From Acidobacteriota bacterium (lineage in GTDB: Bacteria; Acidobacteriota; UBA6911): DNA of 64,000 bases. Below, one piece after another: positions 1 to 64,000 of the stretch; within the stretch, counting starts at the first letter, position 1, and every line of letters begins with the position of its first letter. A program made the position numbers and the translations under genes. The stretch lies in contig OY761556.1 in assembly GCA_963664705.1 (NCBI GenBank), positions 1 to 64,000 of the forward strand, written 5' to 3'. A model generated the notes under the pieces. The model was not told where the DNA came from, ran no database searches, and worked only from the letters and a program-made list of their open reading frames with translations.

Positions 1-1625
1 ACTACGGTGCGCTGAAGCGCCTGGAAAAAAGCCCGTATGTGACCCGCATTTCCATTGACCACCCGGTTAACGGAAGTACCTACACCACCGCGAGAGCCAT
101 TGGTGCGGATCAGGTGTGGGCTGGTGCCTCAGGCCTTCCCGCCTTTAATGGCACGGGAATTGGCGTGGCAGTGCTCGATTCAGGTGTCGACAATCGCGGG
201 GACCTGTCCAACCGGATCGCTTACCGCACCCACTTTGTTGAGAATGATTCCGATGGCTACGGTCATGGAACCCATGTTGCCGGAACGATTGCTGGAAATG
301 GGCTGATATCCGCCTCCAGCACAGGCTTCCCTGTGCAGTACAAGGGCATTGCCTACGGCTCCAAAATTGTCAGCGTCCGTGTACTGGGTTCTGACGGCAG
401 CGGACTCACAAGCAATGTCATCGCGGGCATTGATTGGACCATCACCTACAGGAGTTTATTCAATGTCCGGGTGATGAATCTCTCGCTGGGCCACCCCATT
501 TTTGAATCCTTTAAGACCGATCCATTGTGCAAAGCGGTTGAGCGCGCCGTCAAGGCAGGCATTGTCGTTGTTGTCGCGGCCGGCAATTTCGGCAAAGACG
601 CCAATGGAACGCCGGTGTTTGGCGGAATCACCAGCCCGGCCAATGATCCTGCCGTCATTACTGTCGGAGCCGTGGATACAAAAAATACCATTTCCCGCAG
701 CGACGACACGATCGCCAGCTATAGTTCGCGTGGTCCAACGCTTATCGATGGAATGATCAAACCCGATATCGTTGCCCCGGGAAACAAAGTCATCGCATTC
801 CCGAATCGCGACTCCAGGCTCTTCCTGATGTATCCGTTCAATCGCGTATTCAAGCCCGGCAGTATCGATGTCACAAAAGCCTATTTCACGATGAGCGGAA
901 CAAGCATGGCCACGCCGGTGGTTTCCGGGACCGTCGCTCTGATGCTGCAGGCGAACCCGTCATTGACCCCGAATGCGATCAAGGCGATCCTTGCCTACAC
1001 CGCGGAACGCATGACTGCCCCCAAGATTCTGGAGCAGGGGAATGGCTATCTGAATGCGGAAGGCGCCGTTCGTCTTGCACGCGCCATTTCGCAGAATTCC
1101 AATACACTGGCTCCTGGTGCCCGCTGGATTTCGAATCCTTCTTATATCAAGAACTACAGCACGATTGGCGGTGAAGGCGTGCTTTGGGGCGATGGCGTGC
1201 TTTGGGGTGATGGTGTTCTCTGGGGTGATGGCGTTCTCTGGGGCGATGGTGTCCTCTGGGGTGATGGTGTTCTCTGGGGCGATGGCGTTCTCTGGGGTGA
1301 CGGCGTTCTCTGGGGCGATTCGCTGATGGAATACAACCAGAGTGCTTTCGGCAGCGGCGTACTCTGGGGTGATGGCGTACTCTGGGGCGACAGCATCAAT
1401 GTGGACGGAGCCTCGATTATTGCCGGCACCGGAAGCACCAGCGGAATTCTAAACACGACGTCTTCCAGTTGGAGCGTCGCGATGGCAGATCCCAATACCA
1501 TGGGCAACAGCGACAGCGATTCAATGCTGATTCTTGAGATTCCGCCTTTTGTCATGAGGCTGGCCTATATCGTTGAGATTCTAATTGAGCCCTATTATCC
1601 ACCGACAGATCCCGAGACCATGTAA
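1..1625 (+). CDS. S8 (subtilisin/AprX-like) serine protease with C-terminal GVLWGD repeats; 5'-truncated by the window edge
   Basis: Catalytic triad motifs VAVLDSG, HGTHVAG, GTSMATP and oxyanion motif AAGN. The frame is open from base 3 (YGALKRLEKSPYVTRIS), so the true start lies upstream. Confidence 0.93.
   Translation, partial: YGALKRLEKSPYVTRISIDHPVNGSTYTTARAIGADQVWAGASGLPAFNGTGIGVAVLDSGVDNRGDLSNRIAYRTHFVENDSDGYGHGTHVAGTIAGNGLISASSTGFPVQYKGIAYGSKIVSVRVLGSDGSGLTSNVIAGIDWTITYRSLFNVRVMNLSLGHPIFESFKTDPLCKAVERAVKAGIVVVVAAGNFGKDANGTPVFGGITSPANDPAVITVGAVDTKNTISRSDDTIASYSSRGPTLIDGMIKPDIVAPGNKVIAFPNRDSRLFLMYPFNRVFKPGSIDVTKAYFTMSGTSMATPVVSGTVALMLQANPSLTPNAIKAILAYTAERMTAPKILEQGNGYLNAEGAVRLARAISQNSNTLAPGARWISNPSYIKNYSTIGGEGVLWGDGVLWGDGVLWGDGVLWGDGVLWGDGVLWGDGVLWGDGVLWGDSLMEYNQSAFGSGVLWGDGVLWGDSINVDGASIIAGTGSTSGILNTTSSSWSVAMADPNTMGNSDSDSMLILEIPPFVMRLAYIVEILIEPYYPPTDPETM
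1176..1391 (+). repeat. Coding 18-bp tandem repeat: 8x GVLWGD (1176-1319) plus 2x (1356-1391)
   Basis: Read directly. The copies differ only at synonymous positions. Confidence 0.97.
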
Positions 1626-1656
1626 CCACGAGTAAGCTAATACAGACCAGGAAACC

Positions 1657-3594
1657 ATGATGCGATCAACAAAGACCGGCGGAAATCAAAATATGGTGAA
1701 GAGAATATTAGCGTTATTATTCGTTGCCCTCCCTGTCATGACGATGTCAATGCGTGGCCAGGCATCCAATTCACAGAGCGCTAACGATAAGATAGAAACC
1801 AAGGTAGGTTTTGTTGCAAAGGAGGCGACCAGGACTCGTTCGTTGGTCCCGGCGATCGTCCAATTCGCGGACAATACCATTGCCGCGGAGAGGGAATCGA
1901 TCATCAACGGCCACGGCGGCAAAAGCAAAAAACACTACAGCACGCTTGCTGCCGTTGCGGCCGATCTGGACCCGGCGGGACTCTATTCCCTGTCGGATAA
2001 TCCTCGCGTTCGCCATATTTCCTATGATCACGAGGTTCGATCAAACCCGCACAACACGGTCATTTCCGTGGGCGCAGATCAGGTTTGGGGCAATGGCGGA
2101 AGCACCGGATATACCGGCCGGGGCATCACCGTTGCGGTCATCGATTCCGGAATTGCCATGACCACGGACCTTGCCGACAGTGTTCTTCCCACGCAGATTG
2201 GATTTGGAGTGAAGTCCCCGATTGATCAATATGGCCACGGAACGCATGTTGCCGGTATTGTGGCCGGGGACGGTGTCATTTCGTCAACCAACAAGAATTA
2301 CTATTACGATTACCGGGGGATTGCCCCGGATGCGTCGATCCTGAACCTGCGTGTGCTGGATGCAAAGGGGAGCGGCCAGACCAGCAATGTACTGGAGGCG
2401 CTGGAATGGTGCCTGGCCAACAGGATCCGCTATAACATTCGCGTGATCAACCTGTCTCTGGGGCATCCGGTGTCAGAATCCTATAAGGTCGATCCGTTGT
2501 GCCGGATGGTGGAACGCGCCGTAGCCGCTGGAATGGTTGTGGTGGTTGCCGCCGGCAATTATGGAAAAGATGATGCGGGAAATCCTGTCTATGGCGGAAT
2601 CACCAGCCCCGGGAACGATCCCGCGGTGATCACGGTCGGAGCGGTCAACGGGCACGATACACCGACCCGTGTTGATGACACGGTCGCATCGTACAGTTCG
2701 CGTGGGCCCACTGCGATCGATGGTCTCATCAAGCCGGATATTGTTGCCCCGGGAAACAAGATTGTTTCAACGACCAACAAAAGCATGGCCCTGTACAGAA
2801 ACTATCCGGAAAACCTGGTGACGCTGGCAAACGGCAAATCCAGTTCCACCTATATGGTCCTCAGCGGAACGAGTATGGCTGCTCCGGTGGTTTCCGGCAC
2901 GGTTGCCCTGATGCTTCAGGCAAATCCATCGCTGACTCCCAACACGGTGAAAGCGATCCTGGACTATACCGCGGAGCGGATGACACAGCCCGGTATCCTT
3001 GAACAGGGGAATGGCTACCTCAATGCGGAAGGGGCGGTGCGTCTTGCCCGCGCGATTACAACCGATACCAGAGTTGCCAACGGAATGCCTTGGATTTCAG
3101 ATCCGGGGCTCATCCGTTCCTATAGCATGATTTCAGGCGATGCCATTCTTTGGGGCGACGCCATCCTTTGGGGAGATACCATCCTCTGGGGCGACGCTAT
3201 TCTTTGGGGCGATGCGATCCTTTGGGGTGACGCGATCCTTTGGGGTGACGGGTTGGTATGGGGCGAAAAATTATACGGAAGTGGCCTTGGTGCCTGGAAT
3301 GACTCCCTGATGCTTTTCAAGCAGCCCGCGATGGGCTCGGCCATCCTTTGGGGCGACGGCATGATTCAGGGAGAAGCAGTGGTTTCAGCTACGGGATTGC
3401 TCTGGGACTGCAATGCCGGGACGACCGGAATTCTCGAAACGGTTGCCGGAGAATGGACCTCAGCGTTCATGGATCCGACCTCGATTTCCATTTCGAACGA
3501 AACCATTCTGATTTACGGAGAATTGGGTGCGCCGACAGGGCTTAAACTTGCGGCCACCAATAGCATCTATTACCCAACCCTTCTGGGGCGGTAG
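1657..3594 (+). CDS. Secreted S8 serine protease with prodomain and C-terminal AILWGD repeats (paralog of the upstream gene)
   Basis: Signal-like MVKRILALLFVALPVM (alternative start 1693), a putative propeptide, and VAVIDSG / HGTHVAG / GTSMAAP. Confidence 0.94.
   Translation: MMRSTKTGGNQNMVKRILALLFVALPVMTMSMRGQASNSQSANDKIETKVGFVAKEATRTRSLVPAIVQFADNTIAAERESIINGHGGKSKKHYSTLAAVAADLDPAGLYSLSDNPRVRHISYDHEVRSNPHNTVISVGADQVWGNGGSTGYTGRGITVAVIDSGIAMTTDLADSVLPTQIGFGVKSPIDQYGHGTHVAGIVAGDGVISSTNKNYYYDYRGIAPDASILNLRVLDAKGSGQTSNVLEALEWCLANRIRYNIRVINLSLGHPVSESYKVDPLCRMVERAVAAGMVVVVAAGNYGKDDAGNPVYGGITSPGNDPAVITVGAVNGHDTPTRVDDTVASYSSRGPTAIDGLIKPDIVAPGNKIVSTTNKSMALYRNYPENLVTLANGKSSSTYMVLSGTSMAAPVVSGTVALMLQANPSLTPNTVKAILDYTAERMTQPGILEQGNGYLNAEGAVRLARAITTDTRVANGMPWISDPGLIRSYSMISGDAILWGDAILWGDTILWGDAILWGDAILWGDAILWGDGLVWGEKLYGSGLGAWNDSLMLFKQPAMGSAILWGDGMIQGEAVVSATGLLWDCNAGTTGILETVAGEWTSAFMDPTSISISNETILIYGELGAPTGLKLAATNSIYYPTLLGR
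3142..3357 (+). repeat. Coding 18-bp tandem repeat: 6x [A/T]ILWGD, then GLVWGE, and one further AILWGD at 3340-3357
   Basis: Read directly; synonymous variation between copies. Confidence 0.96.
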
Positions 3595-3635
3595 GTGCGT
3601 GGGCGATTGCGGACATCAGAATAAAATATAGTTTT

Positions 3636-3686
3636 AAAAGGGGCGGCACCGGGTTCGGTAGGGTTTGAAGACCCGTGTCGCCTTTA
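3636..3686 (+). terminator. Probable rho-independent terminator after the protease pair
   Basis: ggcggcac-cgggtt...gacccg-tgtcgcc stem followed by a T-run and preceded by an A-run. Confidence 0.55.
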
Positions 3687-3830
3687 TTGTTCTGTCTATA
3701 CAGCCAGGCGACTTACATGCGCTCAAAGCGGTGTAGGACACCTGTAGCCGAATCTGCCTCAGCCCATAGTTAAGACTAATCATGGACACGCTATTAGACG
3801 ATATCATTAAGGCTAGTCTAAGAGCTCGAT

Positions 3831-5450
3831 ATGACAGATTCTAAAAATTCGGATTCGCCAGCCGGCATGAAGCGCGGACACCATCGCCTGTTCCTTCCGT
3901 ACATGTATGCGATGATCGCGGCGGGCGCGGTTGTGCTGACAACGCAGGCATTTCATCTCCCCAAAGGCTATGACTGGCTTGTGCTTGTGGCGGTAACCGC
4001 TTTTACCGGGTTCTGTTGTGTCAATATTCCTGCTCTGAATTCCAAAATCTCGATTGGCGATTCGCTTTTCTTTACCAACCTGATTCTGTTTGGTGTGCCG
4101 GCCGGCATCGTCACTCAGGCGGTCGATTCGTTTTGCGCCTCATGCCGGGCCAAGACGAGATCGCGGCGCCTCTGGTATGTTCTCTTCAATGTGGCCGCGA
4201 CTACGGTGTCCGCATTCATCAGCGGCAGCGTTTTCTTTCGCCTGATGCCTGGAGGCCCTATCGTGCACAGGGCCGTATCTATCCAGGAGCTTTTTGTTCC
4301 GCTGGGGACCCTGGCGATTACCCACTACCTGGCAAATTCCGGCAGCGTTTCCATCATTGTCGCTCTTGAAAAGCGAAGAAACCTGCTGACTGTCTGGAAG
4401 GATGGATTCCTTTGGACTTCCGTGACGTACTTTATTGGAGCCGTTGCGGCGGGGTTCATTGCACTTACCATCGACAGGGTTGGCCCCGAAGTACTTTTCA
4501 TCATTTCCATTGTTCTGGTTGTCGTATATTTCACCTACAAAACCTACCTGGACAAGGTTGCGGAACTGCACCAGTTGAAAATGAATCTGGAAGCAGAAGT
4601 CCGACAGCGAACCCTTGCATTGCAGGAGGCCACGGAGCGCGCCATAGCCCTGGCAGAGGCGGCAGAGGCTGCCAGTCGCGCCAAATCGGAGTTTCTGGCC
4701 GTAATGAGCCATGAGATTCGTACACCGCTAAACGCCGTGATCGGATACAGCGAAATGCTGCAGGAAGAGGCGGAAGACCTGGGCTATCCAAAACTGATTC
4801 CTGATTTGCAGAAGATCACCTCAGCCGGCAAGCACCTCCTGAACCTGATCAGCGATATTCTCGACTTTTCCAAGATCGAAGCAGGCATGCTCAAACTGAA
4901 CCATGTCGAGTTTGATTTGCACCAGGTTCTCACCGAACTGTTGTATATCTACAGCGGGCCCGCCAACGATAAAGCGCTGAAATTGACTTGCCACATTGAT
5001 GAACTCGTCCCCTCGGCAGTGCTGGGCGACCCCGACCGTCTCCGGCAGATTCTTACAAACCTGATCGGCAATGCGATCAAGTTTACGCATCAAGGAGAAA
5101 TCCAGGTTTCGCTTGCGCTCGAAAAGGTCAGCGAACGGCTTCGATTCCGATTCGAGGTAAAGGACAGCGGAATCGGCATTGCTCCGGAAGCTTGTACCAG
5201 AATCTTCCATGCCTTTTCTCAAGCCGACGGCTCCACAACACGCAAATACGGTGGAACCGGACTGGGGCTCACGATCGTCAAACGGCTGGTTGAGATGATG
5301 GATGGGCAGGTTGGTGTTCACAGCGAACCGGGCTCCGGCTCCACCTTCTGGTTCACCGTTTCGTTTCAACGGGTTGATCTGAGGACGCAAGATACTGCAG
5401 TGTATTCTATATCCGAAAGCTTGGCCGCAAGACCGGAAGTCCGCAGCTAG
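3831..5450 (+). CDS. Membrane sensor histidine kinase (about 6-7 TM input domain, HisKA, HATPase_c; no receiver)
   Basis: H-box FLAVMSHEIRTPLN, N-box QILTNLIGNAIKFT, G1 DSGIGI, G2 GGTGLGL, and a hydrophobic N-terminal region. Confidence 0.93.
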   Translation: MTDSKNSDSPAGMKRGHHRLFLPYMYAMIAAGAVVLTTQAFHLPKGYDWLVLVAVTAFTGFCCVNIPALNSKISIGDSLFFTNLILFGVPAGIVTQAVDSFCASCRAKTRSRRLWYVLFNVAATTVSAFISGSVFFRLMPGGPIVHRAVSIQELFVPLGTLAITHYLANSGSVSIIVALEKRRNLLTVWKDGFLWTSVTYFIGAVAAGFIALTIDRVGPEVLFIISIVLVVVYFTYKTYLDKVAELHQLKMNLEAEVRQRTLALQEATERAIALAEAAEAASRAKSEFLAVMSHEIRTPLNAVIGYSEMLQEEAEDLGYPKLIPDLQKITSAGKHLLNLISDILDFSKIEAGMLKLNHVEFDLHQVLTELLYIYSGPANDKALKLTCHIDELVPSAVLGDPDRLRQILTNLIGNAIKFTHQGEIQVSLALEKVSERLRFRFEVKDSGIGIAPEACTRIFHAFSQADGSTTRKYGGTGLGLTIVKRLVEMMDGQVGVHSEPGSGSTFWFTVSFQRVDLRTQDTAVYSISESLAARPEVRS

Positions 5451-5462
5451 TTTGGAATTTCC

Positions 5463-5504
5463 GATTCCAGATTCCAGATTCCAGATTCCAGATTCCAGAT
5501 TCAT
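5463..5504 (+). repeat. Intergenic heptamer tandem repeat (GATTCCA)x5 plus a partial copy
   Basis: Read directly. Confidence 0.95.
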
Positions 5505-5620
5505 AATCATTCAGCGAATGAAAAATCTCATGTTTTGGCCAAACGGTACCGATCTGCTATCAGGGGCTGCGAATAGTCTCAAAGCGCCCTGGTTAAAACG
5601 CTTTTCGAAGGAATGCCTCG

Positions 5621-6772
5621 ATGAGTACGGTTTGGCTGCGGCCCGGCACATTGAGAGACTGGGTTGTTGAATGGAGAGCCCGGCAGTTCCGGGATCCTGT
5701 GAAGAAACTCGCCTATCTTCGGAATGTGGCGCGCAAAGATTCGGTCGGATTCAGCCATCGACTTCCCCTGTATCTCGTTCCCGTGGTCCTGATGCTGCTT
5801 TTTGGTGCCAGCCGTGTGGAGATGGTTTCGGATGTCAATGCAGGGCTTCGACTCAATAATCCGGCTAAAACTGCAAAAAGTGTCAAGGGTCATACCGGTG
5901 CCGGGGATTTCAAAGCCGTTTGGGTTGTGGAAAACGGCAGGGATTTCGAGACTTTCAGCAATGGTTTGCGCGTAGAGAACCGGTTCCTTTCTCCGAATCA
6001 AAGCCGTTCGTATGTCGTATTCCATAAGGGGATCCCGGGCGAGCTGCAAACCAAACCTGCCGGAATTGTCTTTCACACAAGCGAGAGCGCACTGGCTCCC
6101 TTCCTTTCCGATCAGAATGCTCAGCTCACGCGGATTGGCAGGGGATTGCTGGAATATGTCAGCCAGCGCAAAGCCTATCACTTCGTCGTCGATCGTTTTG
6201 GCCGCGTGTTTCGCGTGGTTCCGGAGACAGATTCCGCCAATCATGCCGGCAATTCGGTATGGGCAAACGGCGACGATGTTTTCGTGAATTTGAACCACAG
6301 TTTTCTGGGCGTCTCGTTTGAATCCCAGACTCGCGATATTGAGCAGGGCATCTACCTGAATCCGGCGCAAATACACGCCGGCCGCCTGCTTGTGGAAATG
6401 CTGGTGGGCAAATATAACCTTCCTGCCGGCAATTGCATTACTCATGCACAGGTTTCCATCGATCCGCAGAACATGACGATCGGATATCACTATGACGGGG
6501 CCGGAGATTTTCCTTTTCAGCAGCTTGGCGTTCCGGATAACTATGCGCTGCCCATCCCGAGCCTCTATGTTTTCGGTTTCGACTTTGATTCAAAATTCCT
6601 GATGTATTCGGGAAACAGGTTGTGGATAGGCATGCGCCTGTCCGAAAAGCGTCTGCGACAGGATGCCGAGTCCAAGCACCTTTCGGTCGAGGCGCATAAA
6701 GAAAATCTGCGCAAGCAGTACTGGGCCTCCATGGATTCGCTGAGGCATCTGGGCATAATCAGGGAGAATTGA
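5621..6772 (+). CDS. Membrane-anchored N-acetylmuramoyl-L-alanine amidase (Amidase_2/PGRP type)
   Basis: IVFHTSE, AYHFVVDRFG, ANHAG, LGVSFE and ITHAQVS motifs; one N-terminal TM segment. Confidence 0.82.
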   Translation: MSTVWLRPGTLRDWVVEWRARQFRDPVKKLAYLRNVARKDSVGFSHRLPLYLVPVVLMLLFGASRVEMVSDVNAGLRLNNPAKTAKSVKGHTGAGDFKAVWVVENGRDFETFSNGLRVENRFLSPNQSRSYVVFHKGIPGELQTKPAGIVFHTSESALAPFLSDQNAQLTRIGRGLLEYVSQRKAYHFVVDRFGRVFRVVPETDSANHAGNSVWANGDDVFVNLNHSFLGVSFESQTRDIEQGIYLNPAQIHAGRLLVEMLVGKYNLPAGNCITHAQVSIDPQNMTIGYHYDGAGDFPFQQLGVPDNYALPIPSLYVFGFDFDSKFLMYSGNRLWIGMRLSEKRLRQDAESKHLSVEAHKENLRKQYWASMDSLRHLGIIREN

Positions 6773-6775
6773 GAA

Positions 6776-7777
6776 ATGAATTCCTACGAAGAAAACCGCT
6801 CGGTCATGGGCATTGATGTCGGAACAAGCCGTGTTGTTGTGGCAAAGCCGGAAGGGCAGGCATTCCAATACCAGTCACAGCTGAATGCCTTTGTCCGGAT
6901 TCCATTTCAAAAGATGACCGAGAGCGTTCTGCAGAAGGAAAGCGTGCCGTATGTTGTCGAGGGTACGCAAATCGTTGTGCACGGCAACGAGTCGGAAACG
7001 CTGGCCAATTTCCTGCAGGTCGAGACGCGGCATCCTATGAGCCGGGGGTTTCTGAATCCCCAGGAGCCGGACAATTTGAAGCGGTTGTCTCATATCATCG
7101 AGACACTCTGCGGAAGACCCGCTGAAAAAGAGCTTGTCTATTACAGTGTTCCTGCAGCTCCGGCCGGCGAGGAAGACACCTTGACCTATCATGAGACGAC
7201 GCTGAGGCAGGTGCTGGAAAGCCTCGGTTATCGCGCCAAGAGCATTACCGAGGGACTGGCGGTGGTATACGCGGAATTGGAGCACACCAATTATACGGGA
7301 TTGGGGATCAGTTGCGGGGGAGGTCTGTGCAACGTGTGCCTATCCTATCTGGCCGTCCCGGTCCTCAGTTTTAGCGTTCCCAAGGCAGGGGATTTTATCG
7401 ATGCAAGTTCGGCCGCGGTGACCGGGGAGCGTGCGAACCTTATCCGGACCGTCAAGGAAGACTCTTTTTATTTTAATGGGCATTTTGACGACAAACTGCA
7501 CCAGGTGATTTCCGTCTATTACGATGGCATGATCCGAGCCCTGGTGGATGCTTTGCGCGATCAGCTTTCAGCATGCCGCGGCGTTTCCAGGCTTACGCGC
7601 CCGGTGCCGCTTGTTCTGAGCGGGGGGACGGCCCTGCCATCGGGATTTCGCGACAGGTTTGAAAGCGTTCTGATGGAAAGCAAGCTCCCGATCTCATTCT
7701 CGGAGATCCGGATGGCGGAGAGTCCGCTGCATTCAACGGCAAAGGGTGCTCTCATCGCCGCAATGATCGATAACTGA
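6776..7777 (+). CDS. Actin-fold ATPase, volactin-like
   Basis: Phosphate-1 GIDVGTS, connect-1 ITEGLAV, phosphate-2 GISCGGGLCNV, adenosine LSGGTA, connect-2 TAKGA. Starts 3 bp after the amidase stop. Confidence 0.8.
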   Translation: MNSYEENRSVMGIDVGTSRVVVAKPEGQAFQYQSQLNAFVRIPFQKMTESVLQKESVPYVVEGTQIVVHGNESETLANFLQVETRHPMSRGFLNPQEPDNLKRLSHIIETLCGRPAEKELVYYSVPAAPAGEEDTLTYHETTLRQVLESLGYRAKSITEGLAVVYAELEHTNYTGLGISCGGGLCNVCLSYLAVPVLSFSVPKAGDFIDASSAAVTGERANLIRTVKEDSFYFNGHFDDKLHQVISVYYDGMIRALVDALRDQLSACRGVSRLTRPVPLVLSGGTALPSGFRDRFESVLMESKLPISFSEIRMAESPLHSTAKGALIAAMIDN

Positions 7778-7850
7778 TTTGAAGTCCAGCAGGACGCGCT
7801 GCAGGTTGATCTCCTGAGAATTGCTTTTCGGGAGATCAACTCCGGACGCG

Positions 7851-8648
7851 TCACAAGAGAATAAGGGAAAGAGCCATTACGGCCATGCCGCTGATGAGCC
7901 CGTAAATGGACTGGTGCCCGTCGCTGAACTTCTTTGCATGGGGTACCAACTGATCGAGAGAGATAAAGACCATTATTCCCGCCACTGCCGCGAAAATGAT
8001 ATCCACAAGATGACTGTGGAAGAATGATCGAAGCGCAATAAACCCTATCAGCGCTCCCACCGGTTCGGACACTCCCGAGAGAAACGAATACCAGAACGCT
8101 TTCTTGCGGCTTCCTGTCGCATAGTAGATTGGGATTGAAATCGATATCCCCTCCGGGATGTTGTGCAGCGCAATAGCAACCGCAACCGAAACGCCGACCG
8201 TCCGATCTGACAGCGCGGCGAAAAATGTGGCGATGCCTTCCGGAAAATTGTGGATGCCGATGGCCAGTGCTGTCAGCACTCCGAGGCGATGCAATTGGCG
8301 CGATTTATCCTCGGCATCCATTTCTTCCACCAGGCCGGTTTCATGCGGGTTTTCGTAAGAGGGAATAAGAAAATCGATGGCTGCAATCAGAATCATTCCG
8401 CCCAGGAAGCTGATCAGCGTCATCGTGCCGCCCTGAACCTTTCCATAGGCTGAGACCAGCGATGTCTGAGCTTTTGCCAGCAGTTCCATGAACGAAATGT
8501 AGATCATGACGCCCGCTGAAAAGCCAAGTGCGCCGGAAAGCATCCCTCGACGCGTATGGTGAGTCAGGTAGGCGAGCGCGCTACCGATGCCGGTGGCGCA
8601 GCCGGCCAGAACGGTCAACAAAAAGGCATAGCCTGCAGCAGTGTCCAT
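7851..8648 (-). CDS. zupT: ZIP-family zinc transporter
   Basis: HNFPEG and HNIPEG motifs, FSAGVMIYISF, SEPVGA. Confidence 0.93.
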   Translation of the reverse strand: MDTAAGYAFLLTVLAGCATGIGSALAYLTHHTRRGMLSGALGFSAGVMIYISFMELLAKAQTSLVSAYGKVQGGTMTLISFLGGMILIAAIDFLIPSYENPHETGLVEEMDAEDKSRQLHRLGVLTALAIGIHNFPEGIATFFAALSDRTVGVSVAVAIALHNIPEGISISIPIYYATGSRKKAFWYSFLSGVSEPVGALIGFIALRSFFHSHLVDIIFAAVAGIMVFISLDQLVPHAKKFSDGHQSIYGLISGMAVMALSLILL

Positions 8649-8769
8649 GTCGGAGATTCTATAATCCAAAAGATCCGTTAACGCAACGCTTCAATTGATA
8701 ATCCACGGTGGTTCCGCCGGGAACCGGGTGCCGGAATCGGGAACCTGGGTATGCTATACTCCCGTCCTC

Positions 8770-9558
8770 ATGATTTCCGGCATCAAAACTCTGATTTTTG
8801 ATTTGGATGATACGCTCCTGGTTGAGGAGGCATCTGCCGAAGCTGCTTTTGTCGAGACCGGGGAATTGGCTCGCATCCGTTATGGGATTGATCCCCACGA
8901 GTTGCATCGTACGGTGCGAAAGACCTGTCGCGCGCTGTGGTATGAATTTCCTTCACATCCTTATTGTAAAAGAGTCGGGATAAGTTCCTGGGAAGGGATG
9001 TGGGCGGAGTTCACCGGAGCCGATCCCGAACTGGAGCCTCTGCGAAATTGGGCTTCTACCTATCGGCTGGAATCCTGGCAGGCTGCGCTGCAAATTCATG
9101 GCATCCAGGACCCTCTGCTGGCTGCCGAATTGGGAGAACTGTTCCCGAAATTGCGCCGGCAAAAACACGTGCTCTATCCGGAGATTGTTTCGGTGCTGGA
9201 ACAGGTTAAGGGACGCTATGCTCTTGGTTTGCTGACAAATGGTGCTCTTGACCTGCAGCGGCGAAAGCTGGAGGGATCCGGAATCGCCGGATTTTTCCAC
9301 GAAGTGCTTTTCTCGGGGGAAATCGGCATTGGGAAACCGGATCGGCGCGTGTTCGATGTGCTGTTAGCCCGCCTGCAGGCGGATGCTGAAAGTGCTGTCA
9401 TGATCGGCGACCGGCTGGCTACGGATATTCAGGGGGCGCACGGTGCCGGCATGCGGGCGATATGGGTCAATCGTTTGAAAGAGCAGAACGATACCGGCAT
9501 TTTTCCAGACTGGGAGATCCCCGATCTGAACGCAATCCCATCGGTGCTGGGCCTCTAG
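8770..9558 (+). CDS. HAD-superfamily hydrolase
   Basis: FDLDDTL, LTNG, GKPD and MIGDR motifs. Confidence 0.9.
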   Translation: MISGIKTLIFDLDDTLLVEEASAEAAFVETGELARIRYGIDPHELHRTVRKTCRALWYEFPSHPYCKRVGISSWEGMWAEFTGADPELEPLRNWASTYRLESWQAALQIHGIQDPLLAAELGELFPKLRRQKHVLYPEIVSVLEQVKGRYALGLLTNGALDLQRRKLEGSGIAGFFHEVLFSGEIGIGKPDRRVFDVLLARLQADAESAVMIGDRLATDIQGAHGAGMRAIWVNRLKEQNDTGIFPDWEIPDLNAIPSVLGL

Positions 9559-9636
9559 ACTGCGGTCTGCCGCTCCCAATACGACGATAGGCATACTCCT
9601 TGCATTTCCCTAATCAGCATTGATGGAAGGAGAGCC

Positions 9637-10395
9637 ATGTCACGAGAGAAAACAAGAACCTCCAACATACTGGCCGCGGTTGCAATCGGCGCCAGTTGCA
9701 TGTATCTCATGGATCCGGTAAACGGGAAACGCCGGCGTACGCGTGTGCGAGACAAATTCGCCCGGCTGTCCCATGCGGTAGAGGATGGAGCTGAAACCGC
9801 AGTCAGGGATCTGACCAACAGGATTTGGGGCTTTGCCGCTACGGCTATTCGTTCGCTCCACCATGTGACGAACGATGATGCCGTGCTTGAGCCCAGGGTT
9901 CGATCGGAGATGGGACGGTGGGTCTCGTCCCCGCATTCCATTCATGTCGAAGCCAGGAATGGGCACGTTATTCTGTCTGGCGATATCCTTGCTTCCGAGC
10001 AGAAAAGTCTGCTCCGACACCTGGTTCATATTCCGGGAGTGACGAAAGTCGAAAGTCAAATGCGGGTACATGAGGGCGGGGAAGAATTCCCCGTTCGGCA
10101 AAACGGCAGCCGGGGAGAAGGGCGTCAAGAGCACTGGGCTCCCGGGCACCGGTTGCTGGCGGCGGTTACCGGTTCGGCGATGATTGGCGGCGGCCTGCGA
10201 GATCGCGGGATTGCCGGCTGGGGTACCGTGATCGGCGGGTCGATCCTGATGGCCCGCGCGATAACGAATTCAGGGATGATGCGTCTGCTGGGGATCGATA
10301 CGGAAATCCGGAAAGAGGAAAAGCCAAAACCCGCAGAGTCCGGGGTGTCCATCCCAATTACCCGAAAAGAGCCGCGGGCGTACCGTGTGCACTAG
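9637..10395 (+). CDS. BON-domain protein
   Basis: YLMDPVNGKRRR; DDAVLEPRVRS...IHVEARNGHVILSG...IPGVTKVESQM; GGAG RBS. Confidence 0.8.
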   Translation: MSREKTRTSNILAAVAIGASCMYLMDPVNGKRRRTRVRDKFARLSHAVEDGAETAVRDLTNRIWGFAATAIRSLHHVTNDDAVLEPRVRSEMGRWVSSPHSIHVEARNGHVILSGDILASEQKSLLRHLVHIPGVTKVESQMRVHEGGEEFPVRQNGSRGEGRQEHWAPGHRLLAAVTGSAMIGGGLRDRGIAGWGTVIGGSILMARAITNSGMMRLLGIDTEIRKEEKPKPAESGVSIPITRKEPRAYRVH

Positions 10396-10396
10396 G

Positions 10397-10465
10397 ACCG
10401 GGCTGGCTCAAGGACCCAAAGACTCGAGATTGGGTCGAGCTTTGGGTCCTTGAGGCCGTCCCGGT
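10397..10465. terminator. Long hairpin between convergent genes (probable bidirectional terminator or repeat)
   Basis: ctcaaggacccaaag...ctttgggtccttgag inverted repeat. Confidence 0.65.
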
Positions 10466-10469
10466 ACGC

Positions 10470-13400
10470 TCATTTGGCGATTTGCAGCAGGGCCCCTGAG
10501 CTGTAGCCTGCAAATTCAGGGGCATACATCGGCTGAATGGTTGCCGGTGCCACTTTGAAGGTTCCGGCCGTTGTGGCGCGGATCCGATATTTGAATGTAT
10601 ATTCACCCTGGGGCAGGCGCTCAAAGAAGAAGTTTGTGCCTGAATCCCTGATTTCTTCGTACCACGAAATTCCCAGGTCCCATTTATGTCGGGACAAATT
10701 TGACGTCGGTTCAAAGCCGGCACCCCGCGGATCGCGCAGGTGCACATATTCCATGGGGTGCTTGCTTGTGATGGAGAGGTGAACTTCCACTTCATCCCCG
10801 GTTTCCAGGCTGATGTTTTTGGTGATCGGCTGCAGAACAAACTCCCGCCCCGTGTTGACGCGTTTGTAGTAGCTGCGTGACAGTAGCAGATAGTCGCCGC
10901 GCGCCTCTTCCGGCAACTGCTCGGTGGAGAAATGCCATGTTGCCGACGCAAACATGTAACCCTTGCCTGTCTTTTCAATTGAAATGGAGGCAGCGGTCGC
11001 CGGATCCATTTTTTCTCCGGGGATAATCACCTGATTTTTCTTGCCGGTGTATTGATCCGGTTCGAAAACAAAGCTTGTCCTCTGATTGCCCACCGTGACG
11101 GTCGCTCCTTCGCGCACTGCAAGCTGCTCGGTCTTTTTAAGATAATGAGCAAGCGAATAGATTACCTCGGCCGTGGCACGCGTCGATTTCCAGTGATTCA
11201 ATTTCTTGTTGAGGAAAATCCACAGAACCATCCCGTCAAGCTTCGGGTCATCCGGAATAAGCTCCATGTCGGCGCGGATGGCAGAGGCGTGGCTTTCGAT
11301 TGTGTCGTTGTACCACAGCCATCCACGGTCTTCGGGCGCCCAGAATGTCCCCTGGTCTTCGGCGGTCTTGGCGGAGTCCAGTACGCTGGACCATACGAGC
11401 ATGGCATCTTTGGGACGATCCATGCGCTTCAGAGTAAGGGACAGATACCCTTTCAGATAGGGGCTGTGCTCCTTCCAGTGTTTAAAGCTGAAATCGAGCA
11501 TGGTCTTGCGCTCGGCCGGCGTGAAGGTACCTTCATACCATTTGCCGTCTGGATAGTTGGAGAGAACGTAGTTGATGAAGGTAATGAACTCCCATCCGCT
11601 GTCATGAGACATCATGTCTCTGACAATTTCGTCGATGTAATGGCGATGCAGGTAAGCCCAGGCAGGCTGAATCATCTCGCGCGGGACGTCAACCCCGAAT
11701 TCGAGCGCTTTCGAAAAGCCGTGCAGCAGATAGAGTGTGATATAGGGGGAGGGAGGGCCGCCCGCAAACCACGGGAATCCGCCGCTGGACGTCTGCATTT
11801 GCTTGAGTTTGGCAAGGGCAGATTCCCGTTGTGCTTTCGCAATACGTGAATCGAGAACATTGAGCAGATCGGAAGTATTGGCTTCGCCCCCCTTTGCCAT
11901 CTGCAGCCATGGAGTTTCTTCCAGCGCCATTTTGCGATTGGGGTCTGCGGCATCCCACTGTTCGAATTGGGTCTGTCGCGCAGAAAACTCCTTGGCCATC
12001 CGTTCAACCGCGGGATACTGTCGGTAGAGAGAAGAGAGAATTCCGGTCGAGACAAAGCGGTTCAGCGTCTGCTCGGTGCATTCATACGGATAATTCACAA
12101 GGTAGGGAAGGGCAGACAGCACAGAATAAAAAAGCTGCGCGTCGAGTGTGACAACCATTTGTTCGTTGATTCGCGTCGGATCATTGTTGCGCGCCAGGTC
12201 GTCGAACCGGAGAATACGTTTGGAATCGTCCTTAAGTGTGACAAAGCGCGATTGCATCAGATGCATGCGCCCTGGAAGAATCGGAATGGGTCTCAGTTCT
12301 CCATCGGAGAAGTCGCCGGATACCGCCGTGACTTTGAATGCAATCTGGCCTACTTTCGACGGCGTTACAATGGGAAAACTGAGATTGGTACCCCCGCCCG
12401 CCGGAACCAGAAACGCTTTTCCCTCTGCATCGGATCTCGCCAGGCCAAACTGGGATAGAACGCTCTGCTCGGTATCGGTGTCGATGATGTCGAACTTCAG
12501 GGCTCCTTTCAGCTCTCGCTCCGATGCATTATTGACCACCACCTTTATCTCAGCCCGATCTCCTTCGCGCAGGAATCGAGGCAGATATGGCCTCACCATC
12601 AGATCCTTGACTGTTTGTACCTGCCGGGAGATCGCGCCGGCCTTCAGGTCGCGCGTGATGGCATGAACCCAGACATTCCATGATGTCACTGAATCGGGGA
12701 CTTTGAATTCAAAGGTTACCGTCCCGTCCGCATCGTTCAGGAGATGAGGATACCAGAAGGCTGTCTCTTTGAATTCAGTGCGGAGTTCTGCCGGCTGTGA
12801 CTGTGGCTGCGGCGTGTCCTTTTTATCCATCTCCGCCTTCTTTTCCATCGGCGCGGCGGCTGGCATGGGCGGAGGGGCGGCCATGACTGCCTGATCCATT
12901 GCCATGGATGCGCTGAGTGTTTCCAATACGCGGCCTCCGACAGCTCGAGCTCTCATCCCGGGTCCGCCGATTCCATATCCGCTGAGGAATTGCAGCGCAT
13001 CCTTCCTGAGAGACGGGATTCCCGGACCTGATTGGAATCCACGGCTATCCATCCACAGTTGTTGCGCTTCCCGAAGGTTGGCTCGCGCGGGAATCAGGCC
13101 GGCCCGGTATGGATACAAGCCCAACGGATTGAATGGAGTGTGGGGCGCAAAAACATCCAGGCTCCGGTCGTACATATACGCCAATAGTTCTGCCGAGGGG
13201 ATTGAGACATCTTTTCCTTTGGGACCCGATACCTTGACCCGCCAGGTTTCCTGCTGTCCCGGCCGAAGCTTGTCTCGGAAGGTGGAAAACTCCAGTCTCA
13301 ATTCCTTGTTGTCCCATGGGACCATCAATGCAGACTGAAGCTGGATGAACTGGTCATCGCGCACCAGCGTCATGCTGATCCCAAGTCCACCGCGATCTTT

Positions 13401-16400
13401 TTCCGTAATGGGAATCTCAATAATCGATGGACTCTCCCCGGAATATATTTCTCTGCGCTGAATGCTCTTGCCATCGCGAACCACTTCAAAAACGATGAGC
13501 TGGTCCTTCATCCCGGAATGGACCAGGATTCGCGCTTTTTCGCCAACTCCAACGGATATCTTTTCGGGCATGAACACAGCGGGAATCGGAAGCCGGAAGG
13601 ACGCGGCGCCCACGATGAAGTTTTTCTTCAGTTGGTAGGTTGTGCCGAAATCATCGGTGGTTTCATAGGTCAGCCGGTATGCGCCCGGTTCCAGGTGCGG
13701 AACCGAGATTTTTCCTTCGCCCCGATCATTGTGGGCAACAGATCCCGAGGATTGGGTTGTGCCGGCTGTCCAGGTTGCCAGGACCGCTTCAGGATTGTAG
13801 TCCGGATTCCATCGTGCTCGCTCTTCATCTCCCGGGGTATTGTATTGGGTCTTCCCCTTGAACTCTTCAGGGACGAATAAAGGTTGTTCGGCCGGAAGCA
13901 GCGTTTTTTCCGGTCCCCTCAATTCGGCAATATGCCACGTCCCTTTTCCCGCTTTGGGGCTTCCATCCAGGCTGGTGCGCAGCACGTTGATGGCGACCGG
14001 TTCATTTTTCATGAAAAAGGCTTTTTCGAGAATTGCGGTGGCTTCCACGGAAACAAAGCCGAGCCGGAACGATCTCTCGGCGGAGCGGGTCTCGCCTCCT
14101 TCATCCGTGATGTCTGCAGAAACCGAATATCTGTAGGTAACATCCTTGCTCTTCCCGAGCCGCTCATCCGCTGCGGGTGAAAAGGCAAATGAGAATATTC
14201 CGTCCTGCTGAAGGTCGGCTCGCCCCGTGGCCACGGTCTGCGAACCTGAAGCGCCGTGTGCGGCAAATCCGCCCCACCGGAAATAGCTCCACCAGTACGG
14301 GAACACCGGCTCCCTTTTGACCATCCACTTGACTTGACCACTTGTGACCGGCAACCCGAAGTAATATTTTGCTTCTCCCTTTATTCTGGCGGGCTTGTTG
14401 AGGCGAAGCGGTTCGGTGGGATCCAGTATTTTGACTTCGTAGGTGGGCCGTTTGTATTCTTCCACTTGAATGGAAGCCTGGCCGTTTCTGGAGCTTTCCA
14501 GCCGCCAGTGCCCGAGCGCCCGGCCGCCCGGAATGGTGAATTCGCCGGAAGCCGTTCCGAAGCTGTTTGTGGTCACTGTTTTTGAGTCGACCACCTGGTT
14601 GTTCAAATCGCGCAGATAAATAGTCAGGGTGGCAGCCGGTGTCGTCTCAAAGCGGATCCCATCCGCCTTGCGGATATAGGCTACCGTTTTCCAATGCAGC
14701 GTCTGCAGCGGGCGATAGATGCTGCGGTCCGTGAAGAGAAGCGTGGCTGCCGTGTCCGATGGAGCGTACTCCTCGCTCAGATGGAAGGGTTGAGGATCAA
14801 AGGCGAGTTCGCTGCCGTTTGAGGCAATCACCACCTGCGGATAACTGATTCCAGTCTCTCTGTGGAACCGCACCATTCCGCGGCTATCGGTTATGGCGGA
14901 TTGCGCTTTCTGGTGTTTTCTCTGGCTCCAGTCCAGTCGATAAAGCATTACCTCCGTACCGGGAACCGGTTTTCCTGAAGAGCCGGATAGGACGGTGATT
15001 TCCGCCTCCGAAACCTGCTGCCTTGTGACAAGAACGAGATCTCCGACAGACATATAGAGTCCGTGCAGCTCGTTGTCTTCTTTTCGAAATCCAGGGCGAC
15101 CGGAAGAAGTAATCAGGTAGACGCCCCGATTCCTGATGGGCGGAATGACATAGGTTTTGTGCATCCGAAAATCAGGCGTCGCTGCAAGCGGAACTTCCCA
15201 TTGATAGGCTGGAGAAGTTTTTGTCGCCAGGGTTTCCAGTTCATGATCGGAAGGCAGCAGATTGTAGTCGTCGGATGTTTCGATCGTCTTCAAAAGGTCG
15301 ATCGGATATGCGCGAAAGTAGACTCTCTCCAGGTTTTTATGTTCGATGAGCAGTGATGTTTTTAGTGGGTTGTCATTTTGCATCCCATTCATCGAGTAAT
15401 CGGGCGCTTCTATGGACTTCTGAATAGCGAGGCAATGCCTGCCACCATGGGAATCCGGGAAAGCCGTTTGCCCCTTGATGGCAATCTGGCGCGCCCGGAT
15501 GAGTGAGTCCGCCTCCTCCTGACTGCGGATAAATTCGGAAAGCTGGGCCATGCCTTCGGACCACCACGGGACGCTGGTGTAGGATTTCAGTTCTTTGACG
15601 AGGGCATCCTGAATGGCTTGCCTGTCTTCAGCCTGCGTAAAATTCTGATGCAGTTGCCGGAAGGTTTCGAGCCTAGTTTCCAGCCGCGCTTCCATTTCTT
15701 TTCGCTGCGCATGCCAGTTGCCAAGATCCGCAAGGATGTAGCATATCTTTTCCAAAGGATGCCGTGATGGATCGACCAGGGAGACGTCTCCAACGGGTCC
15801 ACTGAGGAGATCCCCAAGGTTGAGACGATAAAGCTCATTCAGTTGCTCCGGCCGCCATCCGTTTGTGTCGGCGAGCATTTCCACGCGCATATAGGAAACG
15901 GCGTCCCGCATGGTTGGCCGAACCCCGGCCGGGTAATTGTTGGGAAGGACAAACTCCTTCCATTTGTCCGCGGGCAAGTCGCCAAGCTGATGGCGTTCTT
16001 TCCAGATAATTTCAAAAGCCTTCTGCGCTTCCTCATAAATCTGATCGCGCGTCCACGCCTTCAAATCGACGGTTTCCCGCGACTCGGTTTTTTCCCGACG
16101 GTTGATCTCCCAGGAATAGCTACGGGCGTAGGTAGTCAGAGTATTGGCATAAAACAGATTGAGCAGGGATGTACTCGCGGGATCGGAAGGCCAGGGCTGC
16201 TCTTTGAGAAAGCGTACGGCGGTTTCGTAGCCGTGCAGAGAAATGCGCAACTGGGTATACCGGATCAGGCATCGAGTCCACTCGCTGTCGTTTTTTTCAC
16301 TTCGCGCCTTGGTGAGCATCTTTTCCAGGAGCGTTGAAGCGGCTTCGTATTTCTGTTCTCCCATCAATGAATCAGACAGGCGCCATCCATCCGCGAAATT

Positions 16401-16547
16401 GCCATTCCAGTCGGAGGCGTTTGGTTTTGCTGCCGCCGGATTGGAACTTTTCGGCTTTGACTGAAAACTCAAGGAGATGGCAATCCCCAGACCGAGCATG
16501 AAAAAAAGAAACAGCAGGAGCGTGGTTTTGTATTGGCTTTTGGTCAT
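10470..16547 (-). CDS. Bacterial alpha-2-macroglobulin family protein
   Basis: 2025 aa; TDRSIYRP, VEEYKRP, LRTEFKETAFW, thioester motif YPYECTEQ, C-terminal MYAPEF. Confidence 0.93.
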   Translation of the reverse strand: MTKSQYKTTLLLFLFFMLGLGIAISLSFQSKPKSSNPAAAKPNASDWNGNFADGWRLSDSLMGEQKYEAASTLLEKMLTKARSEKNDSEWTRCLIRYTQLRISLHGYETAVRFLKEQPWPSDPASTSLLNLFYANTLTTYARSYSWEINRREKTESRETVDLKAWTRDQIYEEAQKAFEIIWKERHQLGDLPADKWKEFVLPNNYPAGVRPTMRDAVSYMRVEMLADTNGWRPEQLNELYRLNLGDLLSGPVGDVSLVDPSRHPLEKICYILADLGNWHAQRKEMEARLETRLETFRQLHQNFTQAEDRQAIQDALVKELKSYTSVPWWSEGMAQLSEFIRSQEEADSLIRARQIAIKGQTAFPDSHGGRHCLAIQKSIEAPDYSMNGMQNDNPLKTSLLIEHKNLERVYFRAYPIDLLKTIETSDDYNLLPSDHELETLATKTSPAYQWEVPLAATPDFRMHKTYVIPPIRNRGVYLITSSGRPGFRKEDNELHGLYMSVGDLVLVTRQQVSEAEITVLSGSSGKPVPGTEVMLYRLDWSQRKHQKAQSAITDSRGMVRFHRETGISYPQVVIASNGSELAFDPQPFHLSEEYAPSDTAATLLFTDRSIYRPLQTLHWKTVAYIRKADGIRFETTPAATLTIYLRDLNNQVVDSKTVTTNSFGTASGEFTIPGGRALGHWRLESSRNGQASIQVEEYKRPTYEVKILDPTEPLRLNKPARIKGEAKYYFGLPVTSGQVKWMVKREPVFPYWWSYFRWGGFAAHGASGSQTVATGRADLQQDGIFSFAFSPAADERLGKSKDVTYRYSVSADITDEGGETRSAERSFRLGFVSVEATAILEKAFFMKNEPVAINVLRTSLDGSPKAGKGTWHIAELRGPEKTLLPAEQPLFVPEEFKGKTQYNTPGDEERARWNPDYNPEAVLATWTAGTTQSSGSVAHNDRGEGKISVPHLEPGAYRLTYETTDDFGTTYQLKKNFIVGAASFRLPIPAVFMPEKISVGVGEKARILVHSGMKDQLIVFEVVRDGKSIQRREIYSGESPSIIEIPITEKDRGGLGISMTLVRDDQFIQLQSALMVPWDNKELRLEFSTFRDKLRPGQQETWRVKVSGPKGKDVSIPSAELLAYMYDRSLDVFAPHTPFNPLGLYPYRAGLIPARANLREAQQLWMDSRGFQSGPGIPSLRKDALQFLSGYGIGGPGMRARAVGGRVLETLSASMAMDQAVMAAPPPMPAAAPMEKKAEMDKKDTPQPQSQPAELRTEFKETAFWYPHLLNDADGTVTFEFKVPDSVTSWNVWVHAITRDLKAGAISRQVQTVKDLMVRPYLPRFLREGDRAEIKVVVNNASERELKGALKFDIIDTDTEQSVLSQFGLARSDAEGKAFLVPAGGGTNLSFPIVTPSKVGQIAFKVTAVSGDFSDGELRPIPILPGRMHLMQSRFVTLKDDSKRILRFDDLARNNDPTRINEQMVVTLDAQLFYSVLSALPYLVNYPYECTEQTLNRFVSTGILSSLYRQYPAVERMAKEFSARQTQFEQWDAADPNRKMALEETPWLQMAKGGEANTSDLLNVLDSRIAKAQRESALAKLKQMQTSSGGFPWFAGGPPSPYITLYLLHGFSKALEFGVDVPREMIQPAWAYLHRHYIDEIVRDMMSHDSGWEFITFINYVLSNYPDGKWYEGTFTPAERKTMLDFSFKHWKEHSPYLKGYLSLTLKRMDRPKDAMLVWSSVLDSAKTAEDQGTFWAPEDRGWLWYNDTIESHASAIRADMELIPDDPKLDGMVLWIFLNKKLNHWKSTRATAEVIYSLAHYLKKTEQLAVREGATVTVGNQRTSFVFEPDQYTGKKNQVIIPGEKMDPATAASISIEKTGKGYMFASATWHFSTEQLPEEARGDYLLLSRSYYKRVNTGREFVLQPITKNISLETGDEVEVHLSITSKHPMEYVHLRDPRGAGFEPTSNLSRHKWDLGISWYEEIRDSGTNFFFERLPQGEYTFKYRIRATTAGTFKVAPATIQPMYAPEFAGYSSGALLQIAK

Positions 16548-16741
16548 AGCAAACAGCCTCCGGAATACCCTTTGGTTGTATCTCTCTAGGTATTAGACGC
16601 CGCAATTCCCATTTCTCGCAGGAAATTTTGCCTTAAATGCGAGGAGAGCGGAAGAATCCGGAATTTGCAATCTGGAATTCTTGAGTTTGAGAGGAAACGA
16701 GCTTAAAGTGAAGAGCGTTATCATGGCCCGGCGATGAAACG

Positions 16742-18829
16742 ATGCCCATAGTCCGACTGATCCTCCAGAATGGTCGCGCACCAGTACGGGACAACCCGTC
16801 TGCCCGGCTTACATTTACAAATCTTGGCGCCGGCTATTTCCCTACGCGCGGTTTACCTCTTTCCATCGTTGTCCATATTATTGCCTTTATTATTACCTAT
16901 TTTTTTGCTTCCTTCCCGGTTGCGCCGCCGAAACAGAATCATCCCCGGCCGAACATTGTCATGATTGATCTCAATGATCCTATGTCGATGATGTATCTTC
17001 CGATGTTTGAAGGGGGGAGGCCGGAGGCAAGCCGCGGACGGCGCATCATCGACAGGATTCTCAGGCCCAGTCGTCGTGAGCAGGCAAGTGAACCGGTGGC
17101 GGAGCCCTCGGCGACAACGCAGGGATTCAGCTATCCTGGGCCTCAGACTATCGTTTCGGATGTGCCGGAGCCAACCAATCGATTCCAAACCCTTCTACAG
17201 CCGGGCCTCGAAAATCCGCCCGTACTACCGCCGCCCATCACGCTTCCAAATATTATGCAGGTTGCGGATGCCAGCAAGGCTAACCGGATGGAGGTGCCGC
17301 CGGATGATCCGCCGGAACCCGAACCGACACCACAGCCGGAGCAAAAGGCTATTTCGGAGCCGGTAAAGCCTGAACCGAAGCCGGAGCCCAAGCCGGCGCC
17401 TAAGGCGGTGGAAACGCCGAAGCCAACACCTCCGCCAGCTCCGACGCCGAAGCCGGAACCAAAGCCACCGGAACCTGCGCCCAAGCTGGCAGATTTGTTG
17501 AAGCCGGAGCCAAAGCCGCCGGAACCCGCGCCCATTCCCGCGGAGCTACCAAAGCCGGCTCCGAAACCTCCAGTCACCGAGGCAAAGGTTGTAGAGGTAC
17601 CAAAGCCACAGCCAAAGCCTCCCGAGTCTACGGCCAAGGCTGCAGAAGCTCCAAAAACGGAGCCGAAGCCTTCTGCTCCTGCCGTAAAGCCTGCTGAGAC
17701 GATAAGGCAGGAGGTAAAGCCACCCGAATCGGCAAAGAAAACAGAAGCGCCAAAACCGGAACCTAAACCGGAGTCGAAACCTGCACAGACACAGCCTCCG
17801 GCCTCTTCCGCGTCCGCCGAGCCGTCTGCAGACAATCCGTCGGGGACATCGGAAATAAACGGAACGCCGGGTTCAACTCGAGATATCCTGGCTATCAGCC
17901 CCATGCCGGCAAATCCGAACCAGCCGGCCAAGATCCCTGCCGGTGAGGCACGGGGACGATTCATTATTTCTCCCCAGGCAAATCTCAGCGGATCAGATTC
18001 AGAGCCGGGGGTGAAAACCGGGACACCTTCGCCGGAAATCGGAATTGGTAATAGCAAGGATGCTCCCGCAAAAAGGTCGGTAGCGCCCAAATTGGCGCCC
18101 CCGACTGCGTCGAAGAAAGAGCCCGGGCAGGGGAGCGCAGTTCCTAAATCCAAAACCACTTCTGAAGCGACCAATGCTGCGGCCGGCGCGACCCGTGGAT
18201 CAGGCAACGGATCGGCGTCGGGATCAGGGAGCGGAGCCAAAACGACGTCCGCTCCGGTCAAGAAGCCGTTTGCCGGCATTACAATAATGGGCGGCGAGTT
18301 CGAGCCGGGCAGTGATTCGGATGCGCCGCCGGTGACTCAGGCGGTACGGCCTTTGCAGACTGCGTATGGATTGAGCGTTATTTCTACCGAAGACAGCGGT
18401 GGCGGGCTTCCATTCTATGGCGTCTTTTCCCATGAACAGATCTACACGGTTTATCTCGATATGAGAACGGTCGAGACCGATCAGGATCCTTCCTGGACTT
18501 TGGAATTCGCGGTGAACTCTGATTCGTCCTCGACCACAGCAGGACGCGATCAGCAGGGACTGGTGCTTCCATTTCCATCCGTAAAAGAACGGCCGGCGTG
18601 GCCGCCTGCGGTAGCCCGCAAATATCACGGGCGAATGATGATCGTATATGGGGTTGTCAGCACCGCGGGGAAAATGGAGCAGATATCGGTGAAAGAAAGC
18701 CCGGACCCTCAACTCAATGAGCCGATAATCCGGGCTTTAAGCAAGTGGATTTTCCGTCCCGCTACACTTTTGGGCCAGACGGTTACAGCCAAAGCACTCC
18801 TTGGGATTCCAATCTGGTCCCCGGAATAA
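16742..18829 (+). CDS. TonB-like protein: N-terminal TM, very long Pro/Lys/Glu-rich linker, TonB_C-like end
   Basis: SIVVH TM motif, KPEPKP repeats, C-terminal ALSKWIFRPA. Confidence 0.7.
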   Translation: MPIVRLILQNGRAPVRDNPSARLTFTNLGAGYFPTRGLPLSIVVHIIAFIITYFFASFPVAPPKQNHPRPNIVMIDLNDPMSMMYLPMFEGGRPEASRGRRIIDRILRPSRREQASEPVAEPSATTQGFSYPGPQTIVSDVPEPTNRFQTLLQPGLENPPVLPPPITLPNIMQVADASKANRMEVPPDDPPEPEPTPQPEQKAISEPVKPEPKPEPKPAPKAVETPKPTPPPAPTPKPEPKPPEPAPKLADLLKPEPKPPEPAPIPAELPKPAPKPPVTEAKVVEVPKPQPKPPESTAKAAEAPKTEPKPSAPAVKPAETIRQEVKPPESAKKTEAPKPEPKPESKPAQTQPPASSASAEPSADNPSGTSEINGTPGSTRDILAISPMPANPNQPAKIPAGEARGRFIISPQANLSGSDSEPGVKTGTPSPEIGIGNSKDAPAKRSVAPKLAPPTASKKEPGQGSAVPKSKTTSEATNAAAGATRGSGNGSASGSGSGAKTTSAPVKKPFAGITIMGGEFEPGSDSDAPPVTQAVRPLQTAYGLSVISTEDSGGGLPFYGVFSHEQIYTVYLDMRTVETDQDPSWTLEFAVNSDSSSTTAGRDQQGLVLPFPSVKERPAWPPAVARKYHGRMMIVYGVVSTAGKMEQISVKESPDPQLNEPIIRALSKWIFRPATLLGQTVTAKALLGIPIWSPE

Positions 18830-18835
18830 TCCTTT

Positions 18836-20167
18836 CTATTTGTAAATGCCGTATTCTTTGGAGAAGTCGATCATTGCTTTGACCGTTTCTTCTTTGGCAT
18901 CGTCCAATTGCGTGCCTGAGCACAGAATATATCCGCCGCCTTTCCCGCAATAATCGATCAGATCCTTGCAGCAGACCTTTACCTGTTCGGGCGTTCCCGT
19001 GGCTATCATGGTAATGGGTACGTTTCCCATGATCGGGCTGTGCCCGCCCAGTACGTCTTTCGCTTTGTGCATATCCGTTCTGTCGAAGAACCAAAGTACA
19101 GACTGCTCCGGCAATTCGGTCAGATAGGGCAATCGCTGGGTATATACGCCTTCAGCGAACGGAGCAGGAATAAGCCCTTCGTTGATCATGTTCAGCAGGA
19201 GCTGTTTGAATGTAGGCCAGTAGAATTTTTCAAAGTGCTTCAGCGATATATGACTGTCGTCCCCTTTGTGCAACGGCATCATAATCAGAGGCGGAGCGCC
19301 CAGTGGCAAATCCGGGATCTGGGTGAGTTCCAGGATTTTGTCGCATGCTTTGAGTACATTGTCCGGGCAACGGAACAGATCGGTAAGGATGCCCTTCGTG
19401 CCGCGGAGCGTATCGCCCAGCACGTCGAAGGGAGCAGCGCCGAATCCCATGAACAGGCTGGGGTAGCCCATGGCCATCAGACGCTTTGAGGTTTCCATCG
19501 TCACGCGCGCCGGAGTCAGGGACATTTCTGCCGCTTTTTTCAGTATGCTCAGGGCTTCCTGCACTTCCGGGTCCATGAAAGGATGAATGCATCTGCCGCC
19601 AATCTGAATTCCATCCGCGCCGAACCACGGCATCTTCTGCAAGCCGGACAGAGAGCTGTACATTCGAGGCAGGAATCGCCGCAGCACGAAGTCTGAGGGA
19701 TCCCGAAGGAAGTTCGTATATTCCTCCATCTTCATATATTCCTGCTCGACGTATTGGTACTGCACATCATCGGGAAGGCCATACCCTGCCCATTTCATGT
19801 TGGTCTGTCCGAGAAACTCCATGGAGGCGCCGGACATCATAAAGGTTGCTGTTGCGCTGTCCGGTTGAAAATCCTGTTGAAATTGCACAACCGCTTTGGC
19901 CGCCTCTTCCCAACGGTCGTACATGGTGGCTTTCTGCGGAATGGCCGCGCGGCGATAGATGAAGGCTCCGCCAAGTCCCGCGATCGGGACACGATCGGCG
20001 GTTTTCAGCTCCAATGCGGCTCTGAACCTTTTTGCCCGTTCATGGTATTTTGCTTTTGCATCAGGGCTTTCAAATAAAATGCCGTCCCCGCGAACCCATG
20101 CGTCCAACCTGAATTTCCTTTTTTCTTCCGGGGTCATCGAACTCCAGTTTGCCGGTTTTTCAACCAT
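18836..20167 (-). CDS. Uroporphyrinogen decarboxylase / MtaA-CmuA family protein (likely corrinoid-dependent methyltransferase-like)
   Basis: ADRVPI, FEKFYWPT, IMGNVP, GTPEQV, GGYIL. GAGGAG RBS 7 nt before the ATG at 20167. Confidence 0.85.
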   Translation of the reverse strand: MVEKPANWSSMTPEEKRKFRLDAWVRGDGILFESPDAKAKYHERAKRFRAALELKTADRVPIAGLGGAFIYRRAAIPQKATMYDRWEEAAKAVVQFQQDFQPDSATATFMMSGASMEFLGQTNMKWAGYGLPDDVQYQYVEQEYMKMEEYTNFLRDPSDFVLRRFLPRMYSSLSGLQKMPWFGADGIQIGGRCIHPFMDPEVQEALSILKKAAEMSLTPARVTMETSKRLMAMGYPSLFMGFGAAPFDVLGDTLRGTKGILTDLFRCPDNVLKACDKILELTQIPDLPLGAPPLIMMPLHKGDDSHISLKHFEKFYWPTFKQLLLNMINEGLIPAPFAEGVYTQRLPYLTELPEQSVLWFFDRTDMHKAKDVLGGHSPIMGNVPITMIATGTPEQVKVCCKDLIDYCGKGGGYILCSGTQLDDAKEETVKAMIDFSKEYGIYK

Positions 20168-20191
20168 ATCCATTCTCCTCTGCAAGGGTTA

Positions 20192-21340
20192 TTAAACGCC
20201 GTATAGATGATCCAGTTTTTTTAATGCATATGCATACGCGCCGATTGCAATGGCTTCCGAAGTACCAAGTCTCGATATGCCGATACCAATTCGCTGCAAT
20301 GGATCGTATGTGATTCTCTTCATCCCTCCCGGGATAGCAACCTGCCGCGTCTCCCCGCGGACAAATTTATCCGTCTGATCCGGGTCTTCCAAACTAAGCG
20401 CAATTGAAGCCAGACGCCGGAAGGTTTTTCCTTCAGGGTTCACGTAAGAACTGTTGAGCTCCGCCATTAATGCAGGCAAAAAGAGCGGCCATGCGGCTGC
20501 AATCCCGCCGCCGATCACGGCAAGCCCGTCCATCAGGGTCAAGGCGTTGGCCATTGCATCTCCGACAACCTCTCCCAATTGTCGAAACGCCTCAAGGGCA
20601 GCGTCCCGATTGCCGGGCAGCAGGCCTAAGCCTATCTCACATATTTGTTTGGGAGAGGGGGCATCCTCCATCGAAATGCCGGCCTGCAAGGCATAGACGC
20701 GCCGCACAGCACGGATGCTGGCTCCCTCCTCCGCATTCATTTGCGGATGGAGCTTGTTCCGCAGCAGCCACACCTCTCCGGATATGTAATTGTCGCCCTC
20801 AAGCAGATTGCCATCGGCGACAATCCCGCCGCCAAACCCTGTTCCTAAAGTGATCCCGAAAAGATTTTTATATCGTTTCGGGCTGCCCGCATTTGCCAGA
20901 AGCTCGTTGGCGTAAGGAAGGAATCCGGCAATGGCCTCTCCGTAGGTGAAGAGATCGCCGTCATTGTTGATATAGACGGGAACACCGAAAAGGCTTTGCA
21001 GCATCGGTCCCAAAGCCACTCCATTCCTGAAAGCGGGAAGGTTTGGCAGATCGCCGATAATGCCGTTGGGATAATCTGCCGGACCAGGAAAGGCGAAACT
21101 GATGGCAACCGGCATTACGGGGCATTTCTCTTTTACACGGGTGAATCCCTCAACGATGTTGTTCAGGCACTGGTCGAGATCATCCGCGCTGGACGGCATG
21201 GATATGGTTTCGGAGACAGGCTCGCCCCCGCAAATAGCGGAGAAGCGAAAGCTGGTTCCGCCTGCATCGAGCGTTAAGACAATTCGCCGATCGCGCCTAA
21301 TATCCATGGGCACATTCGATCCTTGAACTTGCTGCCGCAC
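20192..21340 (-). CDS. ROK-family sugar kinase (start may be 21307)
   Basis: LDAGGT, FPGPAD, INNDGD, TLGTGFGGG. Confidence 0.9.
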   Translation of the reverse strand: MRQQVQGSNVPMDIRRDRRIVLTLDAGGTSFRFSAICGGEPVSETISMPSSADDLDQCLNNIVEGFTRVKEKCPVMPVAISFAFPGPADYPNGIIGDLPNLPAFRNGVALGPMLQSLFGVPVYINNDGDLFTYGEAIAGFLPYANELLANAGSPKRYKNLFGITLGTGFGGGIVADGNLLEGDNYISGEVWLLRNKLHPQMNAEEGASIRAVRRVYALQAGISMEDAPSPKQICEIGLGLLPGNRDAALEAFRQLGEVVGDAMANALTLMDGLAVIGGGIAAAWPLFLPALMAELNSSYVNPEGKTFRRLASIALSLEDPDQTDKFVRGETRQVAIPGGMKRITYDPLQRIGIGISRLGTSEAIAIGAYAYALKKLDHLYGV

Positions 21341-21355
21341 TTCAAGGATCGCTTT

Positions 21356-22642
21356 CTATGAAACTCGGGCTTCCGCAGTTTTCCTGGGTTCGCGCAGCAG
21401 CCACCAGAGAAATGAAACGCCGATGATATCGAAGAATGCAATGCTGGTAAACAGCGGACCGTAGCCGATATGTTTGGCGACGCGACCGATAATGGCGGTA
21501 AACAGCATTCCTCCCCCAAAAGCCATGGCTCCGGACAGGCCGTTGGCCGTGGCGACAGTCCTTTTGGGGAAGAGATCCGCAGGCAGTGTCATGAGCGTTG
21601 CAGACATGGTCTGGTGTGCAAACGCGCCAATGCAGATAAAAAAGATAGCCCAACCTGCGGTGGAGGCATTGCCGACGAATACCGCAAAAATCATCAAAAG
21701 CGCAGAAACGCTGGCGGCACACTTGCGCGCAGTCATGATGGGCAGCTTCATCCGGTTCATGAAAAATGGAGACAGCATCCCCCCGACGAGTGACCCGAAA
21801 TCCGCCGCAATGAAGGGAACCCAGGTGAAATATCCAATCTGCTTCAGATCAAAATGCCGTTCGGTAACCAGGTAGAGCGGGATCCAGTAGCTGAAAAATT
21901 GCCACGCTGGTTCTGAGAAAAATCGCGCAATCCCGATTGCCCAGAAATTTCTTTGCGGCAGTACGGCTTTCCATACGCCCTTCTGCTCCGGCGATTCCGC
22001 GACTGCAAGATCCTCTTCCCCTTGATGGATGTAATCCAGCTCCTCTTTGGTTATCCATGGGTGTTTTTCCGGAGATCTGTAAAACACCGCCCACAGGAGT
22101 GCCCAGAAGAGGCTAAAGATGCCGGTCGCAACGAAGGCGAATTGCCAGCTATGTTTTAAAATCAGCCAGACGACCAGTGGCGGGGCGATCGCGGCGCCGA
22201 GCCCGGCGCCCACATTAAAAATTCCCGTGGCAATCGTACGTTCCTTGGGACGGAACCACTGGCCGACGGCCTTGATTCCACCGGGGAAATTGCCGGCCTC
22301 CGCCATGCCAAGCATCGAACGGAATACCGCGAAGGAGCGCCATCCGGTGGCGAATGCCGTGATCGACTGAGCCACCGACCAGGTGATGATGGAGATTGCG
22401 AATCCAAGTCTCAAGCCCAGCCAGTCAATAACGCGTCCCATTAAGGGCTGCATGATCAAATAGGCGAATTGAAAGGCCAGGAGTATGTTGGAGAAATCAA
22501 CCGTGTCCATTCCCAGCTTTTCCCGCAGCACAGGCGCAGAAACAGAAAGTGTCGTGCGATCGAGATAATTGATGGTGGTGATTCCCATCAGCAGAATCGC
22601 GATCCACCAGCGCAGTCCCTTAATCTTGAACGGTTTTTGCAT
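21356..22642 (-). CDS. exuT: MFS hexuronate transporter
   Basis: KIKGLRWWI, INYLDR, AEAGNFP, ERTIATG; directly downstream of uxaC. Confidence 0.85.
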   Translation of the reverse strand: MQKPFKIKGLRWWIAILLMGITTINYLDRTTLSVSAPVLREKLGMDTVDFSNILLAFQFAYLIMQPLMGRVIDWLGLRLGFAISIITWSVAQSITAFATGWRSFAVFRSMLGMAEAGNFPGGIKAVGQWFRPKERTIATGIFNVGAGLGAAIAPPLVVWLILKHSWQFAFVATGIFSLFWALLWAVFYRSPEKHPWITKEELDYIHQGEEDLAVAESPEQKGVWKAVLPQRNFWAIGIARFFSEPAWQFFSYWIPLYLVTERHFDLKQIGYFTWVPFIAADFGSLVGGMLSPFFMNRMKLPIMTARKCAASVSALLMIFAVFVGNASTAGWAIFFICIGAFAHQTMSATLMTLPADLFPKRTVATANGLSGAMAFGGGMLFTAIIGRVAKHIGYGPLFTSIAFFDIIGVSFLWWLLREPRKTAEARVS

Positions 22643-22664
22643 GATCTCCGAATCCGGGATTGAG

Positions 22665-24098
22665 TTAGAGTTTATAGGCCTTTCTTGCTAGCCGGTAGGC
22701 CAGGTCTATTGCAGCTTCCTGGGCTTCATCCTCGTCCAGTCGATGCTCCGCTACGAGCCGGGCAAGAAACGCGCAATCCACGCGACGCGCGACATCATGC
22801 CGCGCCGGGATGGATGGAAACGCGCGCGTGTCGTCGTTAAATCCAACCGTATTATAAAAACCCGCCGTTTCAGTGGTCCGTTCACGGAAAAACCGCATTC
22901 CTTCCGGGCTGTCGTAGAACCACCATGCGGGTCCCAGTTTGAGCGCCGGGTAATGCCCAGCCAGCGGCGCCAATTCTCTGGAATATGTCGATTCGTCCAG
23001 CGTAAACAGGATGATCGATAGCCGGCTGTCATTGCCGAACCTGTCGAGCAGCGGCTTCAGGTCGTGAACATAATCGGTGCGTGAGGGAATGTCTGCACCC
23101 TTATCCAGGCCAAATCCGTTGAATATCGAGGGATTGTGATTTCTGAAAGACCCCGGATGGATCTGCATGACCATGCCGTCTTCAATGCTCATTCTGGCCA
23201 TCTCGGTCAGCATCTGACCGCGGAACTCGCGTGCCTCTTCGCGAGTGAGGGTACCGGCGAGCCCTTTTTGCAGCAGCGCTTCACAATTCGCCGGAGAAAG
23301 ATCCCTTGTCATTGCTGAAGAGTGTCCATGATCGGTTGCCGTGGCTCCAAGCGAAGCAAAAAATCGGCGCCGGTTGAATAATGCCTGCAGGTATCCCTGC
23401 CATTTTTCGGTGTTCTCGCCCGTGATCTCCCCGAGTTTGAGCACATTGTTCGCAAATCCGGCGAATTCCGGATCGACAACCGGGTCCGGTCGATAGGTGG
23501 TAATGATACGTCCCTTCCAGCCCGAAGCGCGCAGTTTCTGATGGTGGGGAAGCGAATCCAACGGCGACTCCGTGGTTGACATGACCTCGATATTAAACCG
23601 CTCGTAAAGCGCGCGCGGGAGATACTCGGGCTTTGCAAGGAGTTCCGCGATCTGATCATAAATGCGGTCTGCCGATTCAATCGTCAGCCGTTCGTGGATA
23701 TTGAAAACCTCGTGGAACACGTGACGGAACCACATCTGCGTCGGAGTGCCCCGGAAGAGGTACCAGTGTTGGGCAAACAGACGCCAGATCATTCTTGGGT
23801 CTTTTTCGACGGCACCTCCGTCCAGTCGCGGAATTCCCATGGATTCGAGCGTGACGCCCTGGCTGTACAGCATCCGGTAAACATAATGATCTGGGATTAC
23901 GAGCAACGCCGCGGGATTCGGGAATGGTTGATTATCCGCGAACCACTGCGGATCGGTGTGGCCATGCGGGCTGATGATCGGCAGTGAACGGACTTCGCGA
24001 TAGAGCCGTTTGGCGATGTCTCGCTGCGTGGGATCGGATGAAAACAGGCGGTCATCATGGAGAGTAAGTGCAATGCTCATAAAATTATTCCCTGCCAA
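22665..24098 (-). CDS. uxaC: Glucuronate isomerase
   Basis: IISPHGHTDP, PDHYVYRML, LGPAWWF, FNDDTRAF. Confidence 0.96.
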   Translation of the reverse strand: MAGNNFMSIALTLHDDRLFSSDPTQRDIAKRLYREVRSLPIISPHGHTDPQWFADNQPFPNPAALLVIPDHYVYRMLYSQGVTLESMGIPRLDGGAVEKDPRMIWRLFAQHWYLFRGTPTQMWFRHVFHEVFNIHERLTIESADRIYDQIAELLAKPEYLPRALYERFNIEVMSTTESPLDSLPHHQKLRASGWKGRIITTYRPDPVVDPEFAGFANNVLKLGEITGENTEKWQGYLQALFNRRRFFASLGATATDHGHSSAMTRDLSPANCEALLQKGLAGTLTREEAREFRGQMLTEMARMSIEDGMVMQIHPGSFRNHNPSIFNGFGLDKGADIPSRTDYVHDLKPLLDRFGNDSRLSIILFTLDESTYSRELAPLAGHYPALKLGPAWWFYDSPEGMRFFRERTTETAGFYNTVGFNDDTRAFPSIPARHDVARRVDCAFLARLVAEHRLDEDEAQEAAIDLAYRLARKAYKL

Positions 24099-24109
24099 AT
24101 TAATCCGCT

Positions 24110-24392
24110 GGAAGCGCCGCCGTCCCGACTAATGCCACACACAAGTGTCCCGAAGCCCTTCGGAGTTCGGTGGCTTGCCACCGAACTCCGCGTCTATGAT
24201 TCCCATTCGGGCGCGCCTTCCTGCAATTGCCGTTCTTTCGCCCTTTCAGATCCTATTTTTTCACTATTCCACCAGGGGTTCGCTCCGCTCACCCCGGGGT
24301 TATATTCGGGGCTCAAAAGAGCCCTGAAGGCGCGTAAGATAATAGCCCCCAAAAAAGCAAATGGCATCAGGCGAGACTCCGGCGCTCCCAGG
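24110..24392. repeat. Mosaic REP/BIME-like intergenic repeat cluster
   Basis: Palindrome cggagttcggtggc-tt-gccaccgaactccg (24161-24190). ccaggggttcgctccgctcacccc and its flanks are shared with 33402-33522. Confidence 0.8.
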
Positions 24393-24409
24393 ATGAACTT
24401 TTGCGCTCG

Positions 24410-27400
24410 TCATTTTTCGAGATTGAACCCTTGAACCACGACGGCCGGTTTTTCGCCGCGAGCGTCCGCATCTTCAATTTGAATCTCAATGCTACGCTGC
24501 TCCCCCGGGATAAGCGAAATGAAATTATCGCTAAAAATGGCGGGCAGAATTCTATCGCCACTCTTCTCGCGTACCACCTTCAACTGAACCATTAGAGCCG
24601 GTTGCGCCGATGGATTCTTCAAATCTGTTTTCAAAACCCAGCGAGGTCCCTGGCGTTCAACGCGTGTAGCCGATTTCAGCTTTGCCTTGGGCAACGATTT
24701 GAGGGCCAGATAATTGCCTTCGTCAACGGGGCGCCAGTAGAAGTTATCCGAAACGGGAATGGAGCCGCGCATCAGCTTTAACCGAATAAAGTGAATCGGG
24801 CTTAGGCCAGAAGGAAATTCCAGCGTCATCGGCGTAACCACGCTGTCCTCGCTGCTTTCCAGCTGAACCGATTTTTCCCACTTGAGTTGGCCGTCGCTGT
24901 TCAGGATTTCTGCGCTGGCTGTCAGGTTTGGAGCATTGCCCGCATTATAGTTCACAACCTCGATGGCATCCGTCAGTGGGTTCCATTGTATATGAAGCGG
25001 TTCGGATCCTTTTTTGCTTCCAAAATAACCGGCCGTTGGATCCAGGTAATAATCATAAGTCTGCCAAACGAAGGAAGGCCAGGAGGGATGGCTCATCCAC
25101 AGAAGAATCCCCATCCGGTTTTTGCTCTGGGCTTCAAAGATGGCGCGATACCCATCATAGTTGATGAACTGCGCAAGCGTCACCCAGTCTTCGGCATTTT
25201 CCACTTCTCCGAAGTATTTAGCCATCATCGAAACAAATTCCGAAATGTGCACATTGCTATGTAGATTGAAATCGTGCAGCCCCCAGGTTAATCCTATTGG
25301 CCATCGGGCCGGCGCGGGCATCATCTGATGCAGACTGTCGATCGTAACGATGTTCGGCATTCCGAGTTCACTATGCAGCTGGGGCGTTGCCCGGTTCCGG
25401 AAATAGTATTTTGGCGTCTGAACAGAGTAGGGTCCGCCCCCGCTGACGACGCCCCATGCCGAATTGGAAATGTAGTGAAGCCCGGAGTGTATCTCGGCGA
25501 TTATCTGGCGGAGTCCATCATCAATAGGCTTCGGAGGATCTCCTTCGTTCCGGCCACAGTAAAGCCCGATGGATGGGTGGTTCCGAATGCGCTGCACCAT
25601 GTCCTTTGCATTTCGCAAAAACAGGTCGTTGTCATTCGGTTCCGGACCATCGACAGGGTTTGCCAGCCAGAAATCCTGCCAGATGACAATGCCATACTTG
25701 TCGCAGGCCTCGAAAAACTCCTCGTCTCCCGTCTGTCCGACCCAGTTGCGGATCATCGTGAAATTCATGTCTTTGTGGTAGCGAACTGCGGCGTTGTATT
25801 CACGGGCACGATAGCGCAGATTTGTTTCCGGGAATCCCCAGTTCCCGCCGCGACCGACAAAGCGTCGGCCATTAATCCAGATCCTAAGCGTGCCTCCCTC
25901 TTCGCTATAGGTGAACTGACGGACTCCCGTACGGAATGACCTGGTGTCCGAAGCTTCTCCCGCGATGCTAAATTTGAGCTCGACCGGATACAGGTTTTGA
26001 TCCCCATATCCATTGGGCCACCACAGCTTCGGATTCTTCAAACGCAGTAAAGGTTGTGTCGAGGGGTCCAGCGCGATTGTTTTTGTGGCAGTCGGCTCGA
26101 TTGTCACCGGCTGCTCAAAGGCCAAATCGCCGAATTTGACGTGCAGAATGCCGCTGACAGGCTTTGTCTCAGAATTTCTCAGAACCGCTTCGATCCGCAA
26201 GTCCGCCCGGGAAGTGTCCGGCAGCGGCAGCATTGTTTGCACAAACGGGTCTTCTATTGTTACAGGGCCGCTTGCGGTCAGGTAGACATCATTCCAAAGT
26301 CCCGTATTCCGGCCCCGAACCGGGGGAATCCAGTCCCAGCCAATCGATGCATGATAGGTCGGATTATCCGCTCCCAGTGCGCCGCCGTTTAATCCTGCGG
26401 TGTCCAGCGTCTTTTGTTTCATGCTTCCGGGCGTGGCATTTTTTTCAATGCGTATTGCAATCACGTTTCTGCCTTTTGCCCGGATAAGCCTCGTGACGTC
26501 AAACTTGCCGCGCATGAAGCCGCCTTCGATTCGTCCGAGTTTTTCTCCATTCAGATAGATCTCGGCTTTCCAGTTCACTCCATCGAAGTTGATCCACATC
26601 CTGCGTCCGGCAAAGGATCGCGGCATCACGAACTCGGTTCGATACCAGAAGTCGGAATAGAAAAACGAATCGGAGATCATCAGATGGTTGTCGCCATAGT
26701 TGGGATCCGGAAGAGCGCCAATGTTCCAGTAGCTGGAGAGAATGGTTGCCGGAACTGTTGCGGGAATCCAGTTTGAGTCTTTGAATCCTGGCCTGGAGAG
26801 CGTGGCGCCGTCGGCTTTGACGAGCGAATCACGCTGCAATCGCCAGGCATTATTCGCGAGATCTATCCCGCCCTCCCGGCGAATGGACTCGGATGGTTTC
26901 GCGGGCTTTGCCGTTAGGCCCCCGCGCCCGAAAACCTCCAGTTCGCTCAGGATATACCCTTCCTGTGTGTCCGGCTTTTTTAGCAGAACCCGCACATATC
27001 GTCCCTTTGCTGGGCGGCTCAGCTTTATGTCGTCGGTCATTCCTTTGCCTTGGGGAATGGCCGCCACATCTTTCCAGTCGATAGCATTATCGGACACCTG
27101 GACTGTTCCTTCCGCTGCACGACGAATCCAGTGCAGGGCAATGCGGTCAAAGGTGCTGCCGGCTCCGAGATCAACATAAACCCATTCTTCGGCCTTGCCC
27201 TCCGGCATCCATGCGCTTGTGAAGCTATAGGGCCCGCCCAATTCCACCGGTTGATTCCCATTAAAGAAGTCAGCATCGCTTACATACCAGTTGCCCGGGA
27301 ACGTGGATTTGAGCAGGATACGGTAAAGGCGGCTTCGGGAAGCGGGCGAAAAAGGAACCGTCATCTTTACAAGGGCGGACGTTGGTCCGAACATCGCCGG

Positions 27401-27997
27401 AGGTGGCGGTGGCGGAATCTGGCCGGTCGCCCGTCCAACGTCATGCCACGTTTGGCCATCTTCAGATGCAAGCACAACGCAGGTCCAATCTCCCGGGCTT
27501 GTGGTTGAAGGTTTCGGCTGCGGATTAGTGGTGAAGTAGGTGTCGGGTGCGTTGGCCGCGCGTATTCGGGCCTGCAGGGTTATCCGGTCTATTTGCAGAG
27601 GCATGTCGCCGCCAGCGAGTTCAAATTGCATCCACCCCTCGGGACCTTTCAGATTCACATTGCTGAACCCGTTGTGATCGATCAGCAGTTCACGGTCTAT
27701 TTTGTTGGTTGCCCCGGTGGAGCTCAAACTGGTTACAATCCATCTCGGAAGCGTCGTGTCCTTGATGCCGTCCGTAACAAGCTGTGCTGTCAGGTTGTAA
27801 TCATAGCTGCTGGAATGAAAGGCGGGACGGAGCAGCGCTATATTCCGATAGGTTGTTGCATCAGGAACCACCAGGGGAGCAAAGCTCTCCTCAGGGTTCC
27901 CCGGGTATACTCCGACACCCCTGGAGTATTTCTCGCCTGCAAAGCACGAGGCCGCCAGCGCGGCCGCCAATAGTGTAAAAACTGCATGCCGTCCCAT
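24410..27997 (-). CDS. Secreted GH2 glycosidase (beta-mannosidase / exo-glucosaminidase-like) with F5/8 type C (discoidin) modules
   Basis: Signal peptide; EWVYVDLG...GRYVRV; GWDWIP; LWWPNGYG; RIRNHPSIGLYCGRNE; HSELG. Confidence 0.88.
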   Translation of the reverse strand: MGRHAVFTLLAAALAASCFAGEKYSRGVGVYPGNPEESFAPLVVPDATTYRNIALLRPAFHSSSYDYNLTAQLVTDGIKDTTLPRWIVTSLSSTGATNKIDRELLIDHNGFSNVNLKGPEGWMQFELAGGDMPLQIDRITLQARIRAANAPDTYFTTNPQPKPSTTSPGDWTCVVLASEDGQTWHDVGRATGQIPPPPPPAMFGPTSALVKMTVPFSPASRSRLYRILLKSTFPGNWYVSDADFFNGNQPVELGGPYSFTSAWMPEGKAEEWVYVDLGAGSTFDRIALHWIRRAAEGTVQVSDNAIDWKDVAAIPQGKGMTDDIKLSRPAKGRYVRVLLKKPDTQEGYILSELEVFGRGGLTAKPAKPSESIRREGGIDLANNAWRLQRDSLVKADGATLSRPGFKDSNWIPATVPATILSSYWNIGALPDPNYGDNHLMISDSFFYSDFWYRTEFVMPRSFAGRRMWINFDGVNWKAEIYLNGEKLGRIEGGFMRGKFDVTRLIRAKGRNVIAIRIEKNATPGSMKQKTLDTAGLNGGALGADNPTYHASIGWDWIPPVRGRNTGLWNDVYLTASGPVTIEDPFVQTMLPLPDTSRADLRIEAVLRNSETKPVSGILHVKFGDLAFEQPVTIEPTATKTIALDPSTQPLLRLKNPKLWWPNGYGDQNLYPVELKFSIAGEASDTRSFRTGVRQFTYSEEGGTLRIWINGRRFVGRGGNWGFPETNLRYRAREYNAAVRYHKDMNFTMIRNWVGQTGDEEFFEACDKYGIVIWQDFWLANPVDGPEPNDNDLFLRNAKDMVQRIRNHPSIGLYCGRNEGDPPKPIDDGLRQIIAEIHSGLHYISNSAWGVVSGGGPYSVQTPKYYFRNRATPQLHSELGMPNIVTIDSLHQMMPAPARWPIGLTWGLHDFNLHSNVHISEFVSMMAKYFGEVENAEDWVTLAQFINYDGYRAIFEAQSKNRMGILLWMSHPSWPSFVWQTYDYYLDPTAGYFGSKKGSEPLHIQWNPLTDAIEVVNYNAGNAPNLTASAEILNSDGQLKWEKSVQLESSEDSVVTPMTLEFPSGLSPIHFIRLKLMRGSIPVSDNFYWRPVDEGNYLALKSLPKAKLKSATRVERQGPRWVLKTDLKNPSAQPALMVQLKVVREKSGDRILPAIFSDNFISLIPGEQRSIEIQIEDADARGEKPAVVVQGFNLEK

Positions 27998-28053
27998 GAA
28001 CCTTTTCTCCTTTTCGATGAACCATTCCTGAGCTCCTCGAGTTCTGGAGGTGT

Positions 28054-29118
28054 TCAGGGCTGACCATTTGGTTTTGTTCCGGACTCGCGAAATAACTCCA
28101 GGTTTGCACGCAGGACTATCTCTGGATTTACAAAATTTGTTTTCGAAATTGCCGTTCGGTTCAAGAGCGAATCAGTCAGCACGCGCAGCGCTGTCTGTCC
28201 CTGGGAATAAGGATCCTGGTAGATCGAAGCCCGAATCATACCCGTCTTGACAAAGGGGATCATTTCGGGGAACAGGTCGGTTGTAATTAGCTGCACGCGT
28301 TCCGCAGCCTTTCTGTCGCGCAATCCGCGACATACGGGAAGGCAGTTGACGGTGCTTACATAAATTCCCTGAAGGTCCGGATAGGAGTCGACGAGCTGGC
28401 AGGTTTTCTGGTAGCTTTCGTCTTCGGATTCATGCGCTTCCAGAACGGCCACTATTTTGCCGCCTTTGCATTCCTTGAGAAAACCGGCGCGAAACCCTTG
28501 GCATTTGAGCCGGTGTTCTTCCGTTTCCATCATTCCGGTTACCACCGCGACCTTGGATTTTGGAGGGACAAACTTTGCCAATAGCTCGGCGGCGATCCTT
28601 CCGCTGAGTTCAGGATCAACTCCAACGAAAGCCGTACGATGACTTTGCGGTGCATCGGTGGTCACGCAGATTACGCGGATGCCCCTGTCTTCCGCATGGT
28701 TGATCAGCGGATTTGCCGCCTTGGGATTGCCGGGAGTGACAATAAGTCCGCTTATGCCGCTGGCGAAAAGCGCGGCGATCTGAGCCTCTTCTCCCTTGCC
28801 CAGGGATGGAACCGGTTGATAAACAATTTCGATCCCCATTCCACTGGCGCGTCGTGCCTCATCGAAAATTCCCATCCGGAGCTGGTCGTAGAAAAAGCGA
28901 ATTTCTTCAGGGATGCAGACTCCGATTTTGACACTGGTGCGGCCCACAGACAAAGCCCGTGCGGCAAGATGTGGTGTGTACCGCAGCTGCTTTGCAATGC
29001 GCAGAATTCGTTTTCTCGTGGACTCGCGGATGCCGGGACGGTTGTGCAGGGCTCGGTCGACCGTACCTATCGAGACCTTGGCCCGTTTTGCAATTTCGTG
29101 TATCCCCGCCGGCTTCAT
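28054..29118 (-). CDS. LacI-family transcriptional regulator
   Basis: HTH IHEIAKRAKVSIGTVDRALH followed by a periplasmic-binding-protein-like domain. Confidence 0.93.
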   Translation of the reverse strand: MKPAGIHEIAKRAKVSIGTVDRALHNRPGIRESTRKRILRIAKQLRYTPHLAARALSVGRTSVKIGVCIPEEIRFFYDQLRMGIFDEARRASGMGIEIVYQPVPSLGKGEEAQIAALFASGISGLIVTPGNPKAANPLINHAEDRGIRVICVTTDAPQSHRTAFVGVDPELSGRIAAELLAKFVPPKSKVAVVTGMMETEEHRLKCQGFRAGFLKECKGGKIVAVLEAHESEDESYQKTCQLVDSYPDLQGIYVSTVNCLPVCRGLRDRKAAERVQLITTDLFPEMIPFVKTGMIRASIYQDPYSQGQTALRVLTDSLLNRTAISKTNFVNPEIVLRANLELFRESGTKPNGQP

Positions 29119-29215
29119 AGTTTGTCCAGGATTTTAGGGTCAGGTCCATGTGATCCATGCTGATTTCCCGGCACCCTTTAAAGCACCACGGATCAGCAAT
29201 GATCAGCCCCAGGTC

Positions 29216-31594
29216 CTATTTGTTGGCAACTGTCAAAGTGGTTTCGATCAGATCTGCAGAATTGCCTCCCACCATGATCTTGAAGGTTCCCGGTTCCACG
29301 ACGCGCCGCATCTCCCGGTTGAGAAAGGAGAGCTCATTCGGTCCAAGCGTAAACTCGACCTTTTGCGTTTTTCCAGGATCGATGCTCACGCGGCGGAAAC
29401 CTCGGAGCTCTTTGACCGGGCGGGTTACGGAGCTGACTTCATCGCGAATGTACAACTGGATGACTTCTTCGCCACGCATGGTGCTGGTATTGGTTACTTC
29501 TACCATTGCACTGGTCTTGCCTTCCGGTCCGATCGTGTTCGGGGACAGAGATAAATTTCCATACTTGAATGTCGAATAGCTAAGCCCCCACCCGAATGGA
29601 AACAGAGGGGCAGGCGAGGAATCGACATATTCCAGCCGTGCCGAGGGTTTTTGGTAGTAATAGATCGGGAGTTGACCGACAGAGCGGGGAATCGAAACCG
29701 GCAGTTTTCCTCCCGGGTTGTAATCTCCAAAAAGCACATCGGCAACCGCCGTTCCTGTCTCCTGTCCAAGATACCAGCCTTCCAGAATCGCCGGGACATT
29801 GGCCGCAATGTAGTTAATGGAGTTCGGGCGACCGTGAATCAGAAACACGACAACGGGTTTATGCAAGGCAACCATTGCTTTGACGAGATCGTCCTGGTTG
29901 CCCGGAAGATCAAGGTTGCTGCGATCACCTAAGTGATTTTCCCAGGCTTCCCGTGCGGTCTGTTCATTCCCTCCGAGTGCCAGGATGATGAGGTCTGATT
30001 TTGCGGCGACTGCAACCGCTTCCTGGATGCGTTTCGCATTCTTTTCGGGATCGCCCGGCACGAGCTTGTCCTCAAATGTCGGCATGGTCTCGTTATCGCC
30101 GCGCGTCTCGGTTATCTTGCAGCCAACCGCATATGTGACTTCAACATTGGATCCGACTTTGTCTTGGATCCCCTGCAGAATGCTGATGCCGCGGCCCGGC
30201 CAACCGCTATAGCCGCCCAGATGGGCATCCGCTGCATTGGGACCGATGACCGCGATCTTTTTATAGGTTGTCTTGTTCAAAGGGAGGAGGTGGCCTTCAT
30301 TCCTCAATAACACCACAGCCTTGTGGGCCGCCTGCAGCGCCAGCTGCTGATGTGCGCTGCTGTTGGTTATCTTTTCCGCGTATCCCGGATCCACGAAAGG
30401 ATCATCGAACAGACCGGCAAGAAATTTGGCGCGCAACACCCGAGCGGCTGCACGGTCGATATAGGATTCGGCAAGCTTCCCCTGTTTCACCAGATCCAGC
30501 AACTGGTTGTTTACTTCGATATAAGGAAGCTCGATATCGACTCCGGATTCCAGGGCCAGCGCTGCCGCTTCTGCCCCGGTTTCGACCACATGATGCTTGG
30601 ACCTCAATTGACGGATTCCGAAATAATCCGAAACCACAACCCCGGTAAAGCCCCACTCCTGACGCAGGATGTTGTCCAGCAGGAATTTGTTTCCATGGGA
30701 TGGGACGCCGTCAATCTCATTATAGGAAGCCATTACGCTCTGGATGTTTCCTTCTCGGACCGCGGCCTCAAACGGCTTCAGGAAATATTCCCGGATGACT
30801 CTTTCGGAGTAGTTGCCGGGCGCGGTATTGGCGCCCCCCTCGGGTTGCCCGTGAACGGCGAAGTGTTTTGCCGTCGCGATTACGTGAGATTTATCGATGA
30901 AGGGTCCGGTTCCCTGGAATCCCTTTACCGCCGCGACGCCAATTCTGGACCCGAGGTAAGGGTCTTCTCCGTAAGTTTCCTCGGTTCGGCCCCATCGCGG
31001 ATCGCGAGCCAAGTCCAGTACAGGAGTCAGGCACTGATGAGCTCCTCGTGAGCGGACTTCGCTTGCAGTAGCGGCAAAGACATTTTCGACAATTTCAGGT
31101 TCCCATGTGGACGCAAGCGCGATGGCTTGAGGGAATGACGTTCCCTTGCTGGCGGCATGGCCATGCAGGCATTCCTCGTGGAACAGGATGGGGATCCCGA
31201 GCCGTGTGTTTTCCCGTGCCCACTTCTGCATCGTATTTGTAAACTCAGCCATTTCGCGTGGCCCGCGCATGCCGCTGGGCCGGGAGATCTGGCCAATCCC
31301 GTTTTTCAGGTAGACGGCCGCGCGTTCGGGCAGGAAGGCCCCTTTCTGATCCACGAGAGAAGATTTGGAGTCATCCGCAATGACCGTTCTCTCCATGCCG
31401 CTCATGGTCTGGGCCAGCTTCTCTTCCAGCGTCATGCGCGAGAGAAGGTCCGCAAGTCGCTGCTCCAGGGGAAGCTTCGAGTTGCGATATGGAAATTGTT
31501 CCTGGGGAATAGCCTGGATTGCCAGCAGGGAAACCGTCAGCAAAAACAGAATGAGCTTCATTGAACGAGGGAAAGTTTCGGAGCCGAGCTTCAT
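29216..31594 (-). CDS. Secreted GH3 beta-glucosidase/beta-xylosidase
   Basis: MTLEEK, RDPRWGRTEETYGEDP, AKHF, VVSDY, FGWGLSY, and a C-terminal Fn3-like domain. Confidence 0.94.
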   Translation of the reverse strand: MKLGSETFPRSMKLILFLLTVSLLAIQAIPQEQFPYRNSKLPLEQRLADLLSRMTLEEKLAQTMSGMERTVIADDSKSSLVDQKGAFLPERAAVYLKNGIGQISRPSGMRGPREMAEFTNTMQKWARENTRLGIPILFHEECLHGHAASKGTSFPQAIALASTWEPEIVENVFAATASEVRSRGAHQCLTPVLDLARDPRWGRTEETYGEDPYLGSRIGVAAVKGFQGTGPFIDKSHVIATAKHFAVHGQPEGGANTAPGNYSERVIREYFLKPFEAAVREGNIQSVMASYNEIDGVPSHGNKFLLDNILRQEWGFTGVVVSDYFGIRQLRSKHHVVETGAEAAALALESGVDIELPYIEVNNQLLDLVKQGKLAESYIDRAAARVLRAKFLAGLFDDPFVDPGYAEKITNSSAHQQLALQAAHKAVVLLRNEGHLLPLNKTTYKKIAVIGPNAADAHLGGYSGWPGRGISILQGIQDKVGSNVEVTYAVGCKITETRGDNETMPTFEDKLVPGDPEKNAKRIQEAVAVAAKSDLIILALGGNEQTAREAWENHLGDRSNLDLPGNQDDLVKAMVALHKPVVVFLIHGRPNSINYIAANVPAILEGWYLGQETGTAVADVLFGDYNPGGKLPVSIPRSVGQLPIYYYQKPSARLEYVDSSPAPLFPFGWGLSYSTFKYGNLSLSPNTIGPEGKTSAMVEVTNTSTMRGEEVIQLYIRDEVSSVTRPVKELRGFRRVSIDPGKTQKVEFTLGPNELSFLNREMRRVVEPGTFKIMVGGNSADLIETTLTVANK

Positions 31595-31655
31595 ACATAT
31601 CCTCCGCGCGCCAGCACTGCTTGATATCCGGTAAATGCGTGGTACTATAGCACTC

Positions 31656-31669
31656 CGTTAACGTACACG
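31656..31669. promoter_or_regulatory. Candidate LacI-type operator in the divergent GH3/xylB region
   Basis: Imperfect CG-centred palindrome cgttaacgtacacg near a LacI gene; inference only. Confidence 0.3.
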
Positions 31670-31778
31670 ATATGCAAAACTCAGTAGACATCCCGGCGAA
31701 GCCGGGAGGCACCAGGGGCGCCGGCGCCTCGCCGAGTGCTGCATATTATTTGCAACAAGGCGCCCGCATGGGAGCTGT

Positions 31779-31806
31779 GGAGTACGGCGGCAAGCCACCG
31801 CACTCC
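31779..31806. repeat. REP-like palindrome
   Basis: ggagtacggcggcaagccaccgcactcc, related to 24161-24190. Confidence 0.7.
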
Positions 31807-31853
31807 GAAGGGCCAGCCGGGTTTTTAGTTAGCGCAACCAAGGATGAGCGACT

Positions 31854-33368
31854 ATGGCAAATTTGTACTTCATGGGGATTGATGTTGGTACTGGCGGTAC
31901 GCGTGCTGTGATCATTGACGAGAATGGACGCATTGTATCCTCCGCAACGGAAGAGCATGTGCCATTTGCATCTCCTGAGATTGGGTGGGCGGAACAGGAT
32001 CCGGAAGACTGGTGGCGCGCCTGCGGTGTCGCGGTACGGAAAGCCCTTAGAGCTGCACTGTTGGATGCATCGCAAATCGCCTGTGCAGGATTCTCGGGGC
32101 AGATGCATGGAGCCGTTATGCTCGATGAGCGCGATGCCGTTGTACGCCCGGCTCTCATCTGGTGCGATGTGCGGACCGAACAGCAATGCCGGAAACTGAC
32201 GATGGAAATCGGGGCGGAACGATTGATCCAGCTCACCTGCAATCCGGCTCTGCCCAATTTTACCTTAACCAAGTTTTTGTGGGTCCGTGAAAACGAACCC
32301 GGGAACTGGCAGCGCGTCCGTTCTGTTATGCTTCCGAAAGACTATGTCCGCTTCAGGCTGACTGGTGAGCGGGCCATTGACGTGGCGGATGCTTCCGGCA
32401 CGCTGCTTCTGGACGTGGCAAAACGATGCTGGTCTGAGGAGATCATCCGCAAAGCTGAAATTGACGCTTCGATGCTCCCGCAGTTATACGAATCGCAGGA
32501 AATATGCGGGAGAGTGACCGCCAATGGAGCCGAAGCCACCGGGCTGAAGCCGGGCACTCCCGTTGTCGCGGGAGCCGGAGATCAGGCCGCCGGCGCAACC
32601 GGAATGGGAATCGTTGCCCCGGGCAATGTGAGCGCTACGATCGGGACGTCGGGTGTAGTCTTTGCCGCGACTGACCGACCGGCCCTGGATTCAAAGGGAA
32701 GGCTGCACACCTTCTGCCACGCCGTGCCGGGACGATGGCACGTCATGGGCGTGACTCAGGCCGCCGGGCTGTCATTACGTTGGTTCAGAGATCAGTTCGG
32801 TTCCGGTTTGGACGATGGCCGGGATCCCTATGAGAGGCTTGCCGAGGAGGCATCCCGAGTGCCCGCGGGATCGGACGGATTGCTCTGGGCTCCGTACCTG
32901 ATGGGAGAACGCACTCCGCATCTGGACCCGAATGCCCGAGGCGCCCTGGTCGGCTTGACCGCCTCCCATACACGAGGACATGTGATCCGGTCGATTCTTG
33001 AAGGCGTGGCTTTTAGTCTGAAGGATACTTTTACCCTGTTTGCCGGGATGGGCGTTCCTGTCAACAGGATACGGCTCGGCGGGGGAGGGGCGCGATCCCC
33101 TTTGTGGCGGCAGATTCAGGCAGACGTCTATGGAAAAGCCGTAGAGATTGTCGAGGCGGAGGAAGGTGCCGCCTATGGAGCCGCAATTCTTGCGGGCGTT
33201 GGGGCGGGATGCTGGCCTTCAGTGGACCAGGCATGCGAGCGGCTTATCCGTGTGGCCAGTGTCGTTGAGCCCCGGTCCGACAACATGGATCGAATGGCCC
33301 GGCAGTATGAGGCCTATCAAAAGATGTATGGCGCTATTCGTTCAGTGATGCCGTCGTCCGCATACTAA
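31854..33368 (+). CDS. xylB: Xylulokinase (FGGY family)
   Basis: GIDVGT, EQDPEDWW, FSGQMHG, GAGDQAAG, PYLMGERTPH. Confidence 0.93.
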   Translation: MANLYFMGIDVGTGGTRAVIIDENGRIVSSATEEHVPFASPEIGWAEQDPEDWWRACGVAVRKALRAALLDASQIACAGFSGQMHGAVMLDERDAVVRPALIWCDVRTEQQCRKLTMEIGAERLIQLTCNPALPNFTLTKFLWVRENEPGNWQRVRSVMLPKDYVRFRLTGERAIDVADASGTLLLDVAKRCWSEEIIRKAEIDASMLPQLYESQEICGRVTANGAEATGLKPGTPVVAGAGDQAAGATGMGIVAPGNVSATIGTSGVVFAATDRPALDSKGRLHTFCHAVPGRWHVMGVTQAAGLSLRWFRDQFGSGLDDGRDPYERLAEEASRVPAGSDGLLWAPYLMGERTPHLDPNARGALVGLTASHTRGHVIRSILEGVAFSLKDTFTLFAGMGVPVNRIRLGGGGARSPLWRQIQADVYGKAVEIVEAEEGAAYGAAILAGVGAGCWPSVDQACERLIRVASVVEPRSDNMDRMARQYEAYQKMYGAIRSVMPSSAY

Positions 33369-33401
33369 TTGTGGGTTGTGGCAGCGAAATAATTCAGCCA
33401 C

Positions 33402-33522
33402 CGGGAGCGCCGCTGTCTCGCCTAATGACGCTTACTTTTTTTCGGGCGGTTTTCTTTCGCCCCCTTCAGGGCTCCTATTTTTTTAATATTCTACCAGGGG
33501 TTCGCTCCGCTCACCCCTGGCT
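33402..33522. repeat. REP-like repeat, left part of the IS target site
   Basis: Closely similar to parts of 24110-24300; ends ...cacccctgg-CT. Confidence 0.8.
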
Positions 33523-33608
33523 GATATGGAGTGATCGGTCAAGTACAATCAATCCGTTCCTTGTTCGTTCATTTTGGTTTTCTTCGGTTCATAAATAAAT
33601 CAGCCAGT

Positions 33609-33796
33609 AAAAAGAACAGGGGATCGAGTTGGCAACAGCGACGATAATCAATCTGATATTCGCGGGTCGATAAGCACGCATGACAACTGATTCATCGGGA
33701 GCGGCCTCACTCTACTTCCGTGGATTCTGGTTTCCCATACCAACATAGCCAGGTCGAGGTTTCTCCTTTCGAAGCCTGGAACTCGATCTCCTGTTC
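33609..33796 (-). ncRNA. Putative bridge RNA / seekRNA of the IS110 element
   Basis: 17-bp basal stem (33614-33630 with 33780-33796) enclosing two stem-closed loops that match the target (CCTGGCTA) and the donor junction (ATATCAGA). Confidence 0.8.
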
Positions 33797-33868
33797 CGTT
33801 CACTAACCGAATGTTTCCGTTATTAATCCATTGAAGAACAAAATAGCTGCAAGAGCTGGTGCCTTATG

Positions 33869-34963
33869 TCATGCAACGCGACCGATAGCCCAGATAAATC
33901 CTGCCAATTCTCGACTTACCGCAACCGCGATCTTTTGTCTTTCTTTCCCTCGGTTGAGCATGCGTCGGAATTTTTGATTCAATCGCTTATCGCAACGTTG
34001 TGCAATCTCGATAACTTCTGCCGGCAAACACTCTCGTCGTTTCTTGAGAGTTTTGCCAGCTACTGAAGAATGACGGTAGTGCCAGGCGCTTTCGATCAGC
34101 ACCCTACGTAGGTGGCTGTTTCCCGTTTTGGTTATCCTTCCCCGTCTTTCAAGTTCACCTGAGCTGCTTTCCGAAGGCACCACCCCAATAGCGGCCATAA
34201 ACGAAGGCGCATCGACGAACCGTCTTAAATCGAGCGCTTCTGCGATAATCGTCATCGCCGTCAGAACCTGAACACCTTTTAGCGCCATCAAATAGCTGAC
34301 TCGCTTTTGATAGTTCGGCTGTTTTGCAACTTCCTCGATTTTTCCCTGGAATGTTTTCAACCGCTCCGTCTGTTGCTCAAGCGCCTGTCGATATTCCTCC
34401 AGTACTGTTTGATCCCCATCATCCTCAAACACAAGGCTCTTAATCCACTTTAGGTGCCCAAGCGACCAGTTCTTGCCCTGCGGATATTTCAATCCACGTC
34501 GCATCAGAAACCGTGCTAATCGATGCCGTGCTCGCTGCTGGTCTTCCAATGCGTCTTCTCGCGCACGCACCAGATCTCGCAGACTTTCCTGTTCTTTTTG
34601 CGGGATCACAATACATGTTAGTTCTCCCGCTCGGTACAATTTGCCCAAGGCTTTCGCATCCAGCTTATCCGTTTTTACTTTTTTCCCCGCTCGTCTCGGA
34701 GTCAACGAAGGGGCCGCAACATCACAAGAAATCCCATGTTTGGCCAAATAGCGCTGCAAATAGTATCCATTAACGCCCGCTTCGTAGACGCACCGTACAT
34801 CATCTTCAAATGCCCTTAGCTTTTTCGCTAACCGACCCAGCCCCGTACTGTCGTTTGATACAACAAGTTCTTCTCGAGGGTTACTTTCCTGCCCGCGAAA
34901 AATTGCGACGTTTATCTTTTTTGCTGAATCATCCATCCCTACCCAAGTGATACAATCTGCCAT
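33869..34963 (-). CDS. IS110-family DEDD recombinase/transposase
   Basis: VGMDDS, VYEAG, KTDKLDA; C-terminal GVVPSESSSG...GRITKTGN; GAGGAG RBS. Confidence 0.96.
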   Translation of the reverse strand: MADCITWVGMDDSAKKINVAIFRGQESNPREELVVSNDSTGLGRLAKKLRAFEDDVRCVYEAGVNGYYLQRYLAKHGISCDVAAPSLTPRRAGKKVKTDKLDAKALGKLYRAGELTCIVIPQKEQESLRDLVRAREDALEDQQRARHRLARFLMRRGLKYPQGKNWSLGHLKWIKSLVFEDDGDQTVLEEYRQALEQQTERLKTFQGKIEEVAKQPNYQKRVSYLMALKGVQVLTAMTIIAEALDLRRFVDAPSFMAAIGVVPSESSSGELERRGRITKTGNSHLRRVLIESAWHYRHSSVAGKTLKKRRECLPAEVIEIAQRCDKRLNQKFRRMLNRGKERQKIAVAVSRELAGFIWAIGRVA

Positions 34964-35064
34964 GATCGGTCTCCTCATGTTTTATGGCTCTGCAGCTTCG
35001 TCACCACGACTTCAGCTGTAACCCACGATATTACATGCTAGAGACCGATCACTCCATTATGTCT

Positions 35065-35215
35065 ACTCTCTTCCGCGCCTCCGGCGCTGGATCTTTGTTC
35101 CATCTATACTAAGCGCCGGGGTTTAAGCGGAAGAGAGTAAATGGAACAAAAATCCAGCCCCGGGAGGGGCGGTCAGAAAATAGCCGGGGGTGAAGCGCAG
35201 CGAACCCCCGGATTG
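35065..35215. repeat. Right part of the interrupted REP cluster plus an inverted REP copy
   Basis: tactctcttccgc...gcggaagagagta inverted repeat; tagccgggggtgaagcgcagcgaacccccgg at 35181-35211. Confidence 0.75.
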
Positions 35216-35242
35216 GACCGCAAGAGCGTTGGCCTTCGTTGC

Positions 35243-35935
35243 TTAACCTATTTCGGCGAATTTATACCCAAGTCCATGCACCGTGATAATCCACTTCGGC
35301 TGCTTGGGATCCTCTTCCAGTTTTTGCCTGAGCCATGCGATGTGAACATCGACGGTGCGAGTGTACGGTACTGAACTATACCCCCATACTTCCTGAAGCA
35401 ATATCTCCCGGCTGATCGTCTCTCCTTCATGGTCGATCAGATAGCGCAGGAGTTGGAACTCCTTGGCGGAAAATTCGACAGGCTTCCCATCCCGCAGGAT
35501 TTCCGTTTTCTTGAAATCGATTGTCACGGGGCCAAACTGGTGGATACGCGGCGCGGAGGCAAAGGTACGCGTGGCTCTCCTCAAAAGTGCCTCAATTCGG
35601 GCCAGGAGTTCAGGCATCTCGAAAGGCTTGGTCAGATAATCGTCTGCGCCGATTTTGAGTCCCTGGACCTTATCCATTGTCTGGGACCGAGCTGTAAGCA
35701 TCAGAATCGGGGTTGCCATTCCCGAGTTGCGAAGGTCCTGGCATATTTCGTATCCGTTTTTATTCGGCAACATGAGATCGAGGAGAATCAAATCGTAGGC
35801 TTGGTTAAGAGCCTGTTCGTATCCGGACTGTCCATCCGAGGATACCTCGACGATGTAGCCTTCCTTGCGCAGTCTGTCTCCAAGCGTCAAACACAAGCCG
35901 GGCTCGTCTTCAATGAGAAGGATTCTGAACTGCAT
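35243..35935 (-). CDS. OmpR/PhoB-family response regulator
   Basis: ILLIEDE, LLDLMLP, GADDYLTKPF, RTVDVHI, GLGYKF. Confidence 0.95.
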   Translation of the reverse strand: MQFRILLIEDEPGLCLTLGDRLRKEGYIVEVSSDGQSGYEQALNQAYDLILLDLMLPNKNGYEICQDLRNSGMATPILMLTARSQTMDKVQGLKIGADDYLTKPFEMPELLARIEALLRRATRTFASAPRIHQFGPVTIDFKKTEILRDGKPVEFSAKEFQLLRYLIDHEGETISREILLQEVWGYSSVPYTRTVDVHIAWLRQKLEEDPKQPKWIITVHGLGYKFAEIG

Positions 35936-37856
35936 GATTTTGATTTCCTTTGTCGGCAGTCGACCTGCCTGGTAGGTGGATTATAAAAACGCTTCCTTTT
36001 CCTCGTGTGCTCTTGACCGATAGGGTGCCTCCCATGGAAACCACGGCTTCACGCACCATGAACAACCCTAGTCCGGTCCCGTGTATCTGGGCGGCGGAAG
36101 CGGCGCTGCCGCGGTAGAATGGTTCGAAAATATGGTCCAGATCTTCGTGATCGATTCCCATTCCTTTATCCTCGACGGAAAGACGAACCTCGGTGCCATG
36201 TTTTGCCCGTGCTTTTTCCGTTCGAATCATCATCCAGCGACTTTCGCCCGAGTACTTCAAAGCGTTTTGTATGAGGTTTTGAATCACATGTGACAGAGCG
36301 GTTGGGTCCACCTGGACGGCAGGCAATTCCAGGTCAAACCTGGTGTCGACAGTGAATCCCGCGGCCTCAATGGCCGGTTTTGCCTGATTAAGAGTTTTTC
36401 TTACGATGCTATTCAGATCTGTATCGCTGAGATTATATTGCCGACGCCCGGAGCGCACGCTGGCGAACTGCAGAATCTGCTCGATCATTGCCGTAAGCTT
36501 CCTGGCTTCGCCGCGAATGAGCTCTCCGTATTTTCGAGCGGAACCGCCCGAATCGTTGACGATTCCATCCGCAAGGTTGTCTCCGGCGGCGCAGATCACC
36601 GTCAGGGGGGTTCGGAGTTCATGGGATACTCCGGCGACGAAATCAATCTGCAGTTTTGCCAACCGTTGTGCGCGCCTTGCGAATACGAGTACCAAAGCCA
36701 TACTGACGGCCAGCAGCAGGAGAATTCCAAAGCTGATGGCAAGGTTGCGGTATCTGGATCTGGCAACAGCTGCGACCAGAGATCCTTCGCGGTGAATCGC
36801 CAGTACTTCCGCGATAGAACCGTCCTGTTCCAAAACCTGGAGAATTCCTGGCCGTTCCGCTTGCGGCGTTGGTTCCGGCCGGAAGCCGAATCCTGGCGGC
36901 GGAGGTTCCTCTCGCCCCGGTCTTTGCCTCTCCGGTCTGCCGGGATCCCTAGGATCAGGGCCCCCGGGCCCCATAGGATTGCCCGGCCTATTGGGATCAT
37001 TGGGCCCAATGGGTCCGGTACGTTCCCGGCCGGCTTCCAGTAGTCTGATACGCGCATCCGGTTTTGAAAAAGATTCCAGCGTCAGTCCAGGATCTGAAGT
37101 ATACAGAAACTCAGACGGAGTCTTCCCGTTTACCACCGCGATGTGGTAAACAAACCCATGAGAGCCTCCAAAGCACCTTCTGGCAAGTTCCGGGAAGATC
37201 TCCTGGCTTAAGACCTTTGGATTCAGCTGCAGCATGACAAACCCGATGAATCGGCGGTCCGGCCTTGTGCCGGATGGCTGAAACTTCACAAGCGGATGGA
37301 GCATCAGCATACTGTCGAGGTTTACAAATCGGTCAAATGGGCGCAGCCCGCGAATCGGAGGAAATGGTTCCAGAAAAAACCGCATCTGTCGGGTGCGGAC
37401 CGATTCAAACTCGGAAGGCCAGCTTTCAACCTCGAACCTTTTGGTCGCGCGGTTCAGATGATAAAGCTCCGATGCTCCGTTTTCTTTTGCAATCCACAGC
37501 CAGACACCGTGAAGCAAGTGAATGTCGGAGTTGCTCAGAATGTTATCGCAACTCACGGCGTAGCTTTGCCAGTCTTCCTGATTCAGGATTGCCATATCCG
37601 GCTGGAAGAGAAAATCAAGCCTCTGGAATTCACCCTGAAACTGCGCCCGGAACTGATTGAGTGCTGTCAGCAGGCTTGCATGCATGCGCTCCTGCTCCGC
37701 TTCTCCGAGTTGGCCACTCCAGCGGTACTGCAGGATTGCAAGCGAGATCAGGATTGTACAGAGCAGGCCTACCAGGATGATGGAGGAGGCTGTGCTCTTG
37801 AAGAAGCCGCTTCTCGAGCTTCTTGGTATTAAACGATTCCATTGGGAGGTTTGCAC
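35910..37856 (-). CDS. Sensor histidine kinase (2 TM, Pro/Gly-rich periplasmic loop)
   Basis: VSHELRTPL, NLIQNALKY, DKGMGI, GTGLGL; overlaps the regulator start. Confidence 0.93.
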   Translation of the reverse strand: MQTSQWNRLIPRSSRSGFFKSTASSIILVGLLCTILISLAILQYRWSGQLGEAEQERMHASLLTALNQFRAQFQGEFQRLDFLFQPDMAILNQEDWQSYAVSCDNILSNSDIHLLHGVWLWIAKENGASELYHLNRATKRFEVESWPSEFESVRTRQMRFFLEPFPPIRGLRPFDRFVNLDSMLMLHPLVKFQPSGTRPDRRFIGFVMLQLNPKVLSQEIFPELARRCFGGSHGFVYHIAVVNGKTPSEFLYTSDPGLTLESFSKPDARIRLLEAGRERTGPIGPNDPNRPGNPMGPGGPDPRDPGRPERQRPGREEPPPPGFGFRPEPTPQAERPGILQVLEQDGSIAEVLAIHREGSLVAAVARSRYRNLAISFGILLLLAVSMALVLVFARRAQRLAKLQIDFVAGVSHELRTPLTVICAAGDNLADGIVNDSGGSARKYGELIRGEARKLTAMIEQILQFASVRSGRRQYNLSDTDLNSIVRKTLNQAKPAIEAAGFTVDTRFDLELPAVQVDPTALSHVIQNLIQNALKYSGESRWMMIRTEKARAKHGTEVRLSVEDKGMGIDHEDLDHIFEPFYRGSAASAAQIHGTGLGLFMVREAVVSMGGTLSVKSTRGKGSVFIIHLPGRSTADKGNQNHAVQNPSH

Positions 37857-38086
37857 GAGCTAATCCTAACCTCGAAGACTTAAAGACTCCAAGTTCAATT
37901 CACAGGTCCTGGCTATTAGATACGGATAAACTGTCTGTGGGTGTCCGGTTTACAAAAACTTTACATTGCTGTCTTTGCGGAAAATTTGGTTGGCAGGTTA
38001 AAACTGAGTTAATTGATGCACCCGCGTGATCCCCGCGCCCTTGAGTGCCGTCTATAGGGATAACAATGCACTCGGGAGTATTAGAC

Positions 38087-38617
38087 ATGAGAGATCATAT
38101 TTATGCAAATCTGCAGTCCGGGAATCACCCGAACTTTTTTCCAGATAATGTCAGAGTGGCCTTGCTCAGCGCGCAGACGGTTGAACGCACGGCTCCCTGG
38201 TTTCTTACCGCATCCCCGGGAGTCGCCAGTTTTTATGTTGTCCTGGGAGGCGGATGCCGGATCTGTGTCGACGGGGATGACGAAGGTGTTTCCCTGCGGA
38301 AGGGAGATCTCGCCGTGTTGTTGCATGGTAAAAGGCACTGGGTGCGAAATGACCGAATCCAGTCGGACCGGAGCATTCTGTATCGCGGACGCTTCGTTTG
38401 GAATGCGCCGGATTCGACGGCTCTGATATCCGGTTTCCCCCCTGTGATCCAGTTCAAGGGTGAGAATGGCATCCTGGTGCCCTGGATGTCGCTGTTCAGC
38501 TGGGTGATGGCCGAGGAACCCCTGCCAGGGGAACCCTATGCGCTGGCGACAATCAATCAGATGGCTTACGCCATCTTCGTGCAGAGCGTGTTGCACACGA
38601 TAGAGCTCAATACATAG
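38087..38617 (+). CDS. Cupin domain of AraC/RclR-type regulators lacking the HTH (stand-alone or truncated)
   Basis: APW...FYVVLGGGC...LRKGDLAVLLHGKRHWV...GRF...LISGFPPVI; stops after the dimerisation helix. Confidence 0.65.
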   Translation: MRDHIYANLQSGNHPNFFPDNVRVALLSAQTVERTAPWFLTASPGVASFYVVLGGGCRICVDGDDEGVSLRKGDLAVLLHGKRHWVRNDRIQSDRSILYRGRFVWNAPDSTALISGFPPVIQFKGENGILVPWMSLFSWVMAEEPLPGEPYALATINQMAYAIFVQSVLHTIELNT

Positions 38618-38664
38618 AATTCGAGAAACTGGTAGCGGCCTTCTTGCCGCCAATCTCCCGAATT

Positions 38665-40581
38665 CTAGGTTTCGGCTGCAAAATCGGATTCCAGAATTTC
38701 AAGTTTCTGATCCTGCATGCCGTACAGCTTGGCATAAAAGCCGCCGGGTTTCAGAATCAGCTCATCATGCGTGCCTGATTCTACGATCCTTCGGTTGTGC
38801 ACTACCAGGACCTGATCCGCATTGCGAATCGTTGACAGGCGATGTGCAATAATGAAACTGGTTCGTCCCTTCATCAGCCGGATCAATCCCTCCTGGATGT
38901 GCGATTCGGTCAAGCTGTCCACGCTGGAAGTTGCCTCGTCCAGTATCAGAATGCGTGGATCGGCAAGGATGGCGCGCGCGATTCCCAGCAATTGACGTTC
39001 GCCCTGCGACAGATTGTTCCCCCGTTCGGACAGAACCGTGTCGTACCCGTGCGGCAGGCGAGAAATGAAATAGTGTGCATTTGCGGTTTTCGCAGCCGCA
39101 ATCATCTGTTCTTCGGAGGCATCGGGCCGGGCATAGAGCAGGTTCTCACGAATGGTCGTAGCAAAGAAGAAAGGTTCCTGAAGAACCACTCCCATTTTTG
39201 TTCGCAGGTCATCAATCCTCAGTTCGCGGATATCTGTGCCATCGACGGAGATGTGCCCCGTGCGGACATCATAGAATCGGCTCAGCAGGTTGATCAGCGT
39301 TGTTTTCCCCGCGCCGGTCGGACCAACGATTGCAACGACCTGTCCGGGTTTCGTCTGGAAACGGATACCTTCCAGGACCTGCTTCCCCTCTTCATAGGCA
39401 AACCCGACATCATGGAATTCAACATTGCCCCGGATATCGGCCAGCGGGAGCGCTCCCGGTTTTTCAACGACCTCCGGTTTCATGTCCATCATTTCAAACA
39501 GGCGCTCCGCCCCAGCAAGCGCTGATTGAATCATGCTGTACACCTGCGTAATCTGTCGCAGGGGTTCAAAGAATCGCTGAGAGTAAAGAATGAATGCGGT
39601 CAGAAGGCCGACGGAAACGCCGGTAGCCAAAGCTGCGGTGCCGGCGCCGGCGGCCTGGGCTGCGGTGGCCTTGAGCGCGAGATAGCCGCCTATCCCGACA
39701 ATCAGTGCGAGAGTCAGAGACGTCATGAAGTTCATCAGGGGCATGAAAGCATAGGAAATCAACTCCGCTTCGACGCCGATTCGCTGACTGGTATCGTTGA
39801 TTTTGTCGAATTTGGAGAACTCGGCTTCCTCGCGGCGGAACGTCTTGGTGACCTTGACTCCTGAGATCGATTCTTCAATGTTTGCCGTCAGCTTGCCTAC
39901 CCATTCCTGGTTTTTCCGAAAAGCGCTTCGTATTTTTTTGCCGATGATTCCGGTCAGGATAGCCATCACCGGCACCACGGCAAGCACGACGAAAGTCATC
40001 GGAACAGAAAGTATAAACATGGCAACCAGGACAGTGATCATGGACAGCAGACCGCCGATCAAGCTGGAGAATCCGTTGTTCATCGCATTAAAAATCATCT
40101 CGATGTCGTTGGTCATGCGGCTGATAAAATCGCCGATCCCCCGTTTATCAAAGGAGCCCATCGAGAGTGTCTGGATGTGGGCGAATGAATCCTCGCGCAG
40201 GCGATATACGATGTTGTTTGAAAGGCGAGTCATCAGGATGCCCGACCCGGCGTCTGCAATCCAGGATCCCAGGATGGTAGCCAGGATGATTTTCATCCGG
40301 TAAACGAAATCGGGCAGATTCTTCGACAGTTCCAGGTCGTATTTGATTGCCTCGCCGATCAGGGCAGGGCCCAGGGTCCGGAGCAGCGTTCCGGCCGCGA
40401 TGAACACAGTGGAGGCTACCATCAGGAACCGGTATGGTCCGAAATAGCCGATAAGGCGCCGCATGGTTTTACGATAATCCCTGGGAGCCTCGATATGCGG
40501 TTGCCAGGGATTGCGCGGAGGGCCTCCCGGCCGGGATCCGCCGCCTTGCTGGGGCTTGCCTGGTGCTTTAGATGCGCTCAT
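38665..40581 (-). CDS. ABC exporter, fused permease/ATPase (consensus half)
   Basis: GPTGAGKT, LSQGERQ, ILDEATS, IAHRLST. Confidence 0.95.
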   Translation of the reverse strand: MSASKAPGKPQQGGGSRPGGPPRNPWQPHIEAPRDYRKTMRRLIGYFGPYRFLMVASTVFIAAGTLLRTLGPALIGEAIKYDLELSKNLPDFVYRMKIILATILGSWIADAGSGILMTRLSNNIVYRLREDSFAHIQTLSMGSFDKRGIGDFISRMTNDIEMIFNAMNNGFSSLIGGLLSMITVLVAMFILSVPMTFVVLAVVPVMAILTGIIGKKIRSAFRKNQEWVGKLTANIEESISGVKVTKTFRREEAEFSKFDKINDTSQRIGVEAELISYAFMPLMNFMTSLTLALIVGIGGYLALKATAAQAAGAGTAALATGVSVGLLTAFILYSQRFFEPLRQITQVYSMIQSALAGAERLFEMMDMKPEVVEKPGALPLADIRGNVEFHDVGFAYEEGKQVLEGIRFQTKPGQVVAIVGPTGAGKTTLINLLSRFYDVRTGHISVDGTDIRELRIDDLRTKMGVVLQEPFFFATTIRENLLYARPDASEEQMIAAAKTANAHYFISRLPHGYDTVLSERGNNLSQGERQLLGIARAILADPRILILDEATSSVDSLTESHIQEGLIRLMKGRTSFIIAHRLSTIRNADQVLVVHNRRIVESGTHDELILKPGGFYAKLYGMQDQKLEILESDFAAET

Positions 40582-42347
40582 GCCGAAACCCTCCCGTTGG
40601 CACTCGCAGATCCGGATTGGGTCTCGAAAATCGTGCGATACGTCGTGTCGGATTTCAGCAGTTCGTCATGTGTGCCCATTGCAATGATGCGGCCGTCTTC
40701 CATAACCACGATTCTGTCTGCATGCCGGATTGTGTTGATCTTCTGACTGATAATGATTGCCGTACGATCTTTGAATTCTCTGTATAACGCTTCCACAATA
40801 CGTTTTTCCGTTGTCGCATCCAGAGAGGATGTGACGTCATCGAGAATGATAATATCCGGATTCGTGGCGATGGCCCGTGCAATCGCCACGCGTTGCCGCT
40901 GCCCTCCGGATAGCCCGGCGCCTCGCTCTCCGACGGACGATTCCCAGCCTTCCTCTTTTTCCGCAATAAACTCGGAAGCGCATGCAATATCGGCCGCCCG
41001 CTGCAGATCTTCCTGGCTGGCGTCAGGCGCTCCGAAGGCAACATTGTCGCGGAGCGTTCCGCTGAAGAGAACCGTTTCCTGCAATACCATGGAGACGCGG
41101 GTGCGAAGGGTATCGAAAGTCAGATCCTTTACGTCAATGCCATCGAGAAGCACGCTGCCTTCTTCGGGATCGTAAAACCTGGGGATGAGGTTGACCATGC
41201 TGGATTTGCCTGAGCCGGTTGTGCCGATGATTCCGAGATGCTCTCCCGGCCGGATCACCAGGTCGATATTGCTGAGCGCGCGCTCCCCCTCTCCGTATCG
41301 GAACGAAACATTGCGAAACTCGATCTTGCCCTGTACGGAGGGAAGACTGCGGGCCTGAGGCTTTTCCTCGATGCCGGGCTTTTCGTTGAAGAGGGCGTCG
41401 AGCCTAACCGCCGAAGCCATGGCCATGCTGACGAAATTGAGCACGAAGCCAAGCATAATGAGAGGGAACATCGCCATCATTGCATAGTTGTTGAAAGCGA
41501 TGAGTTTGCCTATCGTAAGGTTGCCGGTTGCTCCCGAAGCTATATATCCGATCAACGTTTTGCCGCCGGCCCAGATCACGATCACGGTGGCAAGCTGTGC
41601 GATCAGGAAAAACAACGGGAAAAAGAGCGACAGCTTGTACCCTACGTTCTGACTGACGTCATACAGTTTTTTGTTTCGGATGCCGAATTTCTGCCGCTCT
41701 TCCGGCTGTCTGGCAAACGCTCTGACGACTTTGGCGCCGGCCAGATTTTCCTGAAGGGTGTTGTTGATTTGGTCCAGCGCGGCTCTTGACTTCATGAAGA
41801 GAGGGCGGATGAATATGGCAACGCCGAAAAACAGAGCCAGACTCAAGGGCATGAAGATGGCCATAATGCCTGCAAGGCTGGGGTCCGTGATGTACATGGC
41901 GATGACGGTCCCGATAATCATGATGATGGACTGGACAATCATGAACACGCCCATCCTCACGAACATGCGGACCGTGTTGACATCCGAATTCAAGCGCACC
42001 ATCAGTTCGCCGGTGCGCCACCGGTCCAGGTTTTCAAAGGAGAAACTCATCACCTTCCGGTACAGAGCGTTGCGCATCTCATAGCCCATTTCCTGGGAAG
42101 ATTTGATGAGCGTATACCCGGATGCCAGGTTAAGGATCGAGGCAATCAGCGCGGTGAGAATAATGCCGGCCGCTCCCCAGATGATCGGGGAGGCGCTTAT
42201 GGTCTTAATGCCACTGTCGATGGCGTATTCAATCAGCCGCGGTTGAACTAGCCCCAGGCCGGTGGATGCGAGCAGGAGGAGAAATGAAATCGCAAGTGCA
42301 CCCACGGATTTGTTGAGAAAACGAAAGAGTCGCAGAAGAGCCAGCAT
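40578..42347 (-). CDS. ABC exporter, fused permease/ATPase (degenerate half of a heterodimer)
   Basis: GTTGSGKS, LSGGQRQR, ILDDVTS (E to D), ISQKI (H to Q); 4-bp overlap with its partner. Confidence 0.95.
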   Translation of the reverse strand: MLALLRLFRFLNKSVGALAISFLLLLASTGLGLVQPRLIEYAIDSGIKTISASPIIWGAAGIILTALIASILNLASGYTLIKSSQEMGYEMRNALYRKVMSFSFENLDRWRTGELMVRLNSDVNTVRMFVRMGVFMIVQSIIMIIGTVIAMYITDPSLAGIMAIFMPLSLALFFGVAIFIRPLFMKSRAALDQINNTLQENLAGAKVVRAFARQPEERQKFGIRNKKLYDVSQNVGYKLSLFFPLFFLIAQLATVIVIWAGGKTLIGYIASGATGNLTIGKLIAFNNYAMMAMFPLIMLGFVLNFVSMAMASAVRLDALFNEKPGIEEKPQARSLPSVQGKIEFRNVSFRYGEGERALSNIDLVIRPGEHLGIIGTTGSGKSSMVNLIPRFYDPEEGSVLLDGIDVKDLTFDTLRTRVSMVLQETVLFSGTLRDNVAFGAPDASQEDLQRAADIACASEFIAEKEEGWESSVGERGAGLSGGQRQRVAIARAIATNPDIIILDDVTSSLDATTEKRIVEALYREFKDRTAIIISQKINTIRHADRIVVMEDGRIIAMGTHDELLKSDTTYRTIFETQSGSASANGRVSA

Positions 42348-42434
42348 GGACGATTCCTTCTGTCTTTGTTGGTGAAATCCGCATGATTCGCGGCGGGCTT
42401 TGAGCCTATTTGCCGGGAATCACACGACTGAGGC

Positions 42435-42818
42435 CTATATCGAGCCATCGGCTCTTTCGCCCAAAGCCAGCCGGACTATATCCCGGAGCTGCTCCGGAGT
42501 AAATGGCTTGCAGAGGCAATCAAAAGCGCCTTGTTTTTTGAGATCCCTTGTCGACTCTTCCGTGGTAAATCCCGTCATGATAACGACCGGTAAAGCGGGG
42601 TTCAGGGTACGGATTTGCGCCAGGGTATCCATTCCGCTCAGCCCCGGCATCAGCTGGTCGAGCAGAACCAAATCGATCGTCGATTTTGCGGCCGCCAGTT
42701 CCCGGAGCCCTTCGTCTCCGGTTTCCGCTCCGAGTGTGGACCATCCAGCTTTTGAAAGCGCACGCATGCATGCGAGACGCATGTGACGGTCATCGTCGAT
42801 CACAAGAACTTGGATCAT
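42435..42818 (-). CDS. Single-domain response regulator (receiver)
   Basis: VLVIDDD, LLDQLMPG, MTG, KPF. Confidence 0.9.
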   Translation of the reverse strand: MIQVLVIDDDRHMRLACMRALSKAGWSTLGAETGDEGLRELAAAKSTIDLVLLDQLMPGLSGMDTLAQIRTLNPALPVVIMTGFTTEESTRDLKKQGAFDCLCKPFTPEQLRDIVRLALGERADGSI

Positions 42819-42912
42819 ATAAAAAAATAACCACGAGAAGTACCGAATACGCCAGAAAAATCGTATCGCGTATCTGCCTTCTCGTGGTTTTGATTACAGG
42901 TCTACGGATCGT

Positions 42913-43836
42913 CTATGCCTGGGGCCTGGGGGACAATCCGGCAGCCTTTGCGATTTCGGCTACCTTCTGTTCCCATTCGATCGCCATGATATGCACGCCC
43001 CGGACTCCCTTGATTTCCTTGACCTGCTGGATGGTTTCCACGCAGATTTTGATTCCTTCTTCCGCCTGCTTTTCCTTTGGAACCGCTTTCAGCCGGTCAA
43101 TCAGCGCATCCGGCACATCCATGCCGGGGACGTTTTTCTTCATATGACTGGCCATGCCGGCAGATTTTAAAGGAATGACACCGGCCAGGATGGCGCACTT
43201 TTCGTGCAATCCTCGATCTCTGACCATTTCCATCCACTTGGCAAACTTCTCAACGTTGTAGATGCCCTGGGTCTGGATGAATTCGCATCCGGCCTTTACC
43301 TTTTTGCCGAGACGCATGGCGCGGATTTCAAACGGATCGCCGAAGGGATTTTCGGCTGCGCCGATGAAAAGCTCCGGTTTGCCTTTGACTTCGTCGCCGC
43401 CGAGAAACTTGCCGTCATCTCTGAGCGTTTTGACCGTGTTGATCAACTGAATCGAGTCGATATCGTACACGTTCTTTGCTCTTGGATTGTCGCCGAAGCT
43501 CTGATGATCCCCGGACAGGCAGAGGATGTTGCTGATTCCGAGTGCGGCTGCTCCCAGGATGTCGCTCTGGATGGCAATCCTGTTCCGATCGCGGCACACC
43601 ATCTGCCAGATAGGATCCAGCCCCATTTCCTTTAGAATTAAGCAGGCTGAAAGTGAACTCATTCTGACGATGGAGGTCTGGTTGTCGGTGACATTGACTG
43701 CATCCACCGCGCCTTTGAGCAGACTCCCCTTCTTCCGGATCACTTCCGGGTCCGCGCCGCGCGGCGGACCGCATTCCGATGTAACTACAAAAACACCCTT
43801 TTCCAAGAGACGCTCAATGTTCGATTTCGTCTTCAC
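42913..43836 (-). CDS. metF: Methylene-tetrahydrofolate reductase
   Basis: ECGPPRG, NVTDNQ, CRDRNRIA, LSGDH, FIQTQ, GVHIMA. Confidence 0.95.
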   Translation of the reverse strand: MKTKSNIERLLEKGVFVVTSECGPPRGADPEVIRKKGSLLKGAVDAVNVTDNQTSIVRMSSLSACLILKEMGLDPIWQMVCRDRNRIAIQSDILGAAALGISNILCLSGDHQSFGDNPRAKNVYDIDSIQLINTVKTLRDDGKFLGGDEVKGKPELFIGAAENPFGDPFEIRAMRLGKKVKAGCEFIQTQGIYNVEKFAKWMEMVRDRGLHEKCAILAGVIPLKSAGMASHMKKNVPGMDVPDALIDRLKAVPKEKQAEEGIKICVETIQQVKEIKGVRGVHIMAIEWEQKVAEIAKAAGLSPRPQA

Positions 43837-43854
43837 CGTCTCAAATCCTCCATT

Positions 43855-43928
43855 TGCGAATTGACGATTTACGATTTACGATTTTGAACCTTCAATTGTA
43901 AATCGCGAATCCCTAATCGAAATAAATA
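43855..43928. repeat. Heptamer-based (ACGATTT) imperfect hairpin between metV and metF
   Basis: acgattt x3 followed by aaatcgc / aatccct / aatcga. Confidence 0.7.
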
Positions 43929-43929
43929 T

Positions 43930-44601
43930 CTATCCTAATCTCAAATCTTCTCTGACTCTCTTCCGGGGTCCGCCGTCCCGCGATACTGACCAGTCTTTTA
44001 CCGTAATGATCTCTTCATATTTTTCCAGCTGGCCGAGCCCTTTCAATCTGTCCACGATAAGCTGCCAGGCGCAATCTGTTTCCTTGTTCACTTCGCATTT
44101 CCCCGTGGCGGATCCGCCGCAAGGACCGTTGAACAAACTTTTCGCGCAGCGCGCCACCGGGCAAACGCCGCCGGTCAGATGCAGGATGCACTCGCCGCAA
44201 CCCTGGCATCTTTCCGCCCACACGCCATATTCAAGGGCAACGCCGAGGAAAGTCGTGTTGATTGCGGGAAGCACGAGCTTCTTGGGAAATCTTTCGGACG
44301 TGTACTGGATTCCCGCTCCACATGCCATCGAAATGACCGCCTCGTACTCGTCAATGAAGGGCTTGATCTGGTCGATGTATTCAAAATCGCACTGGCGTTC
44401 CAGCGTAAATTCCTTAATCTCGATTTCCTGGCCGTCCTTGGCCCGGGACATCTTCAGTTCCGAGGCCAGAACTCCGACTTCCCGTTCTCCGCCGGCAGCG
44501 CAGACAGTAATGCACTCCCTACAACCCAAAAGTAGAATCTTCTTATAGGGCTTTACCATTTGCAGGATTTCTTCCAGCGACTTCCTGTTCCCTACTATCA
44601 T
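43930..44601 (-). CDS. metV: MetV, Fe-S/zinc subunit of MTHFR
   Basis: GCRECITVC, ERQC, ACGAG, CQGCGEC, CPVARCAKSLFNGPCGG, DCAW. Confidence 0.92.
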   Translation of the reverse strand: MIVGNRKSLEEILQMVKPYKKILLLGCRECITVCAAGGEREVGVLASELKMSRAKDGQEIEIKEFTLERQCDFEYIDQIKPFIDEYEAVISMACGAGIQYTSERFPKKLVLPAINTTFLGVALEYGVWAERCQGCGECILHLTGGVCPVARCAKSLFNGPCGGSATGKCEVNKETDCAWQLIVDRLKGLGQLEKYEEIITVKDWSVSRDGGPRKRVREDLRLG

Positions 44602-44687
44602 GCTTCCTCCTAAACACGTTCACGGCTCCCCGGTTCCAGTTCCCGTTGCAACCTGAAAACGGGAAGCATGGGACGGAGAACGCGATA

Positions 44688-45158
44688 TTATGCCTTGAAT
44701 GCGTTGCGCCCTTTTTTTATGGGACTTGGCCCCAAAGCGCGAATCTTGTCCGCCATTTCATTGGCAATCGCTGCAAACCGCTGCCCCTGAGCGGAACTCA
44801 AGTTGTACATTTCCAGCCGTTCCGGTTCCAATCCAACTTCCTGTAAGAGCGTCCTGGCGTAAGCGACTCTCTTTCTTGCCCTGAGGTTGCCTTTTAGAAA
44901 ATGGCATTCTCCCTCAAGACATCCGGCAAGATACACCCCATCCATGCCGGCTTCAAACGCCTTCAGGATTGTCAGGATGTCTACTCTTCCGGTACACGGC
45001 ACTTTAATGACTTTTATGAATGTCGGGTAGTTGAGCCTCATCGAACCTGCCAGGTCCGCAGCGCTGTACGCTCAAAACTCGCAACAAAAAGCCACAATTT
45101 CCGGCTCAAATCCCGCCGGTTGCACTTTTTCCTGTACCGCCTGCTGTGTTGCTTCCAT
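44688..45158 (-). CDS. mvhD: MvhD [2Fe-2S] subunit, selenoprotein (in-frame TGA at 45072-45074)
   Basis: MEATQQ...FEPEIVAFCCEF-U-AYSAADLAGSMRL...VPCTGRVD...GCLEGECHF. RBS AAGGAG upstream of the ATG at 45158. Confidence 0.9.
45043..45057 (-). promoter_or_regulatory. Candidate bacterial SECIS hairpin
   Basis: GGACCU-GGC-AGGUUC stem-loop beginning about 14 nt 3' of the UGA. Confidence 0.55.
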
Positions 45159-45181
45159 CCTTTGCTCCTTAACTAAATCGT

Positions 45182-48100
45182 TTAGGCTGCTCCCGTGGGC
45201 GTGCTGGTCAGGGCATCAGCCTTAGCCCAGATCTGCGCTTCTCTGAAGTGCATCAGTTCAATGGCCAATGCCGGGCATTCAGCCATGCAGCTGCCGCAGC
45301 CTTTGCACTTTGCCACATCAATTTCGGCTTCGCCGTTGAGATTAATGACAGGGACGTCGTAGGGGCAAACCCTGACGCATGTCAGACATGCCGCGCAACG
45401 CTCGCCATCAACCACGGCCACAACTCCCCCGACCATCATCTTTTCTTTCGTAAGAATGGTGCAGGCACGCGAAGCCGCAGCGCTAGCCTGGGACAGCGTT
45501 TCGGTAATCAGTTTCGGACCGTGAGCGCCGCCCGCCAGGTACATCCCATCCGAAGGGAAGTCCACCGGGCGCAGCTTCATGTGCGCTTCCAGGAAGAATC
45601 CTTCCAGCGTACGCGGAAGCTTCAAAACGCCGGCGATATCCTCGTTGTCTCTTGCGTGCGTCGAAGCCGAGAGGACCACGAGATCCGGTTTGATTTCCAC
45701 GCGCTCGCGGATGATTTTGTCCTGGAACGACACGGTAAGCCCGTTCCCGTTCTTCTTTACTTCAGGTTTTTCTTCCTGTTCGTAGCGGACAAAGAGTACG
45801 CCCTTCTCGCGCGCTTTTGCATAGTACGGTTCGGCCAAACCATAGGTCCGAACGTCGCGATAGAGAACAGTGATTTCCGTGGCGGGATTCAGTTCTTTGA
45901 GCTTCAATGCGTTTTTGACGGCCGTGGCGCAGCAGGTTCTGCTGCAGTTCGGCCGATCCTGGTTTCTGGATCCCACGCACTGGATCATCACAACCTTTTT
46001 CGCGTTTGCGACGTCGGCGGACTTTGTGACGATCTTGTTTTCCAGTTCAAGTTGGGTTACGACCTTTGGATCTTCTCCGTAGAGAAATTCCGTTGGTTTA
46101 TGCTCATAGGCGCCGGTGGCAAGAACGATGACCCCGTGTTGAATCTTCTGGTATTCGCCATTGACCTTGACGCCGGTAGTGAAGTTGCCCTTGTTGCCGG
46201 TGGAATCCACGACCGTTGCATTCTTCATTGTGTGGATCATCGGGTGATTCATGACACGTTCGATTGTACTCTTCAGAAGGTTCTGGACATCCTGTCCGTC
46301 GAGAGTGTAGTGGAGGTTCCAGAGATTGCCTCCCAGCCGGTCCTCTTTTTCGAGCAGGTAGACTTCATATCCCTGGTCGGCGATCTTCAGAGCCGATGTC
46401 ATTCCGGCGATACCTCCGCCGACGACAATGGCCTTGTGGATCACAGGCAGCGCGGACTCGCCCAGAGGCTGAATCAAGCGCGCATTGGCTACGGCCATGC
46501 GGACAAGATCCTCCGCTTTATCCGTCGCCTCTTCCTTCTGTTTCATGTGGACCCAGGAGCACTGGTCGCGAATGTTCGCCATCTCGAACAGGTATTTGTT
46601 CAATCCGGCTTGACGCACCGTTTCCCGGAACATCGGTTCGTGAGTTCTCGGAGAGCAGGAGGCCACGATGACACGGTTCAGATTGTGTTCCTTGATGGCA
46701 TCCCGAATCTTGGCCTGCGTATCCTGCGAGCAGGTGAAGAGGTTGTCCTCGACGTGGACGACATTATCGAGAGTTCTTGCGTAATCCCGCACCTTGGGCA
46801 CGTTCACAACGCCGCCGATATTAATGCCGCAATTGCAGACAAATACCCCGATCCGTGGATCCTGGCCTTTGACTTCCAGTTCCGGCGGATATTCCTTTTT
46901 CTTTGTCATCGTCCCGCGTGCCAGGGCAAGTGGCGCACCGGCATCGGCCGCCGCTCCGCTGGCCTGGGCAACGGTCTCAGGAATGTCCTTCGGTCCCTGG
47001 TACGCGCCGCAAACATAGATGCCGTCTTTGGACGTTGAGTGTGGAGCGAAGGAGTTCGTGACGGCGAAGCCGTACTTGTCAACCTCGACGCCCAGCCGCT
47101 TGACCATGTTGATCGTGTGCTTGGCCGGCTCGAGACCGACAGAGAGAATCACCATTTCGAATTCTTCTTCAACAACCTTGCCGGCTTCGTCAATATAGCT
47201 GATCAGAAGGTTCTTGGTTTTGAAGTCTTCGCGAACCCTGGATACTGCGCACTTGACATACCGGACACCGGATTCCGTCTTCGCCCTTTCATAATAGGTT
47301 TCGAAGTTCTTTCCGTAGGCCCGGATATCCATGTAGAAGATAGTGGGCTCGATGTTGTTGTCATGTTCCTTCGCGATAATCGCTTCCTTGGTGGCATACA
47401 TGCAGCACACGGAGGAGCAATAGTCGTTGCCGCAGGAAGTGTCGCGGCTTCCCACGCATTGGATGAACGCAATCTTTTTCGGGTGCTTTCCGTCAGACAT
47501 GCGCTGAACGGTCCCGGCAAAGGGTCCGCTGGCGCTCAGGATACGTTCGAACTCGAGGCTGGTGACAACGTTAGGGTATTGTCCATAACCCAACTCGGGC
47601 CGGATGTTGCCCTCTACCGTTTTGAATCCGGGGGTAAGAACGATGGCGCCAACTTTTATATCTTCGATTTTGTCGCGATCGTCATGATTGACGGCGCCGA
47701 CGCGGCAGGCATATACGCACTGGTTGCATTCTGAGCATACGCCGCATTCGAGGCAGCGCTTTGCCGCTTCAACAACGTCATCTTCGCTGAGCGCGGCTTC
47801 CACTTCATTGAAGTCGTGTTTGCGTTCGCCAGGATTTCGTTTGCTGGGTTCGAATCGGTCAGCCGGAGATGTGATCTCAATCAGCTGCTCTTTCTGTTCC
47901 ACATCGAGAGTGGCTTCCGGCAGCCGTTCGAGAACCGGGACCGCAGGAGGCCATGCATTCGCCGCTTCACCCGCTAAATAGGCTTCGATGGCTTTTGCGG
48001 CCTTATGGCCGGCGTCAATCGCTTCGACCACCCATGTTGTGCCTGTGACCACATCGCCGCCGGCGAAAATGCCGGGAACGTTCGTGGCCAGCGTGTTTTT

Positions 48101-49666
48101 GTCGACCGCTACTCTGCCGCGCGCAGTTTCAACCTTGTTTTGGAGGAAGCTTACATCCGGTCTCTGGCTGATGGCATAGATAACCATGTCGCAGGGAACC
48201 ACGGTTTCCGTCCCCTGTTTGACGTCCATATCGAGCTTCCCGTCAACAAAGCCTCGGAAATCGACATTGACGGTCCTTACTCCGGTCACCTTGCCGTCTT
48301 TGTTTGTGATTTCCAGGAAGTTCCGGCCGGGCATCACATCGATGCCTTCATCACGGCAATCGCGGACTTCCCAGTCGTGGGCGAGCATTTTGCCTTCGCC
48401 TTCAAGACAGGTCATTCCAACCCAGCTGGCGCCGAGTCTCACGGAAGACATGGCCGCATCGACCGCTACGTTTCCGCCGCCGAGGACCAGTACCCGTTTG
48501 CCCTTTACATCAGGCGGCTTGATATCTCCGCCCCGCAGGCTGACAGCACGCAGGTAATCGGTTGCGACATGGACATCCGCCAATTCGTTCCCGGGGATTC
48601 CGGTTTTAAGTCCGACATGGGCGCCGGTCGCTACGAATACTGCGTTGTATTCGCCCAAAAGAGCTGCGGCGTCATCCACTCGGCTATTCAGCTTCAGTTC
48701 CACGCCTCTGGCAACGATCTCGTCGATTTCCTTCTGGACCAGGTCGTAGGGCAGTCGATATTCCGGTATCCCTACCCGCATCATACCGCCCGGTGCCGGC
48801 AATGCCTCAAATACCGTTACGGAGAAATTCTTGGCGATCAGGTCGTTGGCTGCCGCCATGCCGGCCGGGCCGGAGCCGATGATGGCCACTTTCTTTCCCA
48901 AACCCGTGGTGTCGGGCGATTTCTGGATTCCGGCTGCATAGGCCTTCTGAACCTCTTCCGGATGAGCAAACGCCCAATCAGTCACAAAGCGCTTCAGGTG
49001 CATGATGTTGACGGCTTCATGCCCGTTTTCTCCCCGGGAGCAGGCTGTTTCGCATTTGTGATTGCAAACGCGGCCGCAAACGGAGGGGAAGGGATTGTCT
49101 TCCTTAATGGTCCGGTATGCGTCGGCAAATCTCTTTTCACGGATCAGTGCCACATAACCCATAGCCCGTTGTTCAATCGGGCAGGCGTTCCGGCAGGGAG
49201 CTTCTCCGCGTTTTTCAATGGCATAGGCATTGGGAATTGCCTGCGGATATCTCTTATAAATGGCTTTGCGATTATTTAACTGAGCATTGAATTCGTTGGG
49301 GCGGGAGATCGGACAGGCCGTTGCGCAGTCTCCACACGCCGTACATTTATCAACATCCACGAAACGGGCGCGTTTCCGGACGCGAACGGTGAAGTTCCCG
49401 GGTTCGCCCGAAATGCTCTCGATGTCGGTGGCGGTCGATACATTAATGTTCAGGTTGCAGCCTGCCTCCACCAGCTTTGGCGAGATAACGCACATGGAGC
49501 AATCATTGGTGGGGAATGTCTTGTCAAGCTGAGCCATTACGCCGCCGATCGCGGGTGACGTCTCTACCATGTGGACGTAATAGCCTGATTCCGCCAAATC
49601 AAGGGATGCCTGAATCCCGGCAATCCCGCCGCCTACTACCATCACGGCGCCAACTTTTTCAGCCAT
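45182..49666 (-). CDS. hdrA: Large HdrA (HdrL-type) flavoprotein with inserted GltD-like NAD(P)H oxidoreductase module
   Basis: VVGGGIAG...LDKTFPTNDCSMC; CGRVCNHKCE; IGSGPAG; GGGNVAVD; CVGSRD...CSSVCC; second HdrA half; C-terminal 2x[4Fe-4S]. Confidence 0.93.
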   Translation of the reverse strand: MAEKVGAVMVVGGGIAGIQASLDLAESGYYVHMVETSPAIGGVMAQLDKTFPTNDCSMCVISPKLVEAGCNLNINVSTATDIESISGEPGNFTVRVRKRARFVDVDKCTACGDCATACPISRPNEFNAQLNNRKAIYKRYPQAIPNAYAIEKRGEAPCRNACPIEQRAMGYVALIREKRFADAYRTIKEDNPFPSVCGRVCNHKCETACSRGENGHEAVNIMHLKRFVTDWAFAHPEEVQKAYAAGIQKSPDTTGLGKKVAIIGSGPAGMAAANDLIAKNFSVTVFEALPAPGGMMRVGIPEYRLPYDLVQKEIDEIVARGVELKLNSRVDDAAALLGEYNAVFVATGAHVGLKTGIPGNELADVHVATDYLRAVSLRGGDIKPPDVKGKRVLVLGGGNVAVDAAMSSVRLGASWVGMTCLEGEGKMLAHDWEVRDCRDEGIDVMPGRNFLEITNKDGKVTGVRTVNVDFRGFVDGKLDMDVKQGTETVVPCDMVIYAISQRPDVSFLQNKVETARGRVAVDKNTLATNVPGIFAGGDVVTGTTWVVEAIDAGHKAAKAIEAYLAGEAANAWPPAVPVLERLPEATLDVEQKEQLIEITSPADRFEPSKRNPGERKHDFNEVEAALSEDDVVEAAKRCLECGVCSECNQCVYACRVGAVNHDDRDKIEDIKVGAIVLTPGFKTVEGNIRPELGYGQYPNVVTSLEFERILSASGPFAGTVQRMSDGKHPKKIAFIQCVGSRDTSCGNDYCSSVCCMYATKEAIIAKEHDNNIEPTIFYMDIRAYGKNFETYYERAKTESGVRYVKCAVSRVREDFKTKNLLISYIDEAGKVVEEEFEMVILSVGLEPAKHTINMVKRLGVEVDKYGFAVTNSFAPHSTSKDGIYVCGAYQGPKDIPETVAQASGAAADAGAPLALARGTMTKKKEYPPELEVKGQDPRIGVFVCNCGINIGGVVNVPKVRDYARTLDNVVHVEDNLFTCSQDTQAKIRDAIKEHNLNRVIVASCSPRTHEPMFRETVRQAGLNKYLFEMANIRDQCSWVHMKQKEEATDKAEDLVRMAVANARLIQPLGESALPVIHKAIVVGGGIAGMTSALKIADQGYEVYLLEKEDRLGGNLWNLHYTLDGQDVQNLLKSTIERVMNHPMIHTMKNATVVDSTGNKGNFTTGVKVNGEYQKIQHGVIVLATGAYEHKPTEFLYGEDPKVVTQLELENKIVTKSADVANAKKVVMIQCVGSRNQDRPNCSRTCCATAVKNALKLKELNPATEITVLYRDVRTYGLAEPYYAKAREKGVLFVRYEQEEKPEVKKNGNGLTVSFQDKIIRERVEIKPDLVVLSASTHARDNEDIAGVLKLPRTLEGFFLEAHMKLRPVDFPSDGMYLAGGAHGPKLITETLSQASAAASRACTILTKEKMMVGGVVAVVDGERCAACLTCVRVCPYDVPVINLNGEAEIDVAKCKGCGSCMAECPALAIELMHFREAQIWAKADALTSTPTGAA

Positions 49667-49680
49667 TGTTCCTCCAGAAC

Positions 49681-49763
49681 AGTAGCCAGTACTCAGTAGT
49701 CAGTAGTCAGAAAAACCGCTTTTGTGTTTTGTTCTGGCTACTGGCTACTGGCTATTAGCTACT
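49681..49763. repeat. Heptamer-based (CAGTAGY / CTGGCTA) hairpin between hdrB and hdrA
   Basis: agtagcc-agtactc-agtagtc-agtagtc-ag ... ctggcta x3. Confidence 0.8.
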
Positions 49764-49771
49764 TCTCACAA

Positions 49772-50623
49772 TCACATCAAACCTTTAGCAGTCAACATCG
49801 GGGTCGGATCAACGAAATGGCGCTTAAACCATTTCCCGGCATCCTTGTGCCCCATCGCCAGTCCCATGAGTTCCGTGTAGTACAGGATAGGAAGATCAAG
49901 TTTCTTCCCGAGATCCTTCTCTACGTCTTGTTGGCGCGTGTCCAGATTCATCTGGCACATGGAGCAGCCGGCAACAACGCAGTCCGCCCCGGTCTCTTTG
50001 GCTTTGACCAGGATCTTGCCGATCAACTGCTTGAAGATATCCATGCGGGTAAACATCAGGCTAGCGCCGCAGCAATCGGTCTTGTACGACCACTGAATTG
50101 ACTCTACGCCCATTGTTTTCAACAACTTGTCCATGTGCATCGGATTTTCGTAATCCTTGATTCCGGTCAGCTTTGGGGGCCGTACGGGGAGGCAGCCGTA
50201 ATAGCAGACCGCCTTTAGTCCGGAAAGCTTCTTTACCATTCGCTTCTTGAGTTCCTCAACGGAGGGCTTGTCGCACAGGTAATCCATGGCAAAACGAATG
50301 GGGACGTTTCCCTTGTAGGGGAAGCTGACCTTCTTGCCATGTTCCTTGACTTCCATTTCCGCGCCCTTGAATCGGCTGTAGCAGCTTGCGCAAGGGACCA
50401 GAAGGTCCCGGCTGCTCTTTTCGGCGATGGCCAGATTCCTGGCGGGCATTTCGACAGCCAGTGTTTCGTCCATGCAGTGTGCCGAGGTGGCGCCGCAGCA
50501 GGTCCAGTCATCCAGCTCGTGGAGCTTGATGTCCAGCTGGCCCAGAACGCCGCGGATCGATTCGTCAAATTCTTTGGATGTGCCGTGAAGGGAGCATCCG
50601 GGGAAGTAGGAAAATTCTTTCAT
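49772..50623 (-). CDS. hdrB: Heterodisulfide reductase subunit B
   Basis: Two CCG domains: YFPGC...TCCGA...CASC and YYGC...DCCGA...CSMCQMNLD. Confidence 0.95.
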   Translation of the reverse strand: MKEFSYFPGCSLHGTSKEFDESIRGVLGQLDIKLHELDDWTCCGATSAHCMDETLAVEMPARNLAIAEKSSRDLLVPCASCYSRFKGAEMEVKEHGKKVSFPYKGNVPIRFAMDYLCDKPSVEELKKRMVKKLSGLKAVCYYGCLPVRPPKLTGIKDYENPMHMDKLLKTMGVESIQWSYKTDCCGASLMFTRMDIFKQLIGKILVKAKETGADCVVAGCSMCQMNLDTRQQDVEKDLGKKLDLPILYYTELMGLAMGHKDAGKWFKRHFVDPTPMLTAKGLM

Positions 50624-51177
50624 CGGGCTCCTCCTTTACCTGCCACATCAAACAGCTTCCTGAACTCGCTGCCGCCCTTAAATGAGGGGAATATACCCAT
50701 CCTTCCCCGCAAAAATGCCTTCAGCCCCCATCCCATAAACCCGCCTAAGCCTCCGCTTTTCAATTCATAAAGCGAAAAGCCGGGCTCCCATGTGCGGCCG
50801 GTGTATTTGGTAAGAGCCAGGAAGAACCTGTGGAACATAGGGATGTTCTTCTCTCCCTCCGCAGCGCCGGATTTGGCCGCTATGCTCCGCAATGTGTCCA
50901 TAACCTTAGCGATGTCAATGCTATTCGGGCATCTAGTGCTGCAGGTATGGCAGGAAGCGCAGAGCCAGATAGTCTTCGAGGATAGTACCTTATCCCGATG
51001 GCCATACTGGATATGCCGGAAAACCTGGTTGGGCAGAATGTCCATTGCAAAGTTCAGCGGGCATCCGGCCGAGCACTTCTGGCATTGATAACAATGCTGA
51101 ATTATCTCTCCGCTTTTTTGAACCACTTCCGATAGCAGGGATACATCCTTATTTACTGCCTGCTCTCTCACATCCAT
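50620..51177 (-). CDS. hdrC: Heterodisulfide reductase subunit C
   Basis: CYQCQKCSAGCP and IWLCASCHTCSTRCP. Confidence 0.95.
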   Translation of the reverse strand: MDVREQAVNKDVSLLSEVVQKSGEIIQHCYQCQKCSAGCPLNFAMDILPNQVFRHIQYGHRDKVLSSKTIWLCASCHTCSTRCPNSIDIAKVMDTLRSIAAKSGAAEGEKNIPMFHRFFLALTKYTGRTWEPGFSLYELKSGGLGGFMGWGLKAFLRGRMGIFPSFKGGSEFRKLFDVAGKGGAR

Positions 51178-51687
51178 CGTTTACTCCAGTTCTGATCTGA
51201 GAGGATCTTCGAGGATACTCCGAGGATTTCTTGGGGACGTGAAGCCTTACACCCTTTTGCCTACGCGCGATCACTTAAGAAGCTCGGTATTCCTAAAGCT
51301 CCGTTACATGCATTCCCAAAATGCTGGAACGTACTAACAATAGCAAATTATTTTCTATATCGAAAGGGGTGAGATTGGCAAGCAATTTCAACAGGAGGCT
51401 CCCGGCCGTCCACCCGAGGGTGGGCAACCGGACGGCTCAATCCCTGAAGAAGCCTTCAATGGATTGGAGATAGCTGGACAATGCACCAGGCCACCTATTC
51501 CCTGAATTGCCTTGCCGGCAATCAGGTTTTTTGCGGGATTTACAGCCGTACAAGCTTGCCTCACCAGTCCTGGCGCGACCGAAAGCGATCCGGAAATCGG
51601 ATTCAATCGCGCCGACTTTATCCCTATGGGAACGATGTAAATCCAATGAAAATAAATATATTACAGGACATTCATCGCGAACTGTGA

Positions 51688-52188
51688 CTAAAAGGGCCAG
51701 AAGTTGTTGTCATTCCATATCTGTTCCTTCAGATCTTCGTCAAGCTTATGCAGAAGGTGAAAATGGGTTCTCTCCCAGTCCGCGAGCATCTGGTACATTT
51801 CTTTTTCGTTTGGATCGGTGGCCTCATCGGCTCGTCCCTGGTAGATTTCAACCGCGCGGTTTTCGAAATCGATGGCTGCCGAGATGGCGGCCGCTTCATA
51901 GCTGGCGGCTGTAATCTCTCCCTTCACCTTTTCGCTCAGAATCATCGTCGCTTCCGCATCATCCGGATGCGCCTGGGTAATATTCCGCGCAAACTTGCCC
52001 GTTTTTTCGTATTCGGCAAACTGTCTGGATAGAAACGCCACATGTTCATCTTCTTCTTCGGCCATCATGGCGAAGATTTTGCGGACCGCTTCACTCCCGG
52101 TTTCGCGAACTGCGGTGGTGTAAAACGCTTTTCCTCGAAGTTCGAGCAGGATTGCAGTTTTCAGAATGTCTTCCGGAGATTTCTTCAT
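51688..52188 (-). CDS. Ferritin-like / rubrerythrin-family protein
   Basis: AILLELRGKAFY...EEDEH and AIDFENRAVEIY...WERTH di-iron motifs. Confidence 0.88.
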   Translation of the reverse strand: MKKSPEDILKTAILLELRGKAFYTTAVRETGSEAVRKIFAMMAEEEDEHVAFLSRQFAEYEKTGKFARNITQAHPDDAEATMILSEKVKGEITAASYEAAAISAAIDFENRAVEIYQGRADEATDPNEKEMYQMLADWERTHFHLLHKLDEDLKEQIWNDNNFWPF

Positions 52189-52599
52189 AGTCTTCCCTTG
52201 AGGTTAGCAAATAGCCCGGACGCGCTCTCTTGTCACACAAATGGTTCAACCGATTTTCATCCTACCTCAAAATGCAAAATTGTTGAATACCTTGACAGTC
52301 CTGCACACGTTTAGCTTCCGTGCCGACCGCCCCTTTTATCGCTCGATCGCAAATAGTGCCTATGACGCAGGTATAAGCGGGAGCTAAAGCCGTTTGTTGA
52401 TGGCTTGGGCAGACCGTGCGGGCTGGGGGCAATCGCCATCCACAGTTCTCAGGACATTTATAAAAAGTGACAAAACATAAGGTTAGGGCAGGATTGGACG
52501 ATACTAATAAAGTTCCAAGATTTTTCCTGCCTTGCTTGCGCGCTAGAAAATTGCATGCAGGATCCATGCATTGCTGTTCACTGATCCGGGCTAAAGGCA

Positions 52600-53814
52600 A
52601 TGGACTACTTTTTCGCTCGACAACCGATACTAGATGGGTCGAATTCCGTTTTTGGATATGAGCTGCTTTTCCGAAACGGATTCCAGAATGTGTACGACAC
52701 GGCCGACGGCGACAGGGCAACCCTCGAGATACTCTCTGATGCCGTATTCAATACATCCTTTCGGCAGATGGTTGCCGGCAAGGTCGGATTTGTAAACTTT
52801 ACGCGCGAACTTCTGCTCAGCGATTTCGTCTACCTTTTTCCGCCTGATCAACTTGTCATAGAGGTGCTGGAGAACATCGTCCCCGATGACGAGACCATGA
52901 GCGCATGCCGCCGCCTCAAGGAGGCAGGCTACAGGCTTGCGCTGGACGACTTTGTTGCGGGCGATTTACAGCACCCGTTTGTTCCGCTGGCCAATATTGT
53001 AAAGGTGGATTTCCGCCAAACCACGCCGGATGAGCGCAAACTGATTGCGAATCAGCTCAAGCCTCACAAAATCGACCTGCTTGCGGAGAAGGTCGAAACC
53101 GACGAGGACCATCGTCAGGGGCTTGCGTCAGGATATAGTCTCTTCCAGGGGTATTATTTCAGCAAGCCTGTTATCCACACCGGGCGGAGGCTGGCTCCCA
53201 GTCAGATCGCCTGCATGCGCATGCTCCAGGAGGTTTGCAGCGAGCAGTGCAACTATGCGAAACTGAACAGCATCATTACGGCGGACCTCCCGCTGGCCTA
53301 CCGCATGCTGAAGCTGGCCAATTCTCCTTATTTTGGCTTTCGGGCGAATATTACTTCCATCCTTCACGCCATTACGCTCTTTGGGCGCGAAGGGATGAAG
53401 CGGTTTGTGTCGCTCATTGCCATCAGCACCACGCTGGGAAACAAGCCGATGGAGCTGGGGATTAGCTGCCTGTCTCGCGGACGGATGGCGGAAGCGGTGG
53501 GCCCGATGGTTGGACGTGCTGCGGATGCCTCATCGTTTTTCCTGGCCGGGCTGCTTTCACTGCTTGATGCGGTGCTGGACTGTCCAATGAGCGAAGCGGT
53601 GGCGGATCTGCCGATCTCTCAGGAAATCAAGGATGCCCTGCTCGGGAAACCAAACCAGTTACGGGAGGTGCTGGATACGGTTGTGGCCTATGAACAGGGC
53701 GATTGGGAGGTATTCTCTTCAGCCGCCGCAAAGATACAACTGGCGGAAGAATATTTCCCCGGCATCTATACCTCCTCCATAGCATGGGCCACGAACATCA
53801 TTGAATCGATGTGA
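52600..53814 (+). CDS. EAL + HDOD domain protein (YuxH-like)
   Basis: ARQPI, GYELLFR, ALDDF, LAEKVET, FQGYYF; HDOD LKLANS. Confidence 0.92.
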   Translation: MDYFFARQPILDGSNSVFGYELLFRNGFQNVYDTADGDRATLEILSDAVFNTSFRQMVAGKVGFVNFTRELLLSDFVYLFPPDQLVIEVLENIVPDDETMSACRRLKEAGYRLALDDFVAGDLQHPFVPLANIVKVDFRQTTPDERKLIANQLKPHKIDLLAEKVETDEDHRQGLASGYSLFQGYYFSKPVIHTGRRLAPSQIACMRMLQEVCSEQCNYAKLNSIITADLPLAYRMLKLANSPYFGFRANITSILHAITLFGREGMKRFVSLIAISTTLGNKPMELGISCLSRGRMAEAVGPMVGRAADASSFFLAGLLSLLDAVLDCPMSEAVADLPISQEIKDALLGKPNQLREVLDTVVAYEQGDWEVFSSAAAKIQLAEEYFPGIYTSSIAWATNIIESM

Positions 53815-53825
53815 CCTGGTTACTG

Positions 53826-54977
53826 CTAATCGTCGGTCGTTTTGTAGACTCTTGGAACGCGCGTATTGATGTTGGTCAGTATCTCGTAGGGGATCGTTCC
53901 TGACCATGCGGCGAGATCCTCCGCCGTGATTTGCGCCCCCTCCGATTCTCCAAGCAGAATAACCTCATCCCCGTTGTAGGCGGAATCCCCTTCGATGTTC
54001 ACCATCATCTGATCCATGCAGATGGTTCCCACCTGCGGGTATTTCCTTCCGCGTATGATCACTTTTGATTTGTTTGACATGCTGCGGAAATAGCCGTCTC
54101 CATAGCCGACTGGAACCGTTACTATCCGCACGTTGTGATCGGATTGCCATGTGGACCCGTAGCTGACTGCGTGGCCCGGCTGGACTACCTTGAAGTAGAC
54201 CACCCTGGATTTCCAAGCCAGCGTTGGCTTGACTTGAATGGTGTGGGGTACCTCCGGCGAGGGGTATACCCCATAAAGCATGATTCCGGGGCGTACCATA
54301 TCCAGATAGCTCTCGGGAAGCTGAAGGATGGCCGCCGAATTTGCCATGTGTCGGACAGGCATTGGGAGGCTATGGCGTTCATAAAACCGCAGCACTTCAT
54401 GGAATCGTTCCAATTGCAGACGGGCGTGGTCAAGATTGCGCGAATCGGCGTTGGCAAAATGGGAGAAAATGCCCTCGACCTCTACGTGCCTGCACTTCAG
54501 AGAAGCCTCCTGCAACAAACCGGCACTATAATAATGAATGCCGATCCGCTCCATTCCGGTATCAATTTTCAGGTGAACCCTGGCTTTTACGCCCATCTGC
54601 CCGGCGATTGTGTCGATTTGCTCCAGGCGCTCGACCGATGAAGCCGTCAGCGTAAGATCATTCTGCAGATAGCGGGGGATCTGATCTCGCCATATTCCGC
54701 CCAGAACAATAATCGGTGATGTGATCCCGGCATTGCGCAGCAGTACACCCTCTTCAAGGACCGCAACTCCTATGTAGTCCGTTTTTGTGGCCAGCGATTT
54801 CGCAATCTCGAGAAGTCCATGGCCATAGGCATTTGCTTTTGCAACCAGCATGATCTTTGCCGGAGCTACTCTTTGCCGGATGGCGGCCAGGTTGTGCTCC
54901 AGGCGTGCCAGGTTGACCTCCGCCCAGGTTGCGCGTACTCCGCCCTCGGTTGCAATCACCGATTCGTTTATCAGCAT
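53826..54977 (-). CDS. alr: Alanine racemase
   Basis: VAKANAYGHG PLP lysine, HLKIDTGM, VRPGIMLYG, GYGDGY, ICMDQ, TIPYE. Confidence 0.96.
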   Translation of the reverse strand: MLINESVIATEGGVRATWAEVNLARLEHNLAAIRQRVAPAKIMLVAKANAYGHGLLEIAKSLATKTDYIGVAVLEEGVLLRNAGITSPIIVLGGIWRDQIPRYLQNDLTLTASSVERLEQIDTIAGQMGVKARVHLKIDTGMERIGIHYYSAGLLQEASLKCRHVEVEGIFSHFANADSRNLDHARLQLERFHEVLRFYERHSLPMPVRHMANSAAILQLPESYLDMVRPGIMLYGVYPSPEVPHTIQVKPTLAWKSRVVYFKVVQPGHAVSYGSTWQSDHNVRIVTVPVGYGDGYFRSMSNKSKVIIRGRKYPQVGTICMDQMMVNIEGDSAYNGDEVILLGESEGAQITAEDLAAWSGTIPYEILTNINTRVPRVYKTTDD

Positions 54978-55166
54978 GGCTGCTATTGTAATGGAATTGT
55001 GTCGGCTTTGTAATAAGGCTTTGATTCGCGTTTCTGTGCCAACCTTCATTCTGGAAGTCGTTGAGCTCTCCCTTTTTGCAGAGTTTTAACAGCCTCCGTT
55101 GGCGAAATGGTGAATGATGTCTGTGGCTGTTCCATCCCGGGGCCGCCGGTCTGAAAAGGAGAATGT

Positions 55167-55598
55167 ATGCGGAAAATATTATTACTGGCGGCAGTCCTTG
55201 TGGTTGCCGCACCGCTGACAGCCGCCGATGTTGCGGGAAACTGGTTGCTGAAAATGCAAGGTCCCATGGGGGAGGAAGAAATCCAACTGGTAATCAAGAT
55301 AACCGGCGAGAAACTGAAAATCACAGGCCGGCATTCGATGCTTCAGGAGATGTCGGGGACTGGCTCCCTCAAAGGCGATTCCATCAAATTCAAGCTGGAG
55401 GCATCGGGAGAAATGCCCATGGAATTCGAGTTCACCGGAAAGGTAACCGGCAACAGGATGTCAGGAACCAGGGAAATGAGGAATGAAGGCGGACCCGGAG
55501 ATATGGATTTTGGCGGACCGGGGGGTGAGGGCGGCCCTGGAGGCGGGCCGATGGATATGAGCGGGATTTCCAATAAATGGACCGCGGAAAGGCAGTGA
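55167..55598 (+). CDS. Small secreted beta-rich hypothetical protein with Gly/Pro-rich tail
   Basis: Signal peptide, ADVAGNW..., GGAG RBS. Confidence 0.75.
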   Translation: MRKILLLAAVLVVAAPLTAADVAGNWLLKMQGPMGEEEIQLVIKITGEKLKITGRHSMLQEMSGTGSLKGDSIKFKLEASGEMPMEFEFTGKVTGNRMSGTREMRNEGGPGDMDFGGPGGEGGPGGGPMDMSGISNKWTAERQ

Positions 55599-55698
55599 TT
55601 GCAGAATCCTGGGCCACGAATTGCCCGAATGTCTGCGCAATTCGTGGCCGTAAGAAGAGGATCCGGTTGTCCTGCTTTCCTGCCATTTGAATTCGTCT

Positions 55699-56658
55699 TT
55701 ATTTTGGCAAAAGCTTCATGGTGCCGGTCATCGTGAGGTTTCGGCCGACCTTGTCGCTGCAAAGCATGTTGCCCGTTGCCGCGCCGTTCTGTACCTTCAG
55801 ATTTATGGCGGTGCAGCCGAATTCCTGTTCCTGCGCCTGAAGGTTCTGGAGGTATTTGGGATCGGTCATTTTCTTAAGGTCGGCCGTCATCCTGGTCGAA
55901 ATCTGCTCCATTTGCTTGGTGAGCTTTTCCCGCTCAGCGTCGGAGGTATTGGGGTTCATCATCTTTTCCATGATGGCCTGCATTTCTAATTGCGGACTCA
56001 TCTGCGTTTCGTCCTGGTTGCTGATGGAAAAGTAGTAGCTGGGCACGTCTCCCTGCGAAGGATGAAGCGAGGCGCGCCGTTTGGTAAAAGGAGTCGTTGC
56101 TGCTCCCTTAAAAAACTCCAGCATATATTGCATTTCGCGGCTCGAGGCCCCGGGCGCAGCCGCAATGGATTGCGCTTTGACCGCCCAGCCATTGGATGCT
56201 TTCAGATCCCATTGATAATTGGAATTGATGACCACTGCTTCTGACGCATAGGCGATTTTGCAGCAAAGCGGAGTAATTGCCTGCACCGACAGCGTCTCCG
56301 GGCCGCCGCCCGGCGCGATCCTGATTGTGGCGCGATACGAGTTTGCGTTTGACGTTTCCTTCAGGACCTCGATATTGTCGGATCCAAAAACAAAGCTGGT
56401 GCCCGCGGGAAACTTCCCATTGATCACCACTTCCACGGTCTCTCCGGGCTTGGCGACGATCGGGGTTCTCAAACTTATTTCCGGTGTGTCGCATTTCAGC
56501 GCCGGCTGTGTCGAGGCATAGTTTTTGCGCGCCGCTTTACAAGCGTCCATAATTGCCTGCTGCTTCAGCTGATATTTGCTAAGAGCCGCATGGGTGATGC
56601 CCCAGCAAAGCATGATGGCGGTTATGGCCAGAATGGCAACTCTACCAAGTTTGTGCAT
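55699..56658 (-). CDS. Secreted hypothetical protein
   Basis: Signal peptide ending AAL, GGAG RBS, 319-aa ORF; no family recognised. Confidence 0.7.
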   Translation of the reverse strand: MHKLGRVAILAITAIMLCWGITHAALSKYQLKQQAIMDACKAARKNYASTQPALKCDTPEISLRTPIVAKPGETVEVVINGKFPAGTSFVFGSDNIEVLKETSNANSYRATIRIAPGGGPETLSVQAITPLCCKIAYASEAVVINSNYQWDLKASNGWAVKAQSIAAAPGASSREMQYMLEFFKGAATTPFTKRRASLHPSQGDVPSYYFSISNQDETQMSPQLEMQAIMEKMMNPNTSDAEREKLTKQMEQISTRMTADLKKMTDPKYLQNLQAQEQEFGCTAINLKVQNGAATGNMLCSDKVGRNLTMTGTMKLLPK

Positions 56659-56692
56659 TGTTTCGTCTCCCCCTTAAAAGAAATAGGAACAA

Positions 56693-57913
56693 TTACAATG
56701 ATGATGCCTGATTTTCCTGAAATGGCGCGTCTCTGTCAACTGTCCACAAAAGTGCTAATAGAATCCAGAATAGATACCATTCTGTGGGGCGATGCAGCGG
56801 GAAGTCCACCAATGCAATTCCCAGCAATGCGGCGGTCGAAGCCGAGACGGCTCGCTGCAATGGATTTGAGGATCCGAGGGAATGGGAGGCAGCCAGCCAG
56901 ACAACCGCCAGAAATGCGACGAGGCCGATCATCCCATAGTCCACCAGGTATTCCAGGTAGTCATTGTGGGCATGGTCCTGCAGCCCGGCGAATGAATTGT
57001 CGGAACTCTCTGGATCATTTTTTAGCTGAGAGGTTTCCCATTCGGCAAAACGCAGACGGAAGGCCCCCGGTCCAAACCCGGTTATTGGGATTTGCCAAAT
57101 ATGCGTGATTGTGGTCTGCCAGATGTATATCCTGCCCTCAATGGTCTTCTTCAGTGGACGGGCGGGCGAAAAGAAGATGAGCAGGATGCCAAAGGCCAGC
57201 CCAGTGAGTGCAACCGGCATCCTGAATTCGGATTTGCGAAAGAGAAGCCATATGCCGCCGAGAAGCAGGCCAAGAACCGGCGCCCGGGATCCGGTCGCCG
57301 CGATGGCGCCCGCTTGAAGTGCCAGGGAGATAATCCGGAATACGCGCCAGGTCCGGTGGTTCTTTCCTGCGGGAATTTCGAAGCCCCAAAACGTGAGTAG
57401 TAAGGCGGCTGTCAGAAAGGCGGCCACGAAATTCGGATTCCCCAGCGTGGAAAAAACCCGCACCCTCGAACCTTGCAGCGATCCGGTCAGATTCAACATT
57501 CTGTACGGATCCAGCGAGACATATTGGAGAAGCGCAATGGCTGCAACCAGCGTCGCGCTCAAGATCAGTGCCTGGATCTGGAGGCGGGGGCGCGGCCGCG
57601 TGCAGACTAACAGGATGAAGCCGATGCATGGCAGGAGGTTTCGAATCAGCTCGCCGATGGACGCTTCTTCGCTCCTTCCGGCCGAAAGCGAAATGGCAAT
57701 GATCCAAATAGCTCCCGCCAGCAAAGCCCTGGATGGGAGCCTTTCGCGCAGAAGTCTGCCAGAACAAGCCAAGGATAGCGTGAGAAGAATCCAGATTAAT
57801 CCCAGCCATTCCTTTGCCGTGGAGAAGGGTTGCAGAGCCGGCGGCCAGAATGCCAGCGGGATCAAAAACAATGCTCCCGCCGTGATCCACTCGTAGAAGC
57901 GCAAGATTGACAC
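56693..57913 (-). CDS. O-antigen ligase (Wzy_C) family membrane protein; GTG start inferred
   Basis: STLGNPNF, TGSRA, RIYIW, GFGPG, HAHNDYLE, DFPLH; many TM segments. Confidence 0.85.
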   Translation of the reverse strand: MSILRFYEWITAGALFLIPLAFWPPALQPFSTAKEWLGLIWILLTLSLACSGRLLRERLPSRALLAGAIWIIAISLSAGRSEEASIGELIRNLLPCIGFILLVCTRPRPRLQIQALILSATLVAAIALLQYVSLDPYRMLNLTGSLQGSRVRVFSTLGNPNFVAAFLTAALLLTFWGFEIPAGKNHRTWRVFRIISLALQAGAIAATGSRAPVLGLLLGGIWLLFRKSEFRMPVALTGLAFGILLIFFSPARPLKKTIEGRIYIWQTTITHIWQIPITGFGPGAFRLRFAEWETSQLKNDPESSDNSFAGLQDHAHNDYLEYLVDYGMIGLVAFLAVVWLAASHSLGSSNPLQRAVSASTAALLGIALVDFPLHRPTEWYLFWILLALLWTVDRDAPFQENQASSL

Positions 57914-58060
57914 AAGGGCATTTTCGTGGATTCTCCCGTCCAAAAGCAACTGAGATGAAGGGTCCCGCAAATATTCCCTTTGTTTCGAAGTGGGGACTTG
58001 GGTCTTGGAGTCTGGAAGGCTTAGAGGTACAGTTATGGTCCGTTTTACGAGTGAGGATAA

Positions 58061-59857
58061 ATGAAAAGAGAAGATATACGCAACATTGCCATCATTGCTC
58101 ATGTCGACCACGGGAAAACAACTCTTGTGGACGCCATGTTGAAACAAAGCGGTACATTCCGCGAAAATGAACGAATTACGGAACGGGTGATGGATAACCT
58201 CGATCTCGAAAGAGAGCGGGGTATCACGATCATGGCCAAAAACACGGCCATTCACTACGGATCCGTAAAGATAAATATCGTGGATACGCCGGGCCATTCC
58301 GATTTTGGCGGAGAGGTTGAGCGCGTTCTCAAAATGGTGGATGGCGTTATGCTTCTGGTGGATGCATCGGAAGGGCCGCTGCCGCAAACACGTTTCGTAC
58401 TGCGAAAGGCTCTGGAACAACACCTGCCCGCGATCGTTGTCGTCAACAAAATTGACCGCTCCGATGCCAGGCCTCAGGAAGTGGTCAACGAAATCTACGA
58501 TCTTTTCATTGATCTCGATGCCGGGGAGGAGCAGATCAATTTTCCCATCCTCTACGCCATAAGCAAATTCGGAGTCGCAAAGCGAAATCTCGAAGATGAT
58601 TCCCAGGATCTGCGACCTCTTTTCGAACAGATACTGGAAACCATTCCGGCGCCGGAGCCTCTGCTGGAGGACACGCTGCAGGTCCTGGTCACAACGCTTG
58701 ATTACAACGACTATGTAGGGCGCATTGCTATCGGGCGCATTTTTTCCGGCAAAATTGCCGTTGGAGATACTGTCTCGGTCTGCAAGCTGAACGGATCCAT
58801 CGAAAAGCCGCGCATTACCAAGCTGTTTACATTTGAAGGATTGAAACAGCAGCCGGTAACAGATGCCTATGCTGGAGAGATCATTGCGATAGCGGGCATC
58901 GAAGGGATCTACATCGGCGAAACGGTAGCCGATGCGGAAGATCCCAAACCTCTGCCGACCATCCAGGTTGATGAACCGACAATCTCCATGATTTTCCATG
59001 CGAATACTTCTCCGCTGTCCGGCAGGGACGGGAAGTATGTGACCTCGCGACACATCAGGGCTCGACTCGAGAAGGAGGCTTTGGCAAATGTGGCCATTCG
59101 AATCGATGAAACCGACGAGGTGGATAGCTTCAAGGTTTCGGGTCGAGGCGAATTGCAGCTTGCTATCCTGATTGAAATGATGCGCCGGGAAGATTACGAA
59201 ATTCAGGTCTCCAAGCCGGAAGTGATCACCCGGGAGATCGATGGCACGCTGATGGAACCGATCGAGCAGGTCATCATCGACTGTCCCGAAAACTTTATCG
59301 GTGTTGTAACGGAAGGGCTGGGGCGGCGCAAAGGGAAGATGACTAAAATTGTGGATCACGGGGCCGGACGCGTTCGAATGGATTTTGAGGTTCCCTCCAG
59401 GGGCCTGATTGGTTTTCGCTCGGACTTCCTGACCGACACCAAAGGGACCGGACTCTTCAATTCGATGTTCCTGCGATGGGGGCCCTGGACAGGGGAGATA
59501 GCCAACCGCCTGACCGGTGCACTGGTGGCCGATAGAGCGGGAGTGGCTACCAGCTATGCCCTCTATAACTTACAGGAACGCGGTGAACTTTTTGTGAAGC
59601 CGGGAACAGAGGTATACGAAGGGATGGTCATCGGCGAGAATGCCCGGAACGCTGATCTCGATGTGAACGTTACAAAAGAGAAAAAGCAGACCAATATGCG
59701 CGCTTCAACCGCCGACGAGGCAATCCGCCTGGTTCCTTTCCGGGACCTATCTCTGGAGCAAGCCCTGGAATTTATTAATGAGGATGAATTGGTTGAAGTA
59801 ACGCCTAAGTTCATCCGCCTGCGAAAAAGATCACTTGCCGGCCGCCATCGGTTCTAA
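58061..59857 (+). CDS. typA: Translational GTPase TypA/BipA
   Basis: [39 protein letters not shown]. Confidence 0.97.
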
Positions 59858-60002
59858 GGATTTTATGGATCGGCAATTCGGGGAATTTGCGATAAAGGCA
59901 GCTGCCTAGCCGCGAAAATTCCTCGGATTGCCCAAAGGCGAATCGATTGAACTCCAGCAGCCCCAATTCCGTATTAATCATCGAACACACGAAGGGGGGG
60001 CT

Positions 60003-60263
60003 ATGGAGATCGGAATTCTGTTCGGATTTTTTCTGATTATCGGAATCGTCCTGCTGCTGCTGAAGGTGGTGGTCGGGCTGGTCATTCTTCCTTTCAAAAT
60101 CGGGTTTGGGCTCATCAAGCTGCTGGCGGGGATTCTGATTGGGATTCCCTTGCTGGTCCTGCTCGTCGTCTTTGGGGCGGCTGTTGTTCCCATTCTTGTC
60201 ATGGCGGCGGTGGCTGCCATTTTCATCGTGCCGGTTGTCCTCGTCGCAAAAGCCATCTTTTAG
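60003..60263 (+). CDS. Small hydrophobic membrane protein
   Basis: 86 aa, almost entirely hydrophobic, with a G-rich RBS. Confidence 0.7.
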   Translation: MEIGILFGFFLIIGIVLLLLKVVVGLVILPFKIGFGLIKLLAGILIGIPLLVLLVVFGAAVVPILVMAAVAAIFIVPVVLVAKAIF

Positions 60264-60366
60264 CAGGGCCGCATTGCGCCAAAGATCCGATGGGAGGCCC
60301 TTTGAGCCTTTACGTCTTTGGCGCCAGGATGCTATAACTCGGAGCTTAACAACTCCGGGGATGATC

Positions 60367-62874
60367 ATGAAAAGATACGCGTGCCTGATCTGCTTGTTGT
60401 GCATGGCCTTAACCGTTGTCCTTCATGCCGAAACGGGCCAGGAAGCCTGGTTGCGATATGCTCCCCTGAAAAACTCCGTTCGGGCGAAATATGCGTCGCT
60501 TCCCGCCGCTGTCGGGAGTATTGGCAATTCCAGAATCCTGGAGAGCGCGAGAGAGGAGTTGATTCGCGGTGTCCGCGGAATGCTGGGACGGACTCTCCGT
60601 TCTGAAAAAGAGTTCCCAAGAGAACCTGCTATTATTCTGACAACAGTAGATTCCCTGAAAAGTATTGCTCCCAATCTGGTCATCCCACCGGTCGGCAAAG
60701 AAGGCTATTGGCTGGGGGGAGTTAATATCCGTGGCAACCTGTGTCTTGTGGTTGCATCCCCGGATGAGCGAGGGATCCTCTATGGCGTCTTTGCGCTCCT
60801 CAGCAAGATAGCGCGTGAAGAGGACGTCAAGCTGCTCCATGATGCGCAATCTCCTTCCGCCCCAATCCGCTGGGTTGATCAGTGGGACAATCTCAACAGC
60901 ACCATTGAGCGCGGATATTCCGGACCATCCATTTTTTTTGAAAACGACAACGTTCGAGCGGATCTATCCCGCGTGGGCGAATATGGGCGTTTGCTCGCCT
61001 CGATCGGAATTAATGGCTGCACGATCAACAATGTGAATGCAAATCCGCGCGTCATTCAGGATGAATTTTTGCCCCAATTGGCCAGGATTGCCGATGCGTT
61101 CCGGCCATGGGGCGTTCGCCTGGGCGTATCGATAGATTTGAGCAGCCCTCAAAAAATCGGTGGCCTCAACACCTTTGATCCGGCAGACCCGAGAGTTCTG
61201 GAGTGGTGGGAGAAGCGAATCGATGCAATCTATCGGTATATACCCGATTTTGGCGGTTTTACCGTAAAGGCGGATTCCGAAGGACGACTGGGGCCCTCCC
61301 AATACGGGCGTACGCCGGCCGACGCCGCCAACATGCTTGCCCGCGCGCTTAAGCCGAATGGAGGCGTCCTCTTCTATCGCGCATTTGTTTATGATCACAA
61401 TCTCGATTGGCGCAACCCGAAGAATGACAGGGCTCGTGCTGCGTATGATATCTTCCATCCCCTCGACGGCAAGTTCGATGACAACGTCATTATTCAGATC
61501 AAGCATGGCCCCATAGACTTTCAGGCGCGCGAACCGGTCTCCCCGGTTTTCGGAGGACTTCAGAAGACACGGACTGCCGTGGAACTGCCTGTGATGCAGG
61601 AATACACGGGGCAGCAGCGCCACCTCTGCTTCCTGATGCCCTATTGGAAAAATATTCTCGATTTCGATCTCCAGGCGAACGGCTCGAGCACACTTGTGAA
61701 GAATATTCTCGCAGGCAGGAGTTTTGGAACAGCGGGGGGAGGCTATGTTGCGGTCGTGAACGTGGGGATGGAACCGAACTGGCTGGGACACCCGATGGGG
61801 ATGGCAAATTTATTCGGATTTGGACGGCTTGCCTGGAACCCCGATCTGTCTGCGAGCGATATCGCCGATGAATGGACGCGCCTTACCTTCGGTACGGAGC
61901 AGAAGACCGTTCTGACGATCTCCAATATGTTGATGAGTTCCTGGGAGACCTATGAAAGCTACACCGGACCGTTAGGAGCTCAGACCTTTACCGATATCCT
62001 CGGCAGCCATTTTGGCCCGAACGTGGAAGCCTCGGAGCGAAATGGCTGGGGGCAATGGCACCGTGCCGATCAGAACGGTATCGGGATGGACCGCACTGTT
62101 GTCAGCGGGACGGGATTTACCGGCCAATATGCGCTTCCGGTGGGTGCCGTGTACGAATCGCTTCAGACCATTCCCGACAACCTGCTCCTCTTCTTTCATC
62201 ATGTCCCGTATACCTACCGGCTTCAATCGGGCAAGACTCTGATCCAGCATATCTATGATGTCCATTACCAGGGCGCCGAACAGGCGGAAGCCTATGTGGA
62301 CCAGTGGAGAACTTTGGAGGGATCCATGGATGAAGCGCGATTCCGCCAGGTATTGGATCGGCTGGAATTCCAGGCAGGGCATGCGCGCGTATGGCGGGAT
62401 GCCATATGCAACTACTTCCAAAAGCTATCTGGTATCCGCGATGCATCCAATCGCGTCGGGAACTATCCGGACCGCGTCGAAGCCGAGAGTATGCAATTGA
62501 ACGGCTATGCGATTATCGATGTCACTCCCTGGGAGAATGCTTCCGGCGCCAGGGGAATTGAATGCAATAACCCACAGGGCTGCAGCGCCATTTTCCGCTT
62601 CGACCGTTCAGCGGGCTGGTACGACATGGAAGTAGAGTACTACGACCTGCCTGACCGCGAATCAAAGTTTCGCGTGCTGATCAATGGCCAGTTTGTCGAT
62701 GCATGGGTCGCAAACAACCATCTCACGGCGAAGAAGCCCGGAGGGGATTCCTCGAGTCGCAGGCGAATTAAAGGCCTGGCGCTTCGAACTGGCGATGAAA
62801 TCAGAATTGAAGGGATTCCTGACCGCGATGAACATGCCGGTCTGGATTTCGTGAGTGTTTATGGAAGCAGATAG
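60367..62874 (+). CDS. aguA: GH67 alpha-glucuronidase with C-terminal CBM-like module
   Basis: AWLRY, QWDNL..TIERGYSG, INNVNA, KADSEG, KHGPIDFQAREP, QEYTGQQRH, LLFFHHVPY. Confidence 0.94.
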   Translation: MKRYACLICLLCMALTVVLHAETGQEAWLRYAPLKNSVRAKYASLPAAVGSIGNSRILESAREELIRGVRGMLGRTLRSEKEFPREPAIILTTVDSLKSIAPNLVIPPVGKEGYWLGGVNIRGNLCLVVASPDERGILYGVFALLSKIAREEDVKLLHDAQSPSAPIRWVDQWDNLNSTIERGYSGPSIFFENDNVRADLSRVGEYGRLLASIGINGCTINNVNANPRVIQDEFLPQLARIADAFRPWGVRLGVSIDLSSPQKIGGLNTFDPADPRVLEWWEKRIDAIYRYIPDFGGFTVKADSEGRLGPSQYGRTPADAANMLARALKPNGGVLFYRAFVYDHNLDWRNPKNDRARAAYDIFHPLDGKFDDNVIIQIKHGPIDFQAREPVSPVFGGLQKTRTAVELPVMQEYTGQQRHLCFLMPYWKNILDFDLQANGSSTLVKNILAGRSFGTAGGGYVAVVNVGMEPNWLGHPMGMANLFGFGRLAWNPDLSASDIADEWTRLTFGTEQKTVLTISNMLMSSWETYESYTGPLGAQTFTDILGSHFGPNVEASERNGWGQWHRADQNGIGMDRTVVSGTGFTGQYALPVGAVYESLQTIPDNLLLFFHHVPYTYRLQSGKTLIQHIYDVHYQGAEQAEAYVDQWRTLEGSMDEARFRQVLDRLEFQAGHARVWRDAICNYFQKLSGIRDASNRVGNYPDRVEAESMQLNGYAIIDVTPWENASGARGIECNNPQGCSAIFRFDRSAGWYDMEVEYYDLPDRESKFRVLINGQFVDAWVANNHLTAKKPGGDSSSRRRIKGLALRTGDEIRIEGIPDRDEHAGLDFVSVYGSR

Positions 62875-62904
62875 ATCAAGAGATACTAGAGCGAGTCGAG
62901 AAAC

Positions 62905-63444
62905 CTATTCCGGGGGCTGAAGGGTTTTTTTGAGCGGACCAAGATCGTAATTCTGTGCTTTCAGACGCTGCAGAATGGCTTCATAGGTGCCGGTATCCAT
63001 GTGAGGCTTGCGGCTGAGAATCCATAGGTAGGTTCTTTTGGGATGCCCGATGACGGCATATTCGTATCCGGGGGCAAGGTCAATAATCCAGTAATCGCCG
63101 GAGAAAGGCCAAAAAAAGCTCACTTTCAATTTTGAATTTGTTTGTTTGTCGACAACCCAGGCTTTTCCCTTTGCCTGCCGCATTTTGCCGTCGAGGGTCT
63201 TATCCCGGCATTCATTCAGGACGTTCACCTTGCCATCGTTGCGTAGCGAATAGGTCGCGGTGCTTGCAGTGCAGCCCTTTTGAAACCATTGCGGGAAGCT
63301 GGCGATTTCATACCACTTGCCCATATAGCGTTCGAGTTCCACCTTGGGAACCGTTCGCAGGGGTGGCAGATTGTCCGCCGCGCGGATGATCTGAGGGAAG
63401 AGGGCGGCCGTGGCAATTATGCAAAATCCTAATATGCTTCGCAT
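62905..63444 (-). CDS. blc: Bacterial lipocalin
   Basis: YMGKWYEIA, VSFFWPFSGDYWI, YLWILSR. Confidence 0.92.
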   Translation of the reverse strand: MRSILGFCIIATAALFPQIIRAADNLPPLRTVPKVELERYMGKWYEIASFPQWFQKGCTASTATYSLRNDGKVNVLNECRDKTLDGKMRQAKGKAWVVDKQTNSKLKVSFFWPFSGDYWIIDLAPGYEYAVIGHPKRTYLWILSRKPHMDTGTYEAILQRLKAQNYDLGPLKKTLQPPE

Positions 63445-63557
63445 GTTTGCTATATGTAGGATGCCGCTTCTCAGTTGTCAAATACGTCTGCAGGCGCTTT
63501 TTGCTTTCCGCCTGCCTCAGGGTTTGGGTCCCTGAGGCAGGCGATGCGGATATGGGC

Positions 63558-64000
63558 CTAGTTGCCTCCGACAATCCGGTACAGTTGGCCCCGAAGCGAT
63601 ACCACCAGTTCTTCGCCGGGACGTTGAGTGGCAAGAACCTGGTTTTCGGTAACGCTGTTTTGAGCAGCCAGCCTGAAATATTCCTCGCTGAACTGGGTAA
63701 CTGTTTTTGCCTGGGCATTGAGCTTTGATATGTCCTTATCTGAAACGGAGCTGTCGATCCACTGTCGGCCTCTTTTATAGAGCGCACGATTTCCAACATT
63801 CTGAACGCTGTTCAGATGCTCGGTTTCATTGGACTCATAACTGGAGAGTTTGCTTTTGCCCATTTGGGCGGAACCTTTACCGGGCAGAGACGGAGCGGGA
63901 GCAACGGTTGCATTATTCATGGCAGATCGATTCATGGCATTCATCTGTCCCACACCGCCGCTTACGTCTGAGATTAGTGTGCTCGAGGCGCTGACGCCCT
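63558..64000 (-). CDS. C-terminal fragment of a gene starting beyond the window (resembles tails of VIT/vWA proteins)
   Basis: VQNVGNRALYKRGRQWIDS...FSEEYFRL; frame appears open to the window edge. Family call is tentative. Confidence 0.55.
   Translation of the reverse strand, partial: GVSASSTLISDVSGGVGQMNAMNRSAMNNATVAPAPSLPGKGSAQMGKSKLSSYESNETEHLNSVQNVGNRALYKRGRQWIDSSVSDKDISKLNAQAKTVTQFSEEYFRLAAQNSVTENQVLATQRPGEELVVSLRGQLYRIVGGN

Follow-up and report, generated by a model that had tools for sequence, protein, structure and literature searches.

Repeat-tailed subtilases and a MASE9-like membrane sensor form a conserved module in Acidobacteriota that may signal through imported peptides

Why would two neighbouring proteases each end in an array of near-identical Trp-containing units, and what could an adjacent membrane-bound histidine kinase have to do with them? 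This question is raised by the first 5,450 nucleotides of the analysed stretch of Acidobacteriota DNA (the window; 64,000 nucleotides of contig OY761556.1). A first-pass annotation had described two co-oriented S8 proteases with intact D/H/S triads, and this description holds: both genes lie on the + strand and the residues could be located. Subtilase 1 (3..1625, +; Pfam S8 E 4e-55) is 5'-truncated in the window. Its N-terminal part, with a signal-peptide-like start and a prodomain, is found in frame at the opposite contig end (the two ends have 9 identical bases in common), giving a full length of ~649 aa; its triad codons are at window positions 177/264/903. Subtilase 2 (1657..3594, +; 645 aa) comprises a signal-peptide-like start, a prodomain, a catalytic domain with the triad D163/H194/S406, and a repeat tail. 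The two proteins are 53% identical and, judged by their PF00082 scores (188 and 171 bits vs. a cut-off of 21.8), the triad and the oxyanion Asn located in each, both are members of Peptidase S8. The nearest solved relative is a Thermococcus subtilisin-like protease (PDB 3AFG, E 8e-47). With such AprX/Tk-SP-like subtilases the locus proteases have the prodomain and the S8 catalytic domain in common, whereas the match stops at residue 458, before the repeat tail, for which the same PDB search returned no solved relative.

The tails themselves carry the arrays that had been annotated (10x GVLWGD; 7x [A/T]ILWGD plus GLVWGE), and every unit could be placed. In gene 1, a main array of eight GVLWGD units (1176..1319, +) is followed, after a spacer, by two further ones (1356..1391, +); in gene 2, the main array consists of five AILWGD, one TILWGD and one GLVWGE unit (3142..3267, +), with one extra AILWGD unit behind it (3340..3357, +). 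These arrays are not a product of chance, because scanning the 6.89 Mb genome in all six frames revealed xxLWGD-type arrays only in genes 1 and 2 and one paralogue. Moreover, the ten units of gene 1 are encoded by nine distinct DNA sequences, and their codons differ by 111 synonymous and 0 non-synonymous changes (45 pairs), which indicates that the arrays are held by selection. This synonymous diversity, together with conservation across the family, excludes slippage or an assembly artefact.

Repeat patterns identified such tails in 181 of 190 complete relatives, and 7 of the remaining 9 are repeat-bearing by eye. The 181 proteins contain 98 different cores, with a core identity of 89% within one protein and 3 to 32 units per tail; protease pairs with two different cores recur. 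A spacing of 6 is the commonest (88 of 116 Trp arrays), but 21 of the 116 mostly depart from this period and a further 38 are mixed, from which it follows that the core is kept while the linkers vary. The hexapeptide unit is therefore real in both genes of the locus, whereas the unit conserved family-wide is a five-residue core. Likewise, a YYP ending is present near the end of both tails but is subfamily-specific: YYP-like endings occur in P0001-P0007 and P0009, and the ending pattern recurs in 1 of 181 other tails, that one not YP. An interpretation of the tail as tandem propeptide cleavage sites was dropped, since the junction motifs were too variable and often missed by the search pattern; the flanks of linker-spaced cores do not fix a P1 residue. 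Some tails lack Trp altogether. The GNAT gene found in 20 of 46 Trp-less loci occurs in 0 of 113, and GNAT genes accompany, besides these Trp-less tails, mostly NIVWG-type tails (13 of 113 Trp loci). The predicted S1-floor residue, at a position that rests on a residue numbering we take to be correct, follows the tail type as well: it is His in 39 Trp-less proteins and 1 Trp protein, probably representing one lineage. The window locus has neither GNAT-A nor a RiPP-like modifying enzyme near the putative precursor.

The gene downstream encodes a histidine kinase of 539 aa (3831..5450, +) with HisKA and HATPase_c domains, whose best NCBIfam matches are TorS/BarA-type cores. Its sole input is, as first noted, a membrane domain (3876..4565, +), which is however predicted with eight helices, two of them short, instead of six to seven. 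MASE9 (PF20972) has been described with the same helix number and short pair, with conserved aromatic and Asn/Ser positions, and with fusions to HD-GYP, HD-GYP-GAF-GGDEF and GGDEF-EAL (bioRxiv 10.1101/2021.11.05.467447); the passages of that preprint on the domain give no ligand, kinase fusion or protease link, and its main text contains 0 mentions of ECF, S component or protease. The sensor family of the window has the helices, the conserved positions and varied outputs, including HD-GYP and GGDEF-EAL fusions, in common with MASE9, and at E<=0.05 PF20972 recognises 51 of the 85 members (best 7.5e-12). The window domain, in contrast, is fused to a kinase, linked to proteases and sub-threshold (E 0.009, 16-17 bits vs. 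a gathering cut-off of 24.3), which is why we call it MASE9-like and not MASE9.

The structure model of this sensor (pLDDT 92.6) retrieved with Foldseek, as the best 12 matches, ECF S-components throughout (probability 0.97-1.0, TM by target 0.52-0.70, at weak E-values with a best of 0.027), and there is weak sequence similarity to S-components over helix 1, loop 1 and helix 2. Lys and Arg number 2.1-2.8 per loop on the lid side vs. 0.04-1.1 on the opposite side, this Lys/Arg-rich lid side is the side of the output domain, and 11 of 15 conserved positions belong to the lid half. We thus predict an ECF S-component fold whose pocket and lid face the cytoplasm. From RibU (5KBW), BioY (4DVE), ThiT (3RLB) and 4HZU_S, with which it shares the predicted fold and the weak similarity, the sensor differs by two extra helices, a predicted inverted orientation and signalling outputs in place of a transporter partner; no ECF gene was present among 65 neighbour representatives scanned. 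AgrC and ComD are peptide-sensing kinases with a multi-helix membrane input and an adjoining peptide source, and the kinase beside a candidate peptide source invites this comparison. Input fold and kinase class are nevertheless different, no AgrB or ComAB-type exporter is among the recurrent neighbours of the module, and an AgrC-like receptor reading an outside peptide, as the first-pass annotation had implied, is unsupported because the predicted pocket is on the cytoplasmic side.

Is the pairing of protease and sensor more than a coincidence of one genome? The same sensor is encoded in 100 of 176 protease loci, in 91 of them within 1.1 kb, 105 of the 108 sensor matches coming from a profile built solely on homologues of the window domain. 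The neighbour test proposed at the outset thus gave a clear result: the same membrane domain, alone or fused to a kinase, HD-GYP or GGDEF-EAL, adjoins repeat-tailed subtilases far above chance. Among 301 genomes, which are relatives and hence not independent, 75 have both genes, 9 the protease only, 10 the sensor only and 207 neither. The linkage is incomplete on both sides, with the sensor absent from 76 protease loci and ~40% of sensor genes having no nearby protease (64 of 148 near one; 10 of 40 among sampled others). Repeat-tailed subtilases and the MASE9-like sensor are one conserved module that is widespread in Acidobacteriota. Of 76 loci, four come from non-acidobacterial bins, which may be sporadic carriers or binning errors; the protease occurs in 0 of 80 other genomes from the phylum of a Gemmatimonadaceae bin, and plasmids gave no match. 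By motif scan, the 108 sensor ORFs carry HD-GYP (33), HD-GYP plus GGDEF (20), a kinase (11), GGDEF-EAL (11), GGDEF (3), no output (5) or the membrane domain only (25, some of them cut by locus ends). The sensor family as a whole comprises 10,767 clusters at 50% identity, and in the Atlas MASE9-like clusters also appear in Actinomycetota, with scores <0.9.

A third component would link the outside to the predicted pocket. An Opp-type family-5 binding protein is encoded in 31 of 100 sensor loci vs. 4 of 76 loci without the sensor; it is absent from the other 69 sensor loci and present in 1 of 46 Trp-less loci. In the window genome the peptide-binding family 5 is represented by two genes only; one of them (536 vs. 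110 bits) ends on the far side of the contig junction, ~1.8 kb before gene 1, and the best OppB/OppC matches of this genome lie 5.6 kb from a second MASE9-like gene. Six genomes have only 1-3 family-5 genes each, five of the six having been chosen in the knowledge that such a gene sat at the module. A correlation of binding protein with core (r 0.46) is uncorrected for shared history and was left unused as evidence. The constant core with variable linkers and the importer enrichment together lead us to favour released peptides.

A gene for a NarL/LuxR regulator lies directly upstream of the module, and a DNA palindrome occurs four times in the genome, twice upstream of gene 1 and once upstream of the third paralogue. 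Between protease 2 and the kinase, a hairpin followed by a U-rich stretch (3639..3685, +; -24.6 kcal/mol, z -2.7, 3 of 200 shuffles equally stable) is a possible terminator or attenuator, although a terminator scan did not detect it. Rfam found no element upstream, sigma-70 sites were not in excess, and a search for sigma-54 sites found none in front of gene 1, in front of the paralogue or in the gap that separates gene 2 from the kinase.

In Rap-Phr systems a precursor is exported and cut outside, whereupon Opp takes up a penta- or hexapeptide that is then sensed within the cell; repeated cores occur in some Phr precursors, and subtilisin, Epr and Vpr are named as processing enzymes in a reference title (PMC5199041). 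We propose, with a probability of about one half, that the module follows this logic with unrelated parts. The protease, which is likely exported, would cleave the tail that it carries and so release many copies of one short peptide, with the core G-V-L-W-G or A-I-L-W-G, with or without Asp. An Opp-type importer would bring these peptides in, the kinase would bind them in its predicted cytoplasm-facing pocket, phosphotransfer to the upstream NarL/LuxR regulator would follow, and binding of the latter to the palindrome would feed back on protease expression. This proposal builds on what we observed: arrays that are under selection, the linkage of protease and sensor, the enrichment of the importer, the interchangeable outputs on one sensor and the common palindrome. 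The likeness to Rap-Phr and other RRNPP systems of Bacillus extends to an Opp-type importer, as judged by gene presence and linkage. The module differs from them in its diderm host phylum, in a putative precursor of 3-32 copies that is fused to the protease, and in a candidate receptor that is S-component-like, membrane-bound and coupled to kinase or c-di-GMP outputs, where the RRNPP receptor is a soluble TPR protein.

An alternative that we regard as rather unlikely is that the tail stays attached as a folded β-solenoid or amyloid-like stalk for anchoring, assembly or substrate binding, within a feeding circuit in which protein outside the cell is degraded by the protease, the fragments enter through Opp, and the sensor responds to generic peptides or to an amino acid. 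For a homologue tail, the ESM Atlas model does resemble β-helices (bactofilin, Ag43; TM 0.47-0.59), its Atlas features match clusters with Hexapep members, the spacing of 6 prevails, and Trp-less units such as GVVIGD are presumably akin to hexapeptide β-helix repeats. On the other hand, the AlphaFold model of gene 2 shows an unstructured array (pLDDT ~30, for which misaligned repeats may be the cause) and no solenoid, a Pfam scan of both tails gave no match, Hexapep included, and unit number and spacing are variable. The many protease loci without sensor fit an attached tail and weigh against our proposal, as does the missing co-variation of core and receptor beyond the protease tree (partial r 0.04, p 0.12, n=86; among Trp types, r 0.008, p 0.43, n=61): tail-receptor co-evolution was not found by partial Mantel, nearest neighbour, tree or column scan. 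Trp-less tails form one receptor clade and one long branch and hence amount to approximately one event, and the columns that distinguish the receptors of Trp tails from those of Trp-less ones do not cluster on the pocket side (10 vs. 8). What a feeding circuit leaves unexplained is the uniform core that nearly every member has of its own, the recurrent protease pairs with two different cores, and the acetyltransferase tied to particular core types.

Released peptides could also reach the sensor without import, via the periplasm or the lipid, as hydrophobic and perhaps N-acylated molecules; this was the form first suggested, and we consider it improbable. It would suit the majority of sensor loci, which have no importer, the GNAT gene that Trp-less loci carry instead, and the within-membrane binding proposed in the MASE9 preprint (bioRxiv 10.1101/2021.11.05.467447). 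It is at odds with a lid and conserved residues on the predicted cytoplasmic side, with an importer enrichment specific to sensor loci, and with a window locus accompanied by a binding protein of the importer type but not by GNAT-A. Still less probable is a tail that acts in cis as pseudo-substrate or C-terminal propeptide to control protease activity or secretion, with a sensor whose only role is to adjust protease expression to some unrelated small molecule: the Thermococcus relative 3AFG has a C-terminal propeptide, the tail end of gene 2 is partly ordered (pLDDT 59-79), the S1-floor residue follows the tail type and S-components are vitamin binders by the titles of the matched structures, but such a tail has no need for 8-30 identical copies and the importer would be unexplained.

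Returning to imported peptides, a bolder version, which we put forward only tentatively and at less than even odds, is a quorum-type system in which one enzyme doubles as multi-copy precursor of the pheromone and an upside-down vitamin-transporter subunit serves as the receptor, with about a hundred five-residue codes serving as private languages, some N-acylated by partner GNATs. In that case a sensor family with more than 10,000 sequence clusters would gain its first class of ligands. Our literature search, with subscription journals and bioRxiv supplements outside its coverage, returned no description of the module, and a search for Acidobacteria quorum sensing and subtilisin returned no peptide signalling. 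Bacterial cell-to-cell signalling of this form would thus be undescribed. Acidobacteriota abound in soil, and 75 of 301 sampled species, approximately a quarter, have the module. Since the neighbouring gene spells out exact candidate ligands for the sensor, synthetic peptides offer a cheap way to test the ligand question. If our proposal is true, the module would represent both a new class of receptors for peptide signals and a new route by which such signals are made.

Genes 1 (3-1625, +) and 2 (1657-3594, +) encode S8 subtilases with C-terminal repeat tails and precede a histidine kinase (3831-5450, +) whose input is a MASE9-like membrane domain, the sensor; in the window sequence, their hexapeptide arrays, D/H/S triads and gene order match the description in the first-pass annotation. 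A single 6.89 Mb contig (C1 of genome G000) begins with the window. The reading frame of gene 1 extends in frame into the opposite contig end, and both ends have 9 identical bases in common, pointing to a chromosome that is probably circular and a gene 1 that is probably complete. Codon differences among the gene 1 units are 111 synonymous and 0 non-synonymous, so the repeat peptide is under selection. Across the contig junction, upstream of window position 1 and on the proteases' strand, lie genes for a family-5 solute-binding protein, an Hpt protein and a NarL/LuxR response regulator (C1:6890894-6893940; locus L207:14895-17941), and farther upstream of gene 1 a propeller (Reg_prop, Y_Y_Y) histidine kinase (C1:6883001-6886213). 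A third protease paralogue with GVLWGD units (C1:4642708-4644729) has no adjoining sensor; nitrogenase-like genes (NifH, NifD, sigma-54 activator; by eye) are found ~8 kb from it (C1:4630199-4634713). Directly after the kinase stop codon, a 7-base unit forms a short tandem repeat (5449-5502), followed by an Amidase_2 gene and a homologue (E 2e-75) of Volactin, an actin family known from archaea (5621-7777, +), and, 5 kb from the proteases, by a gene for a 2025-aa secreted protein resembling, by eye, bacterial alpha-2-macroglobulin protease traps (10470-16547, -).

The suggested linkage of protease and sensor proved to be conserved: the membrane domain occurs in 100 of 176 protease loci and lies within 1.1 kb of the protease in 91; the chance expectation, from 235 matches in 85 genomes, is ~1%. 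This sample started from 150 listed matches, less 3 own places, 2 unpublished ones and 7 that were tandem or duplicates; a further 18 near contig starts were dropped, and of the 120 left the first 100 were taken, to which 76 additional protease loci were added. Relatives are chiefly from Acidobacteriota (72/76 loci by record title). Among 301 genomes of the phylum, including the unpublished G049 and G150, the protease is present in 84 (~4 candidates scored per genome): 75 have protease and sensor, 9 protease alone, 10 sensor alone and 207 neither, tallies that carry no p-value weight, as the sensor alignment derived from protease neighbours and related genomes are not independent. A first-round sensor profile made without protease neighbours had already recovered 105/108 matches. 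In the reverse direction, 64 of 148 listed sensor genes are located ≤10 kb from a listed protease, and a protease is near 10 of 40 drawn randomly from the 69 with enough flank among the remaining 84; roughly 40% of sensor genes are therefore orphans. Of six close relatives of G000, four have the sensor and none the protease at the threshold used. Sensor domains share a median identity of 28%, and their outputs differ. The two-protease layout of the window recurs several times in genome G226 as a protease[SILWS]-protease[GVFWS]-sensor trio (L052, L228, L231, L247). Output-less sensor domains occur as tandem doubles of ~460 aa and as singles directly 3' of the protease (proteins P0108-P0136 and others; L048, L050, L062, L128, L196, L201).

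Among 190 complete proteases, 126 have tryptophan in their tail units, 55 have Trp-less units (e.g. DGVLVSD) and 9 matched no pattern, with repeats visible by eye in 7 of these. The conserved core is x-hydrophobic-hydrophobic-W-(G/S/A), the spacing predominantly 6 and commonly 7-14, and a tail holds 3-32 units; 181 proteins comprise 98 different consensus cores with a within-protein identity of 89%. By a crude export test, a hydrophobic stretch precedes the prodomain in 160/191 proteases. Locus L139 carries five Trp-less repeat subtilases in tandem, each with a different core, and ESM Atlas clusters from Acidobacteriota contain stand-alone tail-like proteins of 88-144 aa, either free precursors or contig fragments.

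The commonest non-regulatory neighbours at protease loci are Opp-type importer genes; the family-5 binding protein, encoded merely 1-3 times per genome in six genomes, occurs at 31/100 sensor loci versus 4/76 others, and the majority of loci are without a local importer. In G000 the module is divided between two places: the binding-protein gene is beside the proteases, and the best-matching OppB/OppC genes are 5.6 kb away from the second sensor gene (MASE9-like, HD-GYP-GAF-GGDEF; C1:975705-978095). This stretch (L208; C1:968028-978095), comprising OppB/OppC, an 1803-aa kinase-AAA-TPR-GAF-sigma54 activator and the second sensor gene, is the other half of the module found intact in related loci. 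One GNAT family is present at 20/46 Trp-less and 0/113 Trp loci, another at 13 Trp loci, chiefly of NIVWG type and without sensor. At L046, L051, L069, L071, L086, L126 and others, a GNAT gene lies between Trp-less protease and sensor; its product could acylate the N-terminal Gly of putative released peptides. Scanning with the sigma-54 consensus placed a site upstream of 43/198 proteases versus 94/3960 control windows, and none upstream of gene 1 or the third paralogue in G000. A palindrome, a candidate operator, has 4 copies in G000 with one mismatch allowed: two upstream of gene 1 (C1:6893980, 6894390) and one upstream of the third paralogue (C1:4644816), the latter alone being independent because the pattern was taken from gene 1.

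The sensor resembles MASE9, but the window copy scores under the Pfam cut-off; 51/85 family members match MASE9 and 14/85, weakly, an ECF S-component family. Its confident structure model has S-components as top structural matches (E 0.027 or worse), and a profile search matched 4HZU_S across the first helix-loop-helix, whose loop forms the outward lid in these transporters. The fold is predicted to be similar but inverted in orientation: under the positive-inside rule, Lys+Arg averages are 2.1 (hairpin), 2.8 (H4-H5 loop) and 2.6 (H6-H7 link), with similar termini (1.7 and 2.3), and 1.1, 0.04, 0.9 and 0.5 in the alternate loops. Because helix parity counted from the cytoplasmic kinase agrees with this distribution and 11/15 conserved positions fall on the same, lid half, the pocket is predicted to face the cytoplasm. 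A preprint describes MASE9 periplasmic loops as poorly conserved and names one MASE9 protein, HdgA, as studied (bioRxiv 10.1101/2021.11.05.467447); HdgA showed no developmental phenotype, for which the authors of PMC6205966 suggest that its activating signal was absent.

A predicted inward pocket together with an importer fits a mechanism in which tail peptides are released, taken up and sensed from inside the cell, as described for Phr peptides (PMC5199041). The module shares the working logic of Rap-Phr but is no member and is without a TPR receptor. The literature searches turned up no paper describing the module. Constant cores with variable linkers fit a multi-copy peptide precursor. Of the two fates proposed at first pass for the tails, peptide release or solenoid assembly, the first agrees with AlphaFold, which gives a disordered gene 2 array. 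In the ESM Atlas a homologue's tail is modelled much like beta-helices, so that a folded stalk stays a real rival, or such a fold may be a storage form of the precursor. Against the signalling mechanism, core distance correlates more with the protease (r 0.51) than with the receptor (0.29), and core-receptor co-variation was not found at whole-domain level (partial correlation 0.04, p 0.12), a scale at which a few pocket residues could escape. We assign a probability of about 0.5 to a released, imported peptide being read from inside; the module itself is very probably real, conserved and apparently undescribed.

What the first reader, a model, noticed from the sequence alone, without database searches (positions are those of the whole stretch)
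33609..33796. Readable bridge/seek RNA programmed for the host REP repeat
Seen: the reconstructed empty target is cacCCCTGG-CT-ACTctcttccg and the circle junction is ccattaTGT-CT-GATATgg. The minus-strand RNA has a 17-bp basal stem followed by a U-run. A CCUC/GAGG-closed loop contains CCUGGCUA (33746-33753; identical to 8 nt of target across the core) and AGUAG (33712-33716; complement of CT-ACT). A CGAU.AAUCA/UGAUUAUCG-closed loop contains UGUC (33682-33685) and AUAUCAGA (33652-33659; complement of 8 nt of donor junction). Established: IS110/IS1111 recombinases use such bispecific RNAs. Inference: this is a complete and probably active orthologue usable as a programmable recombinase.
Basis: partly seen in the sequence, partly recalled or inferred. 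Interest (0 to 1): 0.75.

Follow-up and report, generated by a model that had tools for sequence, protein, structure and literature searches.

The report
Bridge RNA aimed at REP repeats
Behind the intact recombinase gene of an 11-copy jumping gene lies a stretch whose letters match the element's landing site and its own ends and change with them in relatives, so it very likely encodes the guide ("bridge") RNA of an already known class of RNA-programmed recombinases; that the RNA is made and works here is predicted, not shown.

Summary
All four guide matches sit at the stated coordinates, and 0 of 20,000 shuffles hold them in order. The RNA lies in the 3' end of an IS110-family element (33521-35064) with 11 copies in the genome; 10 are in a GTAG-type REP and 1 is at a non-REP site that still fits the guide. 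Across 63 related elements the target-loop letters track the insertion site, and the donor-loop letters track the element's right end. The helices show compensatory change. Corrections: the U-run is part of a longer stem, not a conserved terminator; the last letter of each 8-nt match lies outside the classical guide; the transposase groups with ISSso6/ISEc45, not ISEc66. Expression, circles and activity were not observed, so 'usable tool' is untested. Verdict: new member of a known kind (bridge/seekRNA, 2024). The scan already reported another copy of this element (e1-10542208). Small extra: a 'mixed' handshake, unlike IS621, that may ease excision.

The parts
33521..35064 (-). IS110-family insertion sequence with IS1111-type ends, counted with both CT cores (1542 bp plus one core); 11 full copies in the genome
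33869..34963 (-). DEDD recombinase/transposase, 364 aa from the ATG behind a ribosome-binding-like AGGAG (the ORF tool starts 15 nt earlier, at 34978). D11, E61, D99, D102 and S268-G269 are present
   Evidence: PF01548 E 5e-16 and PF02371 E 1e-18; aligns to IS621 and ISCro4 chains at E about 2e-6; residue positions; start codon choice inferred
33606..33804 (-). Predicted bridge/seek RNA: a long basal stem enclosing a target-binding hairpin and a donor-binding hairpin side by side; true ends unknown
   Evidence: model R1 finds 11 places in the genome, all inside element copies (150 of 1165 first-look candidates scored)
33780..33804 (-). 5' strand of the basal stem; pairs with 33606-33630, including the U-run
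   Evidence: 10 of 19 pairs with two-sided change in 22 orthologues
33698..33766 (-). Target-binding hairpin: GGAG/CUCC and CCUC/GAGG helices, internal loop, inner stem
33747..33753 (-). Left-target guide CCUGG plus core CU (target positions 3-9); the next base, A33746, is outside the classical guide
   Evidence: positions 4-7 match the site in 52, 51, 55, 53 of 58 elements, position 3 in 37 of 58; all 11 own sites match CC.GG
33712..33717 (-). Right-target guide AAGUAG (core plus target positions 10-13)
   Evidence: positions 10, 11, 12, 13 match in 58, 55, 33, 23 of 58
33710..33711 (-). Predicted target-loop handshake bases AG; the A can pair with donor position 7 (T)
   Evidence: role by analogy to IS621
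33639..33697 (-). Donor-binding hairpin: CGAUG/CGUCG and AUCA/UGAU helices, internal loop, inner GCG/CGC stem
33682..33685 (-). Left-donor guide UGUC
   Evidence: donor position 5 matches in 48 of 63 (within-clade expectation 43, p 0.003); other positions weak; 6 of 6 informative independent pairs
33653..33659 (-). Right-donor guide AUAUCAG (core, 3-nt end extension, first 2 nt of the inverted repeat)
   Evidence: donor positions 10 and 11 match in 63 and 62 of 63; 6 of the 9 elements with a non-GAT end have an exactly matching guide
33651..33652 (-). Predicted donor-loop handshake bases AU; they pair with donor positions 7 and 6 (A-T, U.G), not with target position 7 (G)
   Evidence: role inferred
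33526..33540 (.). Right subterminal inverted repeat, 15 bp, 3 nt inside the core
35043..35057 (.). Left subterminal inverted repeat, 15 bp perfect, 7 nt from the end counting the core
33537..33542 (-). -35-like hexamer TTGACC of the predicted circle-junction promoter
   Evidence: TTGACC-17 nt-CATAAT forms only on end joining; consensus match only
35056..35061 (-). -10-like hexamer CATAAT of the predicted circle-junction promoter
33494..33520 (+). REP hairpin, left half of the target; the element splits its CTAC (GTAG) foot
35065..35070 (+). Right half of the target, downstream of the core

Best explanation
This is very likely the gene for the bispecific guide (bridge/seek) RNA of an IS110-family element: its target-loop letters match the REP site into which the element inserts, its donor-loop letters match the joined element ends, and it is predicted to steer the element's recombinase as the IS621 bridge RNA does. 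Shown in sequence: the element, its 11 sites, the four matches, their covariation in relatives, and the two-hairpin fold. Inferred cycle: (1) the element leaves as a circle, whose junction forms a sigma-70-like promoter; (2) one transcript covers the recombinase gene and the RNA behind it, and the RNA is trimmed out; (3) one recombinase dimer uses the target loop to open CCTGG-CT-ACT, which in this genome is nearly always the foot of a GTAG-type REP; (4) another dimer uses the donor loop to open the circle junction; (5) the RuvC-DEDD/Ser sites exchange strands at the shared CT core. About 10 letters of guide are enough to explain the REP preference: 25 of the 29 empty perfect sites lie in REPs.
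For: Four guides in order: 0 of 20,000 shuffles. All 11 sites fit CC[T/C]GG-CT-A, including one non-REP site inside a coding gene. The REP variant matching the guide is preferred: 9 of 10 occupied REPs against 35 of 111 empty ones, Fisher p 4.5e-4. Alignment-free test on 56 elements: mean match 4.46 nt to the element's own site against 2.11 in 3004 non-cognate pairs. Column test on 58-63 elements with within-clade permutation: target positions 3-7 and 10-12 p <= 4e-4; donor positions 10-11 p <= 6e-4; donor position 5 p 0.003. Independent tree pairs: left target 22 wins, 1 loss, 5 ties; right target 20, 0, 8; left donor 6, 0, 25; right donor 4, 0, 27. Structure: 92% of cells paired, 18 of 49 pairs with two-sided change, 0 of 500 shuffles, slid controls 39-48%. 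The same scaffold lies behind ISSso6 and ISEc45. Catalytic residues and junction promoter are present. The mechanism was shown for IS621 and for ISEc11, ISPa11 and ISKpn4.
Against: No transcript, circle or recombination product was observed. Donor-side evidence is thinner: most elements share the same ends, the independent-pair test for the right donor guide is not significant (p 0.125), and left-donor positions 3, 6 and 7 show no within-clade signal. 3 of the 9 elements with a non-GAT right end have one guide mismatch. A few elements show no left-target match (L062, L137, L141). The helices closing both loops are nearly invariant and so uninformative. The model was built from 22 of the same sequences. 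No member of this clade was found tested in the papers searched.
Confidence: 0.88

Rival explanations
1. SeekRNA-type operation: the working species is a short processed RNA holding only the target hairpin; the ends are recognised mainly by protein through the 15-bp subterminal repeats, and the donor hairpin is accessory or used only at one step, such as excision.
For: For ISEc11 an 82-nt target-only RNA was the more abundant species and was sufficient for movement (PMC11187229). A truncated target-loop RNA takes part in a second pathway in CazIS110-1 (bioRxiv 10.1101/2025.10.25.684509, abstract). This element has long subterminal repeats, and donor covariation is weaker than target covariation.
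Against: The donor hairpin is conserved in every element examined, and L113 keeps it while lacking a normal target loop. Its right guide follows changes of the 3-nt end extension (63 of 63 and 62 of 63). The basal stem that encloses both hairpins covaries.
Confidence: 0.25
2. The guide RNA is real, but the element is at present silent in this genome; the copies are relics of a recent burst.
For: No back-joint (circle junction) in contigs of the runs that held the element (X1-X5). One of 11 copies has a nonsense codon and one further site holds only a 93-bp end fragment.
Against: 10 of 11 copies have open frames, and copies are 98.9-100% identical with the RNA unchanged in all 11. Contigs drop rare variants, and IS621 excision is rare (0.03% in vitro), so not seeing a circle means little.
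Confidence: 0.2
3. The recombinase recognises the REP hairpin by shape or through protein contacts, and the matches in the RNA are coincidence or leftovers.
For: 10 of 11 insertions are in hairpins. Short matches such as UGUC and AGUAG are common by chance.
Against: One insertion is in non-hairpin coding DNA that matches the guide. Only 13 of 55 relatives pass a simple hairpin test at their site, yet guides track sites across the set. The commoner REP variant that mismatches the guide is avoided.
Confidence: 0.03

Closest known systems
ISSso6 / ISEc45 / ISCARN28 / ISPye17 clade of the IS110 family; the ISCARN28 bridge RNA was predicted in Durrant et al. 2024 (PMC11208160; passages and supplement searches, figure not seen)
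   Same: The transposase is 38% identical to ISSso6 and 36% to ISEc45 over about 360 aa and sits in one branch with them. The same RNA scaffold lies downstream of both (49 and 39 bits). ISCARN28's protein in the PMC11187229 source file carries the same YEAG motif (seen by eye; not aligned).
   Different: Different guide letters and target. No experimental test of this clade was found.
IS621 and ISCro4/IS622 bridge RNA-recombinases (PMC11208160, PMC11208158, PMC13626964; passages and one section)
   Same: Two loops, each with a left guide, a right guide and handshake bases; CT core; DEDD plus Ser-Gly; junction promoter; the target is a REP, cut within CTAC.
   Different: The RNA lies downstream of the gene, with both hairpins inside one basal stem; IS621's lies upstream and has a separate 5' stem. 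Relative to the guides the gene points the other way. Subterminal repeats are long. The left-target guide covaries over 5 positions, where IS621 pairs 7. The donor-loop handshake base pairs with the donor here and with the target in IS621. The proteins are barely alignable (E about 2e-6).
IS1111-family seekRNA elements ISEc11, ISPa11 (REP-targeting), ISKpn4, ISPst6 (PMC11187229, parts 1-5 of 9 read)
   Same: Subterminal repeats with 7- and 3-nt extensions, non-coding region downstream of tnp, top-strand match 5' of bottom-strand match, junction promoter, natural reprogramming among relatives.
   Different: The transposase aligns with ISEc66 over only 143 aa (31%) and falls in another branch. 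Model R1 does not hit the ISEc66 locus. That paper identified no donor guide.
GTAG-type REP / RAYT system (PMC3733652, PMC2817692; search listing only)
   Same: The target is a short palindrome with a GTAG foot, about 124 empty copies. The one Y1_Tnp gene found is flanked by inverted copies.
   Different: The REP is the host substrate, not part of the element. The copies flanking the Y1_Tnp gene are the CCCGG variant that the element mostly avoids.

Membership tests
IS110 family | RuvC-like DEDD domain (PF01548) plus Tnp domain (PF02371) | tested here: met
   both above the curated cut-off
IS110 family | Catalytic D-E-D-D and Ser-Gly residues | tested here: met
   D11, E61, D99, D102, S268-G269; aligned to IS621
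IS110 family | Site-specific insertion at a shared core, one orientation | tested here: met
   11 of 11 copies have CT on both sides in the same orientation to the site
IS110 family | Circular intermediate with junction promoter | tested here: inconclusive
   Promoter consensus forms on joining; no circle joint in contigs
IS1111 family (Partridge/Hall; Siddiquee 2024) | Subterminal inverted repeats, usually 11-13 bp (7-17 in Durrant 2024) | tested here: met
   15 bp perfect
IS1111 family (Partridge/Hall; Siddiquee 2024) | Terminal extensions of 7 bp left and 3 bp right | tested here: met
IS1111 family (Partridge/Hall; Siddiquee 2024) | Long non-coding region downstream of tnp | tested here: met
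   about 350 nt downstream against about 90 nt upstream
IS1111 family (Partridge/Hall; Siddiquee 2024) | Top-strand match 5' of bottom-strand match in the RNA | tested here: met
   In tnp orientation CCUGGCU is the complement of the top strand and precedes AGUAG
IS1111 family (Partridge/Hall; Siddiquee 2024) | Transposase related over its full length to IS1111-type proteins | tested here: not met
   Against ISEc66, the only such protein compared: 31% over 143 aa, different branch in a quick tree. ISEc66's IS1111 status is inferred from its MEAC motif and its place beside ISEc11 in the paper's matrix. Filed as IS1111-like in layout, not as IS1111 in the strict sense.
Bridge RNA (Durrant 2024) | Target-binding loop with guides to both strands that covary with the target | tested here: met
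Bridge RNA (Durrant 2024) | Donor-binding loop with guides to both strands that covary with the donor | tested here: met
   Right guide p <= 6e-4 and left position 5 p 0.003 within clades; few independent events (4 and 6 pairs), so weaker than for the target
Bridge RNA (Durrant 2024) | Conserved secondary structure | tested here: met
Bridge RNA (Durrant 2024) | Handshake bases that pair with the partner DNA after strand exchange | tested here: inconclusive
   The target-loop base pairs with donor position 7 in 62 of 63, but both are nearly invariant. The donor-loop base pairs with the target alone in 12 of 62, with both in 4, with the donor alone in 44 (this element among them), with neither in 2.
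Bridge RNA (Durrant 2024) | Expressed and bound by the recombinase | not testable with these tools
   needs RNA data or co-purification
Bridge RNA (Durrant 2024) | Loops reprogrammable by mutation | not testable with these tools
   only natural reprogramming seen
GTAG-type REP (target) | Multicopy short palindrome with GTAG foot and a flanked Y1 tyrosine transposase | tested here: met
   124 empty copies; PF01797 gene at G000 1439920-1440261 with inverted REPs on both sides

The most novel reading that the evidence does not exclude
This clade runs a full two-loop bridge RNA with a 'mixed handshake'. The first handshake base of both loops pairs with the donor's position 7 (44 of 62 elements, this one included), whereas in IS621 the donor-loop base pairs with the target. 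By the rules published for IS621, the target loop would then favour insertion and the donor loop excision. That would give a naturally more reversible recombinase, and show that elements with long subterminal repeats still read their own ends through RNA.
Probability: 0.3. Interest if true: 0.5.

Novelty: new member of a known kind. Interest (0 to 1): 0.3.

Why it matters
Bridge/seek RNAs have been known since 2024 and were predicted in 86-93% of ISfinder IS110/IS1111 elements (PMC11208160), so one more is expected. The value here is practical. It is an intact, recently expanded element from a clade with no experimental test found, far from IS621 in protein sequence, with its guides, core, ends and promoter mapped by covariation and ready to clone. 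Two open points become testable with it: whether elements with long subterminal repeats need the donor loop (the bridge RNA and seekRNA papers differ on this), and whether a donor-pairing handshake base in the donor loop shifts the balance towards excision. Its natural specificity is short (about 10 letters), which may limit its use as a tool.

Tried and rejected
Rfam: no meaningful match; three chance hits far below their cut-offs. Sequencing runs: no RNA holder listed, which is no evidence either way. Contigs of X1-X6 and reads of X17 laid on the element: no circle joint; X17 laid nothing, so it is no test; X1-X4 are one sample and may be the genome's source. A joint skipping the element in X2 (25 letters on the short side, single-copy depth) was rejected as proof of excision, because 3 empty REP copies elsewhere in the genome match the empty site over 25 letters each side with 2 mismatches. 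U-run as terminator: rejected. Stand-alone copies of the RNA, like ssr9 of ISPpu9: none among the 150 of 1165 candidates scored. Longer guides: target positions 1, 2, 14 and 15 show no within-clade covariation; the match at position 15 in 10 of 11 own sites falls on an invariant scaffold G. The base after the left guide tracks target position 10 (49 of 62 against 37 expected), but this cannot be told from pairing inside the RNA with the right guide. Differently aimed guides among the 11 copies: none; the RNA is identical. Structure prediction and complex prediction were not run. ISCARN28 was not aligned, because its sequence was seen only in a paper supplement. An NCBIfam scan was not completed.

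Full report
Observation. The four motifs are at the stated coordinates on the minus strand. They lie in the roughly 350-nt non-coding end behind an open frame at 33869-34963 (minus strand) that carries PF01548 and PF02371. The element runs from 33521 to 35064 counting both CT cores, with perfect 15-bp subterminal repeats 3 and 7 nt from the ends. The 188-nt stretch folds better than all 200 shuffles (z -3.71). In 20,000 dinucleotide shuffles of the 333-nt end, none held all four guides in order, 5 held the target pair and 22 the donor pair; UGUC alone appeared in 12,921, so only the set is informative.

The element in its genome. There are 11 full copies at 98.9-100% identity and one 93-bp end fragment. 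Ten have open frames, one has a nonsense codon, and the RNA region 33609-33796 is identical in all 11. The ORF has 22 variable sites; at that rate about 3.7 would be expected in the RNA (hand count; mild evidence). In run X1 the element's contig has depth 62 against about 6 for the flanking contig, which fits a collapsed multicopy element, but this run may be the genome's source. Ten copies split the CTAC foot of a REP hairpin. The eleventh lies in a coding gene at ACCTGG-CT-ATC, with no hairpin, and still fits the left guide, by one letter more than the REP does. The REP has 124 empty copies by my pattern, and the one Y1_Tnp gene found is flanked by inverted copies, as for a RAYT (the GTAG/RAYT names come from search listings, and recall). 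Of 111 empty REPs ending in CTAC, 76 read CCCGG and 35 CCTGG, yet 9 of 10 occupied REPs are CCTGG, the variant the guide spells (Fisher p 4.5e-4). Of 29 empty perfect sites CCTGG-CT-ACT in the genome, 25 are in REPs, so guide sequence alone nearly explains the REP preference.

Relatives. Scans of genome and metagenome contigs and of 61 related genomes gave 190 loci. Of these, 131 had a near-full-length transposase and an inverted repeat, and 105 had both ends found by a pattern that forced the left core to AG or AC; 100 of the 105 had AG at the right core. They collapse to 64 elements at 90% identity of the 3' end. Without any alignment, the longest match of an element's own left target plus core in its 3' end averaged 4.46 nt (56 elements with flanks), against 2.11 for 3004 non-cognate pairs. 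An alignment of 22 close RNAs gives a basal stem enclosing two hairpins: 92.2% of cells paired, 18 of 49 pairs with two-sided change, 0 of 500 shuffles, slid controls 39-48%. The helices that close the loops are nearly invariant and so say little. A model built from these 22 matched all 64 loci, matched ISSso6 and ISEc45, and gave no credible match in 14 loci of distant IS110 proteins including ISEc66.

Guide covariation. I used the model alignment, left out L113 (no normal target loop), kept all misses, and permuted both freely and within clades of at least 55% protein identity. Left-target positions 3-7 matched in 37, 52, 51, 55 and 53 of 58 (within-clade means 26-31, p 2e-4); positions 1-2 were not significant. 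Right-target positions 10-13 matched in 58, 55, 33 and 23 of 58 (p 2e-4, 2e-4, 4e-4, 0.03). Right-donor positions 10 and 11 matched in 63 and 62 of 63 (p <= 6e-4). Left-donor position 5 matched in 48 of 63 (p 0.003) and position 4 in 34 (p 0.03); positions 3, 6 and 7 gave no within-clade signal. L098 is circular (its flank is a copy of its own RNA); it was and was dropped. On disjoint sister pairs of a FastTree tree, own pairing beat swapped pairing 22:1 (5 ties) for the left target, 20:0 (8) for the right target, 6:0 (25) for the left donor and 4:0 (27, p 0.125) for the right donor. Of 9 elements whose right end is not GAT, 6 have an exactly matching guide and 3 one mismatch. Target reading is thus well supported; donor reading is supported by fewer events.

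The basal stem is 16 pairs and one mismatch, and it extends outwards so that the U-run pairs with 33798-33804. A run of four T is present in 5 of 22 orthologues and the terminator scan does not flag it. The eighth letter of CCUGGCUA is A in 46 of 63 elements; it tracks target position 10 (49 of 62 against 37), but may do so by pairing with the right guide inside the RNA. The eighth letter of AUAUCAGA is the position called the handshake guide in IS621.

How it most likely works. Shown: anatomy, sites, covariation, catalytic residues D11/E61/D99/D102/S268, and a TTGACC-17-CATAAT promoter consensus that exists only when the ends are joined. Inferred from IS621 and ISEc11: excision to a circle, co-transcription of gene and RNA, a dimer on each loop, strand exchange at CT. 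Not observed: transcript, circle, recombination. No circle joint appeared in the contigs laid, and the one joint that skips the element is explained by empty REP paralogues.

Handshake. In IS621 both handshake guides pair with the partner DNA after exchange during insertion, and configurations that favour insertion disfavour excision. Here the first handshake base of the target loop pairs with donor position 7, as in IS621, but that of the donor loop also pairs with the donor. This holds for 44 of 62 elements; 12 have a donor-loop base pairing with the target alone, 4 with both, 2 with neither. All 13 elements whose base is not A can pair it with target position 7 (12 Watson-Crick, 1 G.U; 6:0 in independent pairs), so the position is under selection in some lineages. 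Whether the common A state promotes excision or is just a scaffold default is open. A search for IS1111, bridge RNA and handshake together returned 4 papers; the passages I read from them do not describe this.

Comparison. It works like a bridge RNA and is a member of the IS110 family. It has every layout feature of IS1111-type elements, but its protein is 36-38% identical over its length to ISSso6 and ISEc45 and aligns with ISEc66 over only 143 aa; a quick tree agrees, though ISEc66 is a long branch there. ISCARN28, one of six RNAs modelled by Durrant et al., is listed among these names and carries the same YEAG motif (by eye, figure not seen). REP targeting is known for IS621, ISPa11 and ISPpu9. 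Papers seen: PMC11208160 (passages, supplement searches, part of file 7); PMC11187229 (parts 1-5 of 9, supplement searches); PMC11208158 (passages); PMC13626964 (passages, section 6); PMC13604230 (passages); bioRxiv 10.1101/2025.05.14.653916 and 10.64898/2026.01.12.699009 (passages; supplements closed, and they may list tested orthologues); bioRxiv 10.1101/2025.10.25.684509 (abstract). No experimental test of this clade was found in searches. The scan's own notes hold a report on another copy of this element and several like it in other genomes; they are not independent evidence.

Verdict. Real, well supported and of a known kind: interest 0.3.

Noticed in passing
G000:C1:2938671-2940214 (L197): The one non-REP copy interrupts a short ORF just upstream of an HTH gene (PF01381, E 8e-10); the ORF's second half has weak YoeB/ParE hits (E 0.03-0.04, below cut-off). 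It is probably the toxin of a HigBA-like toxin-antitoxin pair, knocked out by the insertion.
   Followed up: partly
window 33745-33754: The DNA that encodes the left guide is itself a target-like site, identical over 10 letters (ACCTGG-CT-AT) to the non-REP insertion site. Self-insertion is therefore predicted; none is seen among the 11 copies.
   Followed up: partly
L098:1838-1876: This relative's right flank is the reverse complement of 39 nt of its own bridge RNA, ending at the guide core: either an insertion into a sister copy's RNA gene or an assembly artefact at a contig end.
   Followed up: partly
run X5 on window 34847-35065: A run from another study holds the element joined to the same non-REP flank, but with the letters 34877T and 34903C that in G000 belong to three other copies. 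This suggests gene conversion between copies or a second insertion at the same site. Its contigs also diverge at 33622, 34301 and 34701, perhaps other insertions.
   Followed up: no
G000:C1:4126127-4126219: A 93-bp left-end fragment of the element at a REP; the rest of the element and part of the hairpin are deleted.
   Followed up: partly
G000:C1:1439777-1440395 (L191): Y1_Tnp (RAYT-like) gene flanked by inverted REPs of the CCCGG variant, the variant the element mostly avoids.
   Followed up: partly
L162, L081, L082, L084, L085, L163, L087, L094: The closest relatives (60-80% protein identity) sit at GC-rich, REP-like sites ending CC.GG or C.GGG, and their left guides follow the local variant (CTGGG, CGGGG, CCAGG, CCTGG): natural retuning to each host's repeat.
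   Followed up: partly
window 34721 and 33878: The window's copy differs from all 10 other copies at two sites; 34721 gives Asp for Glu at a non-catalytic position, 33878 is silent. Private mutations or assembly errors (codon reading by hand).
   Followed up: no
L113: A relative with a short 3' end (190 nt) that keeps the donor hairpin but lacks a normal target hairpin, and whose two cores differ (AG and AA).
   Followed up: no
window 31854-33368 and 35243-37856: The REP cluster that holds the element lies between a sugar-kinase-like gene and a response regulator/histidine kinase pair (names by eye from the translations, not tested).
   Followed up: no
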